Source of the DNA: a virus
IMG/VR virus record: IMGVR_UViG_3300005607_000005
Span: 1-47,516 of that record
Strand: one strand, 5' to 3'
DNA: 47,516 bases
Within the stretch, counting starts at the first letter, position 1. Each line of letters starts with the position of its first letter. The translations under genes were made by a program, and so were the position numbers. The notes beneath the pieces were generated by a model that was not told where the DNA came from, did not search any database, and saw nothing but the letters and a program-made list of their open reading frames with translations. Positions 1-47,516 of the stretch are shown here, piece by piece.

Positions 1-110
1 AGGCGCTTATACTTTTTTGATTCATGACTTCCAACTGACATTGCATTGAAGGTGGCATTACGATGTTGCTCATGGCTAAATCTGGACGTAAAGCAGACCG
101 GCACAAAAAG
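1..110. repeat. Terminal direct repeat: bases 1-110 are identical to 47407-47516. The window is a circular or terminally redundant 47406-bp unit opened arbitrarily.
   Basis: Direct comparison of both ends: aggcgcttatacttttttgattcatgac...agaccggcacaaaaag occurs at both positions with no mismatch. Confidence 0.95.
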
Positions 111-308
111 ACCGCTTTCACGCTCCGTCTTGAAGACCGCTTGCGTGATCGATTGGAAATACTGGCTGACCGCAATGCCACCGACATTACGACTGAGATT
201 GTGATTGCCATTAGGGAACGGTTAGAGCGTAGCGGACTTTGGCCTCCCCCTCCTCCTCCACCCGAGCCTCCCACGTCCAAGAAATCTAAAGGCAAAAGCG
301 AGCATTAA
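63..308 (+). CDS. Ribbon-helix-helix (CopG/Arc/MetJ-like) DNA-binding protein with a Pro/Lys-rich tail; candidate switch regulator
   Basis: 81-aa ORF. The segment KTAFTLRLEDRLRDRLEILADRNATDITTEIVIAIRERLE fits a beta-strand plus two helices RHH pattern. First gene downstream of the AT-rich divergent promoter region. Confidence 0.7.
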   Translation: MLLMAKSGRKADRHKKTAFTLRLEDRLRDRLEILADRNATDITTEIVIAIRERLERSGLWPPPPPPPEPPTSKKSKGKSEH

Positions 309-370
309 GGCGATTGACTCCCGCCCTCTGCTTCCCGACACTAACTCCGCCGTCGGAGACGGCCGGTCTT

Positions 371-412
371 GGGCCCGCGTCGCAGAGAGGTCGGCGCGGG
401 CCCTTTTCTCTT
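371..412 (+). terminator. Intrinsic terminator after the RHH gene
   Basis: 9-bp GC stem gggcccgcg (371-379) / cgcgggccc (395-403), followed by ttttctcttt. Confidence 0.55.
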
Positions 413-495
413 TCCCTTCCTTGTCACCCGCTCTCCCGCACGCAACCACGTCCCTTACCTTCAGCCGTCGCCTGTAACGGCTGAGGGCCTGAACC

Positions 496-678
496 ATGTC
501 CGAAGAACCCTTGTTGACGACGGCCGATCTGGCTCGGCGTCTGCGCGTACGTCCCGACACGGTGTCGCGCTGGTCCAGTAAGGGCCTGTTGCCGCGCGTG
601 CGGCTGCCCGATGGACGCTGGCGGTTTCGCTGGTCGGAGGTGGAAAAAGCGCTGACGGCAAGTTCGCCCGCGAAGTGA
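496..678 (+). CDS. Excisionase-family / MerR-like helix-turn-helix DNA-binding protein
   Basis: 60-aa ORF. TTADLARRLRVRPDTVSRWSSKGLLPRVRLPDGRWRFRWSEVEKAL matches the typical excisionase-type HTH pattern. Located in the integrase module. Confidence 0.7.
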   Translation: MSEEPLLTTADLARRLRVRPDTVSRWSSKGLLPRVRLPDGRWRFRWSEVEKALTASSPAK

Positions 679-684
679 AAGAAG

Positions 685-755
685 AGCCCCGCCGGCGGAT
701 TCCGGGCCCTCGCCTGCTAAGCCAGGGGCCTTCGGTTCAACTCCGAACGGGGCTA
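685..755 (+). tRNA. tRNA-like element or possible degenerate tRNA (candidate anticodon GCU); D-arm not canonical
   Basis: Perfect 7-bp acceptor pairing AGCCCCG (685-691) / CGGGGCT (748-754). Perfect T-arm TTCGG-TTCAACT-CCGAA (731-747) with a canonical T-loop. Anticodon-like loop CTGCTAA (714-720) with U33 and purine 37, on a stem with one C-C mismatch. No convincing D-stem and no U8. Confidence 0.35.
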
Positions 756-871
756 CTACCACTGTATCACTCCTGGAGTCAGAGACCTTGTTTTTGCTGG
801 AAATCCGTACCCTGGCACTGCTTCCGTGTCGAATAATTAGGGCAAAGCGCCCTTCCTCATGGAGACACCCT

Positions 872-1093
872 ATGGGCATGACCCAGTCATACGAGCGTGT
901 CAGCCCCGCCGCGGTCGCCCTCGATCTGGGCGTCAGCGCCGAGGAAGTCATGGACTGGCTGGACGACGGCCTATTGATCCGCCGTCTCCTGCAGGCCTTG
1001 CGGGCCCGCAACCGCGAAATCTCCCGACTGCGTGCCTTCGCGCCGGCCGCGGCCCTCCACGACCGCGGGCTACCTTCGCACAACGACGCCTGA
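872..1093 (+). CDS. Hypothetical protein, possible small HTH protein
   Basis: ORF-track frame 788-1093, trimmed to ATG at 872 (MGMTQSYERVSPAAVALDLGVSAEEVMDWLDDGLL...). Confidence 0.4.
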   Translation: MGMTQSYERVSPAAVALDLGVSAEEVMDWLDDGLLIRRLLQALRARNREISRLRAFAPAAALHDRGLPSHNDA

Positions 1094-1126
1094 GTTACGA
1101 GTTCGGTGAGTCAGTCAGGCGACAGG

Positions 1127-1489
1127 TCAGGTGTCGGTCAGGTCCTGGTCCGGTGGCAGCGTGTAACCGTCCGCGACCAGGACAACCTCGCCGTCGCGTT
1201 TGAGCTGGGCCAGGGTTTGTTTGAAGTGGCTGTTGAACTTGCGGCCGGCCCGGCTGGCGATGGCCTGGCCTTTGAGGGGCCGATCGGCCTCGGCCAGCAC
1301 GGCGAGAATCTGCGAAGCCACGTCCCCCGTGTTCGCCTCCGGGGGCGTCGCCAAGGTCATCTCGGGCAGGCTGAGCTTCAGCTTGCCGGCGGCAAACCGC
1401 ACGGTGACGCTCTGAGCGGACATGCCGTACTGGTGGTAGATGCGTAGCCACAAATCGCGGAGGAATTGGTCCTGGGGAAGGGGTGGCAT
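1127..1489 (-). CDS. Hypothetical protein, possible winged-helix DNA-binding protein of the lysogeny module
   Basis: 120-aa ORF directly upstream of the integrase on the same strand. The C-terminal GQAIASRAGRKFNSHFKQTLAQLKRDGEVVLV looks wHTH-like. Confidence 0.5.
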   Translation of the reverse strand: MPPLPQDQFLRDLWLRIYHQYGMSAQSVTVRFAAGKLKLSLPEMTLATPPEANTGDVASQILAVLAEADRPLKGQAIASRAGRKFNSHFKQTLAQLKRDGEVVLVADGYTLPPDQDLTDT

Positions 1490-1575
1490 GGCGACCTCAC
1501 GGGCGGTCTCTTCTCTCTATCGCCAGGCACTACTATAGTGTACGCAAATACACTTATCAACTCCCCTCCTGGAAG

Positions 1576-2889
1576 TCAGCCGTTCTTGGCCACAAAGGCG
1601 GCGGCGCGTTGCAGGGCCGTCTGCGCATAAATGGCGGCCGTATCCGGCTTGGAGTGCCCCAGCAGGGCCGAGGTCGTGTCCCGATCGGCCAGTTCATCCG
1701 AGAGGGTGGCCGCGACCTTGCGAAGTTGCCCGGCGTTCCACAGCGGAATGGGCGGTAATTGCTCCTCGGAAAGACTCTTTTCCAGGCGTTCTCGGTGCCG
1801 TGCCCGGTTGGCCTTGGCGATGGCAGCATGGAGGCTGCGGCCATAGGTATGCGTGCTGTAGCGCGGCCCCGGCATCTTCTGGCGTTTGCCCAGCGGCTTG
1901 TGCGCCTTGTCCTGACGGCGCTCGCGCAGCCAGGCCTCCATGACCTCCTTGGGGCTGAAGAGATAGGCATCGGCGGCCCGGTATTCGAGGAAGGGCTTGA
2001 GCACGGCCTGCGCCTGTGGCCCCAGCGGCACCAGGCGCCGCTTGCCGCGCCAGAGCGTCTTGTGCCCCTCGGGGACGTAAACCCAGACGGTCACGCCCTC
2101 GGCCTCGACGGCGGTGACATACATGGGCGGGTCGGTTTCCGGGACCTCCAGCTTTTCCTCGGCCGTGGTCGCGATGTCACAGCGGCGCATGGCGCAGACC
2201 TCACCGGGCCGCATGCCGGTCAGTCGGCCGAGCTGCACCATGGCGCGCACGGCGAAATTGCAATAGGGCAGGGTGGCGTCCACGACCCAATCCTCGACGG
2301 CGACGCTGCGCTTGACCTCGCGTCCCCCTTCATGCTTGCGGAGGGCGACCACGGTACGCAGCGCGGCCGCACTGCCGGGCGGCGCGTACTTCTGGGATTC
2401 GAGCCACGTCCAGGCCGTTTGTAGACAGCTCACTAGCTTGTTGACGTAGCGACGCGAGAGAGTCGGCGCTCGCTTGGGGTCTTTGACCCGGCGGCTCTGG
2501 GTGCGCAGCAGCACCTCGCGCACCGCCTGCAGCGCGAGCTGGTCGAAGTCGGCGACCGGCTTGGTCCCATAGTGCGCCACGGCGACGGCGCAGGCGGCCC
2601 GGACGCGGGCGCGCTGGCGGTGGTCGTGATACTTGTGTTCAGCATAGCGCAGATAGCGGGTCAGGGCCCCGGCCACCGAGAGCAGTTCATAACGATCGGT
2701 CGGCGCCCGCTCGCCAGGTGGCGGCCCACCCTGTTGCTGCAGGAGCATTTCGGCGAGGAGTCGCCGATACTGAACTTCTGCCTCCTGGCGGTCCTTGCCG
2801 AGGTAGTGGTCGTGGCCATCGAGATGGACGCGAAACTGCCCGGACGCCTTGTGGAAATGCAGCTGCGGAATGCCTTTTTGCCGGCCCAC
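1576..2889 (-). CDS. int: Tyrosine recombinase / phage integrase
   Basis: 437-aa ORF with a GTG start. Catalytic-domain pattern GMRPGEVCAMRRCDI ... HTYGRSLH ... LLGHSKPDTAAIYAQ is typical of phage integrases. A tRNA fragment lies 114 bp upstream of its start. Confidence 0.9.
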   Translation of the reverse strand: MGRQKGIPQLHFHKASGQFRVHLDGHDHYLGKDRQEAEVQYRRLLAEMLLQQQGGPPPGERAPTDRYELLSVAGALTRYLRYAEHKYHDHRQRARVRAACAVAVAHYGTKPVADFDQLALQAVREVLLRTQSRRVKDPKRAPTLSRRYVNKLVSCLQTAWTWLESQKYAPPGSAAALRTVVALRKHEGGREVKRSVAVEDWVVDATLPYCNFAVRAMVQLGRLTGMRPGEVCAMRRCDIATTAEEKLEVPETDPPMYVTAVEAEGVTVWVYVPEGHKTLWRGKRRLVPLGPQAQAVLKPFLEYRAADAYLFSPKEVMEAWLRERRQDKAHKPLGKRQKMPGPRYSTHTYGRSLHAAIAKANRARHRERLEKSLSEEQLPPIPLWNAGQLRKVAATLSDELADRDTTSALLGHSKPDTAAIYAQTALQRAAAFVAKNG

Positions 2890-3002
2890 GGCCTGACCCT
2901 CCTAGCCTGGTGGGGGATATTCCAGGGTAATTTACCCTGGAATCCTTTCCGGCCGATTCGGGCCACAATCCGTAAAGCCTTCAAAACTAGGGATTTGCTG
3001 AG

Positions 3003-3049
3003 TATCCCCGACAGGATTCGAACCTGTAGCCTTCGGCTCCGGAGGCCGT
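3003..3049 (-). other. 3' portion of a tRNA-Arg(CCG) gene; putative attP core
   Basis: The minus strand reads ACGGC-CTCCGGA-GCCGA (anticodon arm, anticodon CCG), AGGCT, ACAGG-TTCGAAT-CCTGT (T-arm), CGGGGAT-A (acceptor 3' strand plus discriminator). No matching 5' acceptor strand or D-arm lies upstream. It is adjacent to the integrase. Confidence 0.6.
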
Positions 3050-3250
3050 ATCGACCGGCCCCAATTTAGCATTCAAGCCTTTACTTTTCAAGAACTTGTG
3101 CAAGATACCCTCCTGGAGAAACCACCGCCCACTACAGCGGAAAACAACGAGTTTTTTCGTGGCCGAGAAAAGGAAAAGGGTAAGGAGGGTAGACATCGAG
3201 CCCAGGTGCCGCCGGCTGCGGCCAGCAGGTCGTAGCGCTGCTGACACGGA

Positions 3251-3280
3251 CCAAAAAAGAAGCCGCCTGAGCCAGGCGGC
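3251..3280 (-). terminator. Intrinsic terminator closing the long minus-strand operon
   Basis: The minus strand reads GCCGCCTG-GCT-CAGGCGGC (8-bp stem) followed by TTCTTTTTTGG. It lies about 120 nt downstream of the last minus-strand gene, which ends at 3400. Confidence 0.6.
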
Positions 3281-3399
3281 CTGAGCGCGAATCTATCGTC
3301 GTGGTGACTTGTCAGGGAAGGGGTATAGAATGGCGAGGATCACGGTGATAGGACCGGCCCGGGACTGCTGCGCTTTCTCCCGTGGCCGGTCCGTTGCTT

Positions 3400-3834
3400 T
3401 TAGGCGGCGTCTTGCCGATAAGCTGCCACCGCAGCCAAGGCTTCGGCCTCGGTGGCGAACAGGCCCAGGTCGATGCGGATCACTGCACGCCACTTATTCT
3501 TGACCTTGTAGACTCCCTTGCCGCGGCCCGCATCTGCTCGCGTGCGCACGCGACGCCAGGAGCCCGTGGCGGGATTGTCCGAAGGGTGGAAACAGCTAAA
3601 GCCCTGTTCGACGCGGCGGCGCATCAGGTCGATCTTGGCATCGCTGCCGGCAGCCAGCAGAGTAGGCCCGGCCGGGTCGGGTGGCGGGTCGGGCGTTTCC
3701 GGATCGGTGCACTCCACTTCCGTCGTGCAGCGACGACAGCGCAGGCGACGCAGGCCTAGGCGCTGATCCTCCGCACGAGTTATGTCCTCGTAAAGGTGGA
3801 CCCGAGGAGATGATTCGCAAGGTGAGCAAGACAT
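3400..3834 (-). CDS. AP2-domain DNA-binding protein with an N-terminal Cys pairs region
   Basis: 144-aa ORF. The C-terminal GKGVYKVKNKWRAVIRIDLGLFATEAEALAAVAAYRQ fits the AP2/ERF-like pattern common in phage proteins. Confidence 0.6.
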   Translation of the reverse strand: MSCSPCESSPRVHLYEDITRAEDQRLGLRRLRCRRCTTEVECTDPETPDPPPDPAGPTLLAAGSDAKIDLMRRRVEQGFSCFHPSDNPATGSWRRVRTRADAGRGKGVYKVKNKWRAVIRIDLGLFATEAEALAAVAAYRQDAA

Positions 3835-3878
3835 CGTTGTCTCTTCCAGGGCGTCCAGAGGGCGGTGGGTAGAGGGCG

Positions 3879-3920
3879 GTCAGGGCTCAGGATTCAGGAG
3901 TCAGGGCTCAGGAATCAGGA
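3879..3920. repeat. Tandem 21-nt direct repeat (2 copies, 1 mismatch) upstream of the AP2 gene
   Basis: gtcagggctcaggattcagga (3879-3899) is followed immediately by gtcagggctcaggaatcagga (3900-3920). Confidence 0.85.
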
Positions 3921-3941
3921 TCCGAACGCGGTACTCCGCAC

Positions 3942-4088
3942 TCACTTGAACTGGGAGAAAATTGAGCGACACAAGGGACAATGGACCAGGCGGCCCCGGC
4001 CGCCGGCTCCGTCCTCCTCCCAGGGGCCCTGCCAGTACCAGAAGCGATGAAAGAGGCGGCACAGCCAACGTTGGAACGTGCGTTTCAT
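3942..4088 (-). CDS. Small hypothetical protein (48 aa, MKRTFQRWLCRLFHRFWYWQGPWEE...)
   Basis: Hand-translated ORF below the track cutoff. ATG is preceded by GGGAGAGAGC. Weak support. Confidence 0.25.
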   Translation of the reverse strand: MKRTFQRWLCRLFHRFWYWQGPWEEDGAGGRGRLVHCPLCRSIFSQFK

Positions 4089-4097
4089 GCTCTCTCC

Positions 4098-4220
4098 CTA
4101 GAGCAGGTGAGCGACGATCAAGCAGGCGGCCGCGATGAGCGCCAGGGCGAAGACGCAACCCGAGACAAACACACTCAACAGCAGACACCCCAGCGGGGCC
4201 CGCGCCCGAACACTGCTCAT
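4098..4220 (-). CDS. Small hydrophobic membrane protein (40 aa)
   Basis: Hand-translated MSSVRARAPLGCLLLSVFVSGCVFALALIAAACLIVAHLL. Its ATG overlaps the stop of the upstream gene (ATGA at 4217-4220), suggesting translational coupling. Confidence 0.4.
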   Translation of the reverse strand: MSSVRARAPLGCLLLSVFVSGCVFALALIAAACLIVAHLL

Positions 4221-4564
4221 GCGTCTCTCTCCTCTTCGACATCCAGCTGGCAGATCGCCTCGTGCAGCTCAGCTTGCAGTTTGGCAATTTCCGCCTCCTC
4301 GACGGCAGCGAGGGTCACGTCGTTGGTCTGGTAGGCTTCGCGATAGCGCTGCAGTTGCTGGCGGCGGATCTTGGCCACGGCGCGGGCGTAGTTCAGCCGC
4401 AACTCGGCACGCGTCTTGGGTGGTTCCTGGTAGAGTTTCACTTGTGCATCCCTGCTGGATTGGTCGCTCACTGGCAGGGCCCTGGTGAGGTACAACCACG
4501 ATGGGGGCGCCTCCACCAGATACCGAGGCGCACCCGTGGACCGAAGTAGCCGATGCCGCCGCAC
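4217..4564 (-). CDS. Hypothetical coiled-coil protein; the true start may be GTG at 4441
   Basis: 115-aa ORF. The C-terminal half ELRLNYARAVAKIRRQQLQRYREAYQ...AEIAKLQAELHEAICQLD is helical. Confidence 0.45.
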   Translation of the reverse strand: MRRHRLLRSTGAPRYLVEAPPSWLYLTRALPVSDQSSRDAQVKLYQEPPKTRAELRLNYARAVAKIRRQQLQRYREAYQTNDVTLAAVEEAEIAKLQAELHEAICQLDVEEERDA

Positions 4565-4944
4565 AGATCGGCCGGCCTACACCACTGGCTGCGCAGCTCC
4601 TGGACACGGATCTTCAGCCATTCCACGGTGGGATAACTGTCGCGGCGGGCGACCTCGATCAGGCCGCCCTTGCCATCCGGTAAGGCCATGATGACACCGG
4701 GAAGATGCTGCTGGCCGGGGTAGACTTCGACGCGCACACTGACGCAGCCTTCGACTACCTGGGCCGGCTGGCGCACGAAGATCAGGAGGGCCTTGTTCTG
4801 GGCCGTGGCTTGCTGGCAGGCTTTCTCCAAGCAGTCGCAAGCTTTTGGGCACGCTTGGCTGCAGGCCGGGCCGCAGGGACAGTCGGCGCGACTGGGTGGA
4901 CTTGCCGCACAAAGACACAAAAGGGCAAGGCACAAGCGGTACAC
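4468..4944 (-). CDS. Secreted Cys-rich hypothetical protein
   Basis: 158-aa ORF. The N-terminus MYRLCLALLCLCAASPPSRA looks like a signal peptide, followed by a CPCGPACSQACPKACDCLEKAC cluster. Confidence 0.5.
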   Translation of the reverse strand: MYRLCLALLCLCAASPPSRADCPCGPACSQACPKACDCLEKACQQATAQNKALLIFVRQPAQVVEGCVSVRVEVYPGQQHLPGVIMALPDGKGGLIEVARRDSYPTVEWLKIRVQELRSQWCRPADLCGGIGYFGPRVRLGIWWRRPHRGCTSPGPCQ

Positions 4945-4956
4945 AACGGTCTCCTT

Positions 4957-5472
4957 TCACTTGGGCGGTGCATCCGGAAGGACGAGACGCCAATCTTTCT
5001 CGTTGAAGACAGGCGGCGGAACGGGGGGGGTAGGTTGGGGCGGCGCCGGCGCAGGAAGGATAAGCGGTGCGGGTGGCTGACCAGGAAAAGAAGCGGGCCG
5101 CGACAGCCAAGAAATCGCGGCGGCTCCCAGTATCGTCCCGATCAGCAGCATCGCGGCGACCAGGCCCAGCGTCATCAGTTGGCCCACCTGGCAGGAGCCA
5201 GCCGACGCCGGCGCGGCCGCCGGTGCTCCGGCGGGAGTCACGGCCGCTGCCGGCGTCTGGGCCGGCCCAGGTGCAGGCACGGCGGCCGCCGCCGGCTGCG
5301 GCGCCGTCAGGATATTGACAGTCGATCCGGGGAACGTGCTCACGTTAGTCTCCGGGTCGAGGCCCAGGCCCTTGGCGGTTGCCTTGCGCAGCAGAGCCTG
5401 CGTTTCGTTCTGATCATGGGCGTGCAGCGTATAGAGCCAGCTGAGCACCTGATCCTTTAATCCCGGACTCAT
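4957..5472 (-). CDS. Hypothetical membrane protein with a Pro/Ala-rich linker and one TM helix
   Basis: ORF-track frame 4957-5586, trimmed to ATG at 5472 (MSPGLKDQVLSW...) because the upstream gene ends at 5523. TM segment LMTLGLVAAMLLIGTILGAAAISWL. Confidence 0.5.
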   Translation of the reverse strand: MSPGLKDQVLSWLYTLHAHDQNETQALLRKATAKGLGLDPETNVSTFPGSTVNILTAPQPAAAAVPAPGPAQTPAAAVTPAGAPAAAPASAGSCQVGQLMTLGLVAAMLLIGTILGAAAISWLSRPASFPGQPPAPLILPAPAPPQPTPPVPPPVFNEKDWRLVLPDAPPK

Positions 5473-5522
5473 GTCATATCCCCCGAGAATATTCAGCTCG
5501 CGTCGCGCACGGCTGCCGGGGG

Positions 5523-5939
5523 CTACTGAGGGCGAGTTGCTGTGGTTGCCGCCTTGTAGGCATTGACCAGGGCCACCACGAGACACGACAGCAAGGGATT
5601 GGCTTGCAGAATGCCGAGCAGGTTCATCCCATCCGTAGTAACGGTAAAGCCTGGCTGTTGCTGGGCCGCCGGTTGCGGCGTCGTAGGCGTACGAGGTGTC
5701 GGCACGGCAGGGGTTGCTCCAGAGGTTGCGGCCGGGGGCGCCACGGGCGGCGGCGTTTGGGCCATCTGTTGCATGTTCTTGAGCGCTGCGGCGGAAGCCG
5801 CGGCCATCTGGGCTACGGCGTCGTTGGATGCCTTCACAAACGCATCCAGTTGGGTCTGAATGGTGCTCGTGAAGGCATCCAACTCGGCCTGAGACAACCC
5901 AGGAGGGGCTGGGCTGGCCGTGGTGGCGTCGGTCGTCAT
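5523..5939 (-). CDS. Hypothetical protein (helical N-terminus, Pro/Thr-rich middle)
   Basis: 138-aa ORF in the same-strand gene train. Confidence 0.5.
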   Translation of the reverse strand: MTTDATTASPAPPGLSQAELDAFTSTIQTQLDAFVKASNDAVAQMAAASAAALKNMQQMAQTPPPVAPPAATSGATPAVPTPRTPTTPQPAAQQQPGFTVTTDGMNLLGILQANPLLSCLVVALVNAYKAATTATRPQ

Positions 5940-5975
5940 AGGAAGACCTCGACTCGGGCGCGGAGTCCCACAGGA

Positions 5976-6305
5976 TTACGAAGCTTTGGGCAGCGTGCCG
6001 GTCGGCAAAATCCAGTTCGGCGCAACAAAAGGTTGGGGAGTCGGCACATGCGAGGTGCTGTTGAAATCCGCGATCTGCCCGGGGTCGCCCGCCCGCATGA
6101 GCATGGCGGTCAGGTTGTAACCGAAGACGCGGTTATCTTCCTGCGCGCCATCGCTCTGACGGCCAATGCGCAGCGCCTGCTCGTCGCTCTGACGCTGTAC
6201 GGCAAGGCCCCAGCCAGCCAAGAGCTGCCCGGCGATGGTTGGATCCATGTATGCTCTCCTATCTTTGGAAAAGGGAAAAATCAGGGGAACCTCTTCCCCT
6301 GCCAA
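5976..6305 (-). CDS. Hypothetical protein (alternative ATG start at 6248)
   Basis: 109-aa ORF immediately downstream of the protease-collagen gene. Confidence 0.45.
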   Translation of the reverse strand: MAGEEVPLIFPFSKDRRAYMDPTIAGQLLAGWGLAVQRQSDEQALRIGRQSDGAQEDNRVFGYNLTAMLMRAGDPGQIADFNSTSHVPTPQPFVAPNWILPTGTLPKAS

Positions 6306-6312
6306 ACAGGGC

Positions 6313-7671
6313 TCACTGAGAAGGCGAGCTACCTTGCTGCTTGTTGGGCACCAACGCCAGTTTCAACGTGCCACCCAACTGCACGAACTGGCTCTGCAGG
6401 ATGTTGCCGTGGCAGTCCACGACATCGACCGTGAGGCCCGTGCCGGCCAGGGCCTTTTTCAGAGCCTCCTGGTCGATCGTGACCGAGCCGCCAGCTGACT
6501 GCTTTTGCAGGATCTGCACGGCGGCCACCAGCGCGGTGACCTGGGCCTGGAGCTGGACGATTGCCGTGGTATGGTCCTTGCCATCTTTGCCAGGAGGGCC
6601 GGGCGGGCCGGTGGGGCCGCCAGCCTTTTCCAGGGCTGTGATCCGGGTATGGAGGCTGGCGATCAGGGCATCGAGTCGCTGGGACAGGGCCCCGACCGAG
6701 GCCAGGGCGGCAGCACCATCGGCGCCGTCCTTGCCGGGAGGTCCCGCCGGTCCAGCAGGTCCCGGCTGCCCACGTTCGCCCGGCGACCCCTGCTCGCCCC
6801 GTGGGCCAGCCGGGCCAGCCGGACCTGGCGTTTTCTGAAGCTGCTCGATCTTGAGGTTGAGGCTGGCTTCCAACGTCTGCAGGCGCTGCAGCAAGATCGC
6901 GTATTCCGCCGAGAAACTCCCCGGTGGCACCGTTCCCGGCTGACCTGGCTGGCCACTACCCGGCGGAGCCGCCGGCGGCACATTGGGCTGGGAGGGCTTC
7001 ACCGAGTCCGGAGCGGGAGCCGGTGGCATACTCCCGCCGCCAGGTGGCAGAGCTGGACTCGGTGGGGTGGGACGCGGCGCCTGCGGGCTGGGCTGGCTGG
7101 GCGGACAACTCGGCTGCGTGGATGGCCGCCGTCGGCGTAGCCGGGGTAGGCACACTTCGGCCACAAAGCGGTTGAGCTGGGCCGTGCCTGGCCCAAAAGC
7201 CTGGGCGTGATGGCCATTCTCGTAGCCCGTGATGGCCCCTAGCAAGCGGCCCTGCTCATCAAACCAGCCGCCGCCGGAATCGCCCGAGTACACCTCGGTA
7301 TCCGCATAGAGCCGGCCCTCGCAACGCAACAGCCGGCCGATCAGGATCGACGGCCGCGACGGCGAGCTACGACCCGCGGGATAGCCGATCTTCCAGACGC
7401 GGCTGCCGCGCGGCGGCGGCGCGGCCGCCACGGCCGTCGCCGGCAGGGGACCGTCGGGCTGAAATTCGAGAGCGGACAAATCGGTGTCGGGCTCTTGCGC
7501 CAGGATGGTGCTAGGGAACTTCTTGCCGTTGCGGAAGGTGATGGTCGCCGCGCTGGCGCCCTTGGTCACATGGGCGGCCGTGATGACGACGCCGTAGCCC
7601 TCGCAATAGATATTCGTGCCCGAGCCGCCATAGCGCGTGTTGCAGGCCACATTGACCACACAATCGGCCAC
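6313..7671 (-). CDS. Trypsin-like (S1 family type) serine peptidase domain fused to collagen-like Gly-X-Y repeats and coiled coils
   Basis: 452-aa ORF with a GTG start. His motif VVITAAHV, Asp in PDTDLSALEF, Ser motif YSGDSGGGWFD. Then a Pro-rich linker, 12 Gly-X-Y triplets (GPAGPAGPRGEQGSPGERGQPGPAGPAGPPGKDGADG), a helical segment and 5 more triplets (GPTGPPGPPGKDGKD). Confidence 0.75.
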   Translation of the reverse strand: MADCVVNVACNTRYGGSGTNIYCEGYGVVITAAHVTKGASAATITFRNGKKFPSTILAQEPDTDLSALEFQPDGPLPATAVAAAPPPRGSRVWKIGYPAGRSSPSRPSILIGRLLRCEGRLYADTEVYSGDSGGGWFDEQGRLLGAITGYENGHHAQAFGPGTAQLNRFVAEVCLPRLRRRRPSTQPSCPPSQPSPQAPRPTPPSPALPPGGGSMPPAPAPDSVKPSQPNVPPAAPPGSGQPGQPGTVPPGSFSAEYAILLQRLQTLEASLNLKIEQLQKTPGPAGPAGPRGEQGSPGERGQPGPAGPAGPPGKDGADGAAALASVGALSQRLDALIASLHTRITALEKAGGPTGPPGPPGKDGKDHTTAIVQLQAQVTALVAAVQILQKQSAGGSVTIDQEALKKALAGTGLTVDVVDCHGNILQSQFVQLGGTLKLALVPNKQQGSSPSQ

Positions 7672-7734
7672 GCCGAGGCTTTCCTGACTCTCCCGAACCC
7701 TGGGCGCCTCCGACCGAGGCGCTGGCGGGGTCAG

Positions 7735-7887
7735 TCAGCCCGAGCCGCAATCCTCCAGGATCAGCGGCACTTGGACTTCGTTCGCTGCGACGAGTTGGGG
7801 GACTGGCGGAGGCGCCACGAGGCCCAGCAGAGCCCCACCCGCCGCACCAACCAGCAGGAAGAACGGTATCGTCCAGCGTAGGGTCAT
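7735..7887 (-). CDS. Small membrane or secreted protein (50 aa)
   Basis: Hand-translated MTLRWTIPFFLLVGAAGGALLGLVAPPPVPQLVAANEVQVPLILEDCGSG, lying between two same-strand genes. Confidence 0.35.
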   Translation of the reverse strand: MTLRWTIPFFLLVGAAGGALLGLVAPPPVPQLVAANEVQVPLILEDCGSG

Positions 7888-7895
7888 GAGGTCTC

Positions 7896-8213
7896 CTAAG
7901 CAGGGCGTCGGCCCGCCATGGCCGTCTCAATGCGTTGCAAGACCCCCAGGGCCTCGGCGTGCTTGGTGTCGATCTTGTCGAGGATGCGCTCGTGAATGGC
8001 CAGATTGGCCGTGCGTTCCGCCGTGAGTTCTTCGCGAAAGGCCTTGATGGAGTCGCGGTGCAACCAGAGCACCACGGCCAGCGCCACAAAACCGCCGCCC
8101 ATTTGGATGAGGCCGCTGTAAGGCCCCAACAAGTCGGTCGCCGGCGCCTGCTCGGCCAACAGACTCAGCACAGCGCAGGGCCAGCGCGTCATGAGCGACT
8201 CCGTAGGTGGCAA
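7896..8213 (-). CDS. Hypothetical membrane protein (possible holin-like)
   Basis: 105-aa ORF with hydrophobic segments (WPCAVLSLLAEQ, GGGFVALAVVLWL) followed by a charged helical tail. Confidence 0.45.
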   Translation of the reverse strand: MPPTESLMTRWPCAVLSLLAEQAPATDLLGPYSGLIQMGGGFVALAVVLWLHRDSIKAFREELTAERTANLAIHERILDKIDTKHAEALGVLQRIETAMAGRRPA

Positions 8214-8324
8214 GAAAGTGAACTCCGCGGGACGGGCATCCCTGTCGGGCGATTCCCTTCAAGGCAGGCTCGATTCTACCGAGGTCGGTTGCGCGCTAAC
8301 AAATCCCGAGTAGGTGGCTTATTA

Positions 8325-8927
8325 CTAGTCGCCAAGCAGGCTAATGGAAAACAGCGTGTTGAAATTGATGGCGGTCAGCGATCCGCCCGTATCCTGCAAG
8401 ACGCTCACCTGCACGATCTCGCCAGCAACCAGGCTCAGCATTCCTGAACACTGCTGAATCGTGGCATAGGTGGCGGGCAAAGGTTGCACATAACTGGTTG
8501 GATAAGGCCCAGGATTGATGTTGCTGGAGATGAAAATGCTTCGTCGTCCTGTACCGTTACCATCCCATTCTACCTGAGCGATGAGCAGATATTTCCCGTC
8601 CTGGGGGATGACAATGTTGGCCGAGGGAGCCGTGACAAAGCCCGAGGTATCGAAGGACTGAACAGACCACGTCAGTGGCGTCGAGGAGTTGTTGGGAATG
8701 GACTCATCGCCCGCGTAGTACGAAGCCCCGACGAAGGTGGACGTGTTGCCGCCGGAGGAGATATCGGGAGGTCCTTGCACCAAACCCACCGAGGATTGCA
8801 ACTGAGTGATAGCTCCAACCGGCAAGACGGCTCGTGCATAGGCTGCTTCTTCCTGGAGTCTTCGCAGCTCGCCTAGGCGGAAAGATTTGCCACGAGCGTC
8901 GAGGATGTGGAAGGGTTCGGGGGTCAT
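8325..8927 (-). CDS. Putative receptor-binding / tail fibre tip protein with a C1q/TNF-like C-terminal beta-sandwich
   Basis: 200-aa ORF. The C-terminal pattern DGKYLLIAQVEW...RRSIFISSN...GMLSLVAGEIVQVSVLQ...NTLFSISLLG resembles C1q-type domains. Assignment is by eye only. Confidence 0.45.
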   Translation of the reverse strand: MTPEPFHILDARGKSFRLGELRRLQEEAAYARAVLPVGAITQLQSSVGLVQGPPDISSGGNTSTFVGASYYAGDESIPNNSSTPLTWSVQSFDTSGFVTAPSANIVIPQDGKYLLIAQVEWDGNGTGRRSIFISSNINPGPYPTSYVQPLPATYATIQQCSGMLSLVAGEIVQVSVLQDTGGSLTAINFNTLFSISLLGD

Positions 8928-8999
8928 TTCGCTTGCTTCCTTCGGCCAGGCTGATTACGAGCAAGGAACTTTCATCCCTTTCACCAAGGAGTCCCTGTC

Positions 9000-9566
9000 G
9001 TGGAACGCCCTAACGCCATTGCCCTCGGAGTTCTCGCTATCTGCATCGTCGGTCTGGTCTTCGCTGGAATACTCGGGATGGTCTTCCTGGGCAGCAGCAA
9101 GGCTGAAGGCCGCACGCCGGACCATCCACAGCCGCTGCGACCACTTCCGGCCAAATCTCCTCGCCTTTCCACTCCTGTCGAGTCTGATGAAGACTCATCC
9201 TTCCGACCGTCATGGAAACAGGTGGCCAAGTTGCTAGCGGTCATCGCGGACGTGCTCGCTGCCAGTGCGGTTGCCGTGTGGGTGGCGCGGGACTCTTCCG
9301 ATCGTGGCCACGACGGGGCGCTTTGGGGCTTCGTCTTTTTTCTGCCGCATTCTTTCCTTGCTCTCTGGCCGCTCCTTGCCGGAGTCGCCGGCACGATGCT
9401 TATGACCGATCTCTACTTTCCGCTTCTTTTGTCGGGCTGGCTCACCTTACCTGTTTACCTGTTGTCACGCCGACGAGGGCTTCTGGTATCGTGCGGCACC
9501 TGCCCCAACCGCCACCTCGCCTACGTCCTTGTCTGCCCTCACTGCGGCCGGAAGGCCGATCACTGA
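9000..9566 (+). CDS. Multi-pass membrane protein with a C-terminal zinc ribbon; opposite-strand moron
   Basis: 188-aa ORF. GTG start is preceded by AAGGAG 8 nt upstream. Several hydrophobic helices, C-terminal CGTCPNRHLAYVLVCPHCG. It is the only plus-strand gene inside the minus-strand late region. Confidence 0.65.
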   Translation: MERPNAIALGVLAICIVGLVFAGILGMVFLGSSKAEGRTPDHPQPLRPLPAKSPRLSTPVESDEDSSFRPSWKQVAKLLAVIADVLAASAVAVWVARDSSDRGHDGALWGFVFFLPHSFLALWPLLAGVAGTMLMTDLYFPLLLSGWLTLPVYLLSRRRGLLVSCGTCPNRHLAYVLVCPHCGRKADH

Positions 9567-10663
9567 TAAACCACGGGATTCGGCGGCTTGAAGAGCTCGG
9601 CAAAGTCTGCGCTCTTATAGACGCGAGCGCCGCCGGCGGTGCCGCCATTGGTCACGAGGTAGTAATTGCCATCGCTGGCCACATAGTAATTCCAGCCATT
9701 GGGGCGGTAGAGAAAGCTATAGGTAATGTCCCAGTAGATGCGTCCCGTCGTGTGCCGGTAGCGCTGTCGCTTCACGGGAGCCTGACAGAGCAGGGTCTCG
9801 GCTGGATAGGTCGGCGCGCCGCGCGCGCCATCAAAAGGGTTGGCGTTGACCTTGCCAACGCAAGCCTTGATCGCGTCGATAGGCTCGTCGGGCACCTGAT
9901 ACCAGTGATAGAGCAGCTCCTCGGTATAGACGAACAGGAAAGCAGCACTAGCTGGTAGAGACTGACCAGCCTGAGGACCATCAACGTAGATGAGCCCACT
10001 GGAGGGCAGGGGCTGACCTTGAAGCGCGGCCCGCTTCTCGCGGTAGACATAGCGCTCCAGCTCGCCGGCGGTCAGGCTATCCAGATCGCCATCAGTGCGC
10101 ACCTCGTAGGGCCGGGGCCGGAACACCACATCGTACTCGGCGCAGCCGTCCGGTCCCCAGAGCGGCTTGTCGGAATACCAGGCCGGCCAGTCCACGAAGA
10201 GCGGCAAACCATTGGCTGCCTTCAACTGGTTGCCCTGGGCATCGTTGGGCACGATGCCGGCGTTGGCAAAAACGCCCTGCGGCTCGACCAGGTTGCACTC
10301 ACTGGCGTAGAGGTGCTCATAGCCCAGCTCGGGGCACTGGTAGGGAATCGTGCGCAGCAGGTGGTTGGTGCCGCCCAGACGGATCGTCGAACTAAAGCCC
10401 AGCATCTGGTCGACGAAACTCTTGCGCTGGCTCCACGGTGTGGCCATGCGCACGACCACTTCCTGGCTGCCATCGGGGCCAAAGCGCTCGCGGTAGTAGT
10501 TGCGGACTTCAAAGAACGGCAGGTTTTGCAGCTTGGCGCCGACCACGCCGATACCGCCGGCCTGAAAGGCCCCGGGGCGGCTGGCGGTGGTCAACTGGCT
10601 TTGGCCGATCCCACCGAAGGCTTCGTCGGCCGGCAGCCAGCCGCCGGCGACCAATTCGGACAT
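9560..10663 (-). CDS. Putative distal tail / baseplate-hub-position structural protein
   Basis: 367-aa ORF starting 2 nt after the tape measure stop. Function assigned from gene order only. Confidence 0.5.
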   Translation of the reverse strand: MSELVAGGWLPADEAFGGIGQSQLTTASRPGAFQAGGIGVVGAKLQNLPFFEVRNYYRERFGPDGSQEVVVRMATPWSQRKSFVDQMLGFSSTIRLGGTNHLLRTIPYQCPELGYEHLYASECNLVEPQGVFANAGIVPNDAQGNQLKAANGLPLFVDWPAWYSDKPLWGPDGCAEYDVVFRPRPYEVRTDGDLDSLTAGELERYVYREKRAALQGQPLPSSGLIYVDGPQAGQSLPASAAFLFVYTEELLYHWYQVPDEPIDAIKACVGKVNANPFDGARGAPTYPAETLLCQAPVKRQRYRHTTGRIYWDITYSFLYRPNGWNYYVASDGNYYLVTNGGTAGGARVYKSADFAELFKPPNPVVYQ

Positions 10664-10664
10664 G

Positions 10665-11816
10665 TTAGCTCCCTTTCTTGACGACGGGGGGCGAGCTGTC
10701 GAGGATCTGGTTGGTCTTCTGCTGTTCGGCCAGTTGTCGCTCGGACAACTCGATCTGCCGATCCGTGCCGGTCTTGCCGAAACTGACCTGGATGGCCGCT
10801 TGCTGCACCTGGTTGTAGATCTCGCCGACCCCCGTCAATCCGCCAACGCGCCGAGCCAGGCTGCCGCGGCGGGACTTCTTCTTTTCCTTGGGCTCGATGC
10901 CCAGCAGGCTTTTGACTCCCTCGGAGATGAACTTGATGGCTTCGGCCAGGAGCTTGAAGGGCAACAGCACGGTGTTGATGATGACTTTCGCCAGGAAGGC
11001 CAGCAGCTTGATGAAGGGCTCCAGGATCGCCATGAGGCCCTGGAGCAGATCGCCCAGCACGCTGAAGACGGGTGCCAGGATGTCACCGATGGCCTTGCCG
11101 ATGGCGAGGACCACATCAGCGATGGGCTTGAAGGCCTCCCAGAGCGAGGCGAGCACGCCGCGTCCGGTCTCTGTTCCCACGAAGAGAAGAGTCAGCCCCT
11201 CGAGCAACAGACCGAGTAGCGGCAAGAGCGCCCCAATGCCCGTGGCCGAGAGCCCCGAGCGGATAGCGACCGTGAGGGCCTGGACGCTGGCGATGACCGC
11301 CTGCGTGGCCGCGATGACCTTGGGGAAAATCGTGGCCACGGCCAGGGCGGCGGCAGCGCCCTCGATCCAGTAGGCCAGGGATTGTTTCTGCGCGTCGGAG
11401 AGGGAATTGAGCCAGTCGGTGAACTGCGCCACCAACCCGATGACCTTCTGAATCTCCGGTCCGAAGACGCCGGCCACGGCCAGGGATAACCGCTCCATCT
11501 GAAACGCCAGGCTGGCCCCCATCGCCGAGGCCGCTAGGCCCGCCGTCACCAAACCGCCGATGGTGCCCGTGGCCAGTTTCAGGCCGGAGTTAATGAGATT
11601 GGCCAGGCCCTGGAAAGCCGTCGTCAACGGCGCCAACGCGGCCGTCGTAGTCTTGGCCGCCGTGACCATGTCGTTGAATTTATCGGCAACGAGCGTCCCC
11701 AGGGCATTGACGGAAGACTGCAACTCGCGGAGTTGATCCTCGATGCCGCGCACGGCGGTCTTGACCGCCTCGGCGTTGGCCACGCTGAACTGGATCAGGA
11801 GGTCTGCGAGCTTCAT
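10665..11816 (-). CDS. Tail tape measure protein (short)
   Basis: ORF frame 10665-11897, trimmed to ATG at 11816 (MKLADLLIQF...). Long alpha-helical Ala/Leu/Gly-rich sequence with hydrophobic stretches. Positioned right after the G/GT chaperone pair. Confidence 0.7.
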   Translation of the reverse strand: MKLADLLIQFSVANAEAVKTAVRGIEDQLRELQSSVNALGTLVADKFNDMVTAAKTTTAALAPLTTAFQGLANLINSGLKLATGTIGGLVTAGLAASAMGASLAFQMERLSLAVAGVFGPEIQKVIGLVAQFTDWLNSLSDAQKQSLAYWIEGAAAALAVATIFPKVIAATQAVIASVQALTVAIRSGLSATGIGALLPLLGLLLEGLTLLFVGTETGRGVLASLWEAFKPIADVVLAIGKAIGDILAPVFSVLGDLLQGLMAILEPFIKLLAFLAKVIINTVLLPFKLLAEAIKFISEGVKSLLGIEPKEKKKSRRGSLARRVGGLTGVGEIYNQVQQAAIQVSFGKTGTDRQIELSERQLAEQQKTNQILDSSPPVVKKGS

Positions 11817-11817
11817 G

Positions 11818-12093
11818 TTACCAACCCCTGGCCTCTTGCAGTTTCTGGGCTGGAGAAAGCGCCCGCCAGCGCTCGGCCCGCTGGATGACTTCCTCATGCG
11901 ACATCACGGGGGCACCGCCTGGCGGCCGTGGCTTCTCCAGGTCGTCGTCGAGAACCAACAGTAACTCCGGTAGCGTCAGCGCCCGGATTTCCTGAGGTCG
12001 CAGTTTCATCGAGCCGTGCATGGCTCGGCGATAGATGTCGTACCATTCCAGGCGCCCCGGTGCCGCTACAGCACCGGGGGACGCACGTTTTTT
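11818..12093 (-). CDS. Tail assembly chaperone, -1 frame extension (gpT-like part of a G-T fusion)
   Basis: The frame of ORF 11818-12021 stays open upstream to 12102. It is entered from the G frame by a -1 slip at A_AAA_AAC (12087-12093), giving ...EPPAKKRASPGAVAAPGRLEWYDIYRRAMHGS.... Confidence 0.7.
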   Translation of the reverse strand, partial: KKRASPGAVAAPGRLEWYDIYRRAMHGSMKLRPQEIRALTLPELLLVLDDDLEKPRPPGGAPVMSHEEVIQRAERWRALSPAQKLQEARGW

Positions 12094-12500
12094 GCCGGCG
12101 GCTCACCGGCGCCCTTGTCGAGCAACTCTTGAGCTTCCTCAAAGCCCAACGCCAGAAAGACCTCGAAGGCTTCCGACGGCGTGATGGTGGGCTGGCGCTC
12201 CTTCAGGAGCAAATAGAAGAGCTGCGCCGCTCCTTCGGGGGTCTTCAGCCACTTCTGGGCGACAGCCGAATCGAGAGTGAAGGCTTGCAATTCGTCGCGC
12301 TTCTGGCGGGCTTCCTTGAAGAGCACCTCCCACTCTTCGCGGGGTAGCTTGTCGAGGTAGCGATCGGCTAGTTCGAAGGGGTCACCTTCCTTGTCGCGGA
12401 CCCAGGCCGCGAACTGCTCGACCAGGCCGATCGTCACGCGGCCGAAGGTGTAGGATGTCCCGTCAATGACCTTGGTGGTCTCTTGGCCAAGTTTCAGCAC
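12066..12500 (-). CDS. Tail assembly chaperone (gpG-like)
   Basis: 144-aa ORF between the major tail protein and the tape measure. Carries the slippery heptamer 7 codons before its TAG stop. Confidence 0.75.
   Translation of the reverse strand: MLKLGQETTKVIDGTSYTFGRVTIGLVEQFAAWVRDKEGDPFELADRYLDKLPREEWEVLFKEARQKRDELQAFTLDSAVAQKWLKTPEGAAQLFYLLLKERQPTITPSEAFEVFLALGFEEAQELLDKGAGEPPAKNVRPPVL
12087..12093 (-). promoter_or_regulatory. Programmed -1 ribosomal frameshift slippery heptamer A_AAA_AAC
   Basis: Plus strand gtttttt. On the minus strand the zero frame reads GCA AAA AAC, which fits the X_XXY_YYZ rule. The -1 frame continues into the downstream ORF. Confidence 0.7.
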
Positions 12501-12521
12501 AACGCAGCCTTTCCGGGCGAC

Positions 12522-12932
12522 CTAGAAGGCTGGGTAGACGATGAACCCAGCCAGCGAATTGACTTGCACGTCGAAGGAGTATTTGACCTCGCTCTCGACG
12601 TTGCTTTCGTAGTGAACCTTGCTGATGATCGTGGGAATCTGGATGGCCTTGACCGGGCTGAGGAAGAACAGGCAAATCCCCTTGACGCCGGGTACGATCT
12701 GCGGCACACCGAAGGGCAAGAGGTCCAGGTCCACGTCGGCGTTGATGGTGCCCTTGACATCGAGCAGGCCATTGATGCGCGCGCGCACGCCGCCGGAGCC
12801 GGTGGAGGTCACGTCGAAGATGAGGCACTCGAAATCGAGGGTGTAGCCCTTGATGTTCAAGGTGATCGGGACAGCGCCAGCCGGCTGGACGGTGACAGGA
12901 CAGAAGTCCCCTCGTTGGTAATTGAAGGCCAC
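12522..12932 (-). CDS. Major tail (tube) protein
   Basis: 136-aa beta-rich ORF immediately upstream of the chaperone pair and tape measure (conserved siphovirus order). Confidence 0.6.
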   Translation of the reverse strand: MAFNYQRGDFCPVTVQPAGAVPITLNIKGYTLDFECLIFDVTSTGSGGVRARINGLLDVKGTINADVDLDLLPFGVPQIVPGVKGICLFFLSPVKAIQIPTIISKVHYESNVESEVKYSFDVQVNSLAGFIVYPAF

Positions 12933-12948
12933 GGGCGACCCCTTTCAC

Positions 12949-13164
12949 TCACTTCTTGCGGTAGCGGAGCAGCTGGCCGCAGGTGCGGCAGAGATGGCGG
13001 CCCTCGCCGGAAAGCGCCGCGACGGTATGACAGCGTGGACAGGCCGCTACGAGGATCTCCTGGCCGGCCTGCTGGCGGGGCTCGGAGAGGACCTCGAGCG
13101 CGTCCATCTGCTGGTAGTGCTCCACGGCCTTCTGCCACTGTTCGCTCAATGACTGCGGGTCCAT
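12949..13164 (-). CDS. Small zinc-ribbon protein
   Basis: 71-aa ORF with CPRCH...CRTCG. Confidence 0.5.
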   Translation of the reverse strand: MDPQSLSEQWQKAVEHYQQMDALEVLSEPRQQAGQEILVAACPRCHTVAALSGEGRHLCRTCGQLLRYRKK

Positions 13165-13236
13165 GTCTGCCCCGTGGAAATAGCAAGGCGCCCGGCCGGT
13201 CCTTGGAACCCCAGCCGGGCGCGGCTCTCCCTTGCG

Positions 13237-14472
13237 TCAGCCGTTGAGCGTAGTCGATCCTGTTGCGCGCGGACTACGGATGTCTTCCTTCCAGTTCGCG
13301 AGCGGTGTCGCTTGATCGAAAAGTGTTACGGTGCCCTGGTCGTTGCTGAGGTAGCAGTTGCCCTCGTCACGCACGGAGGCGATGCTGCCCCCCTGGGGCA
13401 GCCGCAGCGCGGAACCGGTCCAGGTGCCCACGCAGTGGTAGCTGTTGTTGCAGTGCTCGACGCGCTGAGCTCCATAGCGCACGGCAACCAGGGGCTGCAC
13501 ATCATTGATGGCCTCGAAGCGATTGCCGCGAATCGTCAGGGGGCCTTCGTGGTCAAAATCCAGGGTGTACTGCCCGGGCTCCGCGATAAAGGCAAAGCGG
13601 CAGCCCGTTATTTCGACCGGCGCCACCGGGCCATGCCCGTTGACCCAGGTTTGCACGGCCCGTCGCAGCATCTCGCCATTGCAGCGGTTGACCGTGCAGA
13701 CGCCCGGCATGAAATCATCGAGGCGCACGGCCGTCTCCATGCCGTTGAAGGTGCATTGTTCACAGTGGACGTAGCAGCCGTACTGGCACCAGACGCCATA
13801 GGTGTTGTCGGGAGAGAGGGCCTGGCAGGTTGTGCGCAGCAAGCGCAGGAAATGCGCCTGGCTGCTACCCGCCACCTTCAGCCCTGTGGTCCGAAATTGC
13901 CCAAAGAAACAATCCTCCCAGACATGGCTGTCGTTGTTGGCGTCGCCACCACTGCCGCCGGCAACCACGCAGCTGCTATCAAAACCCTCGATACGGATGC
14001 CCTGGAAGCGGTTGAGCGTGCTGACGATGCCACCAAAATTACCGGCGGTCGTTGTCAGCAACAGACCACTGGCACCCGGCGCCGTCTCATGAATCGTGAA
14101 GTGCTCGAAGCTGCATTCCTGGTTCTGGGGCAGCACGAGCGCCGCGGAGGCAGCCGGTCCATTCCAGAGCAATCGTGTCCGCGCGCCCGAGCCCACCAGG
14201 CGTAAACCCATTCCTGGCGGCACGGTGAGCTGTTGATCGAGATAATAATCGCCCGCATCCACAAAGATCGTTTTGCCTCGGTAGTTTTCATCCAGGGCGA
14301 CGTGGAGACACTGCTGGATGGCGCAGCGATCCAGGGATTCGGAGAGGGACTGAGCAAAGGGAAAGACCCTCTGAGCCGCTGCCAGGGTCTTGAAGCGCGA
14401 GGACAGCGCGTGCAGCTGGCCATCCGCCACCGCCCCGAACTGCTGGGGTGTCAGCACATTAATCGCAGACAT
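13237..14472 (-). CDS. Tailspike-like polysaccharide depolymerase (pectate-lyase superfamily, right-handed beta-helix)
   Basis: 411-aa ORF. The N-terminal INVLTPQQFGAVADGQ is the typical pectate_lyase_3 / tailspike opening motif. It is followed by periodic beta-helix-like repeats rich in G/N/C. Confidence 0.7.
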   Translation of the reverse strand: MSAINVLTPQQFGAVADGQLHALSSRFKTLAAAQRVFPFAQSLSESLDRCAIQQCLHVALDENYRGKTIFVDAGDYYLDQQLTVPPGMGLRLVGSGARTRLLWNGPAASAALVLPQNQECSFEHFTIHETAPGASGLLLTTTAGNFGGIVSTLNRFQGIRIEGFDSSCVVAGGSGGDANNDSHVWEDCFFGQFRTTGLKVAGSSQAHFLRLLRTTCQALSPDNTYGVWCQYGCYVHCEQCTFNGMETAVRLDDFMPGVCTVNRCNGEMLRRAVQTWVNGHGPVAPVEITGCRFAFIAEPGQYTLDFDHEGPLTIRGNRFEAINDVQPLVAVRYGAQRVEHCNNSYHCVGTWTGSALRLPQGGSIASVRDEGNCYLSNDQGTVTLFDQATPLANWKEDIRSPRATGSTTLNG

Positions 14473-14481
14473 AAACCCTCC

Positions 14482-16362
14482 TTATGCCGAGGTGACGACC
14501 CGCCAAGTCGTACCATCGTAAAAATCCAATTTGCCCGTTGTGGAGTTGTAAATCAGCAGGCCGGCGCGCGGGCTGGCTATATTATCACGCTGGGTTGTGG
14601 TCAGCGCATTGAGCCCCAATCCTACTGTGGTGGCTTGCAGATCCAGCGCACAGGAGGCGTCAGGCACCAAGGACGAGCCGATACCGAAGTTGCCCGCCTG
14701 CGTGAAGGCGGCCATGACGCTATCGGCATCGTTCGTCACGAAGTAGGTGCCGTTGCTGATCATGCCGATACGGCCCTTGTGGCCGCTCGTCTCGTACACG
14801 ATACATGGCTGGTCTGTCCCCGCAACACCGAGACGAACGCTGTTGTAACCCTTCAGTGCGGCGGCAATGGTCCGCGTGATCGTCACGCCTTCGATAGAAA
14901 CATTCTTGGTCATGCCAACGCCGAAGTCGCCTGCCGCGAAGCGGTCGGAGCCGACTACTTTCCAGTCGGTCGAGACACCACCCTCCGTAGCCAGTTGGAT
15001 CGCGTTATCATCGGCCGTCAGCGACAGGAGCGACTGGCCGTCGATGGTGCCACCGCCCTGCACGGTAAGGTCGCACTTGTTGCTGCCCTGGACCTTGATG
15101 GTCACCAAGGACCCGGCCGGCAAGCCGAAGGCTGGGTACAAACCAATGTTCGCGGCACCGCCCGAAGTGTCCGCGATGATGAAACGGTCGGACACCAAGA
15201 GGTTGTCCGAGCCCGTGATGGTGCGGCCCGTGGCGACGACAACCTCACCAGAAGTCTGCGGCAGCGTGATGGTATAGGTGAGGGCAGACGCCACGTACTT
15301 GTTGAAGCGTAGCTGAGCGTTGCTGTCGTCCAGGATCTCCCAATAGGTGCTGTCACCGCTGACGCTAAAGAAGCGTAGCCGAGTGGTGGCGCTGCTGCCG
15401 GCAACCATCGTGAGGGAGCCACCAACGTAGATGTGGGGGTTGTTGATATCGGAGAGGTCGGCGCGGATCTTGCCTTGCGCGTCGTTGCCGGGCGATGACA
15501 CGATGCCGCCGGCTAGCTGGACTTCGATGTTGGCATTCGCCACATGGGGATAGATGCCGGCATTGAAGACGGTATTAGAGCCGATGGTGCCAGGGATGTT
15601 ACCCCAGGTGATGCAGGCATGAGCGTTGTTGGGGTCCAGCTGGATGCCGGCCTCGGTGTTGCCATAGATGTGGACGCCGACATCGCCATTGAAGACCTGC
15701 ATCACGGACCAGGTATTCGTATGGCTGGTAGCAATGGCTGTCACGACGGCCCCAGTCGTTGGGCTGACCGTGAGGGAGCCATCGCTGTTGCTAATCGACG
15801 TGACACCGCCCGCACCTGCTGGTCCAGGTGGGCCTGGAGGACCTGGCGGTCCAGGTGGGCCCGGGATACCCGCCTGCACGAGGATAGCATTCTGAGCTGC
15901 AGGGCCGGTCGGCGAGAAGCCATCGACGCGCACTGACCAGACCTTGAAAGAAGTCGAACCACGCCACACGTCAAAGCCGTCCTTGGTCGTCTCATCCTGA
16001 ACAAGCGCGCCATCGCCCAGGGGCCACATCTGAATGAAGCGGTCGCCCGAAGGATAGGTCAACAGGGAATTGATGTTGAAGACTTTCAGCACTGCCTCGA
16101 GCGCAGCCACCACATCCGCCTTGACACCCCAGACCGTCACAGTCAGCTTGCGGAAATCGTGGCGCACGCCCCCGGTCAGGCGTTCATTGGGAATAGGACC
16201 TTGCTCGCAAGCCAGGTGCGCATAGGGGAAGGGGTGGGCCCCTTTCAGCCGGCCCGCCTGGGGCGGCTCTTTCACCAGCGCGGGCAAACCGGCCGAGTCG
16301 GCCAGCCAGAGATTCCGAGCCGCTTCCAACGTATCTTCATCAACACAGACCGTGCTCGCCAT
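14482..16362 (-). CDS. Tail fibre protein with a collagen-like (GPP)n stretch
   Basis: 626-aa ORF. GIPGPPGPPGPPGPPGPAGAGG, then long beta-rich repeats, then the C-terminal motif LNALTTTQRDNIASPRAGLLIYNSTTGKLDFYDGTTWRVV seen at fibre tips. The N-terminal ~150 aa look like a separate neck/tail-completion-type domain. Confidence 0.75.
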   Translation of the reverse strand: MASTVCVDEDTLEAARNLWLADSAGLPALVKEPPQAGRLKGAHPFPYAHLACEQGPIPNERLTGGVRHDFRKLTVTVWGVKADVVAALEAVLKVFNINSLLTYPSGDRFIQMWPLGDGALVQDETTKDGFDVWRGSTSFKVWSVRVDGFSPTGPAAQNAILVQAGIPGPPGPPGPPGPPGPAGAGGVTSISNSDGSLTVSPTTGAVVTAIATSHTNTWSVMQVFNGDVGVHIYGNTEAGIQLDPNNAHACITWGNIPGTIGSNTVFNAGIYPHVANANIEVQLAGGIVSSPGNDAQGKIRADLSDINNPHIYVGGSLTMVAGSSATTRLRFFSVSGDSTYWEILDDSNAQLRFNKYVASALTYTITLPQTSGEVVVATGRTITGSDNLLVSDRFIIADTSGGAANIGLYPAFGLPAGSLVTIKVQGSNKCDLTVQGGGTIDGQSLLSLTADDNAIQLATEGGVSTDWKVVGSDRFAAGDFGVGMTKNVSIEGVTITRTIAAALKGYNSVRLGVAGTDQPCIVYETSGHKGRIGMISNGTYFVTNDADSVMAAFTQAGNFGIGSSLVPDASCALDLQATTVGLGLNALTTTQRDNIASPRAGLLIYNSTTGKLDFYDGTTWRVVTSA

Positions 16363-16365
16363 TGC

Positions 16366-17754
16366 TTACTTGTAGCTCCGCACTCGGACTTCGCCGCGGG
16401 CGCCAGCGCCGCCGGCACCGCCCGTACTCGTACCGCCGCCGCCGCCGCCACCCCCGCCGCCCGGTGCGGCCCCTGCGCCACCCGCGCCGCCGGTGCCGCC
16501 CGTGTTGCCGCCCCCGCCGCCGCCGCCGGTGCCACAGAGAATCTGTGTGCCTGCCGTGCCGCCCGTGCCGGTGCCGCCGCCGGTGCCACCGCCCGCGCCA
16601 CCGCCCCCCGTACCCGCTCCGCCGGAAGCGCCCGTGCCACCGCCAGCCCCACCGGCTCGTTGGACATTGGAGGCATCAACGCCGCCACCGTTGCCACCAC
16701 CGCCGCCACTCCAGATGGAGACGCCGCCCGCGGTGCCCGTGGCGGACTGAGCCGCCGTCGCACCGCCGCCGCTGGCGCCGCCCCATTCGGCCGGTTGCCC
16801 CGCCGCACCGTTGGGACCTGAGGCGCCAGCGCTGCCGGTGCCGGTAGCTGAGTTACTATTCTGAGGTAGTCCACCGATGTTATTAGCACTGCCTGAGGCG
16901 CCCGCCGACAGGCCGCCGCCACCCCCGCCGCCAGCGGTCGCGGAGACACTGGCAGCTGGCGTGCTGCCCCCATTGCCGCCGCCACCGCCATAGGCATAAA
17001 CCTTCGTGCCGAACGAACTGGTGCCACCACTGGTCCCGGCCGTGCCGGCAGCATTGGTGCCGCCACCGCCGGCGCTGTTGGCCGTACTCGCCACGGTAAC
17101 GGCTTCCGTGGCGCCCAGGTCGGCGGCGTTGAAGAGCATGCGTGTACGGGCCCCACCGCCGCCGCCACCCCCGCCTTGACGGACGTTGGTTGTGGTGGCG
17201 CTCCCGGCGCCGCCGCCTCCTTGGCCGCCGCCGCCGATGACATCGACGAGGACGAGAACGGCCCCTGCGGGCTTCGTCCAGGTTCCGTTGGCGGTGAAGG
17301 TCTGGTCATCGAAGAGCGAGAGACCCGAACTGGACAGTCCTTCGGAGTAAAGCTGGGTGGCCGAAACGCCGTGGAAACAAGCCGTCTTGCCCGCCGGCAG
17401 ACTATAGGCCGCGTTGGTTCCCAGGGCGTCGATCTGGGCGCCGCTAGGAGGGTAGACCGAAAGCGTATTGGCCCCAGCATTGGCCACACAGATGACCTTG
17501 CCGAAGGGGCTGACTGGTGTCGGCAACACAACACCCGTGCTCGCCGCGACCGTCGTGACCTCGTTGAACTCCGCGGTGAGCGCCAGGGCCGTGCCCTGGC
17601 TATTGCCCGTGGCCGTTAGTCCCGTGGACTCGGTCTGATTGGCAATCTGTGCCCGGGTGATCTGGTAGTCCGTACCACCCTGCACGCCGTAAAACGCCGT
17701 GGCGTCGGTCATCGATGGCAAGGCGGCCATATCGACAATGCGTTTATCGGACAT
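16366..17754 (-). CDS. Glycine-rich fibre-associated protein
   Basis: ORF frame 16366-17760; ATG at 17754. The motif FTANGTWTKPAGAVLVLVDVIGGGGQGGGG is followed by long poly-Gly/Ala/Thr tracts. Confidence 0.7.
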   Translation of the reverse strand: MSDKRIVDMAALPSMTDATAFYGVQGGTDYQITRAQIANQTESTGLTATGNSQGTALALTAEFNEVTTVAASTGVVLPTPVSPFGKVICVANAGANTLSVYPPSGAQIDALGTNAAYSLPAGKTACFHGVSATQLYSEGLSSSGLSLFDDQTFTANGTWTKPAGAVLVLVDVIGGGGQGGGGAGSATTTNVRQGGGGGGGGARTRMLFNAADLGATEAVTVASTANSAGGGGTNAAGTAGTSGGTSSFGTKVYAYGGGGGNGGSTPAASVSATAGGGGGGGLSAGASGSANNIGGLPQNSNSATGTGSAGASGPNGAAGQPAEWGGASGGGATAAQSATGTAGGVSIWSGGGGGNGGGVDASNVQRAGGAGGGTGASGGAGTGGGGAGGGTGGGTGTGGTAGTQILCGTGGGGGGGNTGGTGGAGGAGAAPGGGGGGGGGGTSTGGAGGAGARGEVRVRSYK

Positions 17755-17805
17755 GGGCAAGGCCTCTAGTATGCTGAGGACGGGGCCAAGACGACCAGGC
17801 GAGCA

Positions 17806-18273
17806 TTACTCTTCGAAAGTGATATGCCCGCTGAAGTTGACATTGTTGGGGCTGGTGAGGCGCACCGAGAACCCCTTGGCACCAGGGATGATGTAGGGTG
17901 ATAGGGCCGGGATCAGGACGTGATAGAGCCCATCAAACTGGGGCACGTCAATGGTGCGATAGACCGTGATGACGGTCGGCTCGGCGGTCCAGTTTTTGGC
18001 CGCCGTGGTCTGCACGGTTTCGTCGCGGCCCTGGTCGCGTTTGGTCGGTGTCACCGAGGTACTATTGGTGCCTGGCGCATTGGTGGCGAAGGTGTTGAAG
18101 CACAACTCCGCGATAGCCGGCGCATTGGAACTGGTGGCGCCATCGAAGCTGATGCTGACCTCGGACACCTTCAGCGCAATGTTGGAGGGAGCCAGGATAC
18201 CCATCGCTGTCTTTGCCGTGGCGGCAACCAGAGCGACGGTGTTGACGTTGATGTCACAAACATTGGCGGCCAT
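17806..18273 (-). CDS. Hypothetical beta-rich structural protein (paralogue-like to 24273-24731)
   Basis: 155-aa ORF. Its size and pattern are shared with the 152-aa ORF at 24273-24731. Confidence 0.5.
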   Translation of the reverse strand: MAANVCDINVNTVALVAATAKTAMGILAPSNIALKVSEVSISFDGATSSNAPAIAELCFNTFATNAPGTNSTSVTPTKRDQGRDETVQTTAAKNWTAEPTVITVYRTIDVPQFDGLYHVLIPALSPYIIPGAKGFSVRLTSPNNVNFSGHITFEE

Positions 18274-18312
18274 GAGCGACTCCTTGAGTAGATACCGACT
18301 TGCTGGGTCGGC

Positions 18313-19539
18313 TTAGTTGTAGGACCAGTAGAAGAACACACGATCAGCGATGTTTTGCACGTCGGTGGGGGTTAGGATACCGGACCAGATGGCGGCCTCG
18401 CACCACGACAGGGAATGAGCCAGGCGATTGGGATCGGCATTGTTATAAGTGCCGCCGATGGCCAGACCGCCCGAGGCATCCAGGCCCAACTGGCTAAAGC
18501 TGGTACCCGAGGTGACCTGGCCGCCGTTGTTGCTGACATTAGCCTGACAGAGGTAATAGTTGGTCAGGCCGCTGTTGGTGCCGTCGTAGGTCACGATGAT
18601 CGCGGCGTCCTGGGGCCCGACAATGCCGCTGTTTTCATTGGAACCGGCTCCGTCCTTGATACCGACGACCGTTGTCGTGGGCCCGCCACCGTCATCCAGG
18701 TTGCCGTTGGTGCCATAGCCGAAGGCCAAGCCGTTGGAACCTGGCGTGCCATCGTCGAAGAAGGCCATGGGCGCCACCGCGGCCCGCACCATCGCGGCAT
18801 AACTCCACTGGCCCGTCCGCGTGAAGAAGTTGAAATTACCCTGGAAAATGCCGCGCCAGTCGCTGCCCGCCTGAATGTCGGGCTTGCCGGTCCCCGTGGC
18901 GTGCAGCTGGAAGTTCGTCACCTGACTGATGGTGTCGGGCGGCACATGCAGGGGCGTCAGGTTGTTGTTGCCAATGAGGTCGCCCCACATCACCACCGGG
19001 TCACCATCGCCTGAGGGCGTCAGGGGCGAGAGATTCTTGTAAGCCCTCGCGTCCGCTGAGACATGCCAGACCATCGTGGCCGAAGTGCCAACGCTGAAAC
19101 CGCCGATGGATTCGCGGATGTGGCGGTTGACGTACAGGTCGCCGGCATAGGGCACCGGCTCGACAGGTAGGACGATCTTGGGCCGAAAGAACCCGACAGA
19201 GCCGAGGGGGCGCTGCGTGCTGATGTGAATGACGCGGCCGGGCCAGGAGGGCATTTCCTCAGCGAAGACCGTCTGCAGCACCGTAGAACGCGGTGCCGGT
19301 ACACTGGCCGTCAGGCCGCGCGGCAGCCGCAGAATCACGTCGCCTTGATAGGGTGGTAGTGGCTCGACCCAGACGAACGAGCCTGGGCGCGGCAAGCCGT
19401 TGACCATGTCCATGCAGACGACATCGAGGAAGTCGATACCGTTGGACAAGAGCAAGCGACTGGCGCCATCGGAGAGCAACAGGCGGCAAATTTGCGCTCC
19501 GGCCGGATCGCCAACAAAAGTGAGGGATCGACGGGTCAA
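18313..19539 (-). CDS. Structural protein with a C-terminal concanavalin-A/LamG-like lectin domain
   Basis: 408-aa ORF (TTG start in the track). The C-terminal ...LAIGGTYNNADPNRLAHSLSWCEAAIWSGILTPTDVQNI resembles the end of LamG-type domains. Confidence 0.5.
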   Translation of the reverse strand: MTRRSLTFVGDPAGAQICRLLLSDGASRLLLSNGIDFLDVVCMDMVNGLPRPGSFVWVEPLPPYQGDVILRLPRGLTASVPAPRSTVLQTVFAEEMPSWPGRVIHISTQRPLGSVGFFRPKIVLPVEPVPYAGDLYVNRHIRESIGGFSVGTSATMVWHVSADARAYKNLSPLTPSGDGDPVVMWGDLIGNNNLTPLHVPPDTISQVTNFQLHATGTGKPDIQAGSDWRGIFQGNFNFFTRTGQWSYAAMVRAAVAPMAFFDDGTPGSNGLAFGYGTNGNLDDGGGPTTTVVGIKDGAGSNENSGIVGPQDAAIIVTYDGTNSGLTNYYLCQANVSNNGGQVTSGTSFSQLGLDASGGLAIGGTYNNADPNRLAHSLSWCEAAIWSGILTPTDVQNIADRVFFYWSYN

Positions 19540-19550
19540 GCCAATCCCCT

Positions 19551-19889
19551 TTAATCACGGACAAGGCGATAAGAAACGTGGCCTGATACCTGCACGGCAC
19601 CGGAGAGGTTCAACGTCAAATCGTTGCCCGGTGTGATGGTATCAAAGTAAGGCGTTGGCTGACCGTTGAAGCCGCAGGCGCTGACGGGCAACACGAGGCC
19701 GGATTGCGCCGCCAGGGGATAGGGGCCGGTGAGTTCGGTTCCACCCGGACCATCGGTCAGCTTGACGTTCACGGTACCCGCGGCGATCAGAGACAGCGAG
19801 AGAACCTGGAAGCGGCAGCCCGGGATGCCGGCCACTAGCTGCGTGTTTCCTGAGATGGCCGTGTCGATGGCGACAAATTGCGTCTTCAT
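19551..19889 (-). CDS. Hypothetical small beta-rich structural protein
   Basis: 112-aa ORF in the structural gene train. Confidence 0.5.
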   Translation of the reverse strand: MKTQFVAIDTAISGNTQLVAGIPGCRFQVLSLSLIAAGTVNVKLTDGPGGTELTGPYPLAAQSGLVLPVSACGFNGQPTPYFDTITPGNDLTLNLSGAVQVSGHVSYRLVRD

Positions 19890-19891
19890 TT

Positions 19892-20269
19892 TTAGCCGCC
19901 TTCCGCCAAGGCCTTAGTTTGGTGGATGAACTTATCCAGCGTCGCCAGCAACCAGGGCCGGCGCTGCAGGTGCTTGGTGCCCTTTTCGAGGTAGGCCCCA
20001 TACTTCGCGTTCGTGCTCATCCCGACGCGGGCCGTCAGAGCCGGTTCGTCCAACTCGTACAGCACATTGCGCTGGAGGTAGCCAGTGCGCTTGCGCGGCG
20101 GTTCGCCGGGTCGGCTGGGCATCTTATAGGGCCGAGGATTGGAGACGTTGAGCGCCTCCAGGAGCTTGGTGTGGTAGTAGACCACGGCCCGCTGTAAGGC
20201 CTGCCAGCTAGCGGCGAGCACTTGTTTTTGTGCCTGCGGGCCGTTCCACGACAGTTTCGCCTGGATCAT
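19892..20269 (-). CDS. HK97 gp10-like neck / tail-completion protein
   Basis: ORF frame 19892-20365, trimmed to ATG at 20269 (MIQAKLSWNG...). The SRPGEPPRKRTGYLQRNV motif is typical of the HK97 gp10 family. Confidence 0.6.
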   Translation of the reverse strand: MIQAKLSWNGPQAQKQVLAASWQALQRAVVYYHTKLLEALNVSNPRPYKMPSRPGEPPRKRTGYLQRNVLYELDEPALTARVGMSTNAKYGAYLEKGTKHLQRRPWLLATLDKFIHQTKALAEGG

Positions 20270-20453
20270 GCTGCTCGACCTCGGCTCGCTCCAGGGCTTG
20301 CGCCGCCAGTTCGTGGATGGCGTCGAGCTTGCCGCGGAGTGACTCCCGACACTCGTTGCGACCAATCGGCCGCGCGAAGTCCCGAATGGCAGCTAGCGCA
20401 GCCGCGGCGAGATCATAACGAACCCGGACGTAGAGAGTCGGCAGGCGGGCCAT
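20208..20453 (-). CDS. Hypothetical protein (overlaps the next gene start by about 60 nt)
   Basis: 81-aa ORF, helical. Confidence 0.35.
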   Translation of the reverse strand: MARLPTLYVRVRYDLAAAALAAIRDFARPIGRNECRESLRGKLDAIHELAAQALERAEVEQHDPGETVVERPAGTKTSARR

Positions 20454-20516
20454 GTGTCGTCCTCGCTGCGGGCGACGTGACAGCGAGGGTAGCGGGAAGA
20501 ATTGCGCGCGGGCTAC

Positions 20517-21275
20517 CTAGCCGACCTTGTGAGCGCAGCGCAGGAGAGGCAATTCGTCGATCCGACGGGCGCGCTCATAGGTGAGGATGTCCATGTACAG
20601 GTTCTGGGCCGGCCAATACACCCGGTCATCGTTGGTAACGGCGATTTCCTTCTCGACCGTAATGTCAAAACCGTCGTTAAAACCGCGGATAGCCCGCTCG
20701 TCCACGATATCAGAGCGGAACGGTTGCACGCGGCATTTCAGCCCGCTGTAAAGGACCATGCCTCCCAGCGGTCCCGCTCCGGTCGGGAAAGCCTTCACGG
20801 CGGCACCGGCCGCATCGTAGCTGATAGCGGGCCGTTCGATGTGGATGCTATCTTGCAGGTCCAAGGCCAAGGTCAGATCGCGTGTGATCAAGCGCCAGGT
20901 CTGGCGGAATTTGCCCAGCTGAACCTCCAGGACGGTGAAACGCCGTCGTTCCGAAGGAATCACCACATCGCCCGGCTTGATGACCTGGCCCGTCGCCAGA
21001 AAGCGCTGCGGCACCAGCCAGACGACATCCTGCAGCGTATAGACGCCGCCGGATTCCTTCAGCTCGCGCTGCGTGAGGTTGCGGCGCTTGGTCCAGTTGA
21101 CGTGACTGACGTAGTTCGCGCTGGGGGCAGCGGCCGGGTCGGGGAGGTTGGTCGGCTGGCCCTCGCGCAACAGGCCATCGCCTTCAGGCGGAGGCAGAGA
21201 CAGACGCGCCGTCTCCAAGTCGATGCCCTCGACGTTATCCCAACTCAGGCAGTCGTCGGCGTAATCCAGATTCAT
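20517..21275 (-). CDS. Head-tail adaptor / head closure-type protein with an N-terminal extension
   Basis: 252-aa ORF. The C-terminal half (CRVQPFRSDIVDERAIRGFNDGFDITVEKEIAVTNDDRVYW...YMDILTYERARRIDELPLLRC) fits the phage head-tail joining pattern. Confidence 0.5.
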   Translation of the reverse strand: MNLDYADDCLSWDNVEGIDLETARLSLPPPEGDGLLREGQPTNLPDPAAAPSANYVSHVNWTKRRNLTQRELKESGGVYTLQDVVWLVPQRFLATGQVIKPGDVVIPSERRRFTVLEVQLGKFRQTWRLITRDLTLALDLQDSIHIERPAISYDAAGAAVKAFPTGAGPLGGMVLYSGLKCRVQPFRSDIVDERAIRGFNDGFDITVEKEIAVTNDDRVYWPAQNLYMDILTYERARRIDELPLLRCAHKVG

Positions 21276-21285
21276 GGCATGTCTC

Positions 21286-21738
21286 TTATCCGAAGGTCTG
21301 GACCTCAGTGATCAGGAACGGCACCACGAACGGTTCGCCGGAGACCGGCGTGAAATGCACATCGACTTGCCATTTGCGGGGCAGCGGTGGTTGCCAGGGC
21401 GGCGCGGGAGCGCCGGTCAGTTGCGTCGCCGAGAAGTCTGCAGCGGGAATCGTCGCCAGGAAGTTGTAGCCAGTGCGGCCATCCTTGCCCGGGACCTGCG
21501 GACTGTCGGCTGTCCAGCGCGGGTCATTCTGCACGAGGTTGTCGAAGACCACAGTGGCCACCGTGAAGGTGCCACTGCCGCTCGTCAGACCGTTGGTCAG
21601 GTCCGTCAGGACATAGCTAATGGAGGCAATGGTGGCCCGGGTGATCGGCGTGCCGAGGTTGCCGAGGATGCGGGCGATGAGACTGACCCCCGTCTGCGAG
21701 GGAGCGACGCCAGTCGCATAGGGCAGGTTGAGTTGCAT
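21286..21738 (-). CDS. Hypothetical structural protein
   Basis: 150-aa ORF. Confidence 0.5.
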   Translation of the reverse strand: MQLNLPYATGVAPSQTGVSLIARILGNLGTPITRATIASISYVLTDLTNGLTSGSGTFTVATVVFDNLVQNDPRWTADSPQVPGKDGRTGYNFLATIPAADFSATQLTGAPAPPWQPPLPRKWQVDVHFTPVSGEPFVVPFLITEVQTFG

Positions 21739-21739
21739 C

Positions 21740-22261
21740 TCAGCGGCCCTCCAGCCACGGCGGCAGCAGTACGATGGCCCAGCCGTCCCACTGGCTCAGG
21801 AATTCGCGCTCACTCAGCTGCCGCACGGAAAGGGAGCGGTCGCAGTTGTTGATGAATTTGACGACGCCATCGGCATAGTGGACCACGTTGACCATGTGCC
21901 TGTGCCGCAGGCCCACGCAGGCGCCCCAGCGCTTGGCGCAGGCGTCCTTGAGAATCTGCGGGTCATGGTTGCCGCTGCTCTGCATGCGATAGCGGACGCC
22001 CAGGCCATCGAGCACGCGGCGAACCTCGCCCTCGTGCGATTGGCCCTTATAGCGGTCCGTGAGATGTGCCGCAGCCGGGATACCCAGATATTTGGCCAGC
22101 GTACTAATCGAGCACCACACGCACTGGATGCCAGTCTGGTTGTAGGTCCGCATCTCTGGCGACACGGGGACCTGCAAGTCCGGCGTCAGCGGGACGGTCA
22201 CTTCCTGGGCCGGCAGCAGACCAGCCACAAGCAGCGCCAGGATGACAGAGACCCACTTCAT
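21740..22261 (-). CDS. Secreted papain/C39-like cysteine peptidase candidate
   Basis: 173-aa ORF. Signal peptide MKWVSVILALLVAGLLPAQE, a Cys-containing motif TGIQCVWCSISTLAKYLG and the later HRHMVNVVHY suggest a Cys/His peptidase fold. Confidence 0.45.
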   Translation of the reverse strand: MKWVSVILALLVAGLLPAQEVTVPLTPDLQVPVSPEMRTYNQTGIQCVWCSISTLAKYLGIPAAAHLTDRYKGQSHEGEVRRVLDGLGVRYRMQSSGNHDPQILKDACAKRWGACVGLRHRHMVNVVHYADGVVKFINNCDRSLSVRQLSEREFLSQWDGWAIVLLPPWLEGR

Positions 22262-22271
22262 GACCCGGACC

Positions 22272-22505
22272 TCAGCGACGATAGAACAGGGTCTCCAGAT
22301 ACAGGTGCAGGCCTAGGGCCGCAGCGAAGCCCAGGAAGGCTGCCAAGCTGACCCAGTAGTAGCGCGGATGCTTGCGCAGGAATTGCGTCACGGTGGGCTC
22401 GTCGCGCACGAAGAGCACCAGATCGACCAGGCCGGCGTAGACCAAGGCCACGACGAAAGCAACGATGACGCCGACCACGATTTGCCGTTGGATTTCCATG
22501 TTCAC
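22272..22505 (-). CDS. Small two-TM membrane protein (holin-like)
   Basis: 77-aa ORF with two hydrophobic helices (IVVGVIVAFVVALVYAGLV and YYWVSLAAFLGFAAALGL). GTGA overlap with the upstream gene. Confidence 0.5.
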   Translation of the reverse strand: MNMEIQRQIVVGVIVAFVVALVYAGLVDLVLFVRDEPTVTQFLRKHPRYYWVSLAAFLGFAAALGLHLYLETLFYRR

Positions 22506-23488
22506 TCCCCGGCCGCTTCACCGGCGACGGCTCCCGCGAAATAAACTGTGGCAGCAACCGCATAGTATGGCGGCGCCACGGTAATGACGCCGGCGCCCAC
22601 CCAGAAGGAATCCGGTGTCCAGTCCCGATGGGTTTGCGGTCGCCGCGGATGTTCGCGCACGGGCCACTCGGGAATCACGCTGAAGGTGTTGACCTGGGTG
22701 GTATCCAGCACGAGGACCTGAAAGGGCGGTGGCAGTGGCGGCCGCCGACGGCGCGGCCGCTGCTCGGGTTGGTGCCAGGTAACGGTGTAGGACTGCTGCA
22801 AGACCGTCTCGGCAAAGTATTCCTGTGCGGAATCATCCGGCGGAATCACCTTGGGCGTTGGCCGCGTAGGGACTCCACGCACGGATGGCGCATACAGGCT
22901 GCCCAGCCAGCGCACGAGGTCGATGAAGTTGGGCACCTCCCACGCCGGCGGTTCCGTGCTCGCCGGCGGCGCCTTGCTACCGCGCTGGGGCTTGACGGGC
23001 TGCTCGAAACGACAACTCAGGTCCACGTCCATCGCATCGTTCAAAACCGCCGTGAGGGAGTGGGCGATCTCCCCCAGAGCAGCACGTTTCCGCTTCGGAG
23101 CCGGAAACACCAACGGCACGTCCCAGGGCTGGTTTTGGGACACACCCTCGGTATCGGTGAACGTCTGCGTATCGTGAACGGGCCGGGGCCGTGCCGCCGG
23201 CAACGGAGGCGGCGGAGGGGTAGCGTCCCAGGCCCGGTAAAGCGCTTCGCCGGGCAATGGCAACAGCGCGTGATGCTGTTCGGGCAAATGGGCACTTGCC
23301 CTACGCCGGCGGGGTCGAGGTTCGGAGGGAACGTCCCAGGAGCGACAGCGATCGACATCATCGCGGAAAGGGAATTCGCGCAGGGAGCTGGAGATGTCCC
23401 CCGACCGGCGCGGCCGCGCCGGTCGGGGCGGAGGCGGGTCGGTGACACTGACGAACACGCCAGCACTGACGAGGAATTCCGACATCAA
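22502..23488 (-). CDS. Hypothetical Pro/Arg-rich protein
   Basis: 328-aa ORF. Confidence 0.45.
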   Translation of the reverse strand: MMSEFLVSAGVFVSVTDPPPPRPARPRRSGDISSSLREFPFRDDVDRCRSWDVPSEPRPRRRRASAHLPEQHHALLPLPGEALYRAWDATPPPPPLPAARPRPVHDTQTFTDTEGVSQNQPWDVPLVFPAPKRKRAALGEIAHSLTAVLNDAMDVDLSCRFEQPVKPQRGSKAPPASTEPPAWEVPNFIDLVRWLGSLYAPSVRGVPTRPTPKVIPPDDSAQEYFAETVLQQSYTVTWHQPEQRPRRRRPPLPPPFQVLVLDTTQVNTFSVIPEWPVREHPRRPQTHRDWTPDSFWVGAGVITVAPPYYAVAATVYFAGAVAGEAAGE

Positions 23489-23835
23489 CTCGCCTTCTTC
23501 TTCAGCAGATAGGCCCCCTCCATCCGCACCGTGATCGGTCGATAGCCAATGGGCCGGCCGGCCTCGATGTTCTCCAGTTGTTGCTCAAACGGCACGCAGC
23601 CATGAGCATTGCACTCTGGCCGGCCACAGGTAATCCCGTTGCAGCGCATGCAGAAGCCACGACGCCGGCCACTACCGGGCTTAAAGACCCAGGTGTACGA
23701 GCAGTGCTTGCAGGTCACCGTTTCCTGCGTGATCGTTGGCCCGCCGTCCTTGGGCACACTGATGAGCAAGCCCGAGAGGCTGTGCTTGGGTGCCGAGTGA
23801 CTGTTGACGTTCATCGTTCCCTCTACAAGAGCCAA
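23485..23835 (-). CDS. Cys-rich (zinc-binding type) hypothetical protein
   Basis: 116-aa ORF with CKHC...CMRCNGITCGRPECNAHGC. Confidence 0.5.
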   Translation of the reverse strand: MALVEGTMNVNSHSAPKHSLSGLLISVPKDGGPTITQETVTCKHCSYTWVFKPGSGRRRGFCMRCNGITCGRPECNAHGCVPFEQQLENIEAGRPIGYRPITVRMEGAYLLKKKAS

Positions 23836-24224
23836 TCGCCGCCGAAGGATTCTTCAGCGGGTAGTCCAGGCGTTTCCGCTTCCAGTAGCCGGCGATAGAT
23901 GCGTGGGCCGAATAGCTGCACGCACAGGGCGCAGGCCTGGTAGCAGCCCGGCGCCATGCCATCGCTCACGTCAGCGGGGGCCAGGCGAATGCACTCGCCC
24001 AGATCCTGCTCGGGCATGGCGGTGCGGCAGATGCCACAAACACGAAAACTATAGTTGAGACCCGGTGGATAGGTGCGTGGCTCCGGCTCGGCCTGGCCGG
24101 TCAGCCGCGCCGTGCAATTTTCGCAGGCAGCCACGGTCAGCGTCGCGGCGTTGACCATGACTTGCACCGTGGCCAGCGGATCGTCAGCTCGCACGGCTGA
24201 TTTGCAGTAACCGCAGGTGCGCAT
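23823..24224 (-). CDS. Cys-rich hypothetical protein
   Basis: 133-aa ORF with CGYC...CENC...CGIC...CALC. Confidence 0.5.
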   Translation of the reverse strand: MRTCGYCKSAVRADDPLATVQVMVNAATLTVAACENCTARLTGQAEPEPRTYPPGLNYSFRVCGICRTAMPEQDLGECIRLAPADVSDGMAPGCYQACALCVQLFGPRIYRRLLEAETPGLPAEESFGGDWLL

Positions 24225-24272
24225 CTTGGACTCCTGCGGGCGATGGACTCCTGCGGGCGATGGCGGTGGGCC

Positions 24273-24731
24273 TTACTCGTTGAAGTAGATCTGCAGTTCC
24301 AGGTTCGGCGTGGCCGAGGCATTGACTGCATAAGCGCCGCCACCGTTGTTCGCCGTGGCCGGGAACTTCAGCGCCTTCTTGTCGTCGTAAGCGGTCCAGC
24401 GGTGTGTAGCCCGTTGATTCAAGACCGAGTGGAACAAAATGGCTCCTGCCGTATAGGTCGGTTCGACCGTGTTGTTCTTGCCGGCGACGGCCGTGGCGGC
24501 CGGGTCGGCCGGATCCAGGGCCTGGGGCGTGAGGCTGGTATTCGTCCCCGCCGCGGTGAAGCGCTGCACGAAGGCCGTGAAGCTGTTGTCCGCCGGCGTG
24601 CCCGAGAAACCCCAGATCATCTCGTAGATTTCGGGCCGGATGGCCGTGGTAGAAGTGAGTGTCAGCGCGGTCTTCGTCGGCGAAGCCACGGCATAGCTGG
24701 TATCGATCGAGTAACACCTGGGATTCGCCAT
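24273..24731 (-). CDS. Hypothetical beta-rich structural protein (paralogue-like to 17806-18273)
   Basis: 152-aa ORF ending ...LELQIYFNE; compare ...FSGHITFEE in the other copy. Confidence 0.5.
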   Translation of the reverse strand: MANPRCYSIDTSYAVASPTKTALTLTSTTAIRPEIYEMIWGFSGTPADNSFTAFVQRFTAAGTNTSLTPQALDPADPAATAVAGKNNTVEPTYTAGAILFHSVLNQRATHRWTAYDDKKALKFPATANNGGGAYAVNASATPNLELQIYFNE

Positions 24732-24755
24732 TGATCAGCCCCTTCTCTGTTCCGG

Positions 24756-25055
24756 TCAGGTCGTAAATCGGGTCGGGATCATGAAGGCGCCGCCTGCCAG
24801 TTGCATCTGACGCCTCAGTTCCAGCATCTTGTCGAGGATGAACTGCTGGTATCCCGTCCAATCCCAGCTCTCGCCATCCACCGAATAGGTCGGCTTGGGC
24901 CGAAGAACTCCGAGACGGTCTGTCTCGGCTACGAGCGTATCGACGTTGGCCTGCGTCGGGTTCTGAACCACCGCCGTGACCAGCACCAGAATCTGCGTGT
25001 AGTTCTGGTAAGCCAGCGTCAGGTTTTGCAACGGCGTGGCCACCGGCGCGGGCAT
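24756..25055 (-). CDS. Hypothetical protein (head-tail connector position)
   Basis: 99-aa ORF downstream of the capsid genes. Confidence 0.45.
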   Translation of the reverse strand: MPAPVATPLQNLTLAYQNYTQILVLVTAVVQNPTQANVDTLVAETDRLGVLRPKPTYSVDGESWDWTGYQQFILDKMLELRRQMQLAGGAFMIPTRFTT

Positions 25056-25062
25056 CGGTCCC

Positions 25063-25233
25063 TCACTTCGGCCGGCTGCCGAGAATTTTCTTCACGCGGG
25101 CCATCACGGCCTCATGTACCCCGCTGATTGTGCCCTTCTTCGCGCTGGCATAGAAAACTTGCTCGCCCTTCTTGGCGCCGTATTCCTTCTTCATGTTGGC
25201 GAGGACTTTCTCGCCCTTGGGCGTCAGCGGCAT
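25063..25233 (-). CDS. Small Lys-rich hypothetical protein (56 aa)
   Basis: ATG at 25233 inside ORF-track frame 25063-25605: MPLTPKGEKVLANMKKEYGAKKGEQVFYASAKKGTISGVH.... Confidence 0.45.
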   Translation of the reverse strand: MPLTPKGEKVLANMKKEYGAKKGEQVFYASAKKGTISGVHEAVMARVKKILGSRPK

Positions 25234-25238
25234 AGCAC

Positions 25239-25454
25239 TTACTCCGCTAGCTCGACTACAAACTCGCGGCCGGGTTTCGGCCGCAAATCGTAGCCTTCGA
25301 GATACAGCTGTTTGGCCGTCTCCTCGGCCGCAGGCCCCGCCGGCAAGTGCGTCTCGATGAGACGCCGCGGCAGGCCCTCGGCTTTGACCCAGTACACGCC
25401 AGCCTTCACGATCGCCTCGGGCCGGGGCTTTGGCTTCTCCTTGGCCACGCTCAC
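25239..25454 (-). CDS. Hypothetical protein
   Basis: 71-aa ORF between the capsid gene and the small Lys-rich ORF. Confidence 0.4.
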   Translation of the reverse strand: MSVAKEKPKPRPEAIVKAGVYWVKAEGLPRRLIETHLPAGPAAEETAKQLYLEGYDLRPKPGREFVVELAE

Positions 25455-25513
25455 AGAACCTCACAATCCGGGCGAGAAACCTGCTGATTTTCCGGAGAAA
25501 ATCAGCTACCTGG

Positions 25514-26896
25514 TCAGGTGGTATTTTTGACGATGTGCCAAGGACTCCAGACCGACGGCATGCCACGTTCGTTGGCGAAGTAGCTGGCCACCAGGCCGCG
25601 ATCAATCATGTCATAGTTGGTGCTGGGGGCCTGCATGACATTGAGCGGCCAGTTCTGCATGTAGCGGAAGGGCCGGCCGTACTCGAAGTGGAACCACAGG
25701 TTCGTAGCATCCGTCTGCGACAGGTTCAGGCCAGAAGCGTCGGTGCAGCGCTGTTCGATCAACGGCGACCAGATGAGTTTCGTCACTCGCTTGGCGAACG
25801 GACTGCCCGGCGTGCGCGCGATCTGTAACGTGGCCGCAGTGCTCTGCGTGGCAGCGCCCGCGGTACGGCGTTCCGTCTCGGTCGCGCCGAGGATCAACTC
25901 GGCCGTGGCCAGGTTGCCGGGGTTGACGACGATGGCATCGGGAGCCGTCAGGATGCGCGTCGAAGTTTCCGGATCCTGCATGCGGACGAAGAGAAGCCAG
26001 CTATTCTGCAGGGCTTGCCAGTCATTCAGGACATTGGATTGCTGGTTGAGATAGCCGTTGGTGCGGCTGGTAGCATAGGTGTTCGCGGCGACACCCTTGT
26101 AGACGAACTGGTACTTGCCGCCCGACTGCGTCGTCACGCCGATGAAGGCGTCGATGACATCCAGTTCCTTGCGGTAGGCAATCCACTCGCCCACGGAAGC
26201 GGCCCGTTCCATGATCTGGCCAGTCAGGTCAAAGAACACGGCCTCCTTGGTCACATCGACGGCCAGGGCGTTTTCGCGGGTCTTGGCCAGCGTGACGTAG
26301 CGCTCGCCGAACTGCGTGCGGCGGTGCGGTTCGCCGGGCTGCCGTTCCTCGGCCTGGTCGCCCAGACGGCTAGCGCCAATGACCTTTTGGCCTTCCGCGA
26401 CGCGAGTCGGCTCGGGCGGCATCAACTCGTCCGCGATGAATTTCGGGCTCTGGAAGGCCTCCAGGATCTTGCGTTCGATGAGGCCGCCGGTGACGCCGGT
26501 CCAGGCGTTGATGTCCGCGAAGGAGCTGACATCGACGCCGACACCCGTGGCTTCCAGCAGGGCCCGGGGATCCTCGCCGAACTGCGACTCGGCCAACAGG
26601 CGGTAGGAAGCGACGCCGGACAGACTGCCGGGGTTGCTCGGGTCGAAGAAACTTTTGAACTCCGGTCCGACCATCGCGGCACCCAACTCGGAGAGGTCGA
26701 ACTCCTCCGGAGCCATCTGAGCCTCGCGGACGATGCGATTGCCCGAGCGCGGGTCGCGGTAGTTGTTGCCGTGCCGGTCACACAGGCCTAGCCAGTGTCG
26801 AATCTGCGTGACGAAGGCGTGCCGGCCGCGCGGACGGGAGCGGTCTTCGCCGACATAGCTCTCGTAGAGTTGCCGAGTCTTGCGGATGTTACGCAT
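25514..26896 (-). CDS. Major capsid protein (probably HK97-fold)
   Basis: 460-aa ORF with an ATG start. Positioned after the scaffold/protease and decoration genes. Size and alternating beta/helix composition are consistent. No motif-level proof. Confidence 0.55.
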   Translation of the reverse strand: MRNIRKTRQLYESYVGEDRSRPRGRHAFVTQIRHWLGLCDRHGNNYRDPRSGNRIVREAQMAPEEFDLSELGAAMVGPEFKSFFDPSNPGSLSGVASYRLLAESQFGEDPRALLEATGVGVDVSSFADINAWTGVTGGLIERKILEAFQSPKFIADELMPPEPTRVAEGQKVIGASRLGDQAEERQPGEPHRRTQFGERYVTLAKTRENALAVDVTKEAVFFDLTGQIMERAASVGEWIAYRKELDVIDAFIGVTTQSGGKYQFVYKGVAANTYATSRTNGYLNQQSNVLNDWQALQNSWLLFVRMQDPETSTRILTAPDAIVVNPGNLATAELILGATETERRTAGAATQSTAATLQIARTPGSPFAKRVTKLIWSPLIEQRCTDASGLNLSQTDATNLWFHFEYGRPFRYMQNWPLNVMQAPSTNYDMIDRGLVASYFANERGMPSVWSPWHIVKNTT

Positions 26897-26958
26897 GAGT
26901 GATCCCTGTTCCGTTAACTACCCGTTCGCGCGTCGAAAACGTCGAAAAAGTCGCTGAT

Positions 26959-27759
26959 TTAGGCGCTGAGAACGCCATACCAAGTAGCGCCGTCGCACAT
27001 GAAAATGCCAACCTTGCCCTGCGTGACGCCGGCCGTGCCATCGACGTTGGTCGAGCCATCGGACTTCTTGAAGGTCACCGTGTTCGCGCCACCGGAGTTA
27101 TTCCAGAAGATGAAGGTCAGGCCTTTGGACTGGGCTTCCTTGGGCAACGTGACGGAGCGCGCCGCCGTAGGAACCATCTTTTGGAACATGGCGCTGGCAA
27201 CGGTCAGTGTCTGATTGGCATCTGTGAGCGTGTTCGTCGCGGCCACCGTCTGGCCATCGAAGAGAGCGGGCGAGGCCCAGTTGCTGACTATGTCCCAGGT
27301 CTTGCGGCTGACGATGCGGGCTCGCACACGAGTCGTCGCCGAGCCGTAATACTTGACAACGATGCCGATGGCCAAGGCGGGATGCGTGACCTTATCCACC
27401 TGCTGAGGATCCAGGTTGGTGCCGTTGGAGTAGATGCCGACCAGGTCGCCCTTATTGAAAGTCTGGCTGGGGCAATTGAAGTCCATCACGCCATCAACGC
27501 GGACGGTGAAGCGCTTGGTAGAGTTGGTCTCTGCGGCCAGAATCTGCTCCTGGCTGCAGCCGATGAATTTCTGCGCGAACTGAGCCTGGTCGAGGGCCTC
27601 GGTGGTCAAGCTGGTCAGCTTGTCGGCCGGCCGGGCCACGTCGGAGCCGTTGTCGTAAACCAGATCGCCGACACCAATGGCGTCGCCGACGTTGAACAGC
27701 CAGTCTTGCGTGAGGTTATCGACCTCGGTGAAACGGGCAAAATCGTTCGTGGTGGACAT
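26959..27759 (-). CDS. Capsid decoration / cement-type protein (DUF2190-like N-terminal domain plus an extra C-terminal domain)
   Basis: 266-aa ORF. GDLVYDNG...FIGCSQEQI...VRVDGVMDFNCPSQTFNKGDLVGI resembles the beta-clip decoration family. Confidence 0.45.
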   Translation of the reverse strand: MSTTNDFARFTEVDNLTQDWLFNVGDAIGVGDLVYDNGSDVARPADKLTSLTTEALDQAQFAQKFIGCSQEQILAAETNSTKRFTVRVDGVMDFNCPSQTFNKGDLVGIYSNGTNLDPQQVDKVTHPALAIGIVVKYYGSATTRVRARIVSRKTWDIVSNWASPALFDGQTVAATNTLTDANQTLTVASAMFQKMVPTAARSVTLPKEAQSKGLTFIFWNNSGGANTVTFKKSDGSTNVDGTAGVTQGKVGIFMCDGATWYGVLSA

Positions 27760-27812
27760 CGGCCTATCGCCTCGTGGTGGGTTCCGGTCGAAAGTCTATT
27801 AGCGAGCGGTGT

Positions 27813-29015
27813 CTACGAACGCAGCCAAGCCAGCTGGTCCTCGGGCTTCTCGGGTACGCCGTAACGGGACTCCGTGAGGGGTGCGGTCTGGGATTGGCTC
27901 TTGGGAGCACTGCGGCCCTTGGACTTGGAACCGCTGAGGCCCTTCAGATAGTCGAGGTGCTTGGCGATCTTCTTCTGGTCGCCGATGGCCATCAGGGTTT
28001 CGAGCAAAGTCGCATCACACTCGACGCCCTTGGACTCACACAGGGAGCGGACGTTTTTTTCCAGACGCAGCGTGGCCAACTCTTCCTGCAGCTGACGAAC
28101 AGCAGGATCCTTGCTCTTCGTGGGCTTGTGAGACTCTGTGGTCTCCGGTCCCTCGATGTCCGGCTCATCGTCGTCATCGCGTTCGCCTTCCTCGGCCGCC
28201 GCGGTGCCTTCCTTGTACTTGTCATGCGCCTTCATCAACTCGCGGAGTTTCTTGATCTTCTCCTCGGTCTCCATCTCGTCATCCTCATGGATGGCTTGAT
28301 AGGCCGAGTGAAAGGCGTGCTTGACGGCAGCGGCGTGATCGGTCTCGACATCGGCCGGCTCAGCCTCCATCTCGACTTCGCCGTAGCCCATTTCGACCAG
28401 CTTGGTCAAGAAGGGCCTGGCCTTGGCGTGGAGCTTGCTGCCCGATTCGAGGAGCGACTTGAGTTTGAGCTTCACGATTTCGGTCCTTATTGACTCGAAG
28501 AGGCTGATGTTCGTGCCACCATCGGCGACCACATCGACCCCTTTGACCGTCGGGATTTCGGTGATCGTGTACACGCCGTTGCGGACCTCGCCGCGACCGA
28601 GGGCGTTATGGCTCAGTGCGAACGCCTCGGGCATGCGCTCAGCGGCTTCGGCGACCAGCTCGGCCATCGGATGCGCCTTGAGGAACCAGAGGTCGCCATA
28701 CAGGCCATCTTCGCGAACCTGGACGTTCGTCACTTTGCCGAAGCGATCCCGGGCGCTGCGCTCGAGCTGGGGGCGCGTGCGATCCGGATGATCGATGGAG
28801 ACGGGGACGTTTTCGTAGAGAGGTGCTGCTTGGCGAAGCGCTTCCAGAGTGTACTCGGTGGAGGCGGCGCCTCGAACCCCATGCGTGTTGCTGCTGAACC
28901 TACCTACGAGCTTGCAGCCGTAGATACAACCTTGGCCGCGGTCTACTTGATGGGGCCGCTCGCCCGGGAAGTAGTCCTCGCGCAGGTTGGTCAGTGGCCG
29001 TGCCCCTCGACTCAT
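27813..29015 (-). CDS. Prohead protease / scaffolding-type protein
   Basis: 400-aa ORF. The N-terminal ~170 aa (VPVSIDHPDR...FGKVTNVQVREDGLYGDLWF) resemble a prohead protease or DUF2213-type domain. The C-terminal half is a highly charged, Glu/Lys-rich helical region typical of scaffolds. Confidence 0.5.
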   Translation of the reverse strand: MSRGARPLTNLREDYFPGERPHQVDRGQGCIYGCKLVGRFSSNTHGVRGAASTEYTLEALRQAAPLYENVPVSIDHPDRTRPQLERSARDRFGKVTNVQVREDGLYGDLWFLKAHPMAELVAEAAERMPEAFALSHNALGRGEVRNGVYTITEIPTVKGVDVVADGGTNISLFESIRTEIVKLKLKSLLESGSKLHAKARPFLTKLVEMGYGEVEMEAEPADVETDHAAAVKHAFHSAYQAIHEDDEMETEEKIKKLRELMKAHDKYKEGTAAAEEGERDDDDEPDIEGPETTESHKPTKSKDPAVRQLQEELATLRLEKNVRSLCESKGVECDATLLETLMAIGDQKKIAKHLDYLKGLSGSKSKGRSAPKSQSQTAPLTESRYGVPEKPEDQLAWLRS

Positions 29016-29104
29016 GCAGCGACACTAGCGGCCAAAGTTGCGCGCGGGCCACAGCATCCCCTGGAGAAGCGAGAAATGGATGGTGGGGCCAGAGGAGACG
29101 CAGT

Positions 29105-29452
29105 TTACCCCAGATATCCCTTCGCGCTGACCTCGAGCGCCTGCTCCCGTCGATTCTTGAGCAGTCTCTCCACCTGCCGCAGCCGCAGCCGGCGTTCGGC
29201 CGGCGATTCAGCCTCAAGATGACGAAGAGGCAGCAGGTCCATCGTCTCCGGGTCGAGGAAGTCCGCCCAGCGGGGCTTGCGGCGCAGGCGATCGGCCACC
29301 AGGGCATAGCGCTTCACGCCCACGGCCACACGGCGCTTGCGGTCGCCGGTCTGATCGAACCACTCGCCGTAGCTCAGAGGATCAGGGGCCAGATTCGCCG
29401 GGATCTCCTGCAGGTCAATAGGCTTGCCGGGAGGCGCCAGCACGGGCGCCAA
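29105..29452 (-). CDS. Hypothetical protein
   Basis: 115-aa ORF. Confidence 0.4.
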   Translation of the reverse strand: MAPVLAPPGKPIDLQEIPANLAPDPLSYGEWFDQTGDRKRRVAVGVKRYALVADRLRRKPRWADFLDPETMDLLPLRHLEAESPAERRLRLRQVERLLKNRREQALEVSAKGYLG

Positions 29453-29461
29453 ATAACATCT

Positions 29462-30430
29462 TCAGTTAAATGCCACGGTCTTGCCGTCTTCTTCGATGGG
29501 AGGCCGTGGCATCTTGTCGAAGCCGAGTTGCCCTGGCCGGGGATTGCGGTAGTAGACTGTTCCCGAACGCGCTGCATGATGGGGCCGCGTGTGCTGGTCT
29601 AGCGTGGCGCGCACCTGATAACCGATGACCAGGTCCGGGCCGAGACGTTCATGCGCGGCGAGCTGGCCTTCGCCGGCGACACGGATGGCTTCCGTGCGAG
29701 CAATGCGGCGGGCACTGGAGCGCACGCCATCGACCAGGGGCAAGAGGTCGCGGGCGATCTCGGCCTGGCTCTTGCCGGCGGCGACGCCGGCGGCCAGTAG
29801 GCTAGCCAGAGCCGAGGGCGTGGCCAGGCGGGTGCTGGCCTGGAGGCGCTCGCGCCAGTCGGTGGCGTAGATGATGGAGTGGATGAAGGGCACGTCGAGG
29901 GGCGGAAAGAGCAGTTCCAGAATCTCCTCGCGCTCCTCACCTTCCGCTTCGATCACAGCGACTTTGAGATAGCCCTTGGGAAGGACCTTGCGAACGCCTG
30001 CTTTGGCCGAGTGGTAGGCGAAGAGCGTGATACGCTCCAGCGTGTGGCTAATCTCGCGCTGCAGGTCCAGCAGCATCGCGCCGAACAAGGTAAGCGAAGA
30101 GGACCAGAGCGCCGGCGTTGAGTAACCCAGTCGCGTGCGCTCGAGGGCCTTGCGCAGAGCCCGCCGCAAGACACGGTCCATAGCCAGAGCAGCCGCATCC
30201 GCCCGCAGGACGACATCGACTTGTCGGGCCGAGGCCTTGGCTGCCAGTAGCGAATTGACGTGCGTTGCCACAATGAATACCTTTGTAGGAACGACCCGGC
30301 CTACGACTGGCCTGCGGTCCAGGCGGCCGGGCCGCGTATTAGGGCGGCGCAGCCCGCCGCCGCTTTTCTTCACTCTTCTAGATTCTCCCACTGCCACCCC
30401 AACAGCAGCCAATGCCAGAAGCGCCACCAA
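29462..30430 (-). CDS. Minor head protein, Mu F / SPP1 gp7-like
   Basis: 322-aa ORF. ARRIARTEAIRVAGEGQL...VRATLDQHTRPHHAARSGTVY matches the Mu-F signature. Directly downstream of the portal. Confidence 0.75.
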   Translation of the reverse strand: MVALLALAAVGVAVGESRRVKKSGGGLRRPNTRPGRLDRRPVVGRVVPTKVFIVATHVNSLLAAKASARQVDVVLRADAAALAMDRVLRRALRKALERTRLGYSTPALWSSSLTLFGAMLLDLQREISHTLERITLFAYHSAKAGVRKVLPKGYLKVAVIEAEGEEREEILELLFPPLDVPFIHSIIYATDWRERLQASTRLATPSALASLLAAGVAAGKSQAEIARDLLPLVDGVRSSARRIARTEAIRVAGEGQLAAHERLGPDLVIGYQVRATLDQHTRPHHAARSGTVYYRNPRPGQLGFDKMPRPPIEEDGKTVAFN

Positions 30431-30548
30431 CGATTCGGCCTAGGCCAAGGCGTGAAGATGTGCAGATCCGGCACAAGATAAAGCTTGGCCCGCCATGCAG
30501 GCTTTCCTTGCAGCAACTGAGGGTCAAACCTCGGTGTGGCTTCCTTCA

Positions 30549-32225
30549 TCACGCTGCTCCCTTGTTGTCCTTGGTGTCGGGGACCTTCTTCTTCGGCGGC
30601 GGCACGCGCGAGGATTTCCTGCCCTCGTCCTCCTCCTCATCCCCACCGAAGTCCAAGCCCAACTGCAGCCCCTGTTTCTCCTGGTACTCCTCGTTATCTT
30701 GCTCAACCTGGGCCCAGTCCAGCCCCTCCTCCTGGGCTACCATCTGTCGGCTCTTCCAGCCGTTCATGACGGCGATCTGGTTGGCTTGCGCCATGGCCAG
30801 CTGGTCGCGATGCACCGGGCTGGGCGCTTCGGCCTTGACCTCGACCCATTCCAGGGCCTCAGCAGGCAGCCGGCCTGCCTCGACGGCGTGGCGCAGGACG
30901 ATGCGCAGGGTCCGCAGGAAGCGCTGCGTATAGAACTTCTGCGCCCGCGTTACATTAATGGCGAAAGGATCATTGGCGACCATCGCCGAGGCCCGGTTGT
31001 TGTTTGAGGCATCCCCACTGGACAACCACTCGGGGGCGTTCCAGCGGACACCCGCTGCCCGGAGCAGAGCCTGCAGGACGGACAGATGTTGCTCCGTGGA
31101 GCCCGCGGCCGGGGGCGGCACCCACTTCGTGAACTCATCCATGTCGAGGACCGAGCCGGGTTCAATCCGCTGCTGGTCCAGTGGGCGGCCGGTGACCGGG
31201 TTGGCTCCCGACCAGTCGATTTGAGCCTGCTGGAAGGTTTGCACCTCGGACACTGGCCGAGCGACATGCTCGCGAATGCCGGCGATCGCCTCGCGAATGG
31301 CCGCCCCCTCGCCGGCGTTGCGGCGCAGCTTGGTAGCGGAATTGAGCGTGTCGTAGGTGTCGAAACTGAAGTCCGTCAAGCCGCGCTTGATCGACCGCTT
31401 GGTGTTCACCTTGGCATGCACCATCTCGTCGAGGACCTCGCCGGCTTCGTTGAGCGCAGGTCCAAGGGCCCAGCGCGCGGGAGCGACCTCGTCGCCCTCG
31501 GCCGGGTTCTCCGGATTACCCGCCCAGTACAGCTGCACATCCCACAGATCGATGGCGCCGGTCTTGATGCCGAAAGACCAGTGCCGCTGATTGGCTCCCG
31601 GCGGCTGGTAGACCTGCTCAGGTTCGACGGTACGCACCCAGGTGTAGCCATCGTCGCCCAGACCATGCCGTAGGAAGTATTCCCCGTCCTCGCGGCTGCG
31701 CCAGAACAGTTCCGCCTCTAAGTTGGACCACTCGACCCGCTCGCACCACTCGTCCAGCTCGTCCTGAACCCGCTCCACCAGCGACTTGCCATCCACGAGG
31801 ACCTCGGCCCGTTCATCCTTGGCGCAGGCGCGGTAGGTCACACCCGGCCCCAGGACGTAGGCCGTCAGTCCGCTCAAGAGGCCGATCGCGTAGGGATTGG
31901 TGGCGCAGAGAATGCGGGCGGGTGCACGCAGGAGATTCAATTCCTGCTCCGTCTGCCACAGCGGGAAGTTGCGGCCGTAGCGGCGATCGTAGGGCGTAGC
32001 GATCGGACTGAGGTAAGCGTTATTGACGCCGTCGCGGTAGCGGTCCAGGAGGTTGACGTAGAAGTTGACCCAATCGCTGGGGAAGGTCGAGGCCGTCGAG
32101 GCCTCGGTCAGCTGCACGGCACGCTCGAGGCTTTTGACCTGCAATTGCAACCGTAACTCGGCCTGCCGTTTCTGGAGTGCGTCCAGGGGGTCTTGCTTTT
32201 TGCCCCACCAATTGAAAAGTCCCAT
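30549..32225 (-). CDS. Portal protein
   Basis: 558-aa ORF downstream of the large terminase, with an acidic C-terminal tail. Size and position are typical. Confidence 0.8.
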   Translation of the reverse strand: MGLFNWWGKKQDPLDALQKRQAELRLQLQVKSLERAVQLTEASTASTFPSDWVNFYVNLLDRYRDGVNNAYLSPIATPYDRRYGRNFPLWQTEQELNLLRAPARILCATNPYAIGLLSGLTAYVLGPGVTYRACAKDERAEVLVDGKSLVERVQDELDEWCERVEWSNLEAELFWRSREDGEYFLRHGLGDDGYTWVRTVEPEQVYQPPGANQRHWSFGIKTGAIDLWDVQLYWAGNPENPAEGDEVAPARWALGPALNEAGEVLDEMVHAKVNTKRSIKRGLTDFSFDTYDTLNSATKLRRNAGEGAAIREAIAGIREHVARPVSEVQTFQQAQIDWSGANPVTGRPLDQQRIEPGSVLDMDEFTKWVPPPAAGSTEQHLSVLQALLRAAGVRWNAPEWLSSGDASNNNRASAMVANDPFAINVTRAQKFYTQRFLRTLRIVLRHAVEAGRLPAEALEWVEVKAEAPSPVHRDQLAMAQANQIAVMNGWKSRQMVAQEEGLDWAQVEQDNEEYQEKQGLQLGLDFGGDEEEDEGRKSSRVPPPKKKVPDTKDNKGAA

Positions 32226-32226
32226 C

Positions 32227-32472
32227 TCAGGCGTCCTCCGTCTCGCGGACTTCCAGCGTCAGGGTGATTTCCTGGGCGTTAGGGAACTGCGGGTGCTGAT
32301 GGATACCTTTAGCGAAGCAGAGTTGGTAGGTCGGCCCGATGCGCCAGAAACGCCGAGCGGCGCCCAGAGCCAGCAGACAGCGGAGATTCTCCTCCTGGGC
32401 CGACCGGTCGAGGGCCGTGCTCAGCAGGATCTGGCTCAACTGCTTGCGCCACATCTTGGGCGAATCGGGCAT
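32227..32472 (-). CDS. Hypothetical protein
   Basis: 81-aa ORF; its ATG overlaps the stop of the preceding small ORF. Confidence 0.4.
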   Translation of the reverse strand: MPDSPKMWRKQLSQILLSTALDRSAQEENLRCLLALGAARRFWRIGPTYQLCFAKGIHQHPQFPNAQEITLTLEVRETEDA

Positions 32473-32642
32473 CAGGCCGCCTCAACCTTTTGCTCGGACC
32501 TGGATGCTTCCACGCGCACCACGCGCGGGCTGCGCAAGCACCGCTGTTGCAACCAGCGATCCGCAGCACTGCGCGTAGGGAAAGAATCGGGTAGACGCTT
32601 CCATTGGGAGCCGTCCCAGACTTCGACGTAGAAACTGGCCAT
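32472..32642 (-). CDS. Small hypothetical protein (56 aa, MASFYVEVWDGSQWKRLPDSF...)
   Basis: Hand-translated. Fills the gap between the terminase stop (32645) and the next ORF. One-base overlap with the next start: the final A of the TGA stop is also the A of the next ATG (TGATG). Confidence 0.4.
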   Translation of the reverse strand: MASFYVEVWDGSQWKRLPDSFPTRSAADRWLQQRCLRSPRVVRVEASRSEQKVEAA

Positions 32643-32644
32643 TA

Positions 32645-33910
32645 CTAAGTTCTCCAGATAGTGGGGCGACCTCTGCTTTTGCCGTTGAATAGCTCAATGG
32701 CGCTGCGTCGCGCCATCTCGAGCGCATCGGGGCCATCGTCGTTTTCCCCTTCGGGGAAGACGCGCATCTGATCCACGAGCAAGCGTGTATCGGGCGTAGC
32801 ACGGAAGTGCAGTCGGCGTTGCGACAGGGGTTCTCCCAGCCGGCGGATGCGGACCTCTTTCTTGACCCGGTTGTCCAGTTCGACGAAGCGAATGTCGAGC
32901 TTACGTCGCTGCGCCTCCAGTCGGAAGGGCACCAGGAGCAGCTGCTGGAACTGATTGGTCTCGACGGCCAGGGCCTCGGGCCGGAAGCTCTCGTAGACTT
33001 CGACGGCATGCTCTACCATGCCATCGGTCAAAGCCGTCCCGTCGGGCGCTCGCGCCGCGGTCATCGGCCGCTTGCCCATGTCGGCCTCGATCCACTCGCC
33101 GCCCTGGTGGTCGCGGCCGTACATCACCAAGGCCTGATAGTCGCTCGTCCTGGCATCAGCACCTTTGCTAGGGTCCAGTGCCATCACCTTGATGTCCAGA
33201 TGCGCCGGCCAGTCGGTGAACCAGAAACCGGGGCCATCGAAGAATTCGCTCGGCCATTCGGCCCCCTCGATGTCGGTGAACTCGCCGCCCAGCTCCTGGC
33301 GTGCCAGCAGGCCGTGGTACTGGGTGGCGAGCTGGCGGGCGAACTCCGGAGGGTTGAAGGGATTGGCCTTCGTGGGCGCGCGGAACAGATCGACGCCAGG
33401 ACCGCCTTTGCCGAAGACTTCGTAGGTCCAGTGCAAGCGTCCCTTGGGGGTGAAGGTGGCGGAAAGCCAGCCTTGCTGACCGCCCTCACGCAAGCAGGCA
33501 ATAGCGATCTTGAAAGCCTGCTCCTCCATCAGCGAGGCCTCGTCCAGCCAGACGCCCGACAGGTTGGGCCCGCGGAGCTTCTCCGGATCCTCGGCGGTGC
33601 GGAAACGGATGGTAGCGCCGGTGGTCAGCTGCACGGTTGGGTAAGGCGTCTTGCGTTCAGATGCAAACAGGCCCAAATCGCGGGCCATGCCGGTGAAGGT
33701 GGGATAAGTCGTGTCGTTGAGCAGGATGGAGGTTGGGCTGGCCACGAGATAGGTACGGCCCTTCTGGGCGCGGCGCAGCAGGTCGTAGCTGCCGATCCAG
33801 GTCTTGCCGGCACCGCGACCGCCCACGAAGCCTCGATACAGCGCCTCACTGCGGCGGAAGGCTTGCTGCACGCGGTGCAGCTTGATCCCCCTGGTCACTG
33901 TCGGGAGCAT
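32645..33910 (-). CDS. terL: Terminase large subunit
   Basis: ORF frame 32645-33928 (TTG); ATG at 33910. Walker A FVGGRGAGKTW, Walker B-like GVWLDEAS, and a C-terminal nuclease-type region. Confidence 0.9.
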   Translation of the reverse strand: MLPTVTRGIKLHRVQQAFRRSEALYRGFVGGRGAGKTWIGSYDLLRRAQKGRTYLVASPTSILLNDTTYPTFTGMARDLGLFASERKTPYPTVQLTTGATIRFRTAEDPEKLRGPNLSGVWLDEASLMEEQAFKIAIACLREGGQQGWLSATFTPKGRLHWTYEVFGKGGPGVDLFRAPTKANPFNPPEFARQLATQYHGLLARQELGGEFTDIEGAEWPSEFFDGPGFWFTDWPAHLDIKVMALDPSKGADARTSDYQALVMYGRDHQGGEWIEADMGKRPMTAARAPDGTALTDGMVEHAVEVYESFRPEALAVETNQFQQLLLVPFRLEAQRRKLDIRFVELDNRVKKEVRIRRLGEPLSQRRLHFRATPDTRLLVDQMRVFPEGENDDGPDALEMARRSAIELFNGKSRGRPTIWRT

Positions 33911-34403
33911 CGACGATTTGCTCCACAATTTGCAGTTTCACGCCTGCTTGTAATTCCACGCGGTCCACGAAGAGGCCCAGGTGCCGGCCTAGATCGCGAA
34001 GAGCCTCGGTCTTGCTGTGCAGTTTGAACTTGATCGAGCCGCCGCCCTCGCTGATTGTCTGGGACACTTCGGCCACACAGGCGCCCGCCTCGGGCGAGAG
34101 ATCGGCACTCGGCTTAAGCACGATGCCATCCGGTCCCCAGACCGCGAAGGACCGCATGTCCGAGAAGGCGATTTTCGCCAACTCCGTGAGCACGGCATCC
34201 GCTGTAATCTGCGTGCGGGCGGACCGCTGCCGCTGGGCCTCGCGGAGGGCCTCTTGGACCTGAGCCTTTCTGAGCAGGCGGGCGGCATTGACCTCGGCGG
34301 CATTGCCCTGGGCCTTGTAGCCGGCCCGCTTGTAGGCAGCCGTGGCATTGAGGTCAATGAGATATTCTTCGACGAATCGCTGTTGCTTCGGTGCGAGCGC
34401 CAT
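33846..34403 (-). CDS. terS: Terminase small subunit (Terminase_2 type)
   Basis: 185-aa ORF. MALAPKQQRFVEEYLIDLNATAAYKRAGYKAQGNAAEVNAARLL is the classic N-terminal HTH of small terminases. Confidence 0.85.
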   Translation of the reverse strand: MALAPKQQRFVEEYLIDLNATAAYKRAGYKAQGNAAEVNAARLLRKAQVQEALREAQRQRSARTQITADAVLTELAKIAFSDMRSFAVWGPDGIVLKPSADLSPEAGACVAEVSQTISEGGGSIKFKLHSKTEALRDLGRHLGLFVDRVELQAGVKLQIVEQIVDAPDSDQGDQAAPRAASLPPQ

Positions 34404-34486
34404 GGCTTACCCCGCCGCAGAATAGGGGCAGCCGTTGCGCGCGGGCTAGCGTGAGGTGGTGGGGGAGGGGGAGACTTCGTCGGCCT

Positions 34487-34945
34487 TTATCGGTCCACGG
34501 ACACGGCCGCGTCCGGCCAGGTCTCGCAGGCCTGCAAATACGCCTCGACAAACTCCACGAAGCCCTCGTAGCTGCCCCAGCCGTTGGGCGGATTGAAGCC
34601 ACGGTAATAGTCCGGGTCGCTGCGCAATTGAGCCAATCCTTGACGCAACAAGGGCAGCAGATGGGAGGCCTTCGTGAGGCCAACCTCCTCGGGGCGCCAG
34701 CAGGCCAAGTAGAGGCCGGCTTCCTCGGCCATGCGAACGAGATTGTGGGTAATGTTCCGTGAAAAGACGCGTCCGGGTGGCCGCCCCACGCAAGCGGTAA
34801 CTGGTTCCTGGTCGGGATATAGTTGGTCCTACTCTTCCCGGCTGATCTCCACGGTCCGCCCCGCGCGGCGGACGAAGATACGTGGTCGAGGCTCCGTGTC
34901 GGGAACGGTGGCACCGGGCAGATCCAGGTAAACGTCGAGACTCAT
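34487..34945 (-). pseudogene. Conserved-looking phage gene interrupted by one in-frame TAG (codon 39)
   Basis: ATG at 34945 is preceded by GCAGGAGATACC. It reads MSLDVYLDLPGATVPDTEPRPRIFVRRAGRTVEISREE, then TAG (34829-34831), then in the same frame DQLYPDQEPVTACVGRPPGRVFSRNITHNLVRMAEEAG... to the stop at 34487. Confidence 0.6.
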
Positions 34946-34963
34946 GGTATCTCCTGCAGGGAC

Positions 34964-35572
34964 TCAGTTGTTCTTGGCATTCAGCCGCCGTGCCGCCTGC
35001 TGGGCCGCTTGGCTGACATCGCAGCCGCGACAACCCGGACAACGCTGGTCGTATTCCTGGAGCAAATCGTTGACCTTCAGCAGGCGCGGGCCACGAAGGC
35101 CGAGGCTGTGACAGAGATAAGCCATCATGTTCTCCGCCTCGGCGCACTGCGTGCCTTTGGGACAGACAAGACGGTGTGCCTCCAGGAAGCCAAGTAGCTT
35201 GTCGCGGACCTCAGACATGATGGCTGCGGGGTCCGCGGGTACGACCTCTTGAGGCAGAGGCATCGTGAAGGCCTGCGCGAAGACGCCGTTGCGGAAGTCG
35301 CGGCCGAGCTGGAGGACGCCCGAGAAGTGGTAGTCTCGCAGTGTCGGGCAGACCTGGTCCGTTACTTCGATGGAGCGGGCCACGTCTTCGGGGCTGAAAC
35401 CATCGTAGCCACCTTGCTGGAAAATAAAGCTGTAACCCGGACGGCCGCCCAAGACGTAGACCTCATAGCAGACACCGCGCTCGCCAGCCCTGCAGACGGG
35501 GCCACAGTCGCGCCGGGCGATCACCAGGGTGCCGACGCGGATCGGCAGTTGTGGACGAAGCTTTTCAGACAT
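34964..35572 (-). CDS. Hypothetical protein with a C-terminal Cys cluster
   Basis: ORF frame 34964-35587 (TTG); ATG at 35572 (MSEKLRPQLPIRVG...). Confidence 0.5.
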   Translation of the reverse strand: MSEKLRPQLPIRVGTLVIARRDCGPVCRAGERGVCYEVYVLGGRPGYSFIFQQGGYDGFSPEDVARSIEVTDQVCPTLRDYHFSGVLQLGRDFRNGVFAQAFTMPLPQEVVPADPAAIMSEVRDKLLGFLEAHRLVCPKGTQCAEAENMMAYLCHSLGLRGPRLLKVNDLLQEYDQRCPGCRGCDVSQAAQQAARRLNAKNN

Positions 35573-35583
35573 GTCAGATCCCC

Positions 35584-35808
35584 TCAATTCTGGTTCAAAT
35601 AATCGGCCTGTTGGCGGCGATGCAACAGGCGCAGCAGGTAGTGCTCGCGGCGCAAGCTGCGGAGTAAGTCGGCGCGCAGCCAGCGGATTTCGAGCTGACA
35701 GTCACGGCGGGCCGAGCGAAAGCCGAGCGACCAAGAGAACAAGGCCAGGCCCACGTGGGCCAGGGCGATGCCGGCCCAGATGTACCAGGGCAAGTGCGAG
35801 AGACTCAC
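35584..35808 (-). CDS. Small membrane protein
   Basis: ORF frame 35584-35862, trimmed to GTG at 35808, which overlaps the upstream stop (GTGA). TM segment WYIWAGIALAHVGLALFSW. Confidence 0.4.
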   Translation of the reverse strand: MSLSHLPWYIWAGIALAHVGLALFSWSLGFRSARRDCQLEIRWLRADLLRSLRREHYLLRLLHRRQQADYLNQN

Positions 35809-36026
35809 GTCGGTTGCTCCTCCATGACGGTAGCCTTGATACGCTTGCCACAAAGGCCGCACTTGCCGAGGGAGGAGGTCTCGTCGGGCGGGTAGAGGTA
35901 CAGGGGCGAGCTACCGTCGAGCAGAGCGGCGTAATTTTCGGCCCAAACACGACCCAGATCCTGGGACAGCTTGAGCTGCTGCGTGTGGCCGTTTTGGCAA
36001 ATGATGTCAATGACGTACATCATCAT
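35805..36026 (-). CDS. Hypothetical small protein
   Basis: ATG triplet run at 36020-36026 overlapping the Gp37/Gp68 stop (ATGA): MMMYVIDIICQNGHTQQL...CGLCGKRI. Confidence 0.45.
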   Translation of the reverse strand: MMMYVIDIICQNGHTQQLKLSQDLGRVWAENYAALLDGSSPLYLYPPDETSSLGKCGLCGKRIKATVMEEQPT

Positions 36027-36973
36027 TTCTCCTTGGGAAACTCTCGTATTTGCAGATCCTGCGGCCATTCCGCTGGATTACCGCCCTTGGGGTCGCGGAG
36101 GCGGTAGGTGGCGCCGAGGGCCTTGGCGATGAAATCGTGACTGAGTCCTTTGGAGTCGGTGAAGCCGGTGATGTTGGCCCCGAGCTGCTTTACGAAACAG
36201 GCCACGCCGGCGGCTTTGCACTGCTCGACCAGCGACCGCACCCAGGTCAGATCGCAGGGCCTAGCATCAGGTCCGCTCTCGCCGCCAATAATGCACCAAT
36301 CGAGGTGGCAAGCACACTCCCCATGATCCGCTTCGTGGTCCCTACCACGGTAGCCATCGTGGTAGCATCCTCCCCATCGGGAGATGTCCAGCTCTACAGG
36401 GGCAATCAAGGGCTCGCAACTGAGGAACCGCACCGCCGCCGGCGTCTGGAGCAGTAGTGGAATCCTCTCGTCTGCCCGGGCCTGGTCCTCGACGGAGACG
36501 CCGAGCCAGACGTTGGGAGCGGGCTGGAACTCCGCACCGCCGAATCGCCCCCAGCGCTTCGAGCAATATGCGTGTAGGCGGTCGGCCCGCTTGGTCAGCA
36601 CCTGGAACTGGTGCTGCGGGCTTTTCCACATCGCCCGGAACACGTCATCAATGTCGTCGTCCGAAACCCAAGCGCCGAAGAGGTCCGTCATCGAACAGAC
36701 GAACACCCGGCGCGGCTTCTTCCAGTGCAAGGGCTGTTTCAGCACCTGTTTGTCCAGGAACAGCTCCAGGTCTTGCCGCCGCCCTTCCCGACCGACCGGG
36801 CCGCCGTAGGAGGGCAGCCCGAAGCGCCGCTGCAACGCCGAGGCGTAACAGTGGGCGCAGCCAGGGGAAACCATCTCGCAGTAGTGGCCTACCTTGCCGG
36901 TCTGGCGGTGGCGCGCCCGGAGCGGGTTCCACGTCTCATCCGTCCATTCGATCTTCGTAGCGGCCATGGTCAC
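36023..36973 (-). CDS. Phage Gp37/Gp68 family protein (DUF5131)
   Basis: 316-aa ORF. TKIEWTDETWNPLRA...VSPGCAHCYA is the family-defining N-terminus. Confidence 0.8.
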   Translation of the reverse strand: MTMAATKIEWTDETWNPLRARHRQTGKVGHYCEMVSPGCAHCYASALQRRFGLPSYGGPVGREGRRQDLELFLDKQVLKQPLHWKKPRRVFVCSMTDLFGAWVSDDDIDDVFRAMWKSPQHQFQVLTKRADRLHAYCSKRWGRFGGAEFQPAPNVWLGVSVEDQARADERIPLLLQTPAAVRFLSCEPLIAPVELDISRWGGCYHDGYRGRDHEADHGECACHLDWCIIGGESGPDARPCDLTWVRSLVEQCKAAGVACFVKQLGANITGFTDSKGLSHDFIAKALGATYRLRDPKGGNPAEWPQDLQIREFPKEK

Positions 36974-37491
36974 TCCACCCCGAGGCGGTCAAAAAGCTCG
37001 TTCATCGTCGTGCAGATATTCCTGGGAGGACCGAGCAACAACGCCATCAGTTCGGGTTCAACATGATCAAAGGCAACCGTGAAGACTGGTTTACCGAAGC
37101 CGGCCAGGTAACCAGCCTCTAGATGCGCCGATCGGCCACAAGGCAATACGAGCACGCCACAATCAGCGCGGCCGAGGGCGGCCTTGTCATGATGGAACCC
37201 GCGCTTGGCAATGGGGTGAGAGAGGGCTTGTTGCCAATCCCGCGGCGTCCAGCCCAGCCATTGCGGGTCGATTTTCGACCAGCGAAAACCGTCGTTGCCC
37301 GGGACCGGCGCGCGGAAGTCGTAAACCTGCAAGCCGACCGAGCGCAGGGCCGCGACGATGCCTTGCTGCAAGGGATTGCGCCAGCTGGAGGCGACATAAA
37401 CGTAAGACGGTTTGGCCTTCGGACCATCTCCATCAAGCCAGCGCTGGAAGGCAGATCGATCGTCAACAATATCGAGAGGTTGAAGATTCAT
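36970..37491 (-). CDS. Nucleoside 2-deoxyribosyltransferase-like protein
   Basis: 173-aa ORF. VYVASSWRN near the N-terminus and VLPCGRSAHLEAGYLAGFGKPV fit the Rossmann-like deoxyribosyltransferase pattern. Assignment by eye only. Confidence 0.45.
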   Translation of the reverse strand: MNLQPLDIVDDRSAFQRWLDGDGPKAKPSYVYVASSWRNPLQQGIVAALRSVGLQVYDFRAPVPGNDGFRWSKIDPQWLGWTPRDWQQALSHPIAKRGFHHDKAALGRADCGVLVLPCGRSAHLEAGYLAGFGKPVFTVAFDHVEPELMALLLGPPRNICTTMNELFDRLGVE

Positions 37492-37551
37492 TCTGAGGAC
37501 TCCTTGTTCGTGTTCGCGTTTCTCGGGAGGGAATTGGCCATCATCGTCTCC

Positions 37552-38427
37552 CTATTCACACAACCCATATTTGCTCACGCAGGTGTGAGCCTCCGCTTCG
37601 ATGAACGGCAGGCTGTATTGCTGGCCACCCCGCTCCGTCTTCGACCAGGCCACGACTTCATCAATCCAATTGATGTCCTTGCCCGGCACCATCGGCGCAA
37701 AAAATGTGCGGCCGACCGACTGCTCCCAGCGTCGCACCTTGTCGATCATCTCGGGGAAACGGGCCACCCAATTGCGGATGTCGGCCTTACTGGAGTTGAT
37801 GCACGGCGCGCAGCCGACCCGGTTAAAACCCAACTTGTAGAGAGGATTGATTTCCTCGCCGGCGGCCAGGACGTAATCGAAACATTGCTGCTTGGTCCAA
37901 CGGAAGAGGGGCCGATAGAGCATGCAGTGGAAGTAGCGATCGAATTCCTGCTCCGGACAGCTGGCGCGATTTCGGGACTCGTCGGCACGGACGCCGATGT
38001 AGCGAGCATAGCGAATCCCCTTGGCGGTCAGATGCTCATCTAGCCAGCGCTTTTGCGGCGCCAGCTTCAGGTACTCCGTGCAGAATTGGGCCTTTCGTGA
38101 AGGGAATCTTCCCTTCACGAAAGCGAGTTTGTCGAAGGTCAGCGGCTCCTCTTCGCCCAACGTGAGCCGTCGCTCGCGCGTGGCGCCTTCGTGTGTGCCC
38201 ACGTTGCCCAGATCCTTGACCAGGGCGCGGACGGTGATCACGGGAAAGACGTGAGCGGAGTACCAGCGGACGAAGCCCTCAGTCAGCGGATGCTCGTTAC
38301 CGCCCGCGTCGCTGTTGAGGAGAAGGATGTCCTCCGGCGGGAAGGTTTGGCGTGCCCACAGCGCGACGGCCTGACTGTCGATGCCGCCGGAAAAGCCCAC
38401 GACGATTTTCTTGTCAAGCATTTCCAT
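37552..38427 (-). CDS. Phosphoadenosine phosphosulfate (PAPS) reductase family / PP-loop ATPase
   Basis: 291-aa ORF. PP-loop KIVVGFSGGIDS, then IGVRADESRNRA and YRPLFRWTKQQCFDYV, all typical of the PAPS_reduct family. Confidence 0.8.
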   Translation of the reverse strand: MEMLDKKIVVGFSGGIDSQAVALWARQTFPPEDILLLNSDAGGNEHPLTEGFVRWYSAHVFPVITVRALVKDLGNVGTHEGATRERRLTLGEEEPLTFDKLAFVKGRFPSRKAQFCTEYLKLAPQKRWLDEHLTAKGIRYARYIGVRADESRNRASCPEQEFDRYFHCMLYRPLFRWTKQQCFDYVLAAGEEINPLYKLGFNRVGCAPCINSSKADIRNWVARFPEMIDKVRRWEQSVGRTFFAPMVPGKDINWIDEVVAWSKTERGGQQYSLPFIEAEAHTCVSKYGLCE

Positions 38428-38452
38428 CTACCTCCCTGTAGTCCCCCAGATC

Positions 38453-38686
38453 CTAACCATCGAAATCATCTTCGGGTTCACAATCTTCACAGCCGTGACA
38501 TTCGATATAGCCATGATGGTGACAGACACAGAGGTCACCCCCGCAGAAGCAGTGCAGGATGCCAGTGCCTCCACAGGATTCTTCCCACACCGATTTGTCA
38601 AACAACTGATCGAACGTGCCACGGACCCCACACCAGCAGGTGATGATCTCGTTGTCGTCCGCGCAGTCTTCGTGATCGTCACTCAT
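38453..38686 (-). CDS. Small acidic Cys/His-rich protein
   Basis: 77-aa ORF with CWCG...CGG...HCFCGGDLCVCHHHGYIECHGCEDC. ATGA overlap with the upstream gene. Confidence 0.5.
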   Translation of the reverse strand: MSDDHEDCADDNEIITCWCGVRGTFDQLFDKSVWEESCGGTGILHCFCGGDLCVCHHHGYIECHGCEDCEPEDDFDG

Positions 38687-39321
38687 CGCAGCAACCTCCG
38701 ATCTGGCCCGGTCAGCTCCAGCACGGTGCCGGCTGCCAGGCGACTCGTTAGCCGGTCGTCATAAAGGCCCGCTAGCACGTCGAGACTCAAATTCGACCCA
38801 ACGACCAGGGGACGGCCCGATCGTTCGTCTACGACGCGATAAACGCATTCGTAGGCATGATCGCTGACTCGTTGGCGTGCGCCGAGTTCATCCAGGACGA
38901 CCAAGGTCGTGCGGGCGATTTCCTCCCAGAGGGACGCAGCGGATACGCGGAGTTTGCTATCTGGGTTGTAGAGTTCACCCTTGTAGGCCAGGAGGATTTT
39001 GCCGGCCAGGCCGGCGGCGGTGAAGTACAGGCCGCCGGCGTGGTCGAGCAGGCACAGGGCCGCACACGTCTTGCCCGTGCCCGGCTTGCCAATGAGGACC
39101 AACGGCCAGGGCAAGCTGCCATCCACGCAATCACGAATTACCCGGCCGAGGTGGTTCTCCACTAGCGCCACTTCCCGGGGCTTGTCCTTCAGCCAGTGGC
39201 GTTGGGCCTGGGATCTGAGTGTCAGGACCTTCCGGCCCGATGCGGATGGCGACGTTGGCATACTTGCCAGGCGGCGCTTCGACTCTGCCAGGACGAGGTC
39301 CCAGATCTTGGCTCCGTCCAT
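38683..39321 (-). CDS. DnaC/IstB-like AAA+ helicase loader
   Basis: 212-aa ORF. Walker A LIGKPGTGKT, Walker B LVVLDELG. Follows the replication initiator. Confidence 0.75.
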   Translation of the reverse strand: MDGAKIWDLVLAESKRRLASMPTSPSASGRKVLTLRSQAQRHWLKDKPREVALVENHLGRVIRDCVDGSLPWPLVLIGKPGTGKTCAALCLLDHAGGLYFTAAGLAGKILLAYKGELYNPDSKLRVSAASLWEEIARTTLVVLDELGARQRVSDHAYECVYRVVDERSGRPLVVGSNLSLDVLAGLYDDRLTSRLAAGTVLELTGPDRRLLR

Positions 39322-40156
39322 GCACGGCCTCCATCAAATCGTCTTCCCAGCGCTGGCCTCGCAGCCAGGTGGCTGGATTGGGAATGAAACGTCCCCCCTC
39401 CCGTGTCCATTGGTCGCTATGACGCTGCTTCTCCACAGCCGCCAGGATGCGCTCGAGTAGCTCCGCATTCGGGTTGAGTTTGAGCCAGGCATCGGCGGCA
39501 GCCCGCTTGGCGACCTTCCTGGGGTAAGCATCCCAAAAGCGGAGAAAGCCTGCGTCTTCGGTTGGTCGTTGTTTGCGTCGGGAACCTACGGAGGGTGTAT
39601 TTGTATTCTCTTCTTTCCTTTCCTTTCCTTTAGAGCGGATTTCAGCGTGACAGGGCTGTGACATGTCACGCTCACTGTCACAGGGCTTGTCACGCTGTTG
39701 TCCCATGCCTTTCTGTCGCTGGCGCTGTTTACGGATTGCATCGCGCCGCCTCCGCAGGTCTTCATTGGGGACGTTGTTGCGAAAGAACTTAGGGAAAACG
39801 ACTCTGCCATCGTCAGTCTCCTTCGCCCAGCCGACTTTCTCCATCGCCTCGCCAAAGCACGGCACTTCGGCCAGCACGTCGAGGCTGCCGAGGCCGGCGC
39901 AGTCGAGCACGAGGTCATATCCGGAGGCGTATCCCTGCTCGCGCGCCACGCCCCAGACTTGCAGCAGTCCCGCAATTGTCACGCTGAGTGTCACGCTCGT
40001 GTCCACATGCTCATAGGCGGTCTTCGAACAGGTGCGTTGTACGGGATCGGTGAGCCAATTCATAAAGCTACGGCAGCCCGCGAGATAGTCAGCCAGTGCA
40101 ATGACGCGCGGGTCGCGGCGCAGCCAGACGCGCATAGGTATCCAGTCACCAGCCAT
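39131..40156 (-). CDS. Replication initiation-type protein
   Basis: ORF frame 39131-40255, trimmed to ATG at 40156 because upstream codons run into CRISPR repeat 1. FLRFWDAYPRKVAKRAAADAWLKL...GRFIPNPATWLRGQRWEDD is a pattern seen in prophage replication proteins. The 3' 191 nt overlap the DnaC-like gene. Confidence 0.6.
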   Translation of the reverse strand: MAGDWIPMRVWLRRDPRVIALADYLAGCRSFMNWLTDPVQRTCSKTAYEHVDTSVTLSVTIAGLLQVWGVAREQGYASGYDLVLDCAGLGSLDVLAEVPCFGEAMEKVGWAKETDDGRVVFPKFFRNNVPNEDLRRRRDAIRKQRQRQKGMGQQRDKPCDSERDMSQPCHAEIRSKGKERKEENTNTPSVGSRRKQRPTEDAGFLRFWDAYPRKVAKRAAADAWLKLNPNAELLERILAAVEKQRHSDQWTREGGRFIPNPATWLRGQRWEDDLMEAVHGRSQDLGPRPGRVEAPPGKYANVAIRIGPEGPDTQIPGPTPLAEGQAPGSGASGEPPRPGNS

Positions 40157-40194
40157 CCGTGGCCTCCCTGGCTTTGCTGGGCTTTTTCTCCGCA

Positions 40195-40754
40195 GCCGCA
40201 TCACCCTGTTGGTCCCAACCAGTGATCCTGGATCAGGCCATACCTGATGGCTCAAGGAGACACACGATGCCGCATCACCCTGTTGGTCCCAACCAGTGAT
40301 CCTGGGCTCGGGGGTTATCCGAGCACGGCGGCGTTAGCTGAGGCCGCATCACCCTGTTGGTCCCAACCAGTGATCCTGGACAACTGGCGCGAGCCAAGCA
40401 GGGCCGCCGCCATAAGGCCGCATCACCCTGTTGGTCCCAACCAGTGATCCTGGTCCCACGAAGGCGGATGAGCAGACAAAAGTTCAAGTGGCCGCATCAC
40501 CCTGTTGGTCCCAACCAGTGATCCTGGTCTCCATAAGGGCGATCGCTGGCGGCTCCTTGGTCCTGCCGCATCACCCTGTTGGTCCCAACCAGTGATCCTG
40601 GTACGGAAGCCCTGTTGCGTGAGGAGCGCGATTCCAGACGCCGCATCACCCTGTTGGTCCCAACCAGTGATCCTGGGCGGGTCCGCCCCAGTCTTCGTGC
40701 GGGCCGGAATGCACCTTGCCGCATCACCCTGTTGGTCCCAACCAGTGATCCTGG
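40195..40754. CRISPR. CRISPR array: 8 identical 37-nt repeats (gccgcatcaccctgttggtcccaaccagtgatcctgg) and 7 spacers
   Basis: Repeats at 40195-40231, 40269-40305, 40343-40379, 40417-40453, 40491-40527, 40565-40601, 40640-40676 and 40718-40754. Spacer lengths are 37, 37, 37, 37, 37, 38 and 41 nt, all different. The repeat holds an imperfect palindrome (ATCAC..CTG.TTG / CAA.CAG..GTGAT). Confidence 0.95.
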
Positions 40755-40965
40755 GGCCGTGGCCATAAGGCCCAATATCCCAGGCATTTCCAGCGGCCTC
40801 CGCGAGCGGTGCCTGGCGGCAAGCGCCAGGGCCGTGATTCGCGCTTAGCGTGGCGGTCGCTAATGTTTGTCGCCATTGCCTTTATTCCTTGCGAGCGGCC
40901 TCTATTGTCCCGATGGGGCGCAAAAACTGAAGTCGAACACCTTTGGCGCGTTGGGATAGTCTGAA
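40755..40965 (-). other. 211-nt non-coding spacer between the TnpB/Cas12-like gene and the array; candidate leader or tracrRNA/scaffold region
   Basis: No credible ORF. Less GC-rich than its surroundings by eye. Contains cacctttggcgcgttggga (40938-40956), which is related to the repeat core caccctgttggtcccaacc. Confidence 0.3.
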
Positions 40966-42018
40966 TCAATTGTGAGCATTCGGGTCCTCGTCTCCTCCAC
41001 CAAAAGTAATCCCCAGTCCCTGGAGCTTATAAGCCAACAGCCGCCGCAGTTCGGACCAGGGAAACAGGGGTAGCCAACTCTTGTCGTGATCGGTGTAGAT
41101 CACCCTGGCCACTTTTTGTCGCTCCGCCAGGCCGACCAGCTGGGCGGTCAGCTGGTGCAGTGAGGTATGGATACGGCGTTGGTGCTTCTGACAGCGCTCC
41201 TGCCGCTTCTCTCGAATGTGCCGCAGTTTGCCCGGAGGTAGACGCAACTCATACTTACTGTCCTCAGCGATACGCTGCAGGTAGGCGCGATGGCTGATGC
41301 AGAGGCGCCGTAGGTCATCGTGGTTCCAGTAGCGCGGCTCCTGCCCCTCGATCTCGACGACCCATAGGCAGGTCGAAGAGGTGAGCACTCTCATAAGCCT
41401 GGTACGCTCCGACAAGAGGGGCGGTGGAAAGCGACCCACCAGGCCAACCAGCAGGGCGTTACCCCGTCGGTAGATTTTGGCTTCACTCTTGAGGGCGGCA
41501 CCTTCCACGAATTGGCGGAAGAGTGCCACCTGGCGGGCGAAGTTCGGGCCGCCCTTGAGTCGGAGCTGCCAGCGCTTCTCGGCACCGCGTCCCAGTGGCA
41601 GGCTCACCAGGGGCCGGTTGCCCTGATCCCAAGAAGGGCGCCAAGCCTGGTTATGGACCGGATAGGGCGTCGGATAGCGATACGTCGGCAGGCTGGCCGC
41701 ATGTTGCCAGAGGACTTGATAAAGGACTGCTTTGTACTTGCGCTTCACCGCGCGTTCCAGCGAGGCACAGGTGCGCGTGTCGAGATCGGGGAAGAGTTGG
41801 GTCAGCTTTGGGTAAAAGTACGTCGCCGGCATGGGTGGTAGTTTGGCATCACCGGGCAGCCGCTGGTGATCAGCCTTGGCCAACTCGGTCATCAGCCAGT
41901 TGCTGGCTGCCGTAGTCTGGGCCCAGCAAGCATGCAAATCGCGCCAAAGTGCTTCCCAGGAACCCTCCACGGGGGAAGCGACAGAGAGAGTTGTGCAGCG
42001 AACTATCGAGTCACTCAT
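40966..42018 (-). CDS. Compact TnpB/Cas12-like protein, apparently RuvC-inactive and C-terminally truncated; candidate CRISPR-associated RNA-guided DNA-binding protein
   Basis: 350-aa ORF. Its ATG overlaps the recT stop (ATGA at 42015-42018). Helix KRQERCQKHQRRIHTSLHQLTAQLVGLAERQKV, then VARVIYTDHD, then FPWSELRRLLAYKLQGLGITF, parallels the TnpB layout (helix, IVIEDL strand, L.YK...G). The Glu position holds Thr, the GIDLG-equivalent strand reads RVLTSS, and the protein ends before any CxxC zinc finger or RuvC-III segment. Confidence 0.5.
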   Translation of the reverse strand: MSDSIVRCTTLSVASPVEGSWEALWRDLHACWAQTTAASNWLMTELAKADHQRLPGDAKLPPMPATYFYPKLTQLFPDLDTRTCASLERAVKRKYKAVLYQVLWQHAASLPTYRYPTPYPVHNQAWRPSWDQGNRPLVSLPLGRGAEKRWQLRLKGGPNFARQVALFRQFVEGAALKSEAKIYRRGNALLVGLVGRFPPPLLSERTRLMRVLTSSTCLWVVEIEGQEPRYWNHDDLRRLCISHRAYLQRIAEDSKYELRLPPGKLRHIREKRQERCQKHQRRIHTSLHQLTAQLVGLAERQKVARVIYTDHDKSWLPLFPWSELRRLLAYKLQGLGITFGGGDEDPNAHN

Positions 42019-42983
42019 GACTGGGGCTCCTCCATCGTCTCCGATTTACCACCTAGATCCTCCAGGTGACTGATGAGCTCCTCGGCCCGCTCTGCCATCA
42101 GTTCCTCAGGCCGCTCCGCCCCATACTGTTCGACCAGGGCCTGGAACTCATCGGGTTGCAGGATCTGCGAGAGTAGCTGCAATTCTTGCAGCTGTTGCTG
42201 CGTGACGCGGCCCTCGGCGTTGACGGCATCCTGGCCCAGCCACTTTGGATCAAAGGGTAGTCCTTGTGGCAGTCCTTCCTCCGCCAACTCATCGAGGTTG
42301 GCAGCGCGGCCCAGGTCCGCGGTCAGCGGCACGCGCTTGGCCAGGCGGCGCACGGCCGTCTTGCAGCCCATCGCTTCCACATGCGTCCACCAGGGCGAAT
42401 TCTTTTTGCGACCATCCGGCAGCGTGCCATAGCGAGCCTGGCAGGCCAGCACTTCCTCCCAACCGAGGACCTCGAAGTCAAAGCCGCCATTGGCCAGGCT
42501 CACCGAGGCATAGACGGCGATCGGCTCGCCGCGGCCCTTCAGCGCCGGCGCGAAGTCGAGATAGGGCTTGGAGCCATGGCAGAATTTGAAGTGGTCGCCG
42601 GCATGGACGCAGTGGGCCGGAAAGGCCTTGACCTGGCCCGAACGAAAAGCCAGCGACCGGAAGCCCTTGTAGCCGATGATAAGCTGAGCCTCCAGCCGCC
42701 GCGTCTTGCCGTTGCGGTAGGGCACCAGGTAGGCATGCCCCAGCACGTCGTCCAGCTCCAGGCCGAGCTGGCAGGCCTGCATCAAGCAGGCGATGAGGCT
42801 GACCTGGGTGCAATCGGCCAGCTGCGGATTCTTGCGGCAGGCCGTCAGCGCCAGCCGTATCATGCGGTCTGGCGTCAGGCTGCGCGCCAGTTGCCGCGGG
42901 ATGGCCCGGCCGAACTCGTCGGCCTTGGCCAGCAGGAACTTTTCCAGCGTCTGCACGGGGTCAGTTCGCACGGTGACGGACAT
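42015..42983 (-). CDS. recT: RecT-family single-strand annealing protein
   Basis: 322-aa ORF. AYLVPYRNGKTRRLEAQLIIGYKGFRSLAFRSGQVKAF is typical of RecT. Follows a YqaJ-type exonuclease. Confidence 0.85.
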   Translation of the reverse strand: MSVTVRTDPVQTLEKFLLAKADEFGRAIPRQLARSLTPDRMIRLALTACRKNPQLADCTQVSLIACLMQACQLGLELDDVLGHAYLVPYRNGKTRRLEAQLIIGYKGFRSLAFRSGQVKAFPAHCVHAGDHFKFCHGSKPYLDFAPALKGRGEPIAVYASVSLANGGFDFEVLGWEEVLACQARYGTLPDGRKKNSPWWTHVEAMGCKTAVRRLAKRVPLTADLGRAANLDELAEEGLPQGLPFDPKWLGQDAVNAEGRVTQQQLQELQLLSQILQPDEFQALVEQYGAERPEELMAERAEELISHLEDLGGKSETMEEPQS

Positions 42984-43863
42984 GGTCTTTCTCCTTGGTT
43001 AGAATCCTCATGTCGTAGTAGGTCGTCTCCGGAACGCGGTATTCGCGCCGGGTAATCTGGCGCCGGCGAATGTATCTCCCATCTTTGAGATGGCCTTCGC
43101 AGGCGTGGCCCATCTTCTCGATGAGCTGGGCCTTGAGCGTTTGCCGCTGCAGCTCGAGCGCCGCGATGTCGAGGCCCAGCTGTTGGTAGGCATCCACGAG
43201 CTTTTCGCCCTGTTCGTCCAGCCAAACGACTTGCCCTGGCTGGGGATGGTAGAGCAGCTGCAGCAACTCCAGATTGCTGGACTCCCAGCCGATGGTGTCC
43301 TTGCGCTGGACCTTTTCCCAGAACCACTTGAGCTGCTCCTCCAGGGCCGCGCAGAAATGCGGCAGGTAGTTCACCGAGTACACGCGGAACTCGCTGCCGC
43401 CGATGAGCACGGCGACATCGGCTCGCTCGTCGAGCCCATGCGCCCGGCCGACGTGAAGCTGGTGCTGCACCTGGACGGCGTAATGCTCGGGAATCTCATC
43501 GGTGCCCGGCCGGCCCCAGCCCTCGCCGGTGCGGGAGTTCTTCAGCTCAACGATGCGCTGGCCGGCGACGACGCGGTCTAGACTGGCGAACATCCACGGC
43601 GCTTGCGGATGCCAGAGGATGGCCGCCGGCGGCGCCTCGGCCTGCAGTCCGGTCTCCTCGGTGTAGGCCGCCGCGATGGTTTCCTCGAGCTTGAGGCCCC
43701 AGCGCAGGGCCGCGCTGTCGCGTGCCGGCAGCAGGCCCCACTTATCTAGGGCGACTTCCAGCGCGGTCTTGTAGGGGTCCAGCCCGAGCACTGCGGCCGC
43801 CTCCGAGCTGCCCAGGCCCGCCTTGCGTTCGGCCAGCCAGCTTTGCCGTTCCGTCGCCTTCAT
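42961..43863 (-). CDS. YqaJ-like / lambda Exo-type recombination exonuclease
   Basis: 300-aa ORF. RQSWLAERKAGLGSSEAAAVLGLDPYKTALEV plus later D/E/K-type motifs (ASLDRVV...IVELKNS). Confidence 0.8.
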   Translation of the reverse strand: MKATERQSWLAERKAGLGSSEAAAVLGLDPYKTALEVALDKWGLLPARDSAALRWGLKLEETIAAAYTEETGLQAEAPPAAILWHPQAPWMFASLDRVVAGQRIVELKNSRTGEGWGRPGTDEIPEHYAVQVQHQLHVGRAHGLDERADVAVLIGGSEFRVYSVNYLPHFCAALEEQLKWFWEKVQRKDTIGWESSNLELLQLLYHPQPGQVVWLDEQGEKLVDAYQQLGLDIAALELQRQTLKAQLIEKMGHACEGHLKDGRYIRRRQITRREYRVPETTYYDMRILTKEKDHVRHRAN

Positions 43864-43877
43864 GGCATTCCTCCTGT

Positions 43878-44312
43878 TCAGGCTGCCTTTGCATTCTCGG
43901 CTTCAAATCCCTGAATTCCGAGCGACTGCATTTTCACGATCAATTGCCGCTCGATCTCCTCAGGAATGTACTTTCTAAAGCATCGCCAACTCTTATCGGT
44001 CACTGGATGAAACATGCGATTGGACTTAGGTTTTAGCTTGTGAATGAACACTTGTTCGATGGCTTGTCTTGTCGCTTTTGCCCAGGCCGAGTTACTCTGA
44101 AGTTCTTTTGGAAGGATCAGGTAAACAACTTGATCAACCACACCATGATGGTTGAGAAATTCATGAGACCCCATTCTCCTTCTGAAGTTCAGAGTCTCGC
44201 CGATGTAAATCAAAGAGTCTCTGCAAAGCATGAAATAAATGCAGGGAAAATCTCTCTCTACAATCCATGTTCCGATCTCTTTCATGTTTCTGATCCTCTT
44301 ATCAAGCCACAT
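43878..44312 (-). CDS. GIY-YIG nuclease domain protein (free-standing homing-endonuclease-like)
   Basis: ORF frame 43878-44348; ATG at 44312 (or 44285). CIYFMLCRDSLIYIGETLNFRRRMGSH is a GIY-YIG motif. The gene is visibly AT-richer than its neighbours. Confidence 0.7.
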   Translation of the reverse strand: MWLDKRIRNMKEIGTWIVERDFPCIYFMLCRDSLIYIGETLNFRRRMGSHEFLNHHGVVDQVVYLILPKELQSNSAWAKATRQAIEQVFIHKLKPKSNRMFHPVTDKSWRCFRKYIPEEIERQLIVKMQSLGIQGFEAENAKAA

Positions 44313-44505
44313 GGCGCGTCTCGGCGTCGAAGTGGATGTCACTCTCAATGGCCAGAACCCGCGCCAGACCGGGCATCCTCTCGACGACCCGCTTCACGGC
44401 GGCTTCGCAGCGCTCCTTCTGGAGCCAGAGATAGCCGTCCAGCAGGTTCAACTCGTTGGGGCTAGGCCCGAGGATGCGGGCCTTGATGACGACGGTATAG
44501 TTCAC
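44302..44505 (-). CDS. Hypothetical protein
   Basis: 67-aa ORF. Confidence 0.4.
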   Translation of the reverse strand: MNYTVVIKARILGPSPNELNLLDGYLWLQKERCEAAVKRVVERMPGLARVLAIESDIHFDAETRHVA

Positions 44506-44532
44506 AGCCTCCTCCTGTTCCGTGGGTGACGT

Positions 44533-44832
44533 TTACCTCAGCCAACTCGGCACAGAGTGCGAGCGGGCCTCGACCAGGTCCTCGACCTCCTCCAGGAATT
44601 CCTCGGGCACGCGCTGCACATCGGGCACCTGACGGCCGCCGACCTCCCGATAGCGTGTCTGGGTGACGACCATCTCGCCAGGACCGTAGCGGCGCCGCCA
44701 CTCCAGGCTGAGCCGCCGGGCCAGCCGCGACGCCTGGCGCAAGGAGCGGGCCTCGCCAATCTTGACCCAGCCGGCCACGGGTTCATCCTTGCTCTCATCC
44801 CAACCCCCCAGCGCGTAATACACCTCCAGCAT
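44533..44832 (-). CDS. Hypothetical protein
   Basis: ORF frame 44533-44997, trimmed to ATG at 44832 (MLEVYYALGGWDESKDEPVAGWVKIGEARS...). The upstream part of the frame runs through the structured non-coding region. Confidence 0.45.
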   Translation of the reverse strand: MLEVYYALGGWDESKDEPVAGWVKIGEARSLRQASRLARRLSLEWRRRYGPGEMVVTQTRYREVGGRQVPDVQRVPEEFLEEVEDLVEARSHSVPSWLR

Positions 44833-44901
44833 GACTTGTCCTCGCTGGTCGCGGTGGCCACTAACCGAGCCACCAATGGAGCCGCCCCTCGCTGAGCAGC
44901 A

Positions 44902-45047
44902 GTCCCGGCGGGGGGACTCGAACCCCTGAGATCGCTCCGTGACGCCGTCCTTCAACTCACCCTGTTGGCGCGCAACCGATACGGAGTAGCGCTGCAACTA
45001 CCGGCTGCAGGGAGAGCCTAACGACCGCGCCGCATCGTCCGCCGGGA
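44902..45047 (-). ncRNA. Candidate structured RNA of about 146 nt with a tRNA-like acceptor/T-arm module
   Basis: Minus strand: 5' TCCCGGCGG (45047-45039) pairs with CCGCCGGGA at the 3' end. That 3' strand is preceded by GGGG-TTCGAGT-CCCC, a canonical T-loop. Internal helices CTCCGT/ACGGAG and GTTG-CGCGC-CAAC. Fills the intergenic gap between the HTH gene and the next ORF. Too long and irregular for a normal tRNA. Confidence 0.3.
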
Positions 45048-45052
45048 ACCGG

Positions 45053-45295
45053 TCAGGAAACCAGTCCCGCCAGCCATTCCGGTCGCACACCCAGGACCTC
45101 GGCCAGGCGCTTGACCAGGCTGGGCGTGGGCAGCTTGCGGCCGGCGGACAAATCATCCAGCAGCTGCCGCGAGGTGCCGGCCAGGCGGGCCACGTCCCGG
45201 ATGCGCAGGTTCCGAACGTGACGGCCGTGCAGGAACCGGCGGCGGAAGATTCGCGGCTCGATGGTCTTGCAAGTCTCGGGAGCAGGTTGCATCAT
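45053..45295 (-). CDS. XRE/Cro-type helix-turn-helix transcriptional regulator
   Basis: 80-aa ORF. LRIRDVARLAGTSRQLLDDLSAGRKLPTPSLVKRLAEVLGVRPEWL is a classic HTH_3 pattern. Confidence 0.7.
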   Translation of the reverse strand: MMQPAPETCKTIEPRIFRRRFLHGRHVRNLRIRDVARLAGTSRQLLDDLSAGRKLPTPSLVKRLAEVLGVRPEWLAGLVS

Positions 45296-45367
45296 AGGTT
45301 AACCCTTCTCGTTGATGGGTGATGGACGGCTTTCGGTTTCTGCGGCCGGCGGTTTCCTGGGTAGGGA

Positions 45368-45751
45368 CTATCCGTAAGCCCGCCGGCCGCTTTTCTTCTT
45401 CTGCCCCTTCTTCAGCTCCTTCTGAAACTCCTCCAGCTGCTGGGCGGCCAGACGCTCGAAGTTGCTGGGCACCGGTTGCTGGGGCGCGAGTTGACCCTGC
45501 AAGCGCGCAAAGAATCGCGCCAGGGCCGGACGGCTCGACCACCAGGCCCGATCAGGACCATAAAAGCCTTCCAGGTAAATGACCTCCCCTGCGCGGCCGC
45601 GCTTGCCCTGGCGAATCCAGCGCCGCAGCGTGTTGGCATCGCGGCGGGCGCCGCGAATGGGCGGCAGCACCTTGGCCAGCCGCGTGATGGGTTCGACTTG
45701 TTCCTCGTTGAGCAGCGCCAGGGTCTGGGCTGCGAGGGTTTCCGTGTTCAT
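45368..45751 (-). CDS. DNA-binding (HTH) protein, excisionase/DUF1580-like
   Basis: 127-aa ORF. ITRLAKVLPPIRGARRDANTLRRWIRQGKRGRAGEVIYLEGFYGPDRAWWSSRPALARF. Confidence 0.5.
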   Translation of the reverse strand: MNTETLAAQTLALLNEEQVEPITRLAKVLPPIRGARRDANTLRRWIRQGKRGRAGEVIYLEGFYGPDRAWWSSRPALARFFARLQGQLAPQQPVPSNFERLAAQQLEEFQKELKKGQKKKSGRRAYG

Positions 45752-45769
45752 GGCGGTCTCTTCTCGGTC

Positions 45770-45994
45770 TCAGAAAGGGATGCGCTCGTACCCGCAGTGC
45801 GGGCAGTAGTTGTAGTTCCAATGAATGTCTCGATGGCAACTCTCGCAGAGAACCTGCTGCGTTGGCTCTGCGTTCGCTGGGGGCTCCGGAAAACTCAGCG
45901 CTTGTTGGCGGTCACGCAACCGGCGGCGCTCGAGTGCAATGCTGGCTAGCACGGCCACGAGGAAAAAAGCTCCCACGACCAGGACGATCTCCAT
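45770..45994 (-). CDS. Small TM plus zinc-ribbon protein
   Basis: ATG at 45994 within ORF frame 45770-46228: MEIVLVVGAFFLVAVLASIAL...CESCHRDIHWNYNYCPHCG. Confidence 0.5.
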   Translation of the reverse strand: MEIVLVVGAFFLVAVLASIALERRRLRDRQQALSFPEPPANAEPTQQVLCESCHRDIHWNYNYCPHCGYERIPF

Positions 45995-45995
45995 G

Positions 45996-46292
45996 TCAGG
46001 CTCCTTGTTCTGGCGACCTGGCCCGGCGCCGGAAGCGTGCCGGGTTGGCGATGCGGCAGGTCGGGCAGCCGCAGTAATCAATCTTCTCGCGGAGGAGCAC
46101 CGTGGCCGCGGCCAAGGCCTCCGCCTGCGTCCAGTAAAAGCCCGTCTCATAACGCAACCGGCGATTGGGCGGCCCGGAGCAATGCTCTTCGAGCACCATA
46201 CCGACAAAGGGCGGCTCCTCCGGCCCATGCCGCTCCACGATCTGGCGGCTGAGGACCGTGTGCCTAAGCGAAAAATCTTTATGAGGCGTCAT
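45996..46292 (-). CDS. Hypothetical protein
   Basis: ORF frame 45996-46307; ATG at 46292 (MTPHKDFSLRH...). Confidence 0.4.
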   Translation of the reverse strand: MTPHKDFSLRHTVLSRQIVERHGPEEPPFVGMVLEEHCSGPPNRRLRYETGFYWTQAEALAAATVLLREKIDYCGCPTCRIANPARFRRRARSPEQGA

Positions 46293-46443
46293 CGTCTCTC
46301 CCCTCACGCAGGCAGCATTCGGCGATGAAAGCCAGATCCTCCAACTCCAGGCGCAGATTCAGGGGAAAGGAGTAGTCGATCAAGCAGCGCCGCAAGCGCC
46401 GGCGGATTTCCTCCAGCGCCTCCAGCAAGTCCTGCTGCTTCAT
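46279..46443 (-). CDS. Small hypothetical helical protein
   Basis: ATG at 46443 overlaps the upstream stop (ATGA): MKQQDLLEALEEIRRRLRRCLIDYS.... Confidence 0.4.
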   Translation of the reverse strand: MKQQDLLEALEEIRRRLRRCLIDYSFPLNLRLELEDLAFIAECCLREGRDDDAS

Positions 46444-46727
46444 GCGCATACCTCCCGCGGCCCCGTGTCCAGCAGCCACCGTTGGTCCTTGCAGATAGGG
46501 CATTCCAGCTTGAAATACTTGCCGTAGTGGCAGGTGCCGCACTTCAGGCAGGTCTCCTCGGGGCCGCCGATGTGCTTGTGGCGCACGAAGCGGCGCAGGA
46601 CCGTGAAGTCGGTGTGCAGGCAGTGGTGGCAGGGCCGCAGGCGCTTGTTGAAGCAGGCTACGCAGTAGGCGGATTTGCCTTGCAGGCTCGTGTGACAGTC
46701 GTGGCAGTGCACTCCGAGATTCGCCAT
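46440..46727 (-). CDS. Cys/His-rich zinc-finger protein
   Basis: 95-aa ORF with CHDCH, CVAC, CHHC, CLKCGTC and CPIC pairs. Confidence 0.55.
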   Translation of the reverse strand: MANLGVHCHDCHTSLQGKSAYCVACFNKRLRPCHHCLHTDFTVLRRFVRHKHIGGPEETCLKCGTCHYGKYFKLECPICKDQRWLLDTGPREVCA

Positions 46728-46739
46728 CGCTTGTCCTCC

Positions 46740-47018
46740 TTAGGCGGAACGCTGGCGCGCCTTCGTCGTGGTCGTGGTAGCCCCCACCTGGCCCAGCCGA
46801 CGCAGGCTGTTGCGCACGAGCCAGGTGTTGATCCAGTTGCGGCCGGCCAGGCAGGCGATGCGGGCCTGCTCGCTGGGGATCAAGCCTTCGGCCACGTCCG
46901 GCATCAGGGCCGCCGAGTAGGCGGCGAAGGCCTCCAGGCTTTCCACCGGGCCGGCGTGGCTCAGGATGCGCGGCTTGTGCAAGCCCGGAACACTTCGGTC
47001 AGCTTCCTTGCGACGCAT
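46740..47018 (-). CDS. Hypothetical protein
   Basis: ATG at 47018 within ORF frame 46740-47348 (MRRKEADRSVPGLHKPRILSH...). Confidence 0.4.
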   Translation of the reverse strand: MRRKEADRSVPGLHKPRILSHAGPVESLEAFAAYSAALMPDVAEGLIPSEQARIACLAGRNWINTWLVRNSLRRLGQVGATTTTTKARQRSA

Positions 47019-47275
47019 AGGATCTCCTTTCGTTCTTGCTTGGCCTTCTTGCGGAAGGCGAAATAACAGGCTTGGTTGCAATAGGGCCGCGGACGATGCG
47101 GCACCTGCCAGATGGCTCGGGCACAATGACCACAGTTGCGCCACCAGCCCTTGACCTTCGCCGCCCACTGGCAGGCCTCGGAGCAGTACACGCGGACGTA
47201 ACAGCGCCGGTAGTAGAAGTCCCGGCTGCACTGCGGGCAGGTGAATCGCTTCAGGGGCAGGGGCGGACGGCTCAT
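46961..47275 (-). CDS. Cys-rich zinc-finger protein, first gene of the early minus-strand operon
   Basis: 104-aa ORF. ATG at 47275 is preceded by GGAAGGAGACCAACG. CPQC...CSEAC...CGHC...CNQAC. Confidence 0.55.
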   Translation of the reverse strand: MSRPPLPLKRFTCPQCSRDFYYRRCYVRVYCSEACQWAAKVKGWWRNCGHCARAIWQVPHRPRPYCNQACYFAFRKKAKQERKEILCVARKLTEVFRACTSRAS

Positions 47276-47329
47276 CGTTGGTCTCCTTCCCTCGCCTCGG
47301 TGCTTGACTCGTACATCTAACGGTGGGGT

Positions 47330-47419
47330 AAGATAATCTGGTGGACATCCACTGTCAATACAAGAAAATCTTTTTTTCTTATTCTAAACTCTTGCAGACA
47401 TACATTAGGCGCTTATACT
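47330..47419. promoter_or_regulatory. AT-rich divergent promoter/operator region
   Basis: Minus strand: TTGACA (47353-47358), 17-nt spacer, TATCTT (47330-47335), upstream of the early operon. Plus strand: TTGCAG (47392-47397), 16-nt spacer, TATACT (47414-47419, equal to 8-13), upstream of the RHH gene. Between them is the inverted repeat aagaaaa(47362-47368)/ttttctt(47374-47380). Sigma70-type consensus is assumed. Confidence 0.4.
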
Positions 47420-47516
47420 TTTTTGATTCATGACTTCCAACTGACATTGCATTGAAGGTGGCATTACGATGTTGCTCATGGCTAAATCTGGACGTAAAGC
47501 AGACCGGCACAAAAAG
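47407..47516. repeat. Second copy of the terminal direct repeat (equal to 1-110)
   Basis: Identical to 1-110. Includes the start of the RHH gene (ATG at 47469). Confidence 0.95.

Follow-up and report, generated by a model that had tools for sequence, protein, structure and literature searches.

The stretch of DNA analysed here (hereafter the window; 47,516 nt) is a circularly closed genome in which bases 1-110 are identical to bases 47407-47516, a terminal identity that supports the closure claimed in a preliminary description of the sequence. It encodes a tyrosine integrase and belongs to a temperate phage, probably of an Acidobacteriota host; a tRNA scan of the window found no tRNAs. One segment of its minus strand holds a CRISPR array together with the following neighbours:

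40966-42018, minus strand: gene for a 350-aa dCas12f-like protein, as judged by PADLOC, a family profile and an AF2 model with Foldseek
40755-40950 (5' limit approximate), minus strand: predicted tracrRNA-like scaffold RNA, from a covariance model and comparative covariation
40195-40754, minus strand: CRISPR array of eight 37-nt repeats (minus-strand reading CCAGGAUCACUGGUUGGGACCAACAGGGUGAUGCGGC) and seven spacers
40163-40194, minus strand: junction past the last repeat, 29 nt, with GGGAGG and the ATG (40163-40165) of the next gene
39131-40165, minus strand: replication initiator gene, downstream of the array (PHROG replication initiation protein, 8.8e-39)

The upstream neighbours of the 350-aa gene are RecT and YqaJ, and its ATG overlaps the stop codon of RecT. 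Since the junction downstream of the array carries GGGAGG and the start codon of the next gene, the cassette is embedded in an early recombination and replication operon. A scan for sigma-70-like promoters, which is uninformative for Acidobacteriota, returned none on the minus strand inside the cassette.

The repeat, GCCGCATCACCCTGTTGGTCCCAACCAGTGATCCTGG, is present in eight exact copies starting at positions 40195, 40269, 40343, 40417, 40491, 40565, 40640 and 40718, and the seven spacers (37, 37, 37, 37, 37, 38 and 41 nt) are all unique. This is precisely the array that had been described before, down to the absence of mismatches, and the recovered spacers agree with the earlier list. Eight perfect 37-mers at a regular spacing of 74-78 nt exclude a chance origin, and the locus has the general properties of a CRISPR array, namely at least three nearly identical direct repeats (23-55 nt) with unique spacers of comparable length between them. 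With up to 10 substitutions allowed, the rest of the window contains no additional copy of the repeat, and both the exact repeat and its core are absent from IMG/VR and the JGI metagenome collection, where the source contig itself is also absent. PADLOC and Pfam identified no Cas1, Cas2 or Cas4 among the 66 ORFs of the window, which bears out the view of the locus as a genuine array on a phage genome without adaptation genes.

The preliminary description had gone further and stated that no recognisable cas gene occurs anywhere in the genome. This has to be revised, as profile and structure methods show the adjoining 350-aa ORF to be Cas12f-like. Standard annotation by Pfam, NCBIfam, PHROGs and single-sequence searches of the PDB left this ORF without a match, and its Cas12f identity becomes visible only by PADLOC, by a family profile and by predicted structure. 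PADLOC gave a weak Cas12f match (1.6e-5), with the labels Cas12f and Cas12u3 and without Cas12m. When compared with the PDB, the family profile (A1) matched OsCas12f at 1.2e-10 and a ‘nuclease-deactivated Cas12f’ (9n9c) at 8e-9 in a full-length alignment. The AF2 model of the protein (pLDDT 88) has Cas12f structures as its best Foldseek matches, AsCas12f and OsCas12f included (4.7e-17, TM about 0.6), followed by dCas12f 9n9m at 6e-15; matches to TnpB are weaker (1e-9), and that to Cas12m2 (8e-7, TM 0.43) is far weaker than those to Cas12f. By profile and Foldseek, the protein possesses the WED-REC-RuvC fold of Cas12f.

The catalytic motifs of this fold have been lost. The position of the RuvC-I Asp is occupied by Leu (by R, K, H, A or T in the relatives checked), that of the RuvC-II Glu by Thr309, and the C-terminus lies ~10 residues past the post-RuvC-II motif, so that the protein has neither the intact RuvC D-E-D triad nor the zinc finger/TNB of an active enzyme; this C-terminal truncation is common to the whole protein family. 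With the Asp of RuvC-I and the Glu of RuvC-II replaced and both zinc finger and RuvC-III missing, the protein is, as judged from its sequence, a natural nuclease-dead Cas12f. A rearranged or trans-complemented nuclease may also be conceivable, because many relatives carry Asp at the RuvC-II position and the family retains invariant acidic residues (D50, D234 and D253, with D310 nearly invariant).

The interval between gene and array encodes a predicted scaffold RNA of roughly 190 nt, which an Rfam scan of the window did not match. Its elements, all read on the minus strand, are:

40887-40900, minus strand: CCGCTCGC motif
40845-40863, minus strand: hairpin A, with the loop CCGC at 40853-40856
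40811-40833, minus strand: hairpin B, with the loop GCUUGCC
40800-40810, minus strand: CCGCUCGCGG
40779-40784, minus strand: anti-repeat CCUGGG, within GGGAUAU
40760-40774, minus strand: hairpin D
40755-40759, minus strand: CGGCC, abutting the first repeat
40745-40874, minus strand: core of the covariance model (model R1)

The first repeat in the minus-strand reading (40718-40754) is contiguous with the scaffold, with no gap between them. Model R1 scores 104.8 bits in the window, where it occurs once, and, in 11 loci outside its training set, 49-100 bits; it finds the scaffold beside nearly every homologue of the gene, independent MAG loci included, and the element is kept downstream of the Cas12f-like gene in all loci examined. 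Across the aligned loci, 92.7% of cells at the proposed pairs are paired, compared with 63% after shuffling and 34-50% when the partners are slid, and 17 of the 18 pairs are compensatory; adding the pseudoknot gives 91.4% as against 63.8%. The predicted structure is drawn only from this comparative covariation, the energy of the single-sequence fold of the window scaffold being unremarkable (z = 0.15, not significant).

The scaffold is also linked to the array by complementarity. The 5' end of the repeat, CCAGG, with the C that precedes it, is complementary to the scaffold segment CCUGGG, and the GCGG at its 3' end is complementary to the CCGC loop of hairpin A. Although both trans duplexes are short (4-6 bp each), both covary across more than 20 loci, with pairs such as CCGC:GCGG, CUGC:GCAG, CUGU:ACAG, CCAG:CUGG, CCAU:AUGG and UCGC:GCGA. 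The nearest relative (L038) has the same pairing pattern with a G-U compensating change, and the internal hairpin of the repeat covaries between loci as well. Repeats vary from phage to phage in step with their scaffold, and the pairing of a tracrRNA anti-repeat with the repeat that typifies Cas12f systems is predicted here too. Since the repeat ends covary with two segments of the scaffold, the array can be assigned, on sequence grounds, to a compact cassette of Cas12f-like gene, scaffold RNA and array rather than to a host system. The suggestion in the preliminary description that the 350-aa gene might matter has thus proved well founded: the ORF is a truncated, apparently RuvC-dead Cas12f homologue beside a repeat-pairing scaffold.

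The protein belongs to an unannotated family of at least 742 clusters at 50% identity, found with arrays in Acidobacteriota phages and with single guides in chromosomes. The order and the shared strand of gene, scaffold and array in the window are also seen in related loci (L001-3, L005, L009, L011, L014-16, L021-23, L028, L030, L032 and L033). Across 15 arrays of the family, the repeats measure 36-37 nt and the spacers 34-38 nt, and 69 different spacers were counted. Hairpins occur in 7 of these 69 spacers, against 4.7% expected (p = 0.04), a weak enrichment on which we do not rely. In a sister phage recovered as population variants from four samples, the 2.5-kb flanks are 99.96-100% identical and the spacers entirely different, implying array turnover in the absence of adaptation genes on the phage; among the best 25 of 45 families at the related viral loci (109 neighbouring ORFs), none is cas1, cas2 or cas4. 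The position of the cassette differs among phages, and in others it lies between the terminase and portal genes. The chromosomal single-guide relatives adjoin kdp, TonB-receptor and ECF-sigma genes, L035 being the only one with an adjacent ECF sigma.

The preliminary description had proposed comparing the spacers with the phage's own genome and with external databases, and tabulating flanking motifs for a PAM. A search of both strands of the rest of the window that allowed up to 10 substitutions gave no match for any spacer, and the wider search, which took in GenBank phages and plasmids, IMG/VR, the JGI metagenome collection and the related loci, yielded no protospacer. A BLAST of the whole array against GenBank phages and plasmids gave a sole match, to Variovorax, at an E-value of 0.5; spacers 1, 4 and 7 are absent from IMG/VR and spacer 2 from the JGI metagenome collection, and the first spacers of two relatives matched their own arrays only. 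An 18-nt seed of spacer 6 led to two matches at 23-24 of 37 positions, which we take as chance, as we do the matches of 12-17 nt between family spacers and the window (including L023 spacer 2, 17 nt, at 19752-19768). In one relative, a spacer matches a palindrome immediately upstream of its terminase gene.

Taken as a whole, the locus is best read as a three-part phage cassette whose effector binds target DNA without cutting it and acts by occupancy or silencing, a reading to which we give a probability of about 70%. The array would serve as the guide store for a Cas12f derivative whose RuvC nuclease has been lost. Gene, scaffold and array would be transcribed together on the minus strand as part of the early operon and, once the RNA had been processed, two short duplexes would join each repeat-spacer unit to the scaffold: one between the 5' end of the repeat and the anti-repeat beside GGGAUAU, the other between its 3' end and the loop of hairpin A, forming a pseudoknot that adjoins the guide, much as in the guide RNAs of Cas12f and TnpB. 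The resulting ribonucleoprotein would bind complementary DNA without cleaving it, most likely blocking transcription or some other DNA transaction of competing phages, plasmids or host genes. There is precedent for such activity, as dCas12f with its guide RNA binds DNA (PMC13472631) and inactivated type V effectors of types V-C and V-M silence through binding (PMC12669027, PMC11656645). New spacers would have to be installed by machinery absent from the phage. The idea of a self-contained system therefore stands as regards effector and guide, and falls as regards adaptation, for which the phage carries no genes.

It is this dependence that lends some colour to a quite different account, in which an orphan mini-array supplies crRNAs with host-type repeats to a hijacked host Cas system and the 350-aa gene is irrelevant. 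Phage mini-arrays of such a kind are known (PMC11656645), this phage has no adaptation genes, and the spacer turnover in the sister phage implies some Cas1-Cas2 acting in trans. The presence of a Cas12f-like effector and a repeat-pairing scaffold nevertheless makes hijacking very unlikely: the gene always lies directly upstream of scaffold and array, the repeat ends covary with a phage-encoded RNA and change between phages together with it, and the repeat core is in neither IMG/VR nor the JGI metagenome collection. Sequestration of host V-F crRNAs by the dead protein and its scaffold, or titration of host Cas by the repeats, would turn the cassette into an anti-CRISPR decoy, a role proposed for a RuvC-inactivated phage Cas9 with its tracrRNA and one with parallels in RNA anti-CRISPRs built from repeats (PMC11656645, PMC12669027). 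A decoy, however, has no need of seven unique, length-conserved spacers or of their turnover within a population, and the chromosomal single-guide relatives beside cellular operons point to real targeting, so that we hold this role, too, to be highly improbable.

Somewhat less remote, though still unlikely, is the possibility that the dead Cas12f recruits a partner to guided sites, be it a sigma factor with RNA polymerase or a phage recombination, replication or packaging protein. This is how dCas12f 9n9c/9n9m operates, the nearest dead relative with a solved structure (PMC13472631); the location of the gene between RecT/YqaJ and the replication initiator, or between terminase and portal elsewhere, would suit such a role, as would the ECF sigma factor next to the chromosomal relative L035. 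Against this, the 66 ORFs of the window include no sigma-70 domain at E <= 1e-4, neighbours vary by phage with no conserved protein partner across 18 viral loci, and diverse, fast-changing spacers look more like defence or competition than fixed regulation. Guided mobility, in which the dead effector would steer integration or homing of the element as in CasMu-V or CAST systems, is scarcely credible. CasMu-V does combine a type V effector without RuvC-III with a Mu transposase and a homing spacer (PMC10910872), and the cassette does sit at differing positions among phage genomes; yet the integrase of the window is a tyrosine integrase, its ORFs include no MuA, MuB, Tn7 or rve-type transposase, no transposase (Mu included) occurs among the best 25 of 45 families from the 109 neighbouring ORFs of related viral loci, and no spacer matches the ends or any other part of the phage's own genome.

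If the binding-without-cleavage reading is correct, a 350-aa protein with a natural multi-guide array would rank among the smallest natural programmable DNA binders and could be developed into compact CRISPRi or epigenome tools. Having lost RuvC-III, kept its array and fused the tracrRNA to the first repeat, the cassette would also represent an evolutionary intermediate predicted in the literature, within a family that includes single-guide chromosomal derivatives. The turnover of arrays without phage adaptation genes turns the way in which mobile elements get spacers into a testable question and, as single-sequence searches miss the family, a similar misreading may affect many phage arrays regarded as ‘orphan’. 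A bolder scenario, which we regard as speculative and on balance doubtful, is that temperate phages of soil Acidobacteriota carry a dead-Cas12f cassette (350-400 aa) as a heritable, adaptive ‘CRISPRi’ weapon, gaining spacers without phage Cas1-Cas2 (through host integrases or capture at the scaffold-repeat junction) and silencing or blocking rivals at regulatory or packaging sites, with repeated chromosomal domestication as a single-guide regulator. Were this so, the family would still display, among its living members, the steps that lead from CRISPR immunity to RNA-guided gene regulation.

Several known systems resemble parts of this cassette. CasMu-V is set apart by its linked MuA/MuB transposase genes and transposon ends, as the window has no transposase domain. 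TldR (PMC10705468) is likewise an RNA-guided DNA binder of miniature size, truncated and RuvC-dead, whose gene overlaps at its 3' end with the guide RNA, and is resembled by the family's chromosomal single-guide relatives; it derives directly from TnpB, however, and lacks an array, whereas the window protein is nearer to Cas12f than to TnpB by Foldseek. Cas12m (V-M), V-C, V-O and V-P are mobile-element effectors that interfere by binding (PMC11656645, PMC12669027), which is the model proposed here, but these are larger proteins from other Cas12 branches (Foldseek 1e-6 to 1e-5), and Cas12m, which uses crRNA alone and is mainly plasmid-borne, is a type to which the window protein does not belong.

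Type V-F (Cas12f/Cas14) provides the best structural matches, repeats of 36-37 nt and a two-segment tracrRNA-repeat pairing with one duplex beside the guide. Unlike type V-F, the window protein lacks the RuvC triad, zinc finger and RuvC-III, its repeat has a hairpin of its own, its tracr-like RNA runs on into the first repeat without a gap, and the cas1, cas2 and cas4 adaptation module that is a feature of V-F1 is missing. The dCas12f-sigmaE system (9n9c/9n9m; PMC13472631, PMC12259091) has a similar design: its protein, too, is a truncated, RuvC-dead Cas12f homologue (~350-365 aa) with a C-terminus shortly past RuvC-II, and in its guide RNA the scaffold precedes the guide (5' to 3'). It differs in host phylum, in its operonic rpoE (an ECF sigma with a C-terminal extension not found in the window ORFs) and in its use of a single chimeric gRNA in place of an eight-repeat array, single-guide forms being confined to some chromosomal relatives in our family; structure-aligned sequence identity is about 14-15%.

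A close parallel by description is the CRISPR-array-associated dCas12f cluster of Hoffmann et al., Nature 2026 (Extended Data Fig. 1a,b; PMC13472631), in which a dead, C-terminally truncated Cas12f homologue lies by an array with a covarying structured guide RNA in the intergenic space upstream of it. That uncharacterised cluster, a proposed repressor, was described briefly from bacterial genomes and MAGs, one example being from Chitinophagaceae and aimed at an efflux promoter (PMC13472631). The cassette in the window, by contrast, is carried by temperate phages of Acidobacteriota, has its scaffold fused to the first repeat and shows rapid array turnover.

The CRISPR array comprises eight identical copies of a 37-nt repeat, GCCGCATCACCCTGTTGGTCCCAACCAGTGATCCTGG, and seven unique spacers, exactly as listed in a preliminary description made from the sequence alone. 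No additional copy of the repeat was found elsewhere in the window with up to 10 substitutions allowed and, in the self-match search that the description had proposed, no spacer matched the remainder of the window on either strand at the same tolerance. The description had also held that this closed genome carries neither adaptation genes nor any recognisable cas gene. Closure was borne out by the identity of bases 1-110 with 47407-47516, exact direct repeats of 110 nt at the two ends that leave a circular unit of 47,406 bp, and PADLOC and Pfam searches of the 66 ORFs in the window detected no Cas1, Cas2 or Cas4. The wider claim had to be withdrawn, since a 350-aa ORF lying 211 nt before the array in transcriptional order was identified as Cas12f-like by PADLOC, by a family profile and by Foldseek.

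Features of the cassette in the window
40966-42018, minus strand: 350-aa ORF, Cas12f-like gene
40745-40874, minus strand: 130-nt core of the scaffold, a tracrRNA-like RNA
40195-40754: CRISPR array, with repeats starting at 40195, 40269, 40343, 40417, 40491, 40565, 40640 and 40718, and spacers of 37, 37, 37, 37, 37, 38 and 41 nt

The Cas12f match to this ORF, although weak (1.6e-5), was the sole CRISPR-related match in the PADLOC and Pfam searches. The gene had looked hypothetical because Pfam, NCBIfam, PHROGs and a single-sequence PDB search all returned no match to its product. (In the source contig, JGI 3300039481 Ga0400696_000185 of 47,610 nt, it is called as a 308-aa hypothetical protein with a later start.) A database search recovered 21 metagenomic homologues, all unannotated, and a profile of these homologues matched OsCas12f in the PDB at 1.2e-10, together with the full length of the 365-aa 'nuclease-deactivated Cas12f' 9n9c (8e-9). 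An AlphaFold2 model generated from the family alignment was confident (mean pLDDT 88), and in Foldseek it scored best against Cas12f (4.7e-17; As, Os, Sp, Cn and Un1 enzymes) and dCas12f (6e-15), ahead of TnpB (1e-9) and other Cas12 subtypes (1e-7 to 1e-5). Profile, model and structural search thus agree on a Cas12f fold. Most family members possess an N-terminal CxxC...CxxC zinc ribbon, which neither the window protein nor its three nearest relatives have.

A profile-to-structure alignment was used to locate the catalytic positions. The RuvC-I motif GVDMG of OsCas12f aligns with 'tltVRTsp' in the family; the position of the catalytic Asp holds Leu in the window protein and, among those relatives that were checked, R, K, H, A or T. 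In RuvC-II, 'mED' aligns with 'YDD', and the Glu position is variable (D/N/T; Thr309 in the window protein). This is followed by an FPW..L...YK..GI motif, and since every member terminates a few dozen residues past it at most, the zinc finger/TNB region and RuvC-III are absent. A profile search of 1.84 billion cluster representatives returned 1447 relatives (742 at E <= 1e-30), of which the best 150 are almost all ~390-450 aa long with matches reaching near the C terminus, making the truncation a family trait. The same truncation across the family rules out an assembly artefact. As judged from these motifs, the RuvC nuclease is predicted to be dead.

Among related loci from metagenome contigs, IMG/VR and MAGs (designated by L numbers), many have a CRISPR array downstream of the gene on the same strand, with a gene-to-first-repeat gap of ~150-210 nt in several. 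The interval is conserved in sequence and contains GCGAGC...GCTCGC, two hairpins (one of 5 bp whose loop is ACCGNCA, the other with GCTTGCC as its loop), CCGCTCGCG, and GGGATAT with a variable hairpin and CRGCC after it, directly abutting the first repeat. The RNAalifold structure shows compensatory changes in 25 of 27 pairs. A covariance model of the 130-nt core found exactly one copy in the window (104.8 bits), as well as gene-adjacent copies in L018, L019 and L027-L035, loci not used in building it (49-100 bits; E-values are rough, the calibration having been shortened). Across 44 covariance-model matches, 92.7% of cells were paired, against 63% in column shuffles and 34-50% with slid partners, and double changes were seen in 17 of 18 pairs; this alignment (A5) was fitted to the model, and a plain MAFFT alignment (A2) gave the same result. 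At some loci there are several copies of the scaffold, arranged in tandem or separated by 8 kb (L017:1072-1727, equivalent to L034:11096-11751; L034:8362-8438; L010:11448-11576 and 19001-19131), an arrangement similar to the omegaRNA-like arrays reported from other lineages of dead Cas12f/TnpB.

The repeat is predicted to dock on this RNA through two helices. In helix 1, the six bases directly 5' of AUAU (CCUGGG in the window) pair with C+CCAGG, the last scaffold base plus the first five repeat bases; the helix is kept in 99% of cells and has four covarying positions. Helix 2, discovered by an all-against-all column scan, is pseudoknotted, and joins the loop of scaffold hairpin A to four bases near the repeat 3' end, beside the spacer. 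It is paired in 92.6% of cells and covaries clearly across loci: CCGC:GCGG in the window, CUGC:GCAG in L023, CUGU:ACAG in L001, CCAG:CUGG in L009, CCAU:AUGG in L032, UCGC:GCGA in L028, CCGUA:UACGG in L017 and CCGG:CCGG in L029. The repeat's own hairpin, which lies between the two docking segments, covaries between loci too, and in the nearest relative (L038; 68% protein identity), where the repeat differs slightly, anti-repeat pairing is kept via a G-U change. By its covariation, the pairing appears to follow the logic of a tracrRNA:crRNA pair. Cas12f guide RNAs contain two repeat:anti-repeat duplexes; the two-helix docking predicted here is alike, except that scaffold and first repeat are covalently continuous, which would make this transcript a natural single-guide RNA carrying spacer 1. 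The repeat-spacer units that come after it would need to dock on the scaffold in trans. Two relatives have irregular arrays (L010:11060-11440, TGGAAGCTGCGGG; L019:11210-11900, TCGTTCGGG / ATCGGTCGGG), in which only a short repeat-3'-end motif recurs, at uneven 10-40 nt spacing; this motif is the repeat portion that pairs with the hairpin-A loop.

The carrier has genes for both terminase subunits (small and large), portal, capsid, a Mu-F-like head protein, a tyrosine integrase, RecT/YqaJ and a replication initiator, a set that marks it as a temperate tailed phage; nearly all genes of the window lie on the minus strand. The initiator ATG, preceded by a GGGAGG ribosome-binding site, lies only 29 nt beyond the last repeat (40163-40194). 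Processing of pre-crRNA would therefore also cleave the transcript of the replication genes, and could thereby couple the two. Just downstream of the replication genes is a three-gene group (36023-38427: DUF5131 (Gp37/Gp68-like), a nucleoside 2-deoxyribosyltransferase-like ORF and a DndC/SspD/BrxP-like PAPS-reductase gene). One window ORF gave strong PADLOC matches (~1e-60) to PDC-M41B and PDC-M30B, and another feature, GC-rich tandem repeats of periods 3, 12 and 30 at 16433-16605, falls inside a long minus-strand ORF that is probably a collagen-like tail fibre; a collagen triple-helix Pfam match was obtained in one window ORF.

At other viral loci the genes encode lambda-type gpA terminases, portals, capsids, integrases, methylases and YqaJ/RecT/ERF, with no Cas1/2 and no recurrent partner gene among the neighbour families listed. 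In the window the cassette is flanked by RecT and the replication initiator, in L021 by terminase and portal; given these differing genomic modules, the conserved unit is gene, scaffold and array. The titles of the MAGs indicate Acidobacteriota (Paludibaculum, Bryobacteraceae and Acidobacteriaceae among them), the host assignments being those of MAG binning, which placed one locus in Saccharibacteria and one in an actinomycete. Chromosomal (MAG) relatives lack an array, and their scaffold leads into just one repeat and one guide (L007:2847-3050; L027:11048-11260; L029:3604-3800; L031:2792-2990; L035:6081-6300; L018:4450-4625). These loci adjoin a TonB-dependent receptor/OMP barrel, kdpA-kdpB, a KdpD-like histidine kinase, Ser/Thr kinases, or an ECF sigma factor together with a MarR gene; the dCas12f gene of L035 seems to carry a frameshift. 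In L012:11068-11816 and L025:4013-4678 an extra ORF, which looks ParB-N-like by eye (Pfam gave no match for that of L025), separates gene from scaffold, and the downstream arrays have a different repeat, 30-nt spacers and a period of 66.

All 69 spacers in 15 arrays are distinct (34-38 nt). In one sister phage, represented by four contigs from four samples, 2.5 kb including gene and scaffold are 99.96-100% identical, and the four arrays have no spacer in common, the first one included. Spacers are therefore replaced much more rapidly than the DNA around them changes, in phages that carry no genes for adaptation proteins.

Searches for targets, which the preliminary description had suggested making against viral and plasmid databases, identified no protospacer for the window spacers searched. 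The whole array had no significant match in GenBank phages and plasmids, the cores of spacers 1, 4 and 7 were absent from IMG/VR and that of spacer 2 from the JGI metagenome collection, and an 18-nt seed of spacer 6 gave chance matches only; the first spacers of two relatives matched their own arrays only. The one significant protospacer-like match in the family searches involves spacer 5 of L021 (~4947-4985), which matches a 22-bp perfect palindrome, AACTGTCATCCGATGACAGTT (L021:421-444), 47 nt upstream of the same phage's terminase gpA gene (26/29 when counted from the first base of the spacer, or an exact 22 in the opposite orientation). From this single case, regulatory or packaging sites of related phages, such as a cos site, operator or promoter, are possible targets. 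Hairpin tendency within spacers was weak (p = 0.04; 69 spacers, 15 arrays). In the window, spacer 5 read in gene sense begins with 16 nt, CTTATGGCGGCGGCCC, that resemble the 3' half of hairpin D in the scaffold together with CGGCCC (CTTATGGCCACGGCCC; 40401-40428 versus 40754-40781, 79% identity over 28 nt); the similarity may reflect chance, a scar left by recombination or capture of the spacer from a relative's scaffold.

Taken together, the observed array, fold, missing catalytic motifs, conserved covarying RNA, repeat-scaffold complementarity, genomic linkage and spacer turnover best support the reading of a type V-F derivative with a dead nuclease that acts by DNA occupancy. An early-operon transcript would be processed into scaffold and crRNAs, with which the 350-aa protein would assemble; the complex would then bind complementary DNA without cutting, silencing transcription, or blocking some other DNA transaction, in competing mobile elements or in genes of the host. 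Precedents support this: dCas12f binds DNA with guide RNA (PMC13472631), inactivated V-C and V-M effectors interfere through binding (PMC12669027, PMC11656645), and TldRs, truncated dead TnpBs, repress (PMC10705468). An array that hijacks host Cas proteins, a complex that recruits or activates a partner, an anti-CRISPR decoy and guided mobility each fit less well, as the covariation between repeat and scaffold and the linkage of both to the gene are better accommodated by occupancy.

With respect to known systems, the cassette falls outside the definition of canonical V-F, because its nuclease is dead and it has no adaptation module; of CasMu-V, another type V system that has lost RuvC-III (PMC10910872), because it has no transposase; and of dCas12f-sigmaE, because it lacks rpoE and carries a complete array. 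A cluster of dead Cas12f proteins adjoining CRISPR arrays, where a covarying RNA precedes the array, is mentioned but not characterised by Hoffmann et al. (PMC13472631), and by that published description the window cassette would work alike. Our literature search found no description of a phage-borne CRISPR-linked dCas12f, nor of the fused scaffold-repeat architecture, double docking or spacer turnover of such a system. The cassette matches a stage on the path proposed from Cas12f to single-guide dead derivatives, through successive RuvC-III loss, array minimisation and fusion of the tracrRNA to a half repeat (PMC10691335).

Follow-up and report, generated by a model that had tools for sequence, protein, structure and literature searches.

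What does a 350-aa protein of no recognizable family do beside a CRISPR array on a temperate phage? We addressed this question in the IMG/VR virus record IMGVR_UViG_3300005607_000005, the whole 47,516 nt of which are referred to here as the window, and whose integrase, terminase, portal, capsid and HTH genes provide a temperate phage context. A sequence-only reading had proposed a truncated, nuclease-dead TnpB/Cas12-like protein, paired with the array as an RNA-guided, repressor-like DNA binder. The analyses described here make it highly probable that the locus encodes a nuclease-dead, RNA-guided DNA binder of the Cas12f type, working with a scaffold RNA and the array. The protein, the scaffold RNA and the array are all encoded on the minus strand (Table 1), where they would form one transcription unit.

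Table 1. Coordinates of the Cas12f-like locus and its flanking features in the window, with the basis of each assignment.
Feature	Position	Strand	Basis
Replication-initiator ORF 3' of the array (context only)	39131..40255	-	PHROG 9474, 1.2e-38
CRISPR array, 8 identical 37-nt repeats, 7 unique spacers of 37-41 nt	40195..40754	-	repeat detection
Conserved structured RNA of ~116 nt, candidate guide scaffold (tracrRNA-like), abutting repeat 1	40748..40863	-	conservation, covariation, covariance model
Gap between stop codon and scaffold, ~100 nt, not conserved	40864..40965	-	locus comparison
Cas12f-like gene, predicted nuclease-dead, C-terminally truncated, 350 aa	40966..42018	-	ORF, AlphaFold2, Foldseek, profiles
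RecT gene (context only)	42015..42983	-	Pfam RecT, 8e-39

The ORF starts with ATG, encodes 350 aa and contains the motifs quoted in the earlier reading. The JGI call for this protein (P0001) is 308 aa long, 42 residues less, but residues 5-42 are kept in homologues and the longer start is thus preferred. The protein had no match in Pfam, including OrfB_IS605 and OrfB_Zn_ribbon, nor in NCBIfam or PHROGs, and the sole outcome of a single-sequence phmmer search of the PDB was OppA, a chance match. Its homology is visible only through PADLOC, a family profile and structure. The AlphaFold2 model (pLDDT 88.3) displays the bilobed WED-REC-RuvC fold of the TnpB/Cas12f type, a fold also supported by Foldseek and the profile. 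Cas12f and its naturally nuclease-dead counterpart, dCas12f, are the best PDB matches of this model in Foldseek (E 4.7e-17 to 6e-15), with 9nzs, 8j12 and 8dzj at E ~5e-17 to 1e-16 and TMq ~0.6, and TnpB structures rank lower (E about 1e-9). The family profile detects Cas12f at 1.2e-10 and dCas12f at 8.3e-9 in the PDB (hmmsearch), covering the dCas12f structure 9n9c end to end (residues 9-363 of 365), and PADLOC Cas12f models match 18 of 20 family members. The TnpB/Cas12-type layout first read from the letters alone is therefore borne out by significant profile and structural similarity to Cas12f, onto which the catalytic positions could be mapped.

The window protein comprises WED, REC and a partial RuvC domain, without the TNB zinc finger and RuvC-III. 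When the profile is aligned to solved Cas12f, the family motif 'tvRt' faces the RuvC-I Asp of 'gvDmG', a position held by Leu212 in the window protein, and in the family motif 'YDD' the first D faces the Glu of 'mED', a position held by Thr309. With these two replacements and no RuvC-III, the intact RuvC D-E-D catalytic triad is missing, and the non-acidic Leu and Thr noticed in the sequence-only reading are the residues at these positions. The last RuvC strand, GLGITF, spans residues 334-339 and the C-terminus lies 11 residues beyond it, so that the protein indeed stops before the zinc finger and RuvC-III. This architecture extends to the family: the RuvC-I position holds R or K in 51/77 members, D and E are not among its six commonest residues, and the tail beyond the last RuvC strand has a median of 19 residues with a CxxC in 0/77, indicating that the TNB zinc finger and RuvC-III are absent family-wide and not just in the window. 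Judged from these alignments, the window protein is most likely a nuclease-dead, truncated Cas12f relative predicted to be unable to cut DNA.

Could it still act as a nuclease, either through a rearranged site formed by D253 and D309/D310 or by recruiting the YqaJ exonuclease, RecT or a GIY-YIG protein? Rearranged RuvC sites exist in TnpB clades (PMC10691335), D253 is nearly invariant in the family, and the two Asp residues of 'YDD' are present in 61/77 (first) and 63/77 members. Recruitment would draw on the surroundings of the window gene, whose ATG overlaps the RecT stop codon as ATGA, an arrangement of translational coupling, and whose neighbours are RecT, YqaJ, the replication initiator and DnaC, with a GIY-YIG gene also nearby. 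Nevertheless, we consider either form of this explanation very unlikely, given Leu at RuvC-I and Thr at RuvC-II in the window protein, the family-wide lack of RuvC-III and TNB, the perfect self-target tolerated in the relative L012, and a RecT/YqaJ adjacency that is not kept even in a relative whose protein is 68% identical. Neighbours differ in all relatives checked, including this one, and RecT and YqaJ are therefore not conserved partners; RNA-guided recombination with them was rejected as a conserved feature on the same ground. On the other side of the array, the mechanical TTG start of the replication-initiator ORF overlaps the last repeat unit; the PHROG 9474 match covers the ORF from residue 125 onwards, and translation therefore probably starts inside it. 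The same downstream synteny with a replication initiator is found in the relative L012.

The family to which the nuclease-dead protein belongs is large: clustering at 50% identity gives 1447 clusters with a cut-off of E<=1e-3, and 742 when E<=1e-30 is required. Its members are mostly about 400 aa long (range about 350-430 aa), and phage-encoded active type V effectors are about twice the size of the window protein. LPTYRYPTP is the most conserved stretch, and an N-terminal zinc ribbon (CxxC...CxxCW) is present in 60/77 sampled members and absent from the window protein. Family clusters carry no Pfam annotation, and their sources call them 'hypothetical proteins', if they name them at all. The carriers are temperate phages, and in Acidobacteriota members also occur on chromosomes; tblastn detected no homologue among INPHARED phage records when searched with the window protein. 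In the literature searched we found no description of this family, which may lie inside or beside a published array-linked dCas12f cluster.

The multi-spacer array reported beside the gene is present and begins 211 nt 3' of it on the same strand, with a repeat spacing of 74-78 nt from repeat 1 (40718-40754) to repeat 8 (40195-40231). On the gene strand the repeat reads CCAGGATCACTGGTTGGGACCAACAGGGUGAUGCGGC and forms a hairpin from end to end; as RNA this strand folds at -12.8 kcal/mol vs -7.5 kcal/mol for the other, because of G-U pairs. Repeat sequences vary between loci, and the end-to-end hairpin is found in 12/12; the closest relative, at 68% protein identity, also carries the repeat most closely related to that of the window. 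Of the 16 IMG/VR loci that extend far enough, at least 14 have a same-strand array 3' of the gene; metagenome loci add further cases, and arrays are known in about 30 related loci. Metagenome contigs gave no match to the window repeat itself, the window contig being evidently outside these collections. The proposed link between gene and array was upheld when homologues were compared: the order of gene, ~116-nt RNA and then either an array or a single repeat with a fixed guide, all on the same strand, is kept in roughly 60 loci.

This conserved order also bears on whether the array is an orphan phage mini-array served by a host Cas effector, with the adjoining ORF functionally unrelated. Phage mini-arrays that depend on host Cas proteins are known (PMC11656645), and neither Cas1, Cas2 nor Cas4 was found among the locus neighbours and the 20 other window ORFs scanned, as an orphan would have it. 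However, gene, scaffold RNA and repeat keep their order and strand in dozens of loci with unrelated flanks, and the adjoining protein has a Cas12f fold, making an orphan array extremely improbable.

The third element of the locus is the RNA between gene and array. It contains two hairpins, the first with the loop ACCGNCA and the second with the loop GCTTGCC, as well as the conserved stretch CGCTCGCG. A further helix, formed between the scaffold and the initial 5-6 nt of the repeat, has a third hairpin inside it. Its nucleotides are conserved between loci whose proteins are just 35-58% identical, and RNAalifold finds compensatory changes in 20 of its 23 pairs. Pairing stands at 88% and covariation at 0.653, vs 0.206 when shuffled (0/500) and 0.06-0.14 when slid. 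One extra helix (columns 23-27 with 62-66) was dropped from the model because it was only 73% paired, with register slips. The covariance model (R1) scores 107 bits at the window site, and its matches below E 1e-3, in 24 + 30 + 2 loci (about 56), are all on the gene strand and lie 3' of the gene with a single exception in L023. No known Rfam family was found within 39900-41100, the intergenic region as a whole folds no better than its shuffles (z = +0.5), and promoter and terminator scans returned no informative signal. In 8 relatives repeat 1 follows the stop codon after only 113-123 nt, a distance that contains the scaffold.

The scaffold and the repeat share no long anti-repeat, with an RNAduplex energy no better than that obtained with shuffled repeats; the complementarity found between them is the helix of 5-6 bp at the 5' end of the repeat. 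Some type V subtypes process pre-crRNA without a tracrRNA (PMC12669027). We propose that the ~116-nt RNA would be the guide scaffold, acting in cis on repeat-spacer unit 1 and probably in trans on the remaining units; the contact would be the helix of 5-6 bp at each repeat's 5' end.

A dead effector with its own array might instead be an anti-defence decoy, acting as an anti-CRISPR in which the protein, the array or both titrate the host's type V components (crRNA, tracrRNA, Cas1-Cas2) or contend for the targets of the host. Inactivated phage Cas9 variants have been proposed as anti-CRISPRs (PMC12669027), solitary phage repeats inhibit host CRISPR (PMC11656645), and the window ORFs scanned include no adaptation genes. 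Yet across about 60 highly divergent loci the protein co-evolves with its own scaffold and repeat, and its spacers are varied as well as unique, a pattern that describes a self-contained guide-effector pair and not one that mimics a single host system. The array-less chromosomal members beside PadR and permease genes do not fit a decoy either, and we give this explanation very little weight.

Which known system does this guide-effector pair resemble? Natural nuclease-dead, C-terminally truncated Cas12f proteins have been published, with one cluster beside CRISPR arrays (PMC13472631, PMC10691335), and the earlier statement that no such combination had been described was thus too strong. The published proteins include Bacteroidota dCas12f with a sigmaE-associated RNA-guided transcription system (Hoffmann et al., Nature 2026, PMC13472631; PDB 9n9c, 9n9m), and Altae-Tran et al. 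(PNAS 2023, PMC10691335) is a further source on natural dCas12f. Dead truncated Cas12f, including an array-linked cluster, is already known, and the window system extends that kind. Both share a Cas12f fold, a mutated RuvC, a truncation that removes RuvC-III, a structured guide scaffold beside the gene (a candidate one in the window family) whose 3' end carries the guide, and members beside CRISPR arrays with a covarying intergenic RNA 5' of the array. They are also of similar length: the solved dCas12f has 365 aa and the window family about 350-430 aa, so that the smaller size claimed for the window protein does not amount to a meaningful difference.

There are also differences from Bacteroidota dCas12f. 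The window protein is just ~14-15% identical to 9n9c and 9n9m (Foldseek), most members of its family bear an N-terminal zinc ribbon, and the family resides on temperate phages and Acidobacteriota chromosomes. dCas12f operons carry an ECF sigma factor (rpoE with a CTD) and/or an HTH gene, whereas the window gene is flanked by neither; a sigma factor was found neither among its scanned neighbours nor among the Pfam-annotated neighbours of its relatives. dCas12f uses one chimeric guide RNA, made of a scaffold and a 14-16 nt 3' guide, and its array is lost or vestigial in most members. The window has a scaffold and, instead of a single guide, a full 7-spacer array; multi-spacer arrays with turnover occur in its family, and its array-less relatives have a conserved guide of ~13 nt.

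Among active effectors, Cas12f1 of type V-F1 (V-U3; AsCas12f, OsCas12f, SpCas12f1, Un1Cas12f1) provides the best structure and profile matches; it is likewise miniature, is accompanied by a CRISPR array and partners with a long structured RNA. Its D-E-D triad is intact and its TNB zinc finger present, both of which the window protein lacks; its tracrRNA has a clear anti-repeat, of a kind not found in the window scaffold, and many V-F loci contain cas1, cas2 or cas4, which are not among the window ORFs scanned. Phage Cas12j/CasPhi, Cas-lambda and the Thermus-phage Cas12r (10.64898/2026.04.20.719267) also consist of a single effector with its own array and no adaptation genes, but are active nucleases, unlike the window protein. 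Cas12m and Cas12c, known as binding-only effectors on mobile elements (PMC11656645, PMC11013384), are closer in their likely action, in which an RNA-guided complex sits on DNA and stops its transcription or replication while leaving it uncut; Cas12m is enriched on plasmids and prophages, a similar mobile-element carriage for conflict between elements. Cas12m belongs to another branch, however: the solved chains matched are 516-604 aa long with a complete RuvC/TNB region, and 8hhm and 8pm4 match the window model at E 8e-7 to 1e-5 with TMt 0.21-0.32 (Foldseek).

TldR (Wiegand et al., PMC10705468), a miniature dead RuvC protein that acts as a repressor by means of a scaffold RNA and a fixed guide of short length, is similar to those members of the window family that lack arrays, but descends directly from TnpB and has omega-RNAs, fliC/oppF loci and no CRISPR arrays. 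The hallmarks of TnpB and IS200-IS605 elements, namely tnpA, transposon ends, an active RuvC and an omega-RNA that overlaps the gene's 3' end, do not agree with the window locus, which has phage-gene neighbours, a dead RuvC and an RNA that lies 3' of the stop codon without overlap. In Cas12k/CAST, Tn7-like genes accompany a dead Cas12, and neither tnsB, tnsC nor tniQ was found among the window neighbours and other window ORFs scanned.

What the guides target was approached through the spacers. Spacers turn over between near-identical phages: the loci L001-L004 have flanks at least 99.5% identical and an identical protein in 4/4, and their first spacers are all different. When 64, and later 84, unique spacers were compared with the fetched loci and the window by BLAST, there was one real match, in L012, whose spacer 5 matches codons 14-26 of the phage's own DNA methyltransferase gene over 39/39 positions. 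This is the single protospacer found, and no PAM/TAM is derivable from it. Tolerance of a perfect self-target, which would be suicidal for a nuclease, argues against cleavage. The window spacers have no protospacer in the 47.5-kb window outside the array, nor a 14-16 nt seed even at 1-2 mismatches, except that the first 16 nt of spacer 5 agree with the window's own scaffold DNA at 14/16. The concatenated window spacers matched none of 50,697 phage records, and six of them, searched as 22-mers, matched nothing in IMG/VR. Several weaker signals were set aside: two window-spacer matches of 12-13 nt at 29848-29940 are mid-spacer and consistent with chance, a 17-nt match from L020 to the window is a chance one (20/37 overall, no seed), and a very permissive ungapped scan gave noise only.

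Part of the family follows a different pattern. About a third of its loci have no array and a single fixed guide. Array-less relatives in Acidobacteriota MAGs carry one repeat and an identical 13-nt guide, ACGCAGCAGTGGA, and adjoin PadR and MacB-type permease genes; guides are likewise shared within other single-guide groups. For the fixed guide shared by L024-L026, no convincing target was found within L025. This array-less third of loci fits regulation better than immunity.

These observations bring forward the main competitor to a role in conflict, namely that the system is an RNA-guided transcription factor whose guides tune genes of its own phage or host, the array being a regulatory guide set, with repression as in TldR or RNA polymerase recruitment as in dCas12f-sigmaE. 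The methyltransferase match in L012, the fixed guide near the PadR/MacB-type permease genes together with the shared guides of other groups, the 14/16 agreement of window spacer 5 with its scaffold DNA, and the regulatory function of published dCas12f and TldR (PMC13472631, PMC10705468) all point in this direction. Other observations do not: the window spacers match nowhere else in their own phage even as a seed, spacers turn over between near-identical phages, unlike fixed regulatory guides, and no sigma factor gene lies among the scanned neighbours. We therefore regard a transcription factor as an unlikely account of the window system.

The reading that we prefer retains RNA-guided binding and places it between mobile elements. 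The spacers of the hairpin-repeat array would provide 3' guides, and the resulting ribonucleoprotein would bind complementary double-stranded DNA, form an R-loop and remain bound, blocking transcription or replication of the target without cleavage. Interference or regulation by binding alone has precedents in Cas12m, Cas12c, TldR and dCas12f (PMC11013384, 10.1101/2021.12.06.471469, PMC10705468, PMC13472631), and a role in mobile-element conflict has been proposed for phage-encoded active type V systems (10.64898/2026.04.20.719267). As the window spacers have no match in their own phage, their targets would most likely be competing phages or mobile elements, and possibly host genes; the outcome would be superinfection exclusion or mobile-element conflict, exerted from the prophage or during infection. 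Since no target was found for any window spacer, the biological role is one that we infer. Silencing of competing mobile elements is the most likely role and gene regulation the second, and for the window phage itself we propose such silencing tentatively. On balance, the locus is probably best explained as a phage-borne, adaptation-free, non-cutting CRISPR module derived from type V-F and directed against competing elements.

A more far-reaching reading, which we judge improbable when taken as a whole, is that the family stands apart as a very large lineage (at least 742 clusters) whose members are the smallest natural CRISPR effectors, independent of Bacteroidota dCas12f in origin, adaptive and never cutting. 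Temperate phages, with Acidobacteriota and other soil bacteria as hosts, would have carried its spread; it would gain spacers without cas1/cas2 of its own, with one scaffold per array shared in trans through a handle of 5-6 bp, and its chassis would have been fixed repeatedly as single-guide chromosomal regulators at PadR and MacB-permease loci. If this were true, the family would represent a new mode of phage-phage conflict and a ready-made 350-aa programmable DNA-binding module.

These analyses add temperate phages and Acidobacteriota to the carriers of naturally nuclease-dead Cas12f, and show its dead state to be ancient and widespread, across hundreds of clusters. The window locus defines a three-part module of a 350-aa protein, a 116-nt scaffold RNA and a hairpin-repeat array, which is directly testable as a programmable DNA binder of very small size. 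The family is suited to studying how spacers are gained without adaptation genes nearby, and, by uniting multi-spacer arrays that turn over with fixed single-guide members, it connects CRISPR effectors to RNA-guided regulators.

The window protein has no match in Pfam, NCBIfam or PHROGs. PADLOC Cas12f models match its N-terminal part (1.6e-5); of 20 homologues they match 18, the strongest at E 3.8e-15. A first homologue search returned 21 proteins of 227-501 aa that carry no Pfam domain, the few named by their source being called "hypothetical". Their profile matches the solved Cas12f 9nzq (1.2e-10) and, end to end, the 365-aa "Nuclease-deactivated Cas12f" 9n9c (8.3e-9). For a confident alignment-based AlphaFold2 model (pLDDT 88.3), Foldseek placed OsCas12f, AsCas12f, SpCas12f1 and dCas12f at the top (E 4.7e-17 to 9e-15), followed by TnpB at ~1e-9, with Cas12g, Cas12o and Cas12m weaker still. 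Against viral models, an unnamed 467-aa protein ranked best (3.5e-17), together with phage TnpB-like "transposases". An exhaustive profile search extended the family to 1447 clusters at 50% identity, 742 of them at E<=1e-30, mostly of 390-430 aa.

In the profile alignment, the RuvC-I Asp and RuvC-II Glu of Cas12f correspond to Leu212 and Thr309 of the window protein, whose chain stops 11 residues past the last RuvC strand. Among 77 family representatives, 51 have R or K at the RuvC-I position, where D/E is outside the six commonest residues, and 61 have D at the RuvC-II position. Past the last RuvC strand the median tail is 19 residues long, and no tail includes a CxxC. An N-terminal CxxC...CxxCW zinc ribbon is present in 60 of the 77 and absent from the window protein. 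The ORF lies where the sequence-only reading placed it, and the observation is confirmed. That reading had described this ORF as TnpB/Cas12-like, non-acidic at RuvC-I and RuvC-II (Leu/Thr) and truncated at its C-terminus; since profile, structure and family comparisons agree, it was right in every structural detail.

The window comes from a temperate tailed phage, as its genes for an integrase, small and large terminase subunits, portal, Mu-F-like, capsid and Cro/CI-type HTH proteins indicate; a tRNA search of the window found none. The start codon of the Cas12f-like gene overlaps the RecT stop codon as ATGA, and a YqaJ-type exonuclease gene and a GIY-YIG gene lie further upstream. RNA-guided recombination was rejected as a family property because this RecT/YqaJ neighbourhood is not conserved in relatives. 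The array lies 3' of the gene on the same strand, followed by a replication initiator and a DnaC-like loader. The family match of the initiator starts only at residue 125, so its true start is probably internal and the overlap with the array an ORF-calling artefact. Genes for a PAPS-reductase-family protein and a DUF5131 protein follow downstream of the replication genes, at a distance of a few kb. Elsewhere, a 452-aa ORF with a trypsin-like peptidase domain and collagen triple-helix repeats is taken for a candidate tail-fibre or structural protein.

Coordinates of features in the window and in fetched loci encoding relatives (L numbers)
Feature	Position	Strand	Remarks
Cas12f-like gene	40966..42018	-	ATG start, 350 aa
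RecT gene	42015..42983	-	upstream; Pfam RecT 8e-39
YqaJ-type exonuclease gene	42961..43863		upstream of RecT
CRISPR array	40195..40754	-	8 identical 37-nt repeats, 74-78 nt spacing, 7 unique spacers
Spacer 5	40380-40416		
Scaffold 3' end resembling spacer 5	40755-40770		
Replication initiator, mechanical ORF	39131-40255	-	TTG start within last repeat-spacer unit of array
PAPS-reductase-family protein	37552-38427	-	
DUF5131 protein	36023-36973	-	
Peptidase/collagen-repeat ORF	6313-7671	-	452 aa
Spacer comparison	L001:7622-7803, L002:5511-5676, L003:3737-3921, L004:2734-2828		four contigs, four samples
Self-target pair	L012:2471-2509 and L012:5245-5283		L012 and L064 are the same contig
Dispersed 12-mer copies	L007:7049-7381		between gene and scaffold
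Two scaffold-plus-array units	L056:5370-5810 and L056:8762-9055		3.4 kb apart
Fixed-guide loci, three Acidobacteriota MAGs	L024:1186-1345, L025:11145-11302, L026:11107-11255		gene, scaffold and one hairpin

We fetched about 65 loci encoding relatives through exact-protein look-ups and from IMG/VR, GTDB genomes and JGI metagenomes. A same-strand array is present in at least 14 of the 16 IMG/VR loci with enough downstream DNA (repeats 36-37 nt; spacers 28-40 nt, mostly 35-37), and the JGI loci add further arrays. The proposed link between gene and array is thereby borne out, arrays recurring downstream on the same strand. Repeat sequence varies among loci, yet each of the 12 repeats examined gives a hairpin that runs end to end and closes with 5'-CCNG...CNGG-3'. 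As RNA of the gene strand the window repeat reaches -12.8 kcal/mol, against -7.5 kcal/mol for the opposite strand, G-U pairs accounting for the better fold. A closely related repeat follows the L065 gene, whose protein is 68% identical to the window protein. In L007 the 12-mer GGAAGCTGCGGG, which is also the 3' end of the repeat at that locus, recurs more than 10 times at irregular spacings of 22-86 nt. One contig, L056, carries two scaffold-plus-array units that share one repeat sequence, an array being headed by the scaffold every time.

This scaffold is a conserved element of ~116 nt between gene and array. In eight loci, 113-123 nt separate the stop codon from repeat 1, the repeat nearest the gene; in loci with a wider gap (211 nt in the window), conservation lies in the ~115 nt adjoining repeat 1. 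Two hairpins with conserved loops (ACCGNCA and GCTTGCC) and a conserved CGCTCGCG stretch are evident in the alignment, as is an "NNCGGG" whose pairing with the initial 5-6 nt of repeat 1 forms a helix enclosing a third hairpin. By RNAalifold, 20 of 23 pairs carry compensatory changes. In a structure we specified, 88% of cells are paired, against 65% in shuffles, and the covariation score is 0.653 against 0.206 (0/500 shuffles reach it), falling to 0.06-0.14 when pairing partners are slid. A covariance model trained on 12 loci scores the window element at 107 bits and also matches loci outside the training set. At E<1e-3 it matches in 24/27, 30/37 and 2/2 sources, without exception on the strand of the gene and in nearly every case immediately 3' of it. 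Misses are mostly contig ends; L021, encoding a 26%-identical relative and having ample downstream DNA, gives only a weak match (E 0.25). Rfam had no match to the region, and a search for a long anti-repeat between element and repeat found none. In size and order, element, repeat hairpin and spacer correspond to a Cas12f single-guide RNA, and we read the element as a candidate guide scaffold, which would serve the first repeat-spacer unit in cis and probably the others in trans, by way of the short covarying helix. Spacer 5 begins with 16 nt, CTTATGGCGGCGGCCC, that agree at 14/16 positions with the 3' end of the window's own scaffold, CTTATGGCCACGGCCC, and the end of the repeat before it is likewise similar to scaffold sequence upstream of that match. 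This likeness might reflect autoregulation, or be left over from an origin of the scaffold in a repeat-spacer unit.

Spacer content changes rapidly. Loci L001-L004 have flanks at least 99.5% identical and encode an identical protein, yet carry four different first spacers next to the scaffold; spacer turnover in nature is therefore fast. None of the genes called at these loci was seen to be an adaptation gene. The seven window spacers match neither cultured phages nor, spacer 5 and the scaffold apart, the window phage, including 14-16 nt seeds with 1-2 mismatches; the six other than spacer 5 have no match in IMG/VR. The sole protospacer found among all spacers examined is in L012, where a spacer matches, at 39/39 nt, a stretch (codons 14-26) within a DNA methyltransferase ORF that lies 2.7 kb off on the same phage, with the 5' flank CGGCAAGA on the spacer-sense strand. 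A cutting enzyme would not tolerate such a perfect self-target.

About a third of the loci lack an array; there the scaffold is followed by a single repeat-like hairpin and a short sequence common to several loci. In three MAGs (Vicinamibacteraceae, Luteitalea and unclassified), an identical 13-nt stretch, ACGCAGCAGTGGA, follows the hairpin. At least one of these loci is chromosomal (L025, adjoining PadR and three MacB-type permease genes); no target of this guide was found within 21 kb. Such a locus looks like a fixed-guide regulator. The guide TGA[AT]ATGCGAACCAAGTGCTTA, following the scaffold, is common to L035, L043, L045 and L057, and TATTGGATYACCTC to L053 and L059. Guides common to single-guide loci suggest conserved regulatory targets. 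The family as a whole spans array-bearing phage and fixed-guide chromosomal versions. RNA-guided regulation is the main rival reading of the window module, and has published parallels: dCas12f with sigmaE drives RNA-guided transcription (Hoffmann et al., PMC13472631), and a distinct dCas12f cluster neighbouring CRISPR arrays, which are preceded by covarying putative guide RNAs, may have a repressor role (PMC13472631). The window family may lie inside or beside that cluster. The published span of Bacteroidota dCas12f from array-bearing to fixed-guide forms parallels that of the window family. Solved dCas12f shares only ~14-15% identity with the window protein (Foldseek).

The best explanation for the window module is binding-only interference against other mobile elements, which would be of the Cas12m/Cas12c kind. 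Both enzymes interfere without cutting (PMC11013384; 10.1101/2021.12.06.471469), and Cas12m is common on plasmids and also found on some prophages (PMC11656645). A Cas12f branch has been inferred to have lost activity along with RuvC-III ahead of array shrinkage (Altae-Tran et al., PMC10691335), and active phage type V systems such as Cas12r are known (10.64898/2026.04.20.719267). As dead dCas12f, binding-only Cas12m/Cas12c and phage type V systems are already published, the general idea is not new: the earlier interpretation, a dead, array-paired, RNA-guided binding system on a temperate phage, is supported in substance and overstated its novelty. In the literature searched we found no description of this family on temperate phages and in Acidobacteriota, nor of its N-terminal zinc ribbon, scaffold RNA or spacer turnover. 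The module is small, occurs widely, has no annotation and lends itself to direct testing, within a mechanism class that has precedents.
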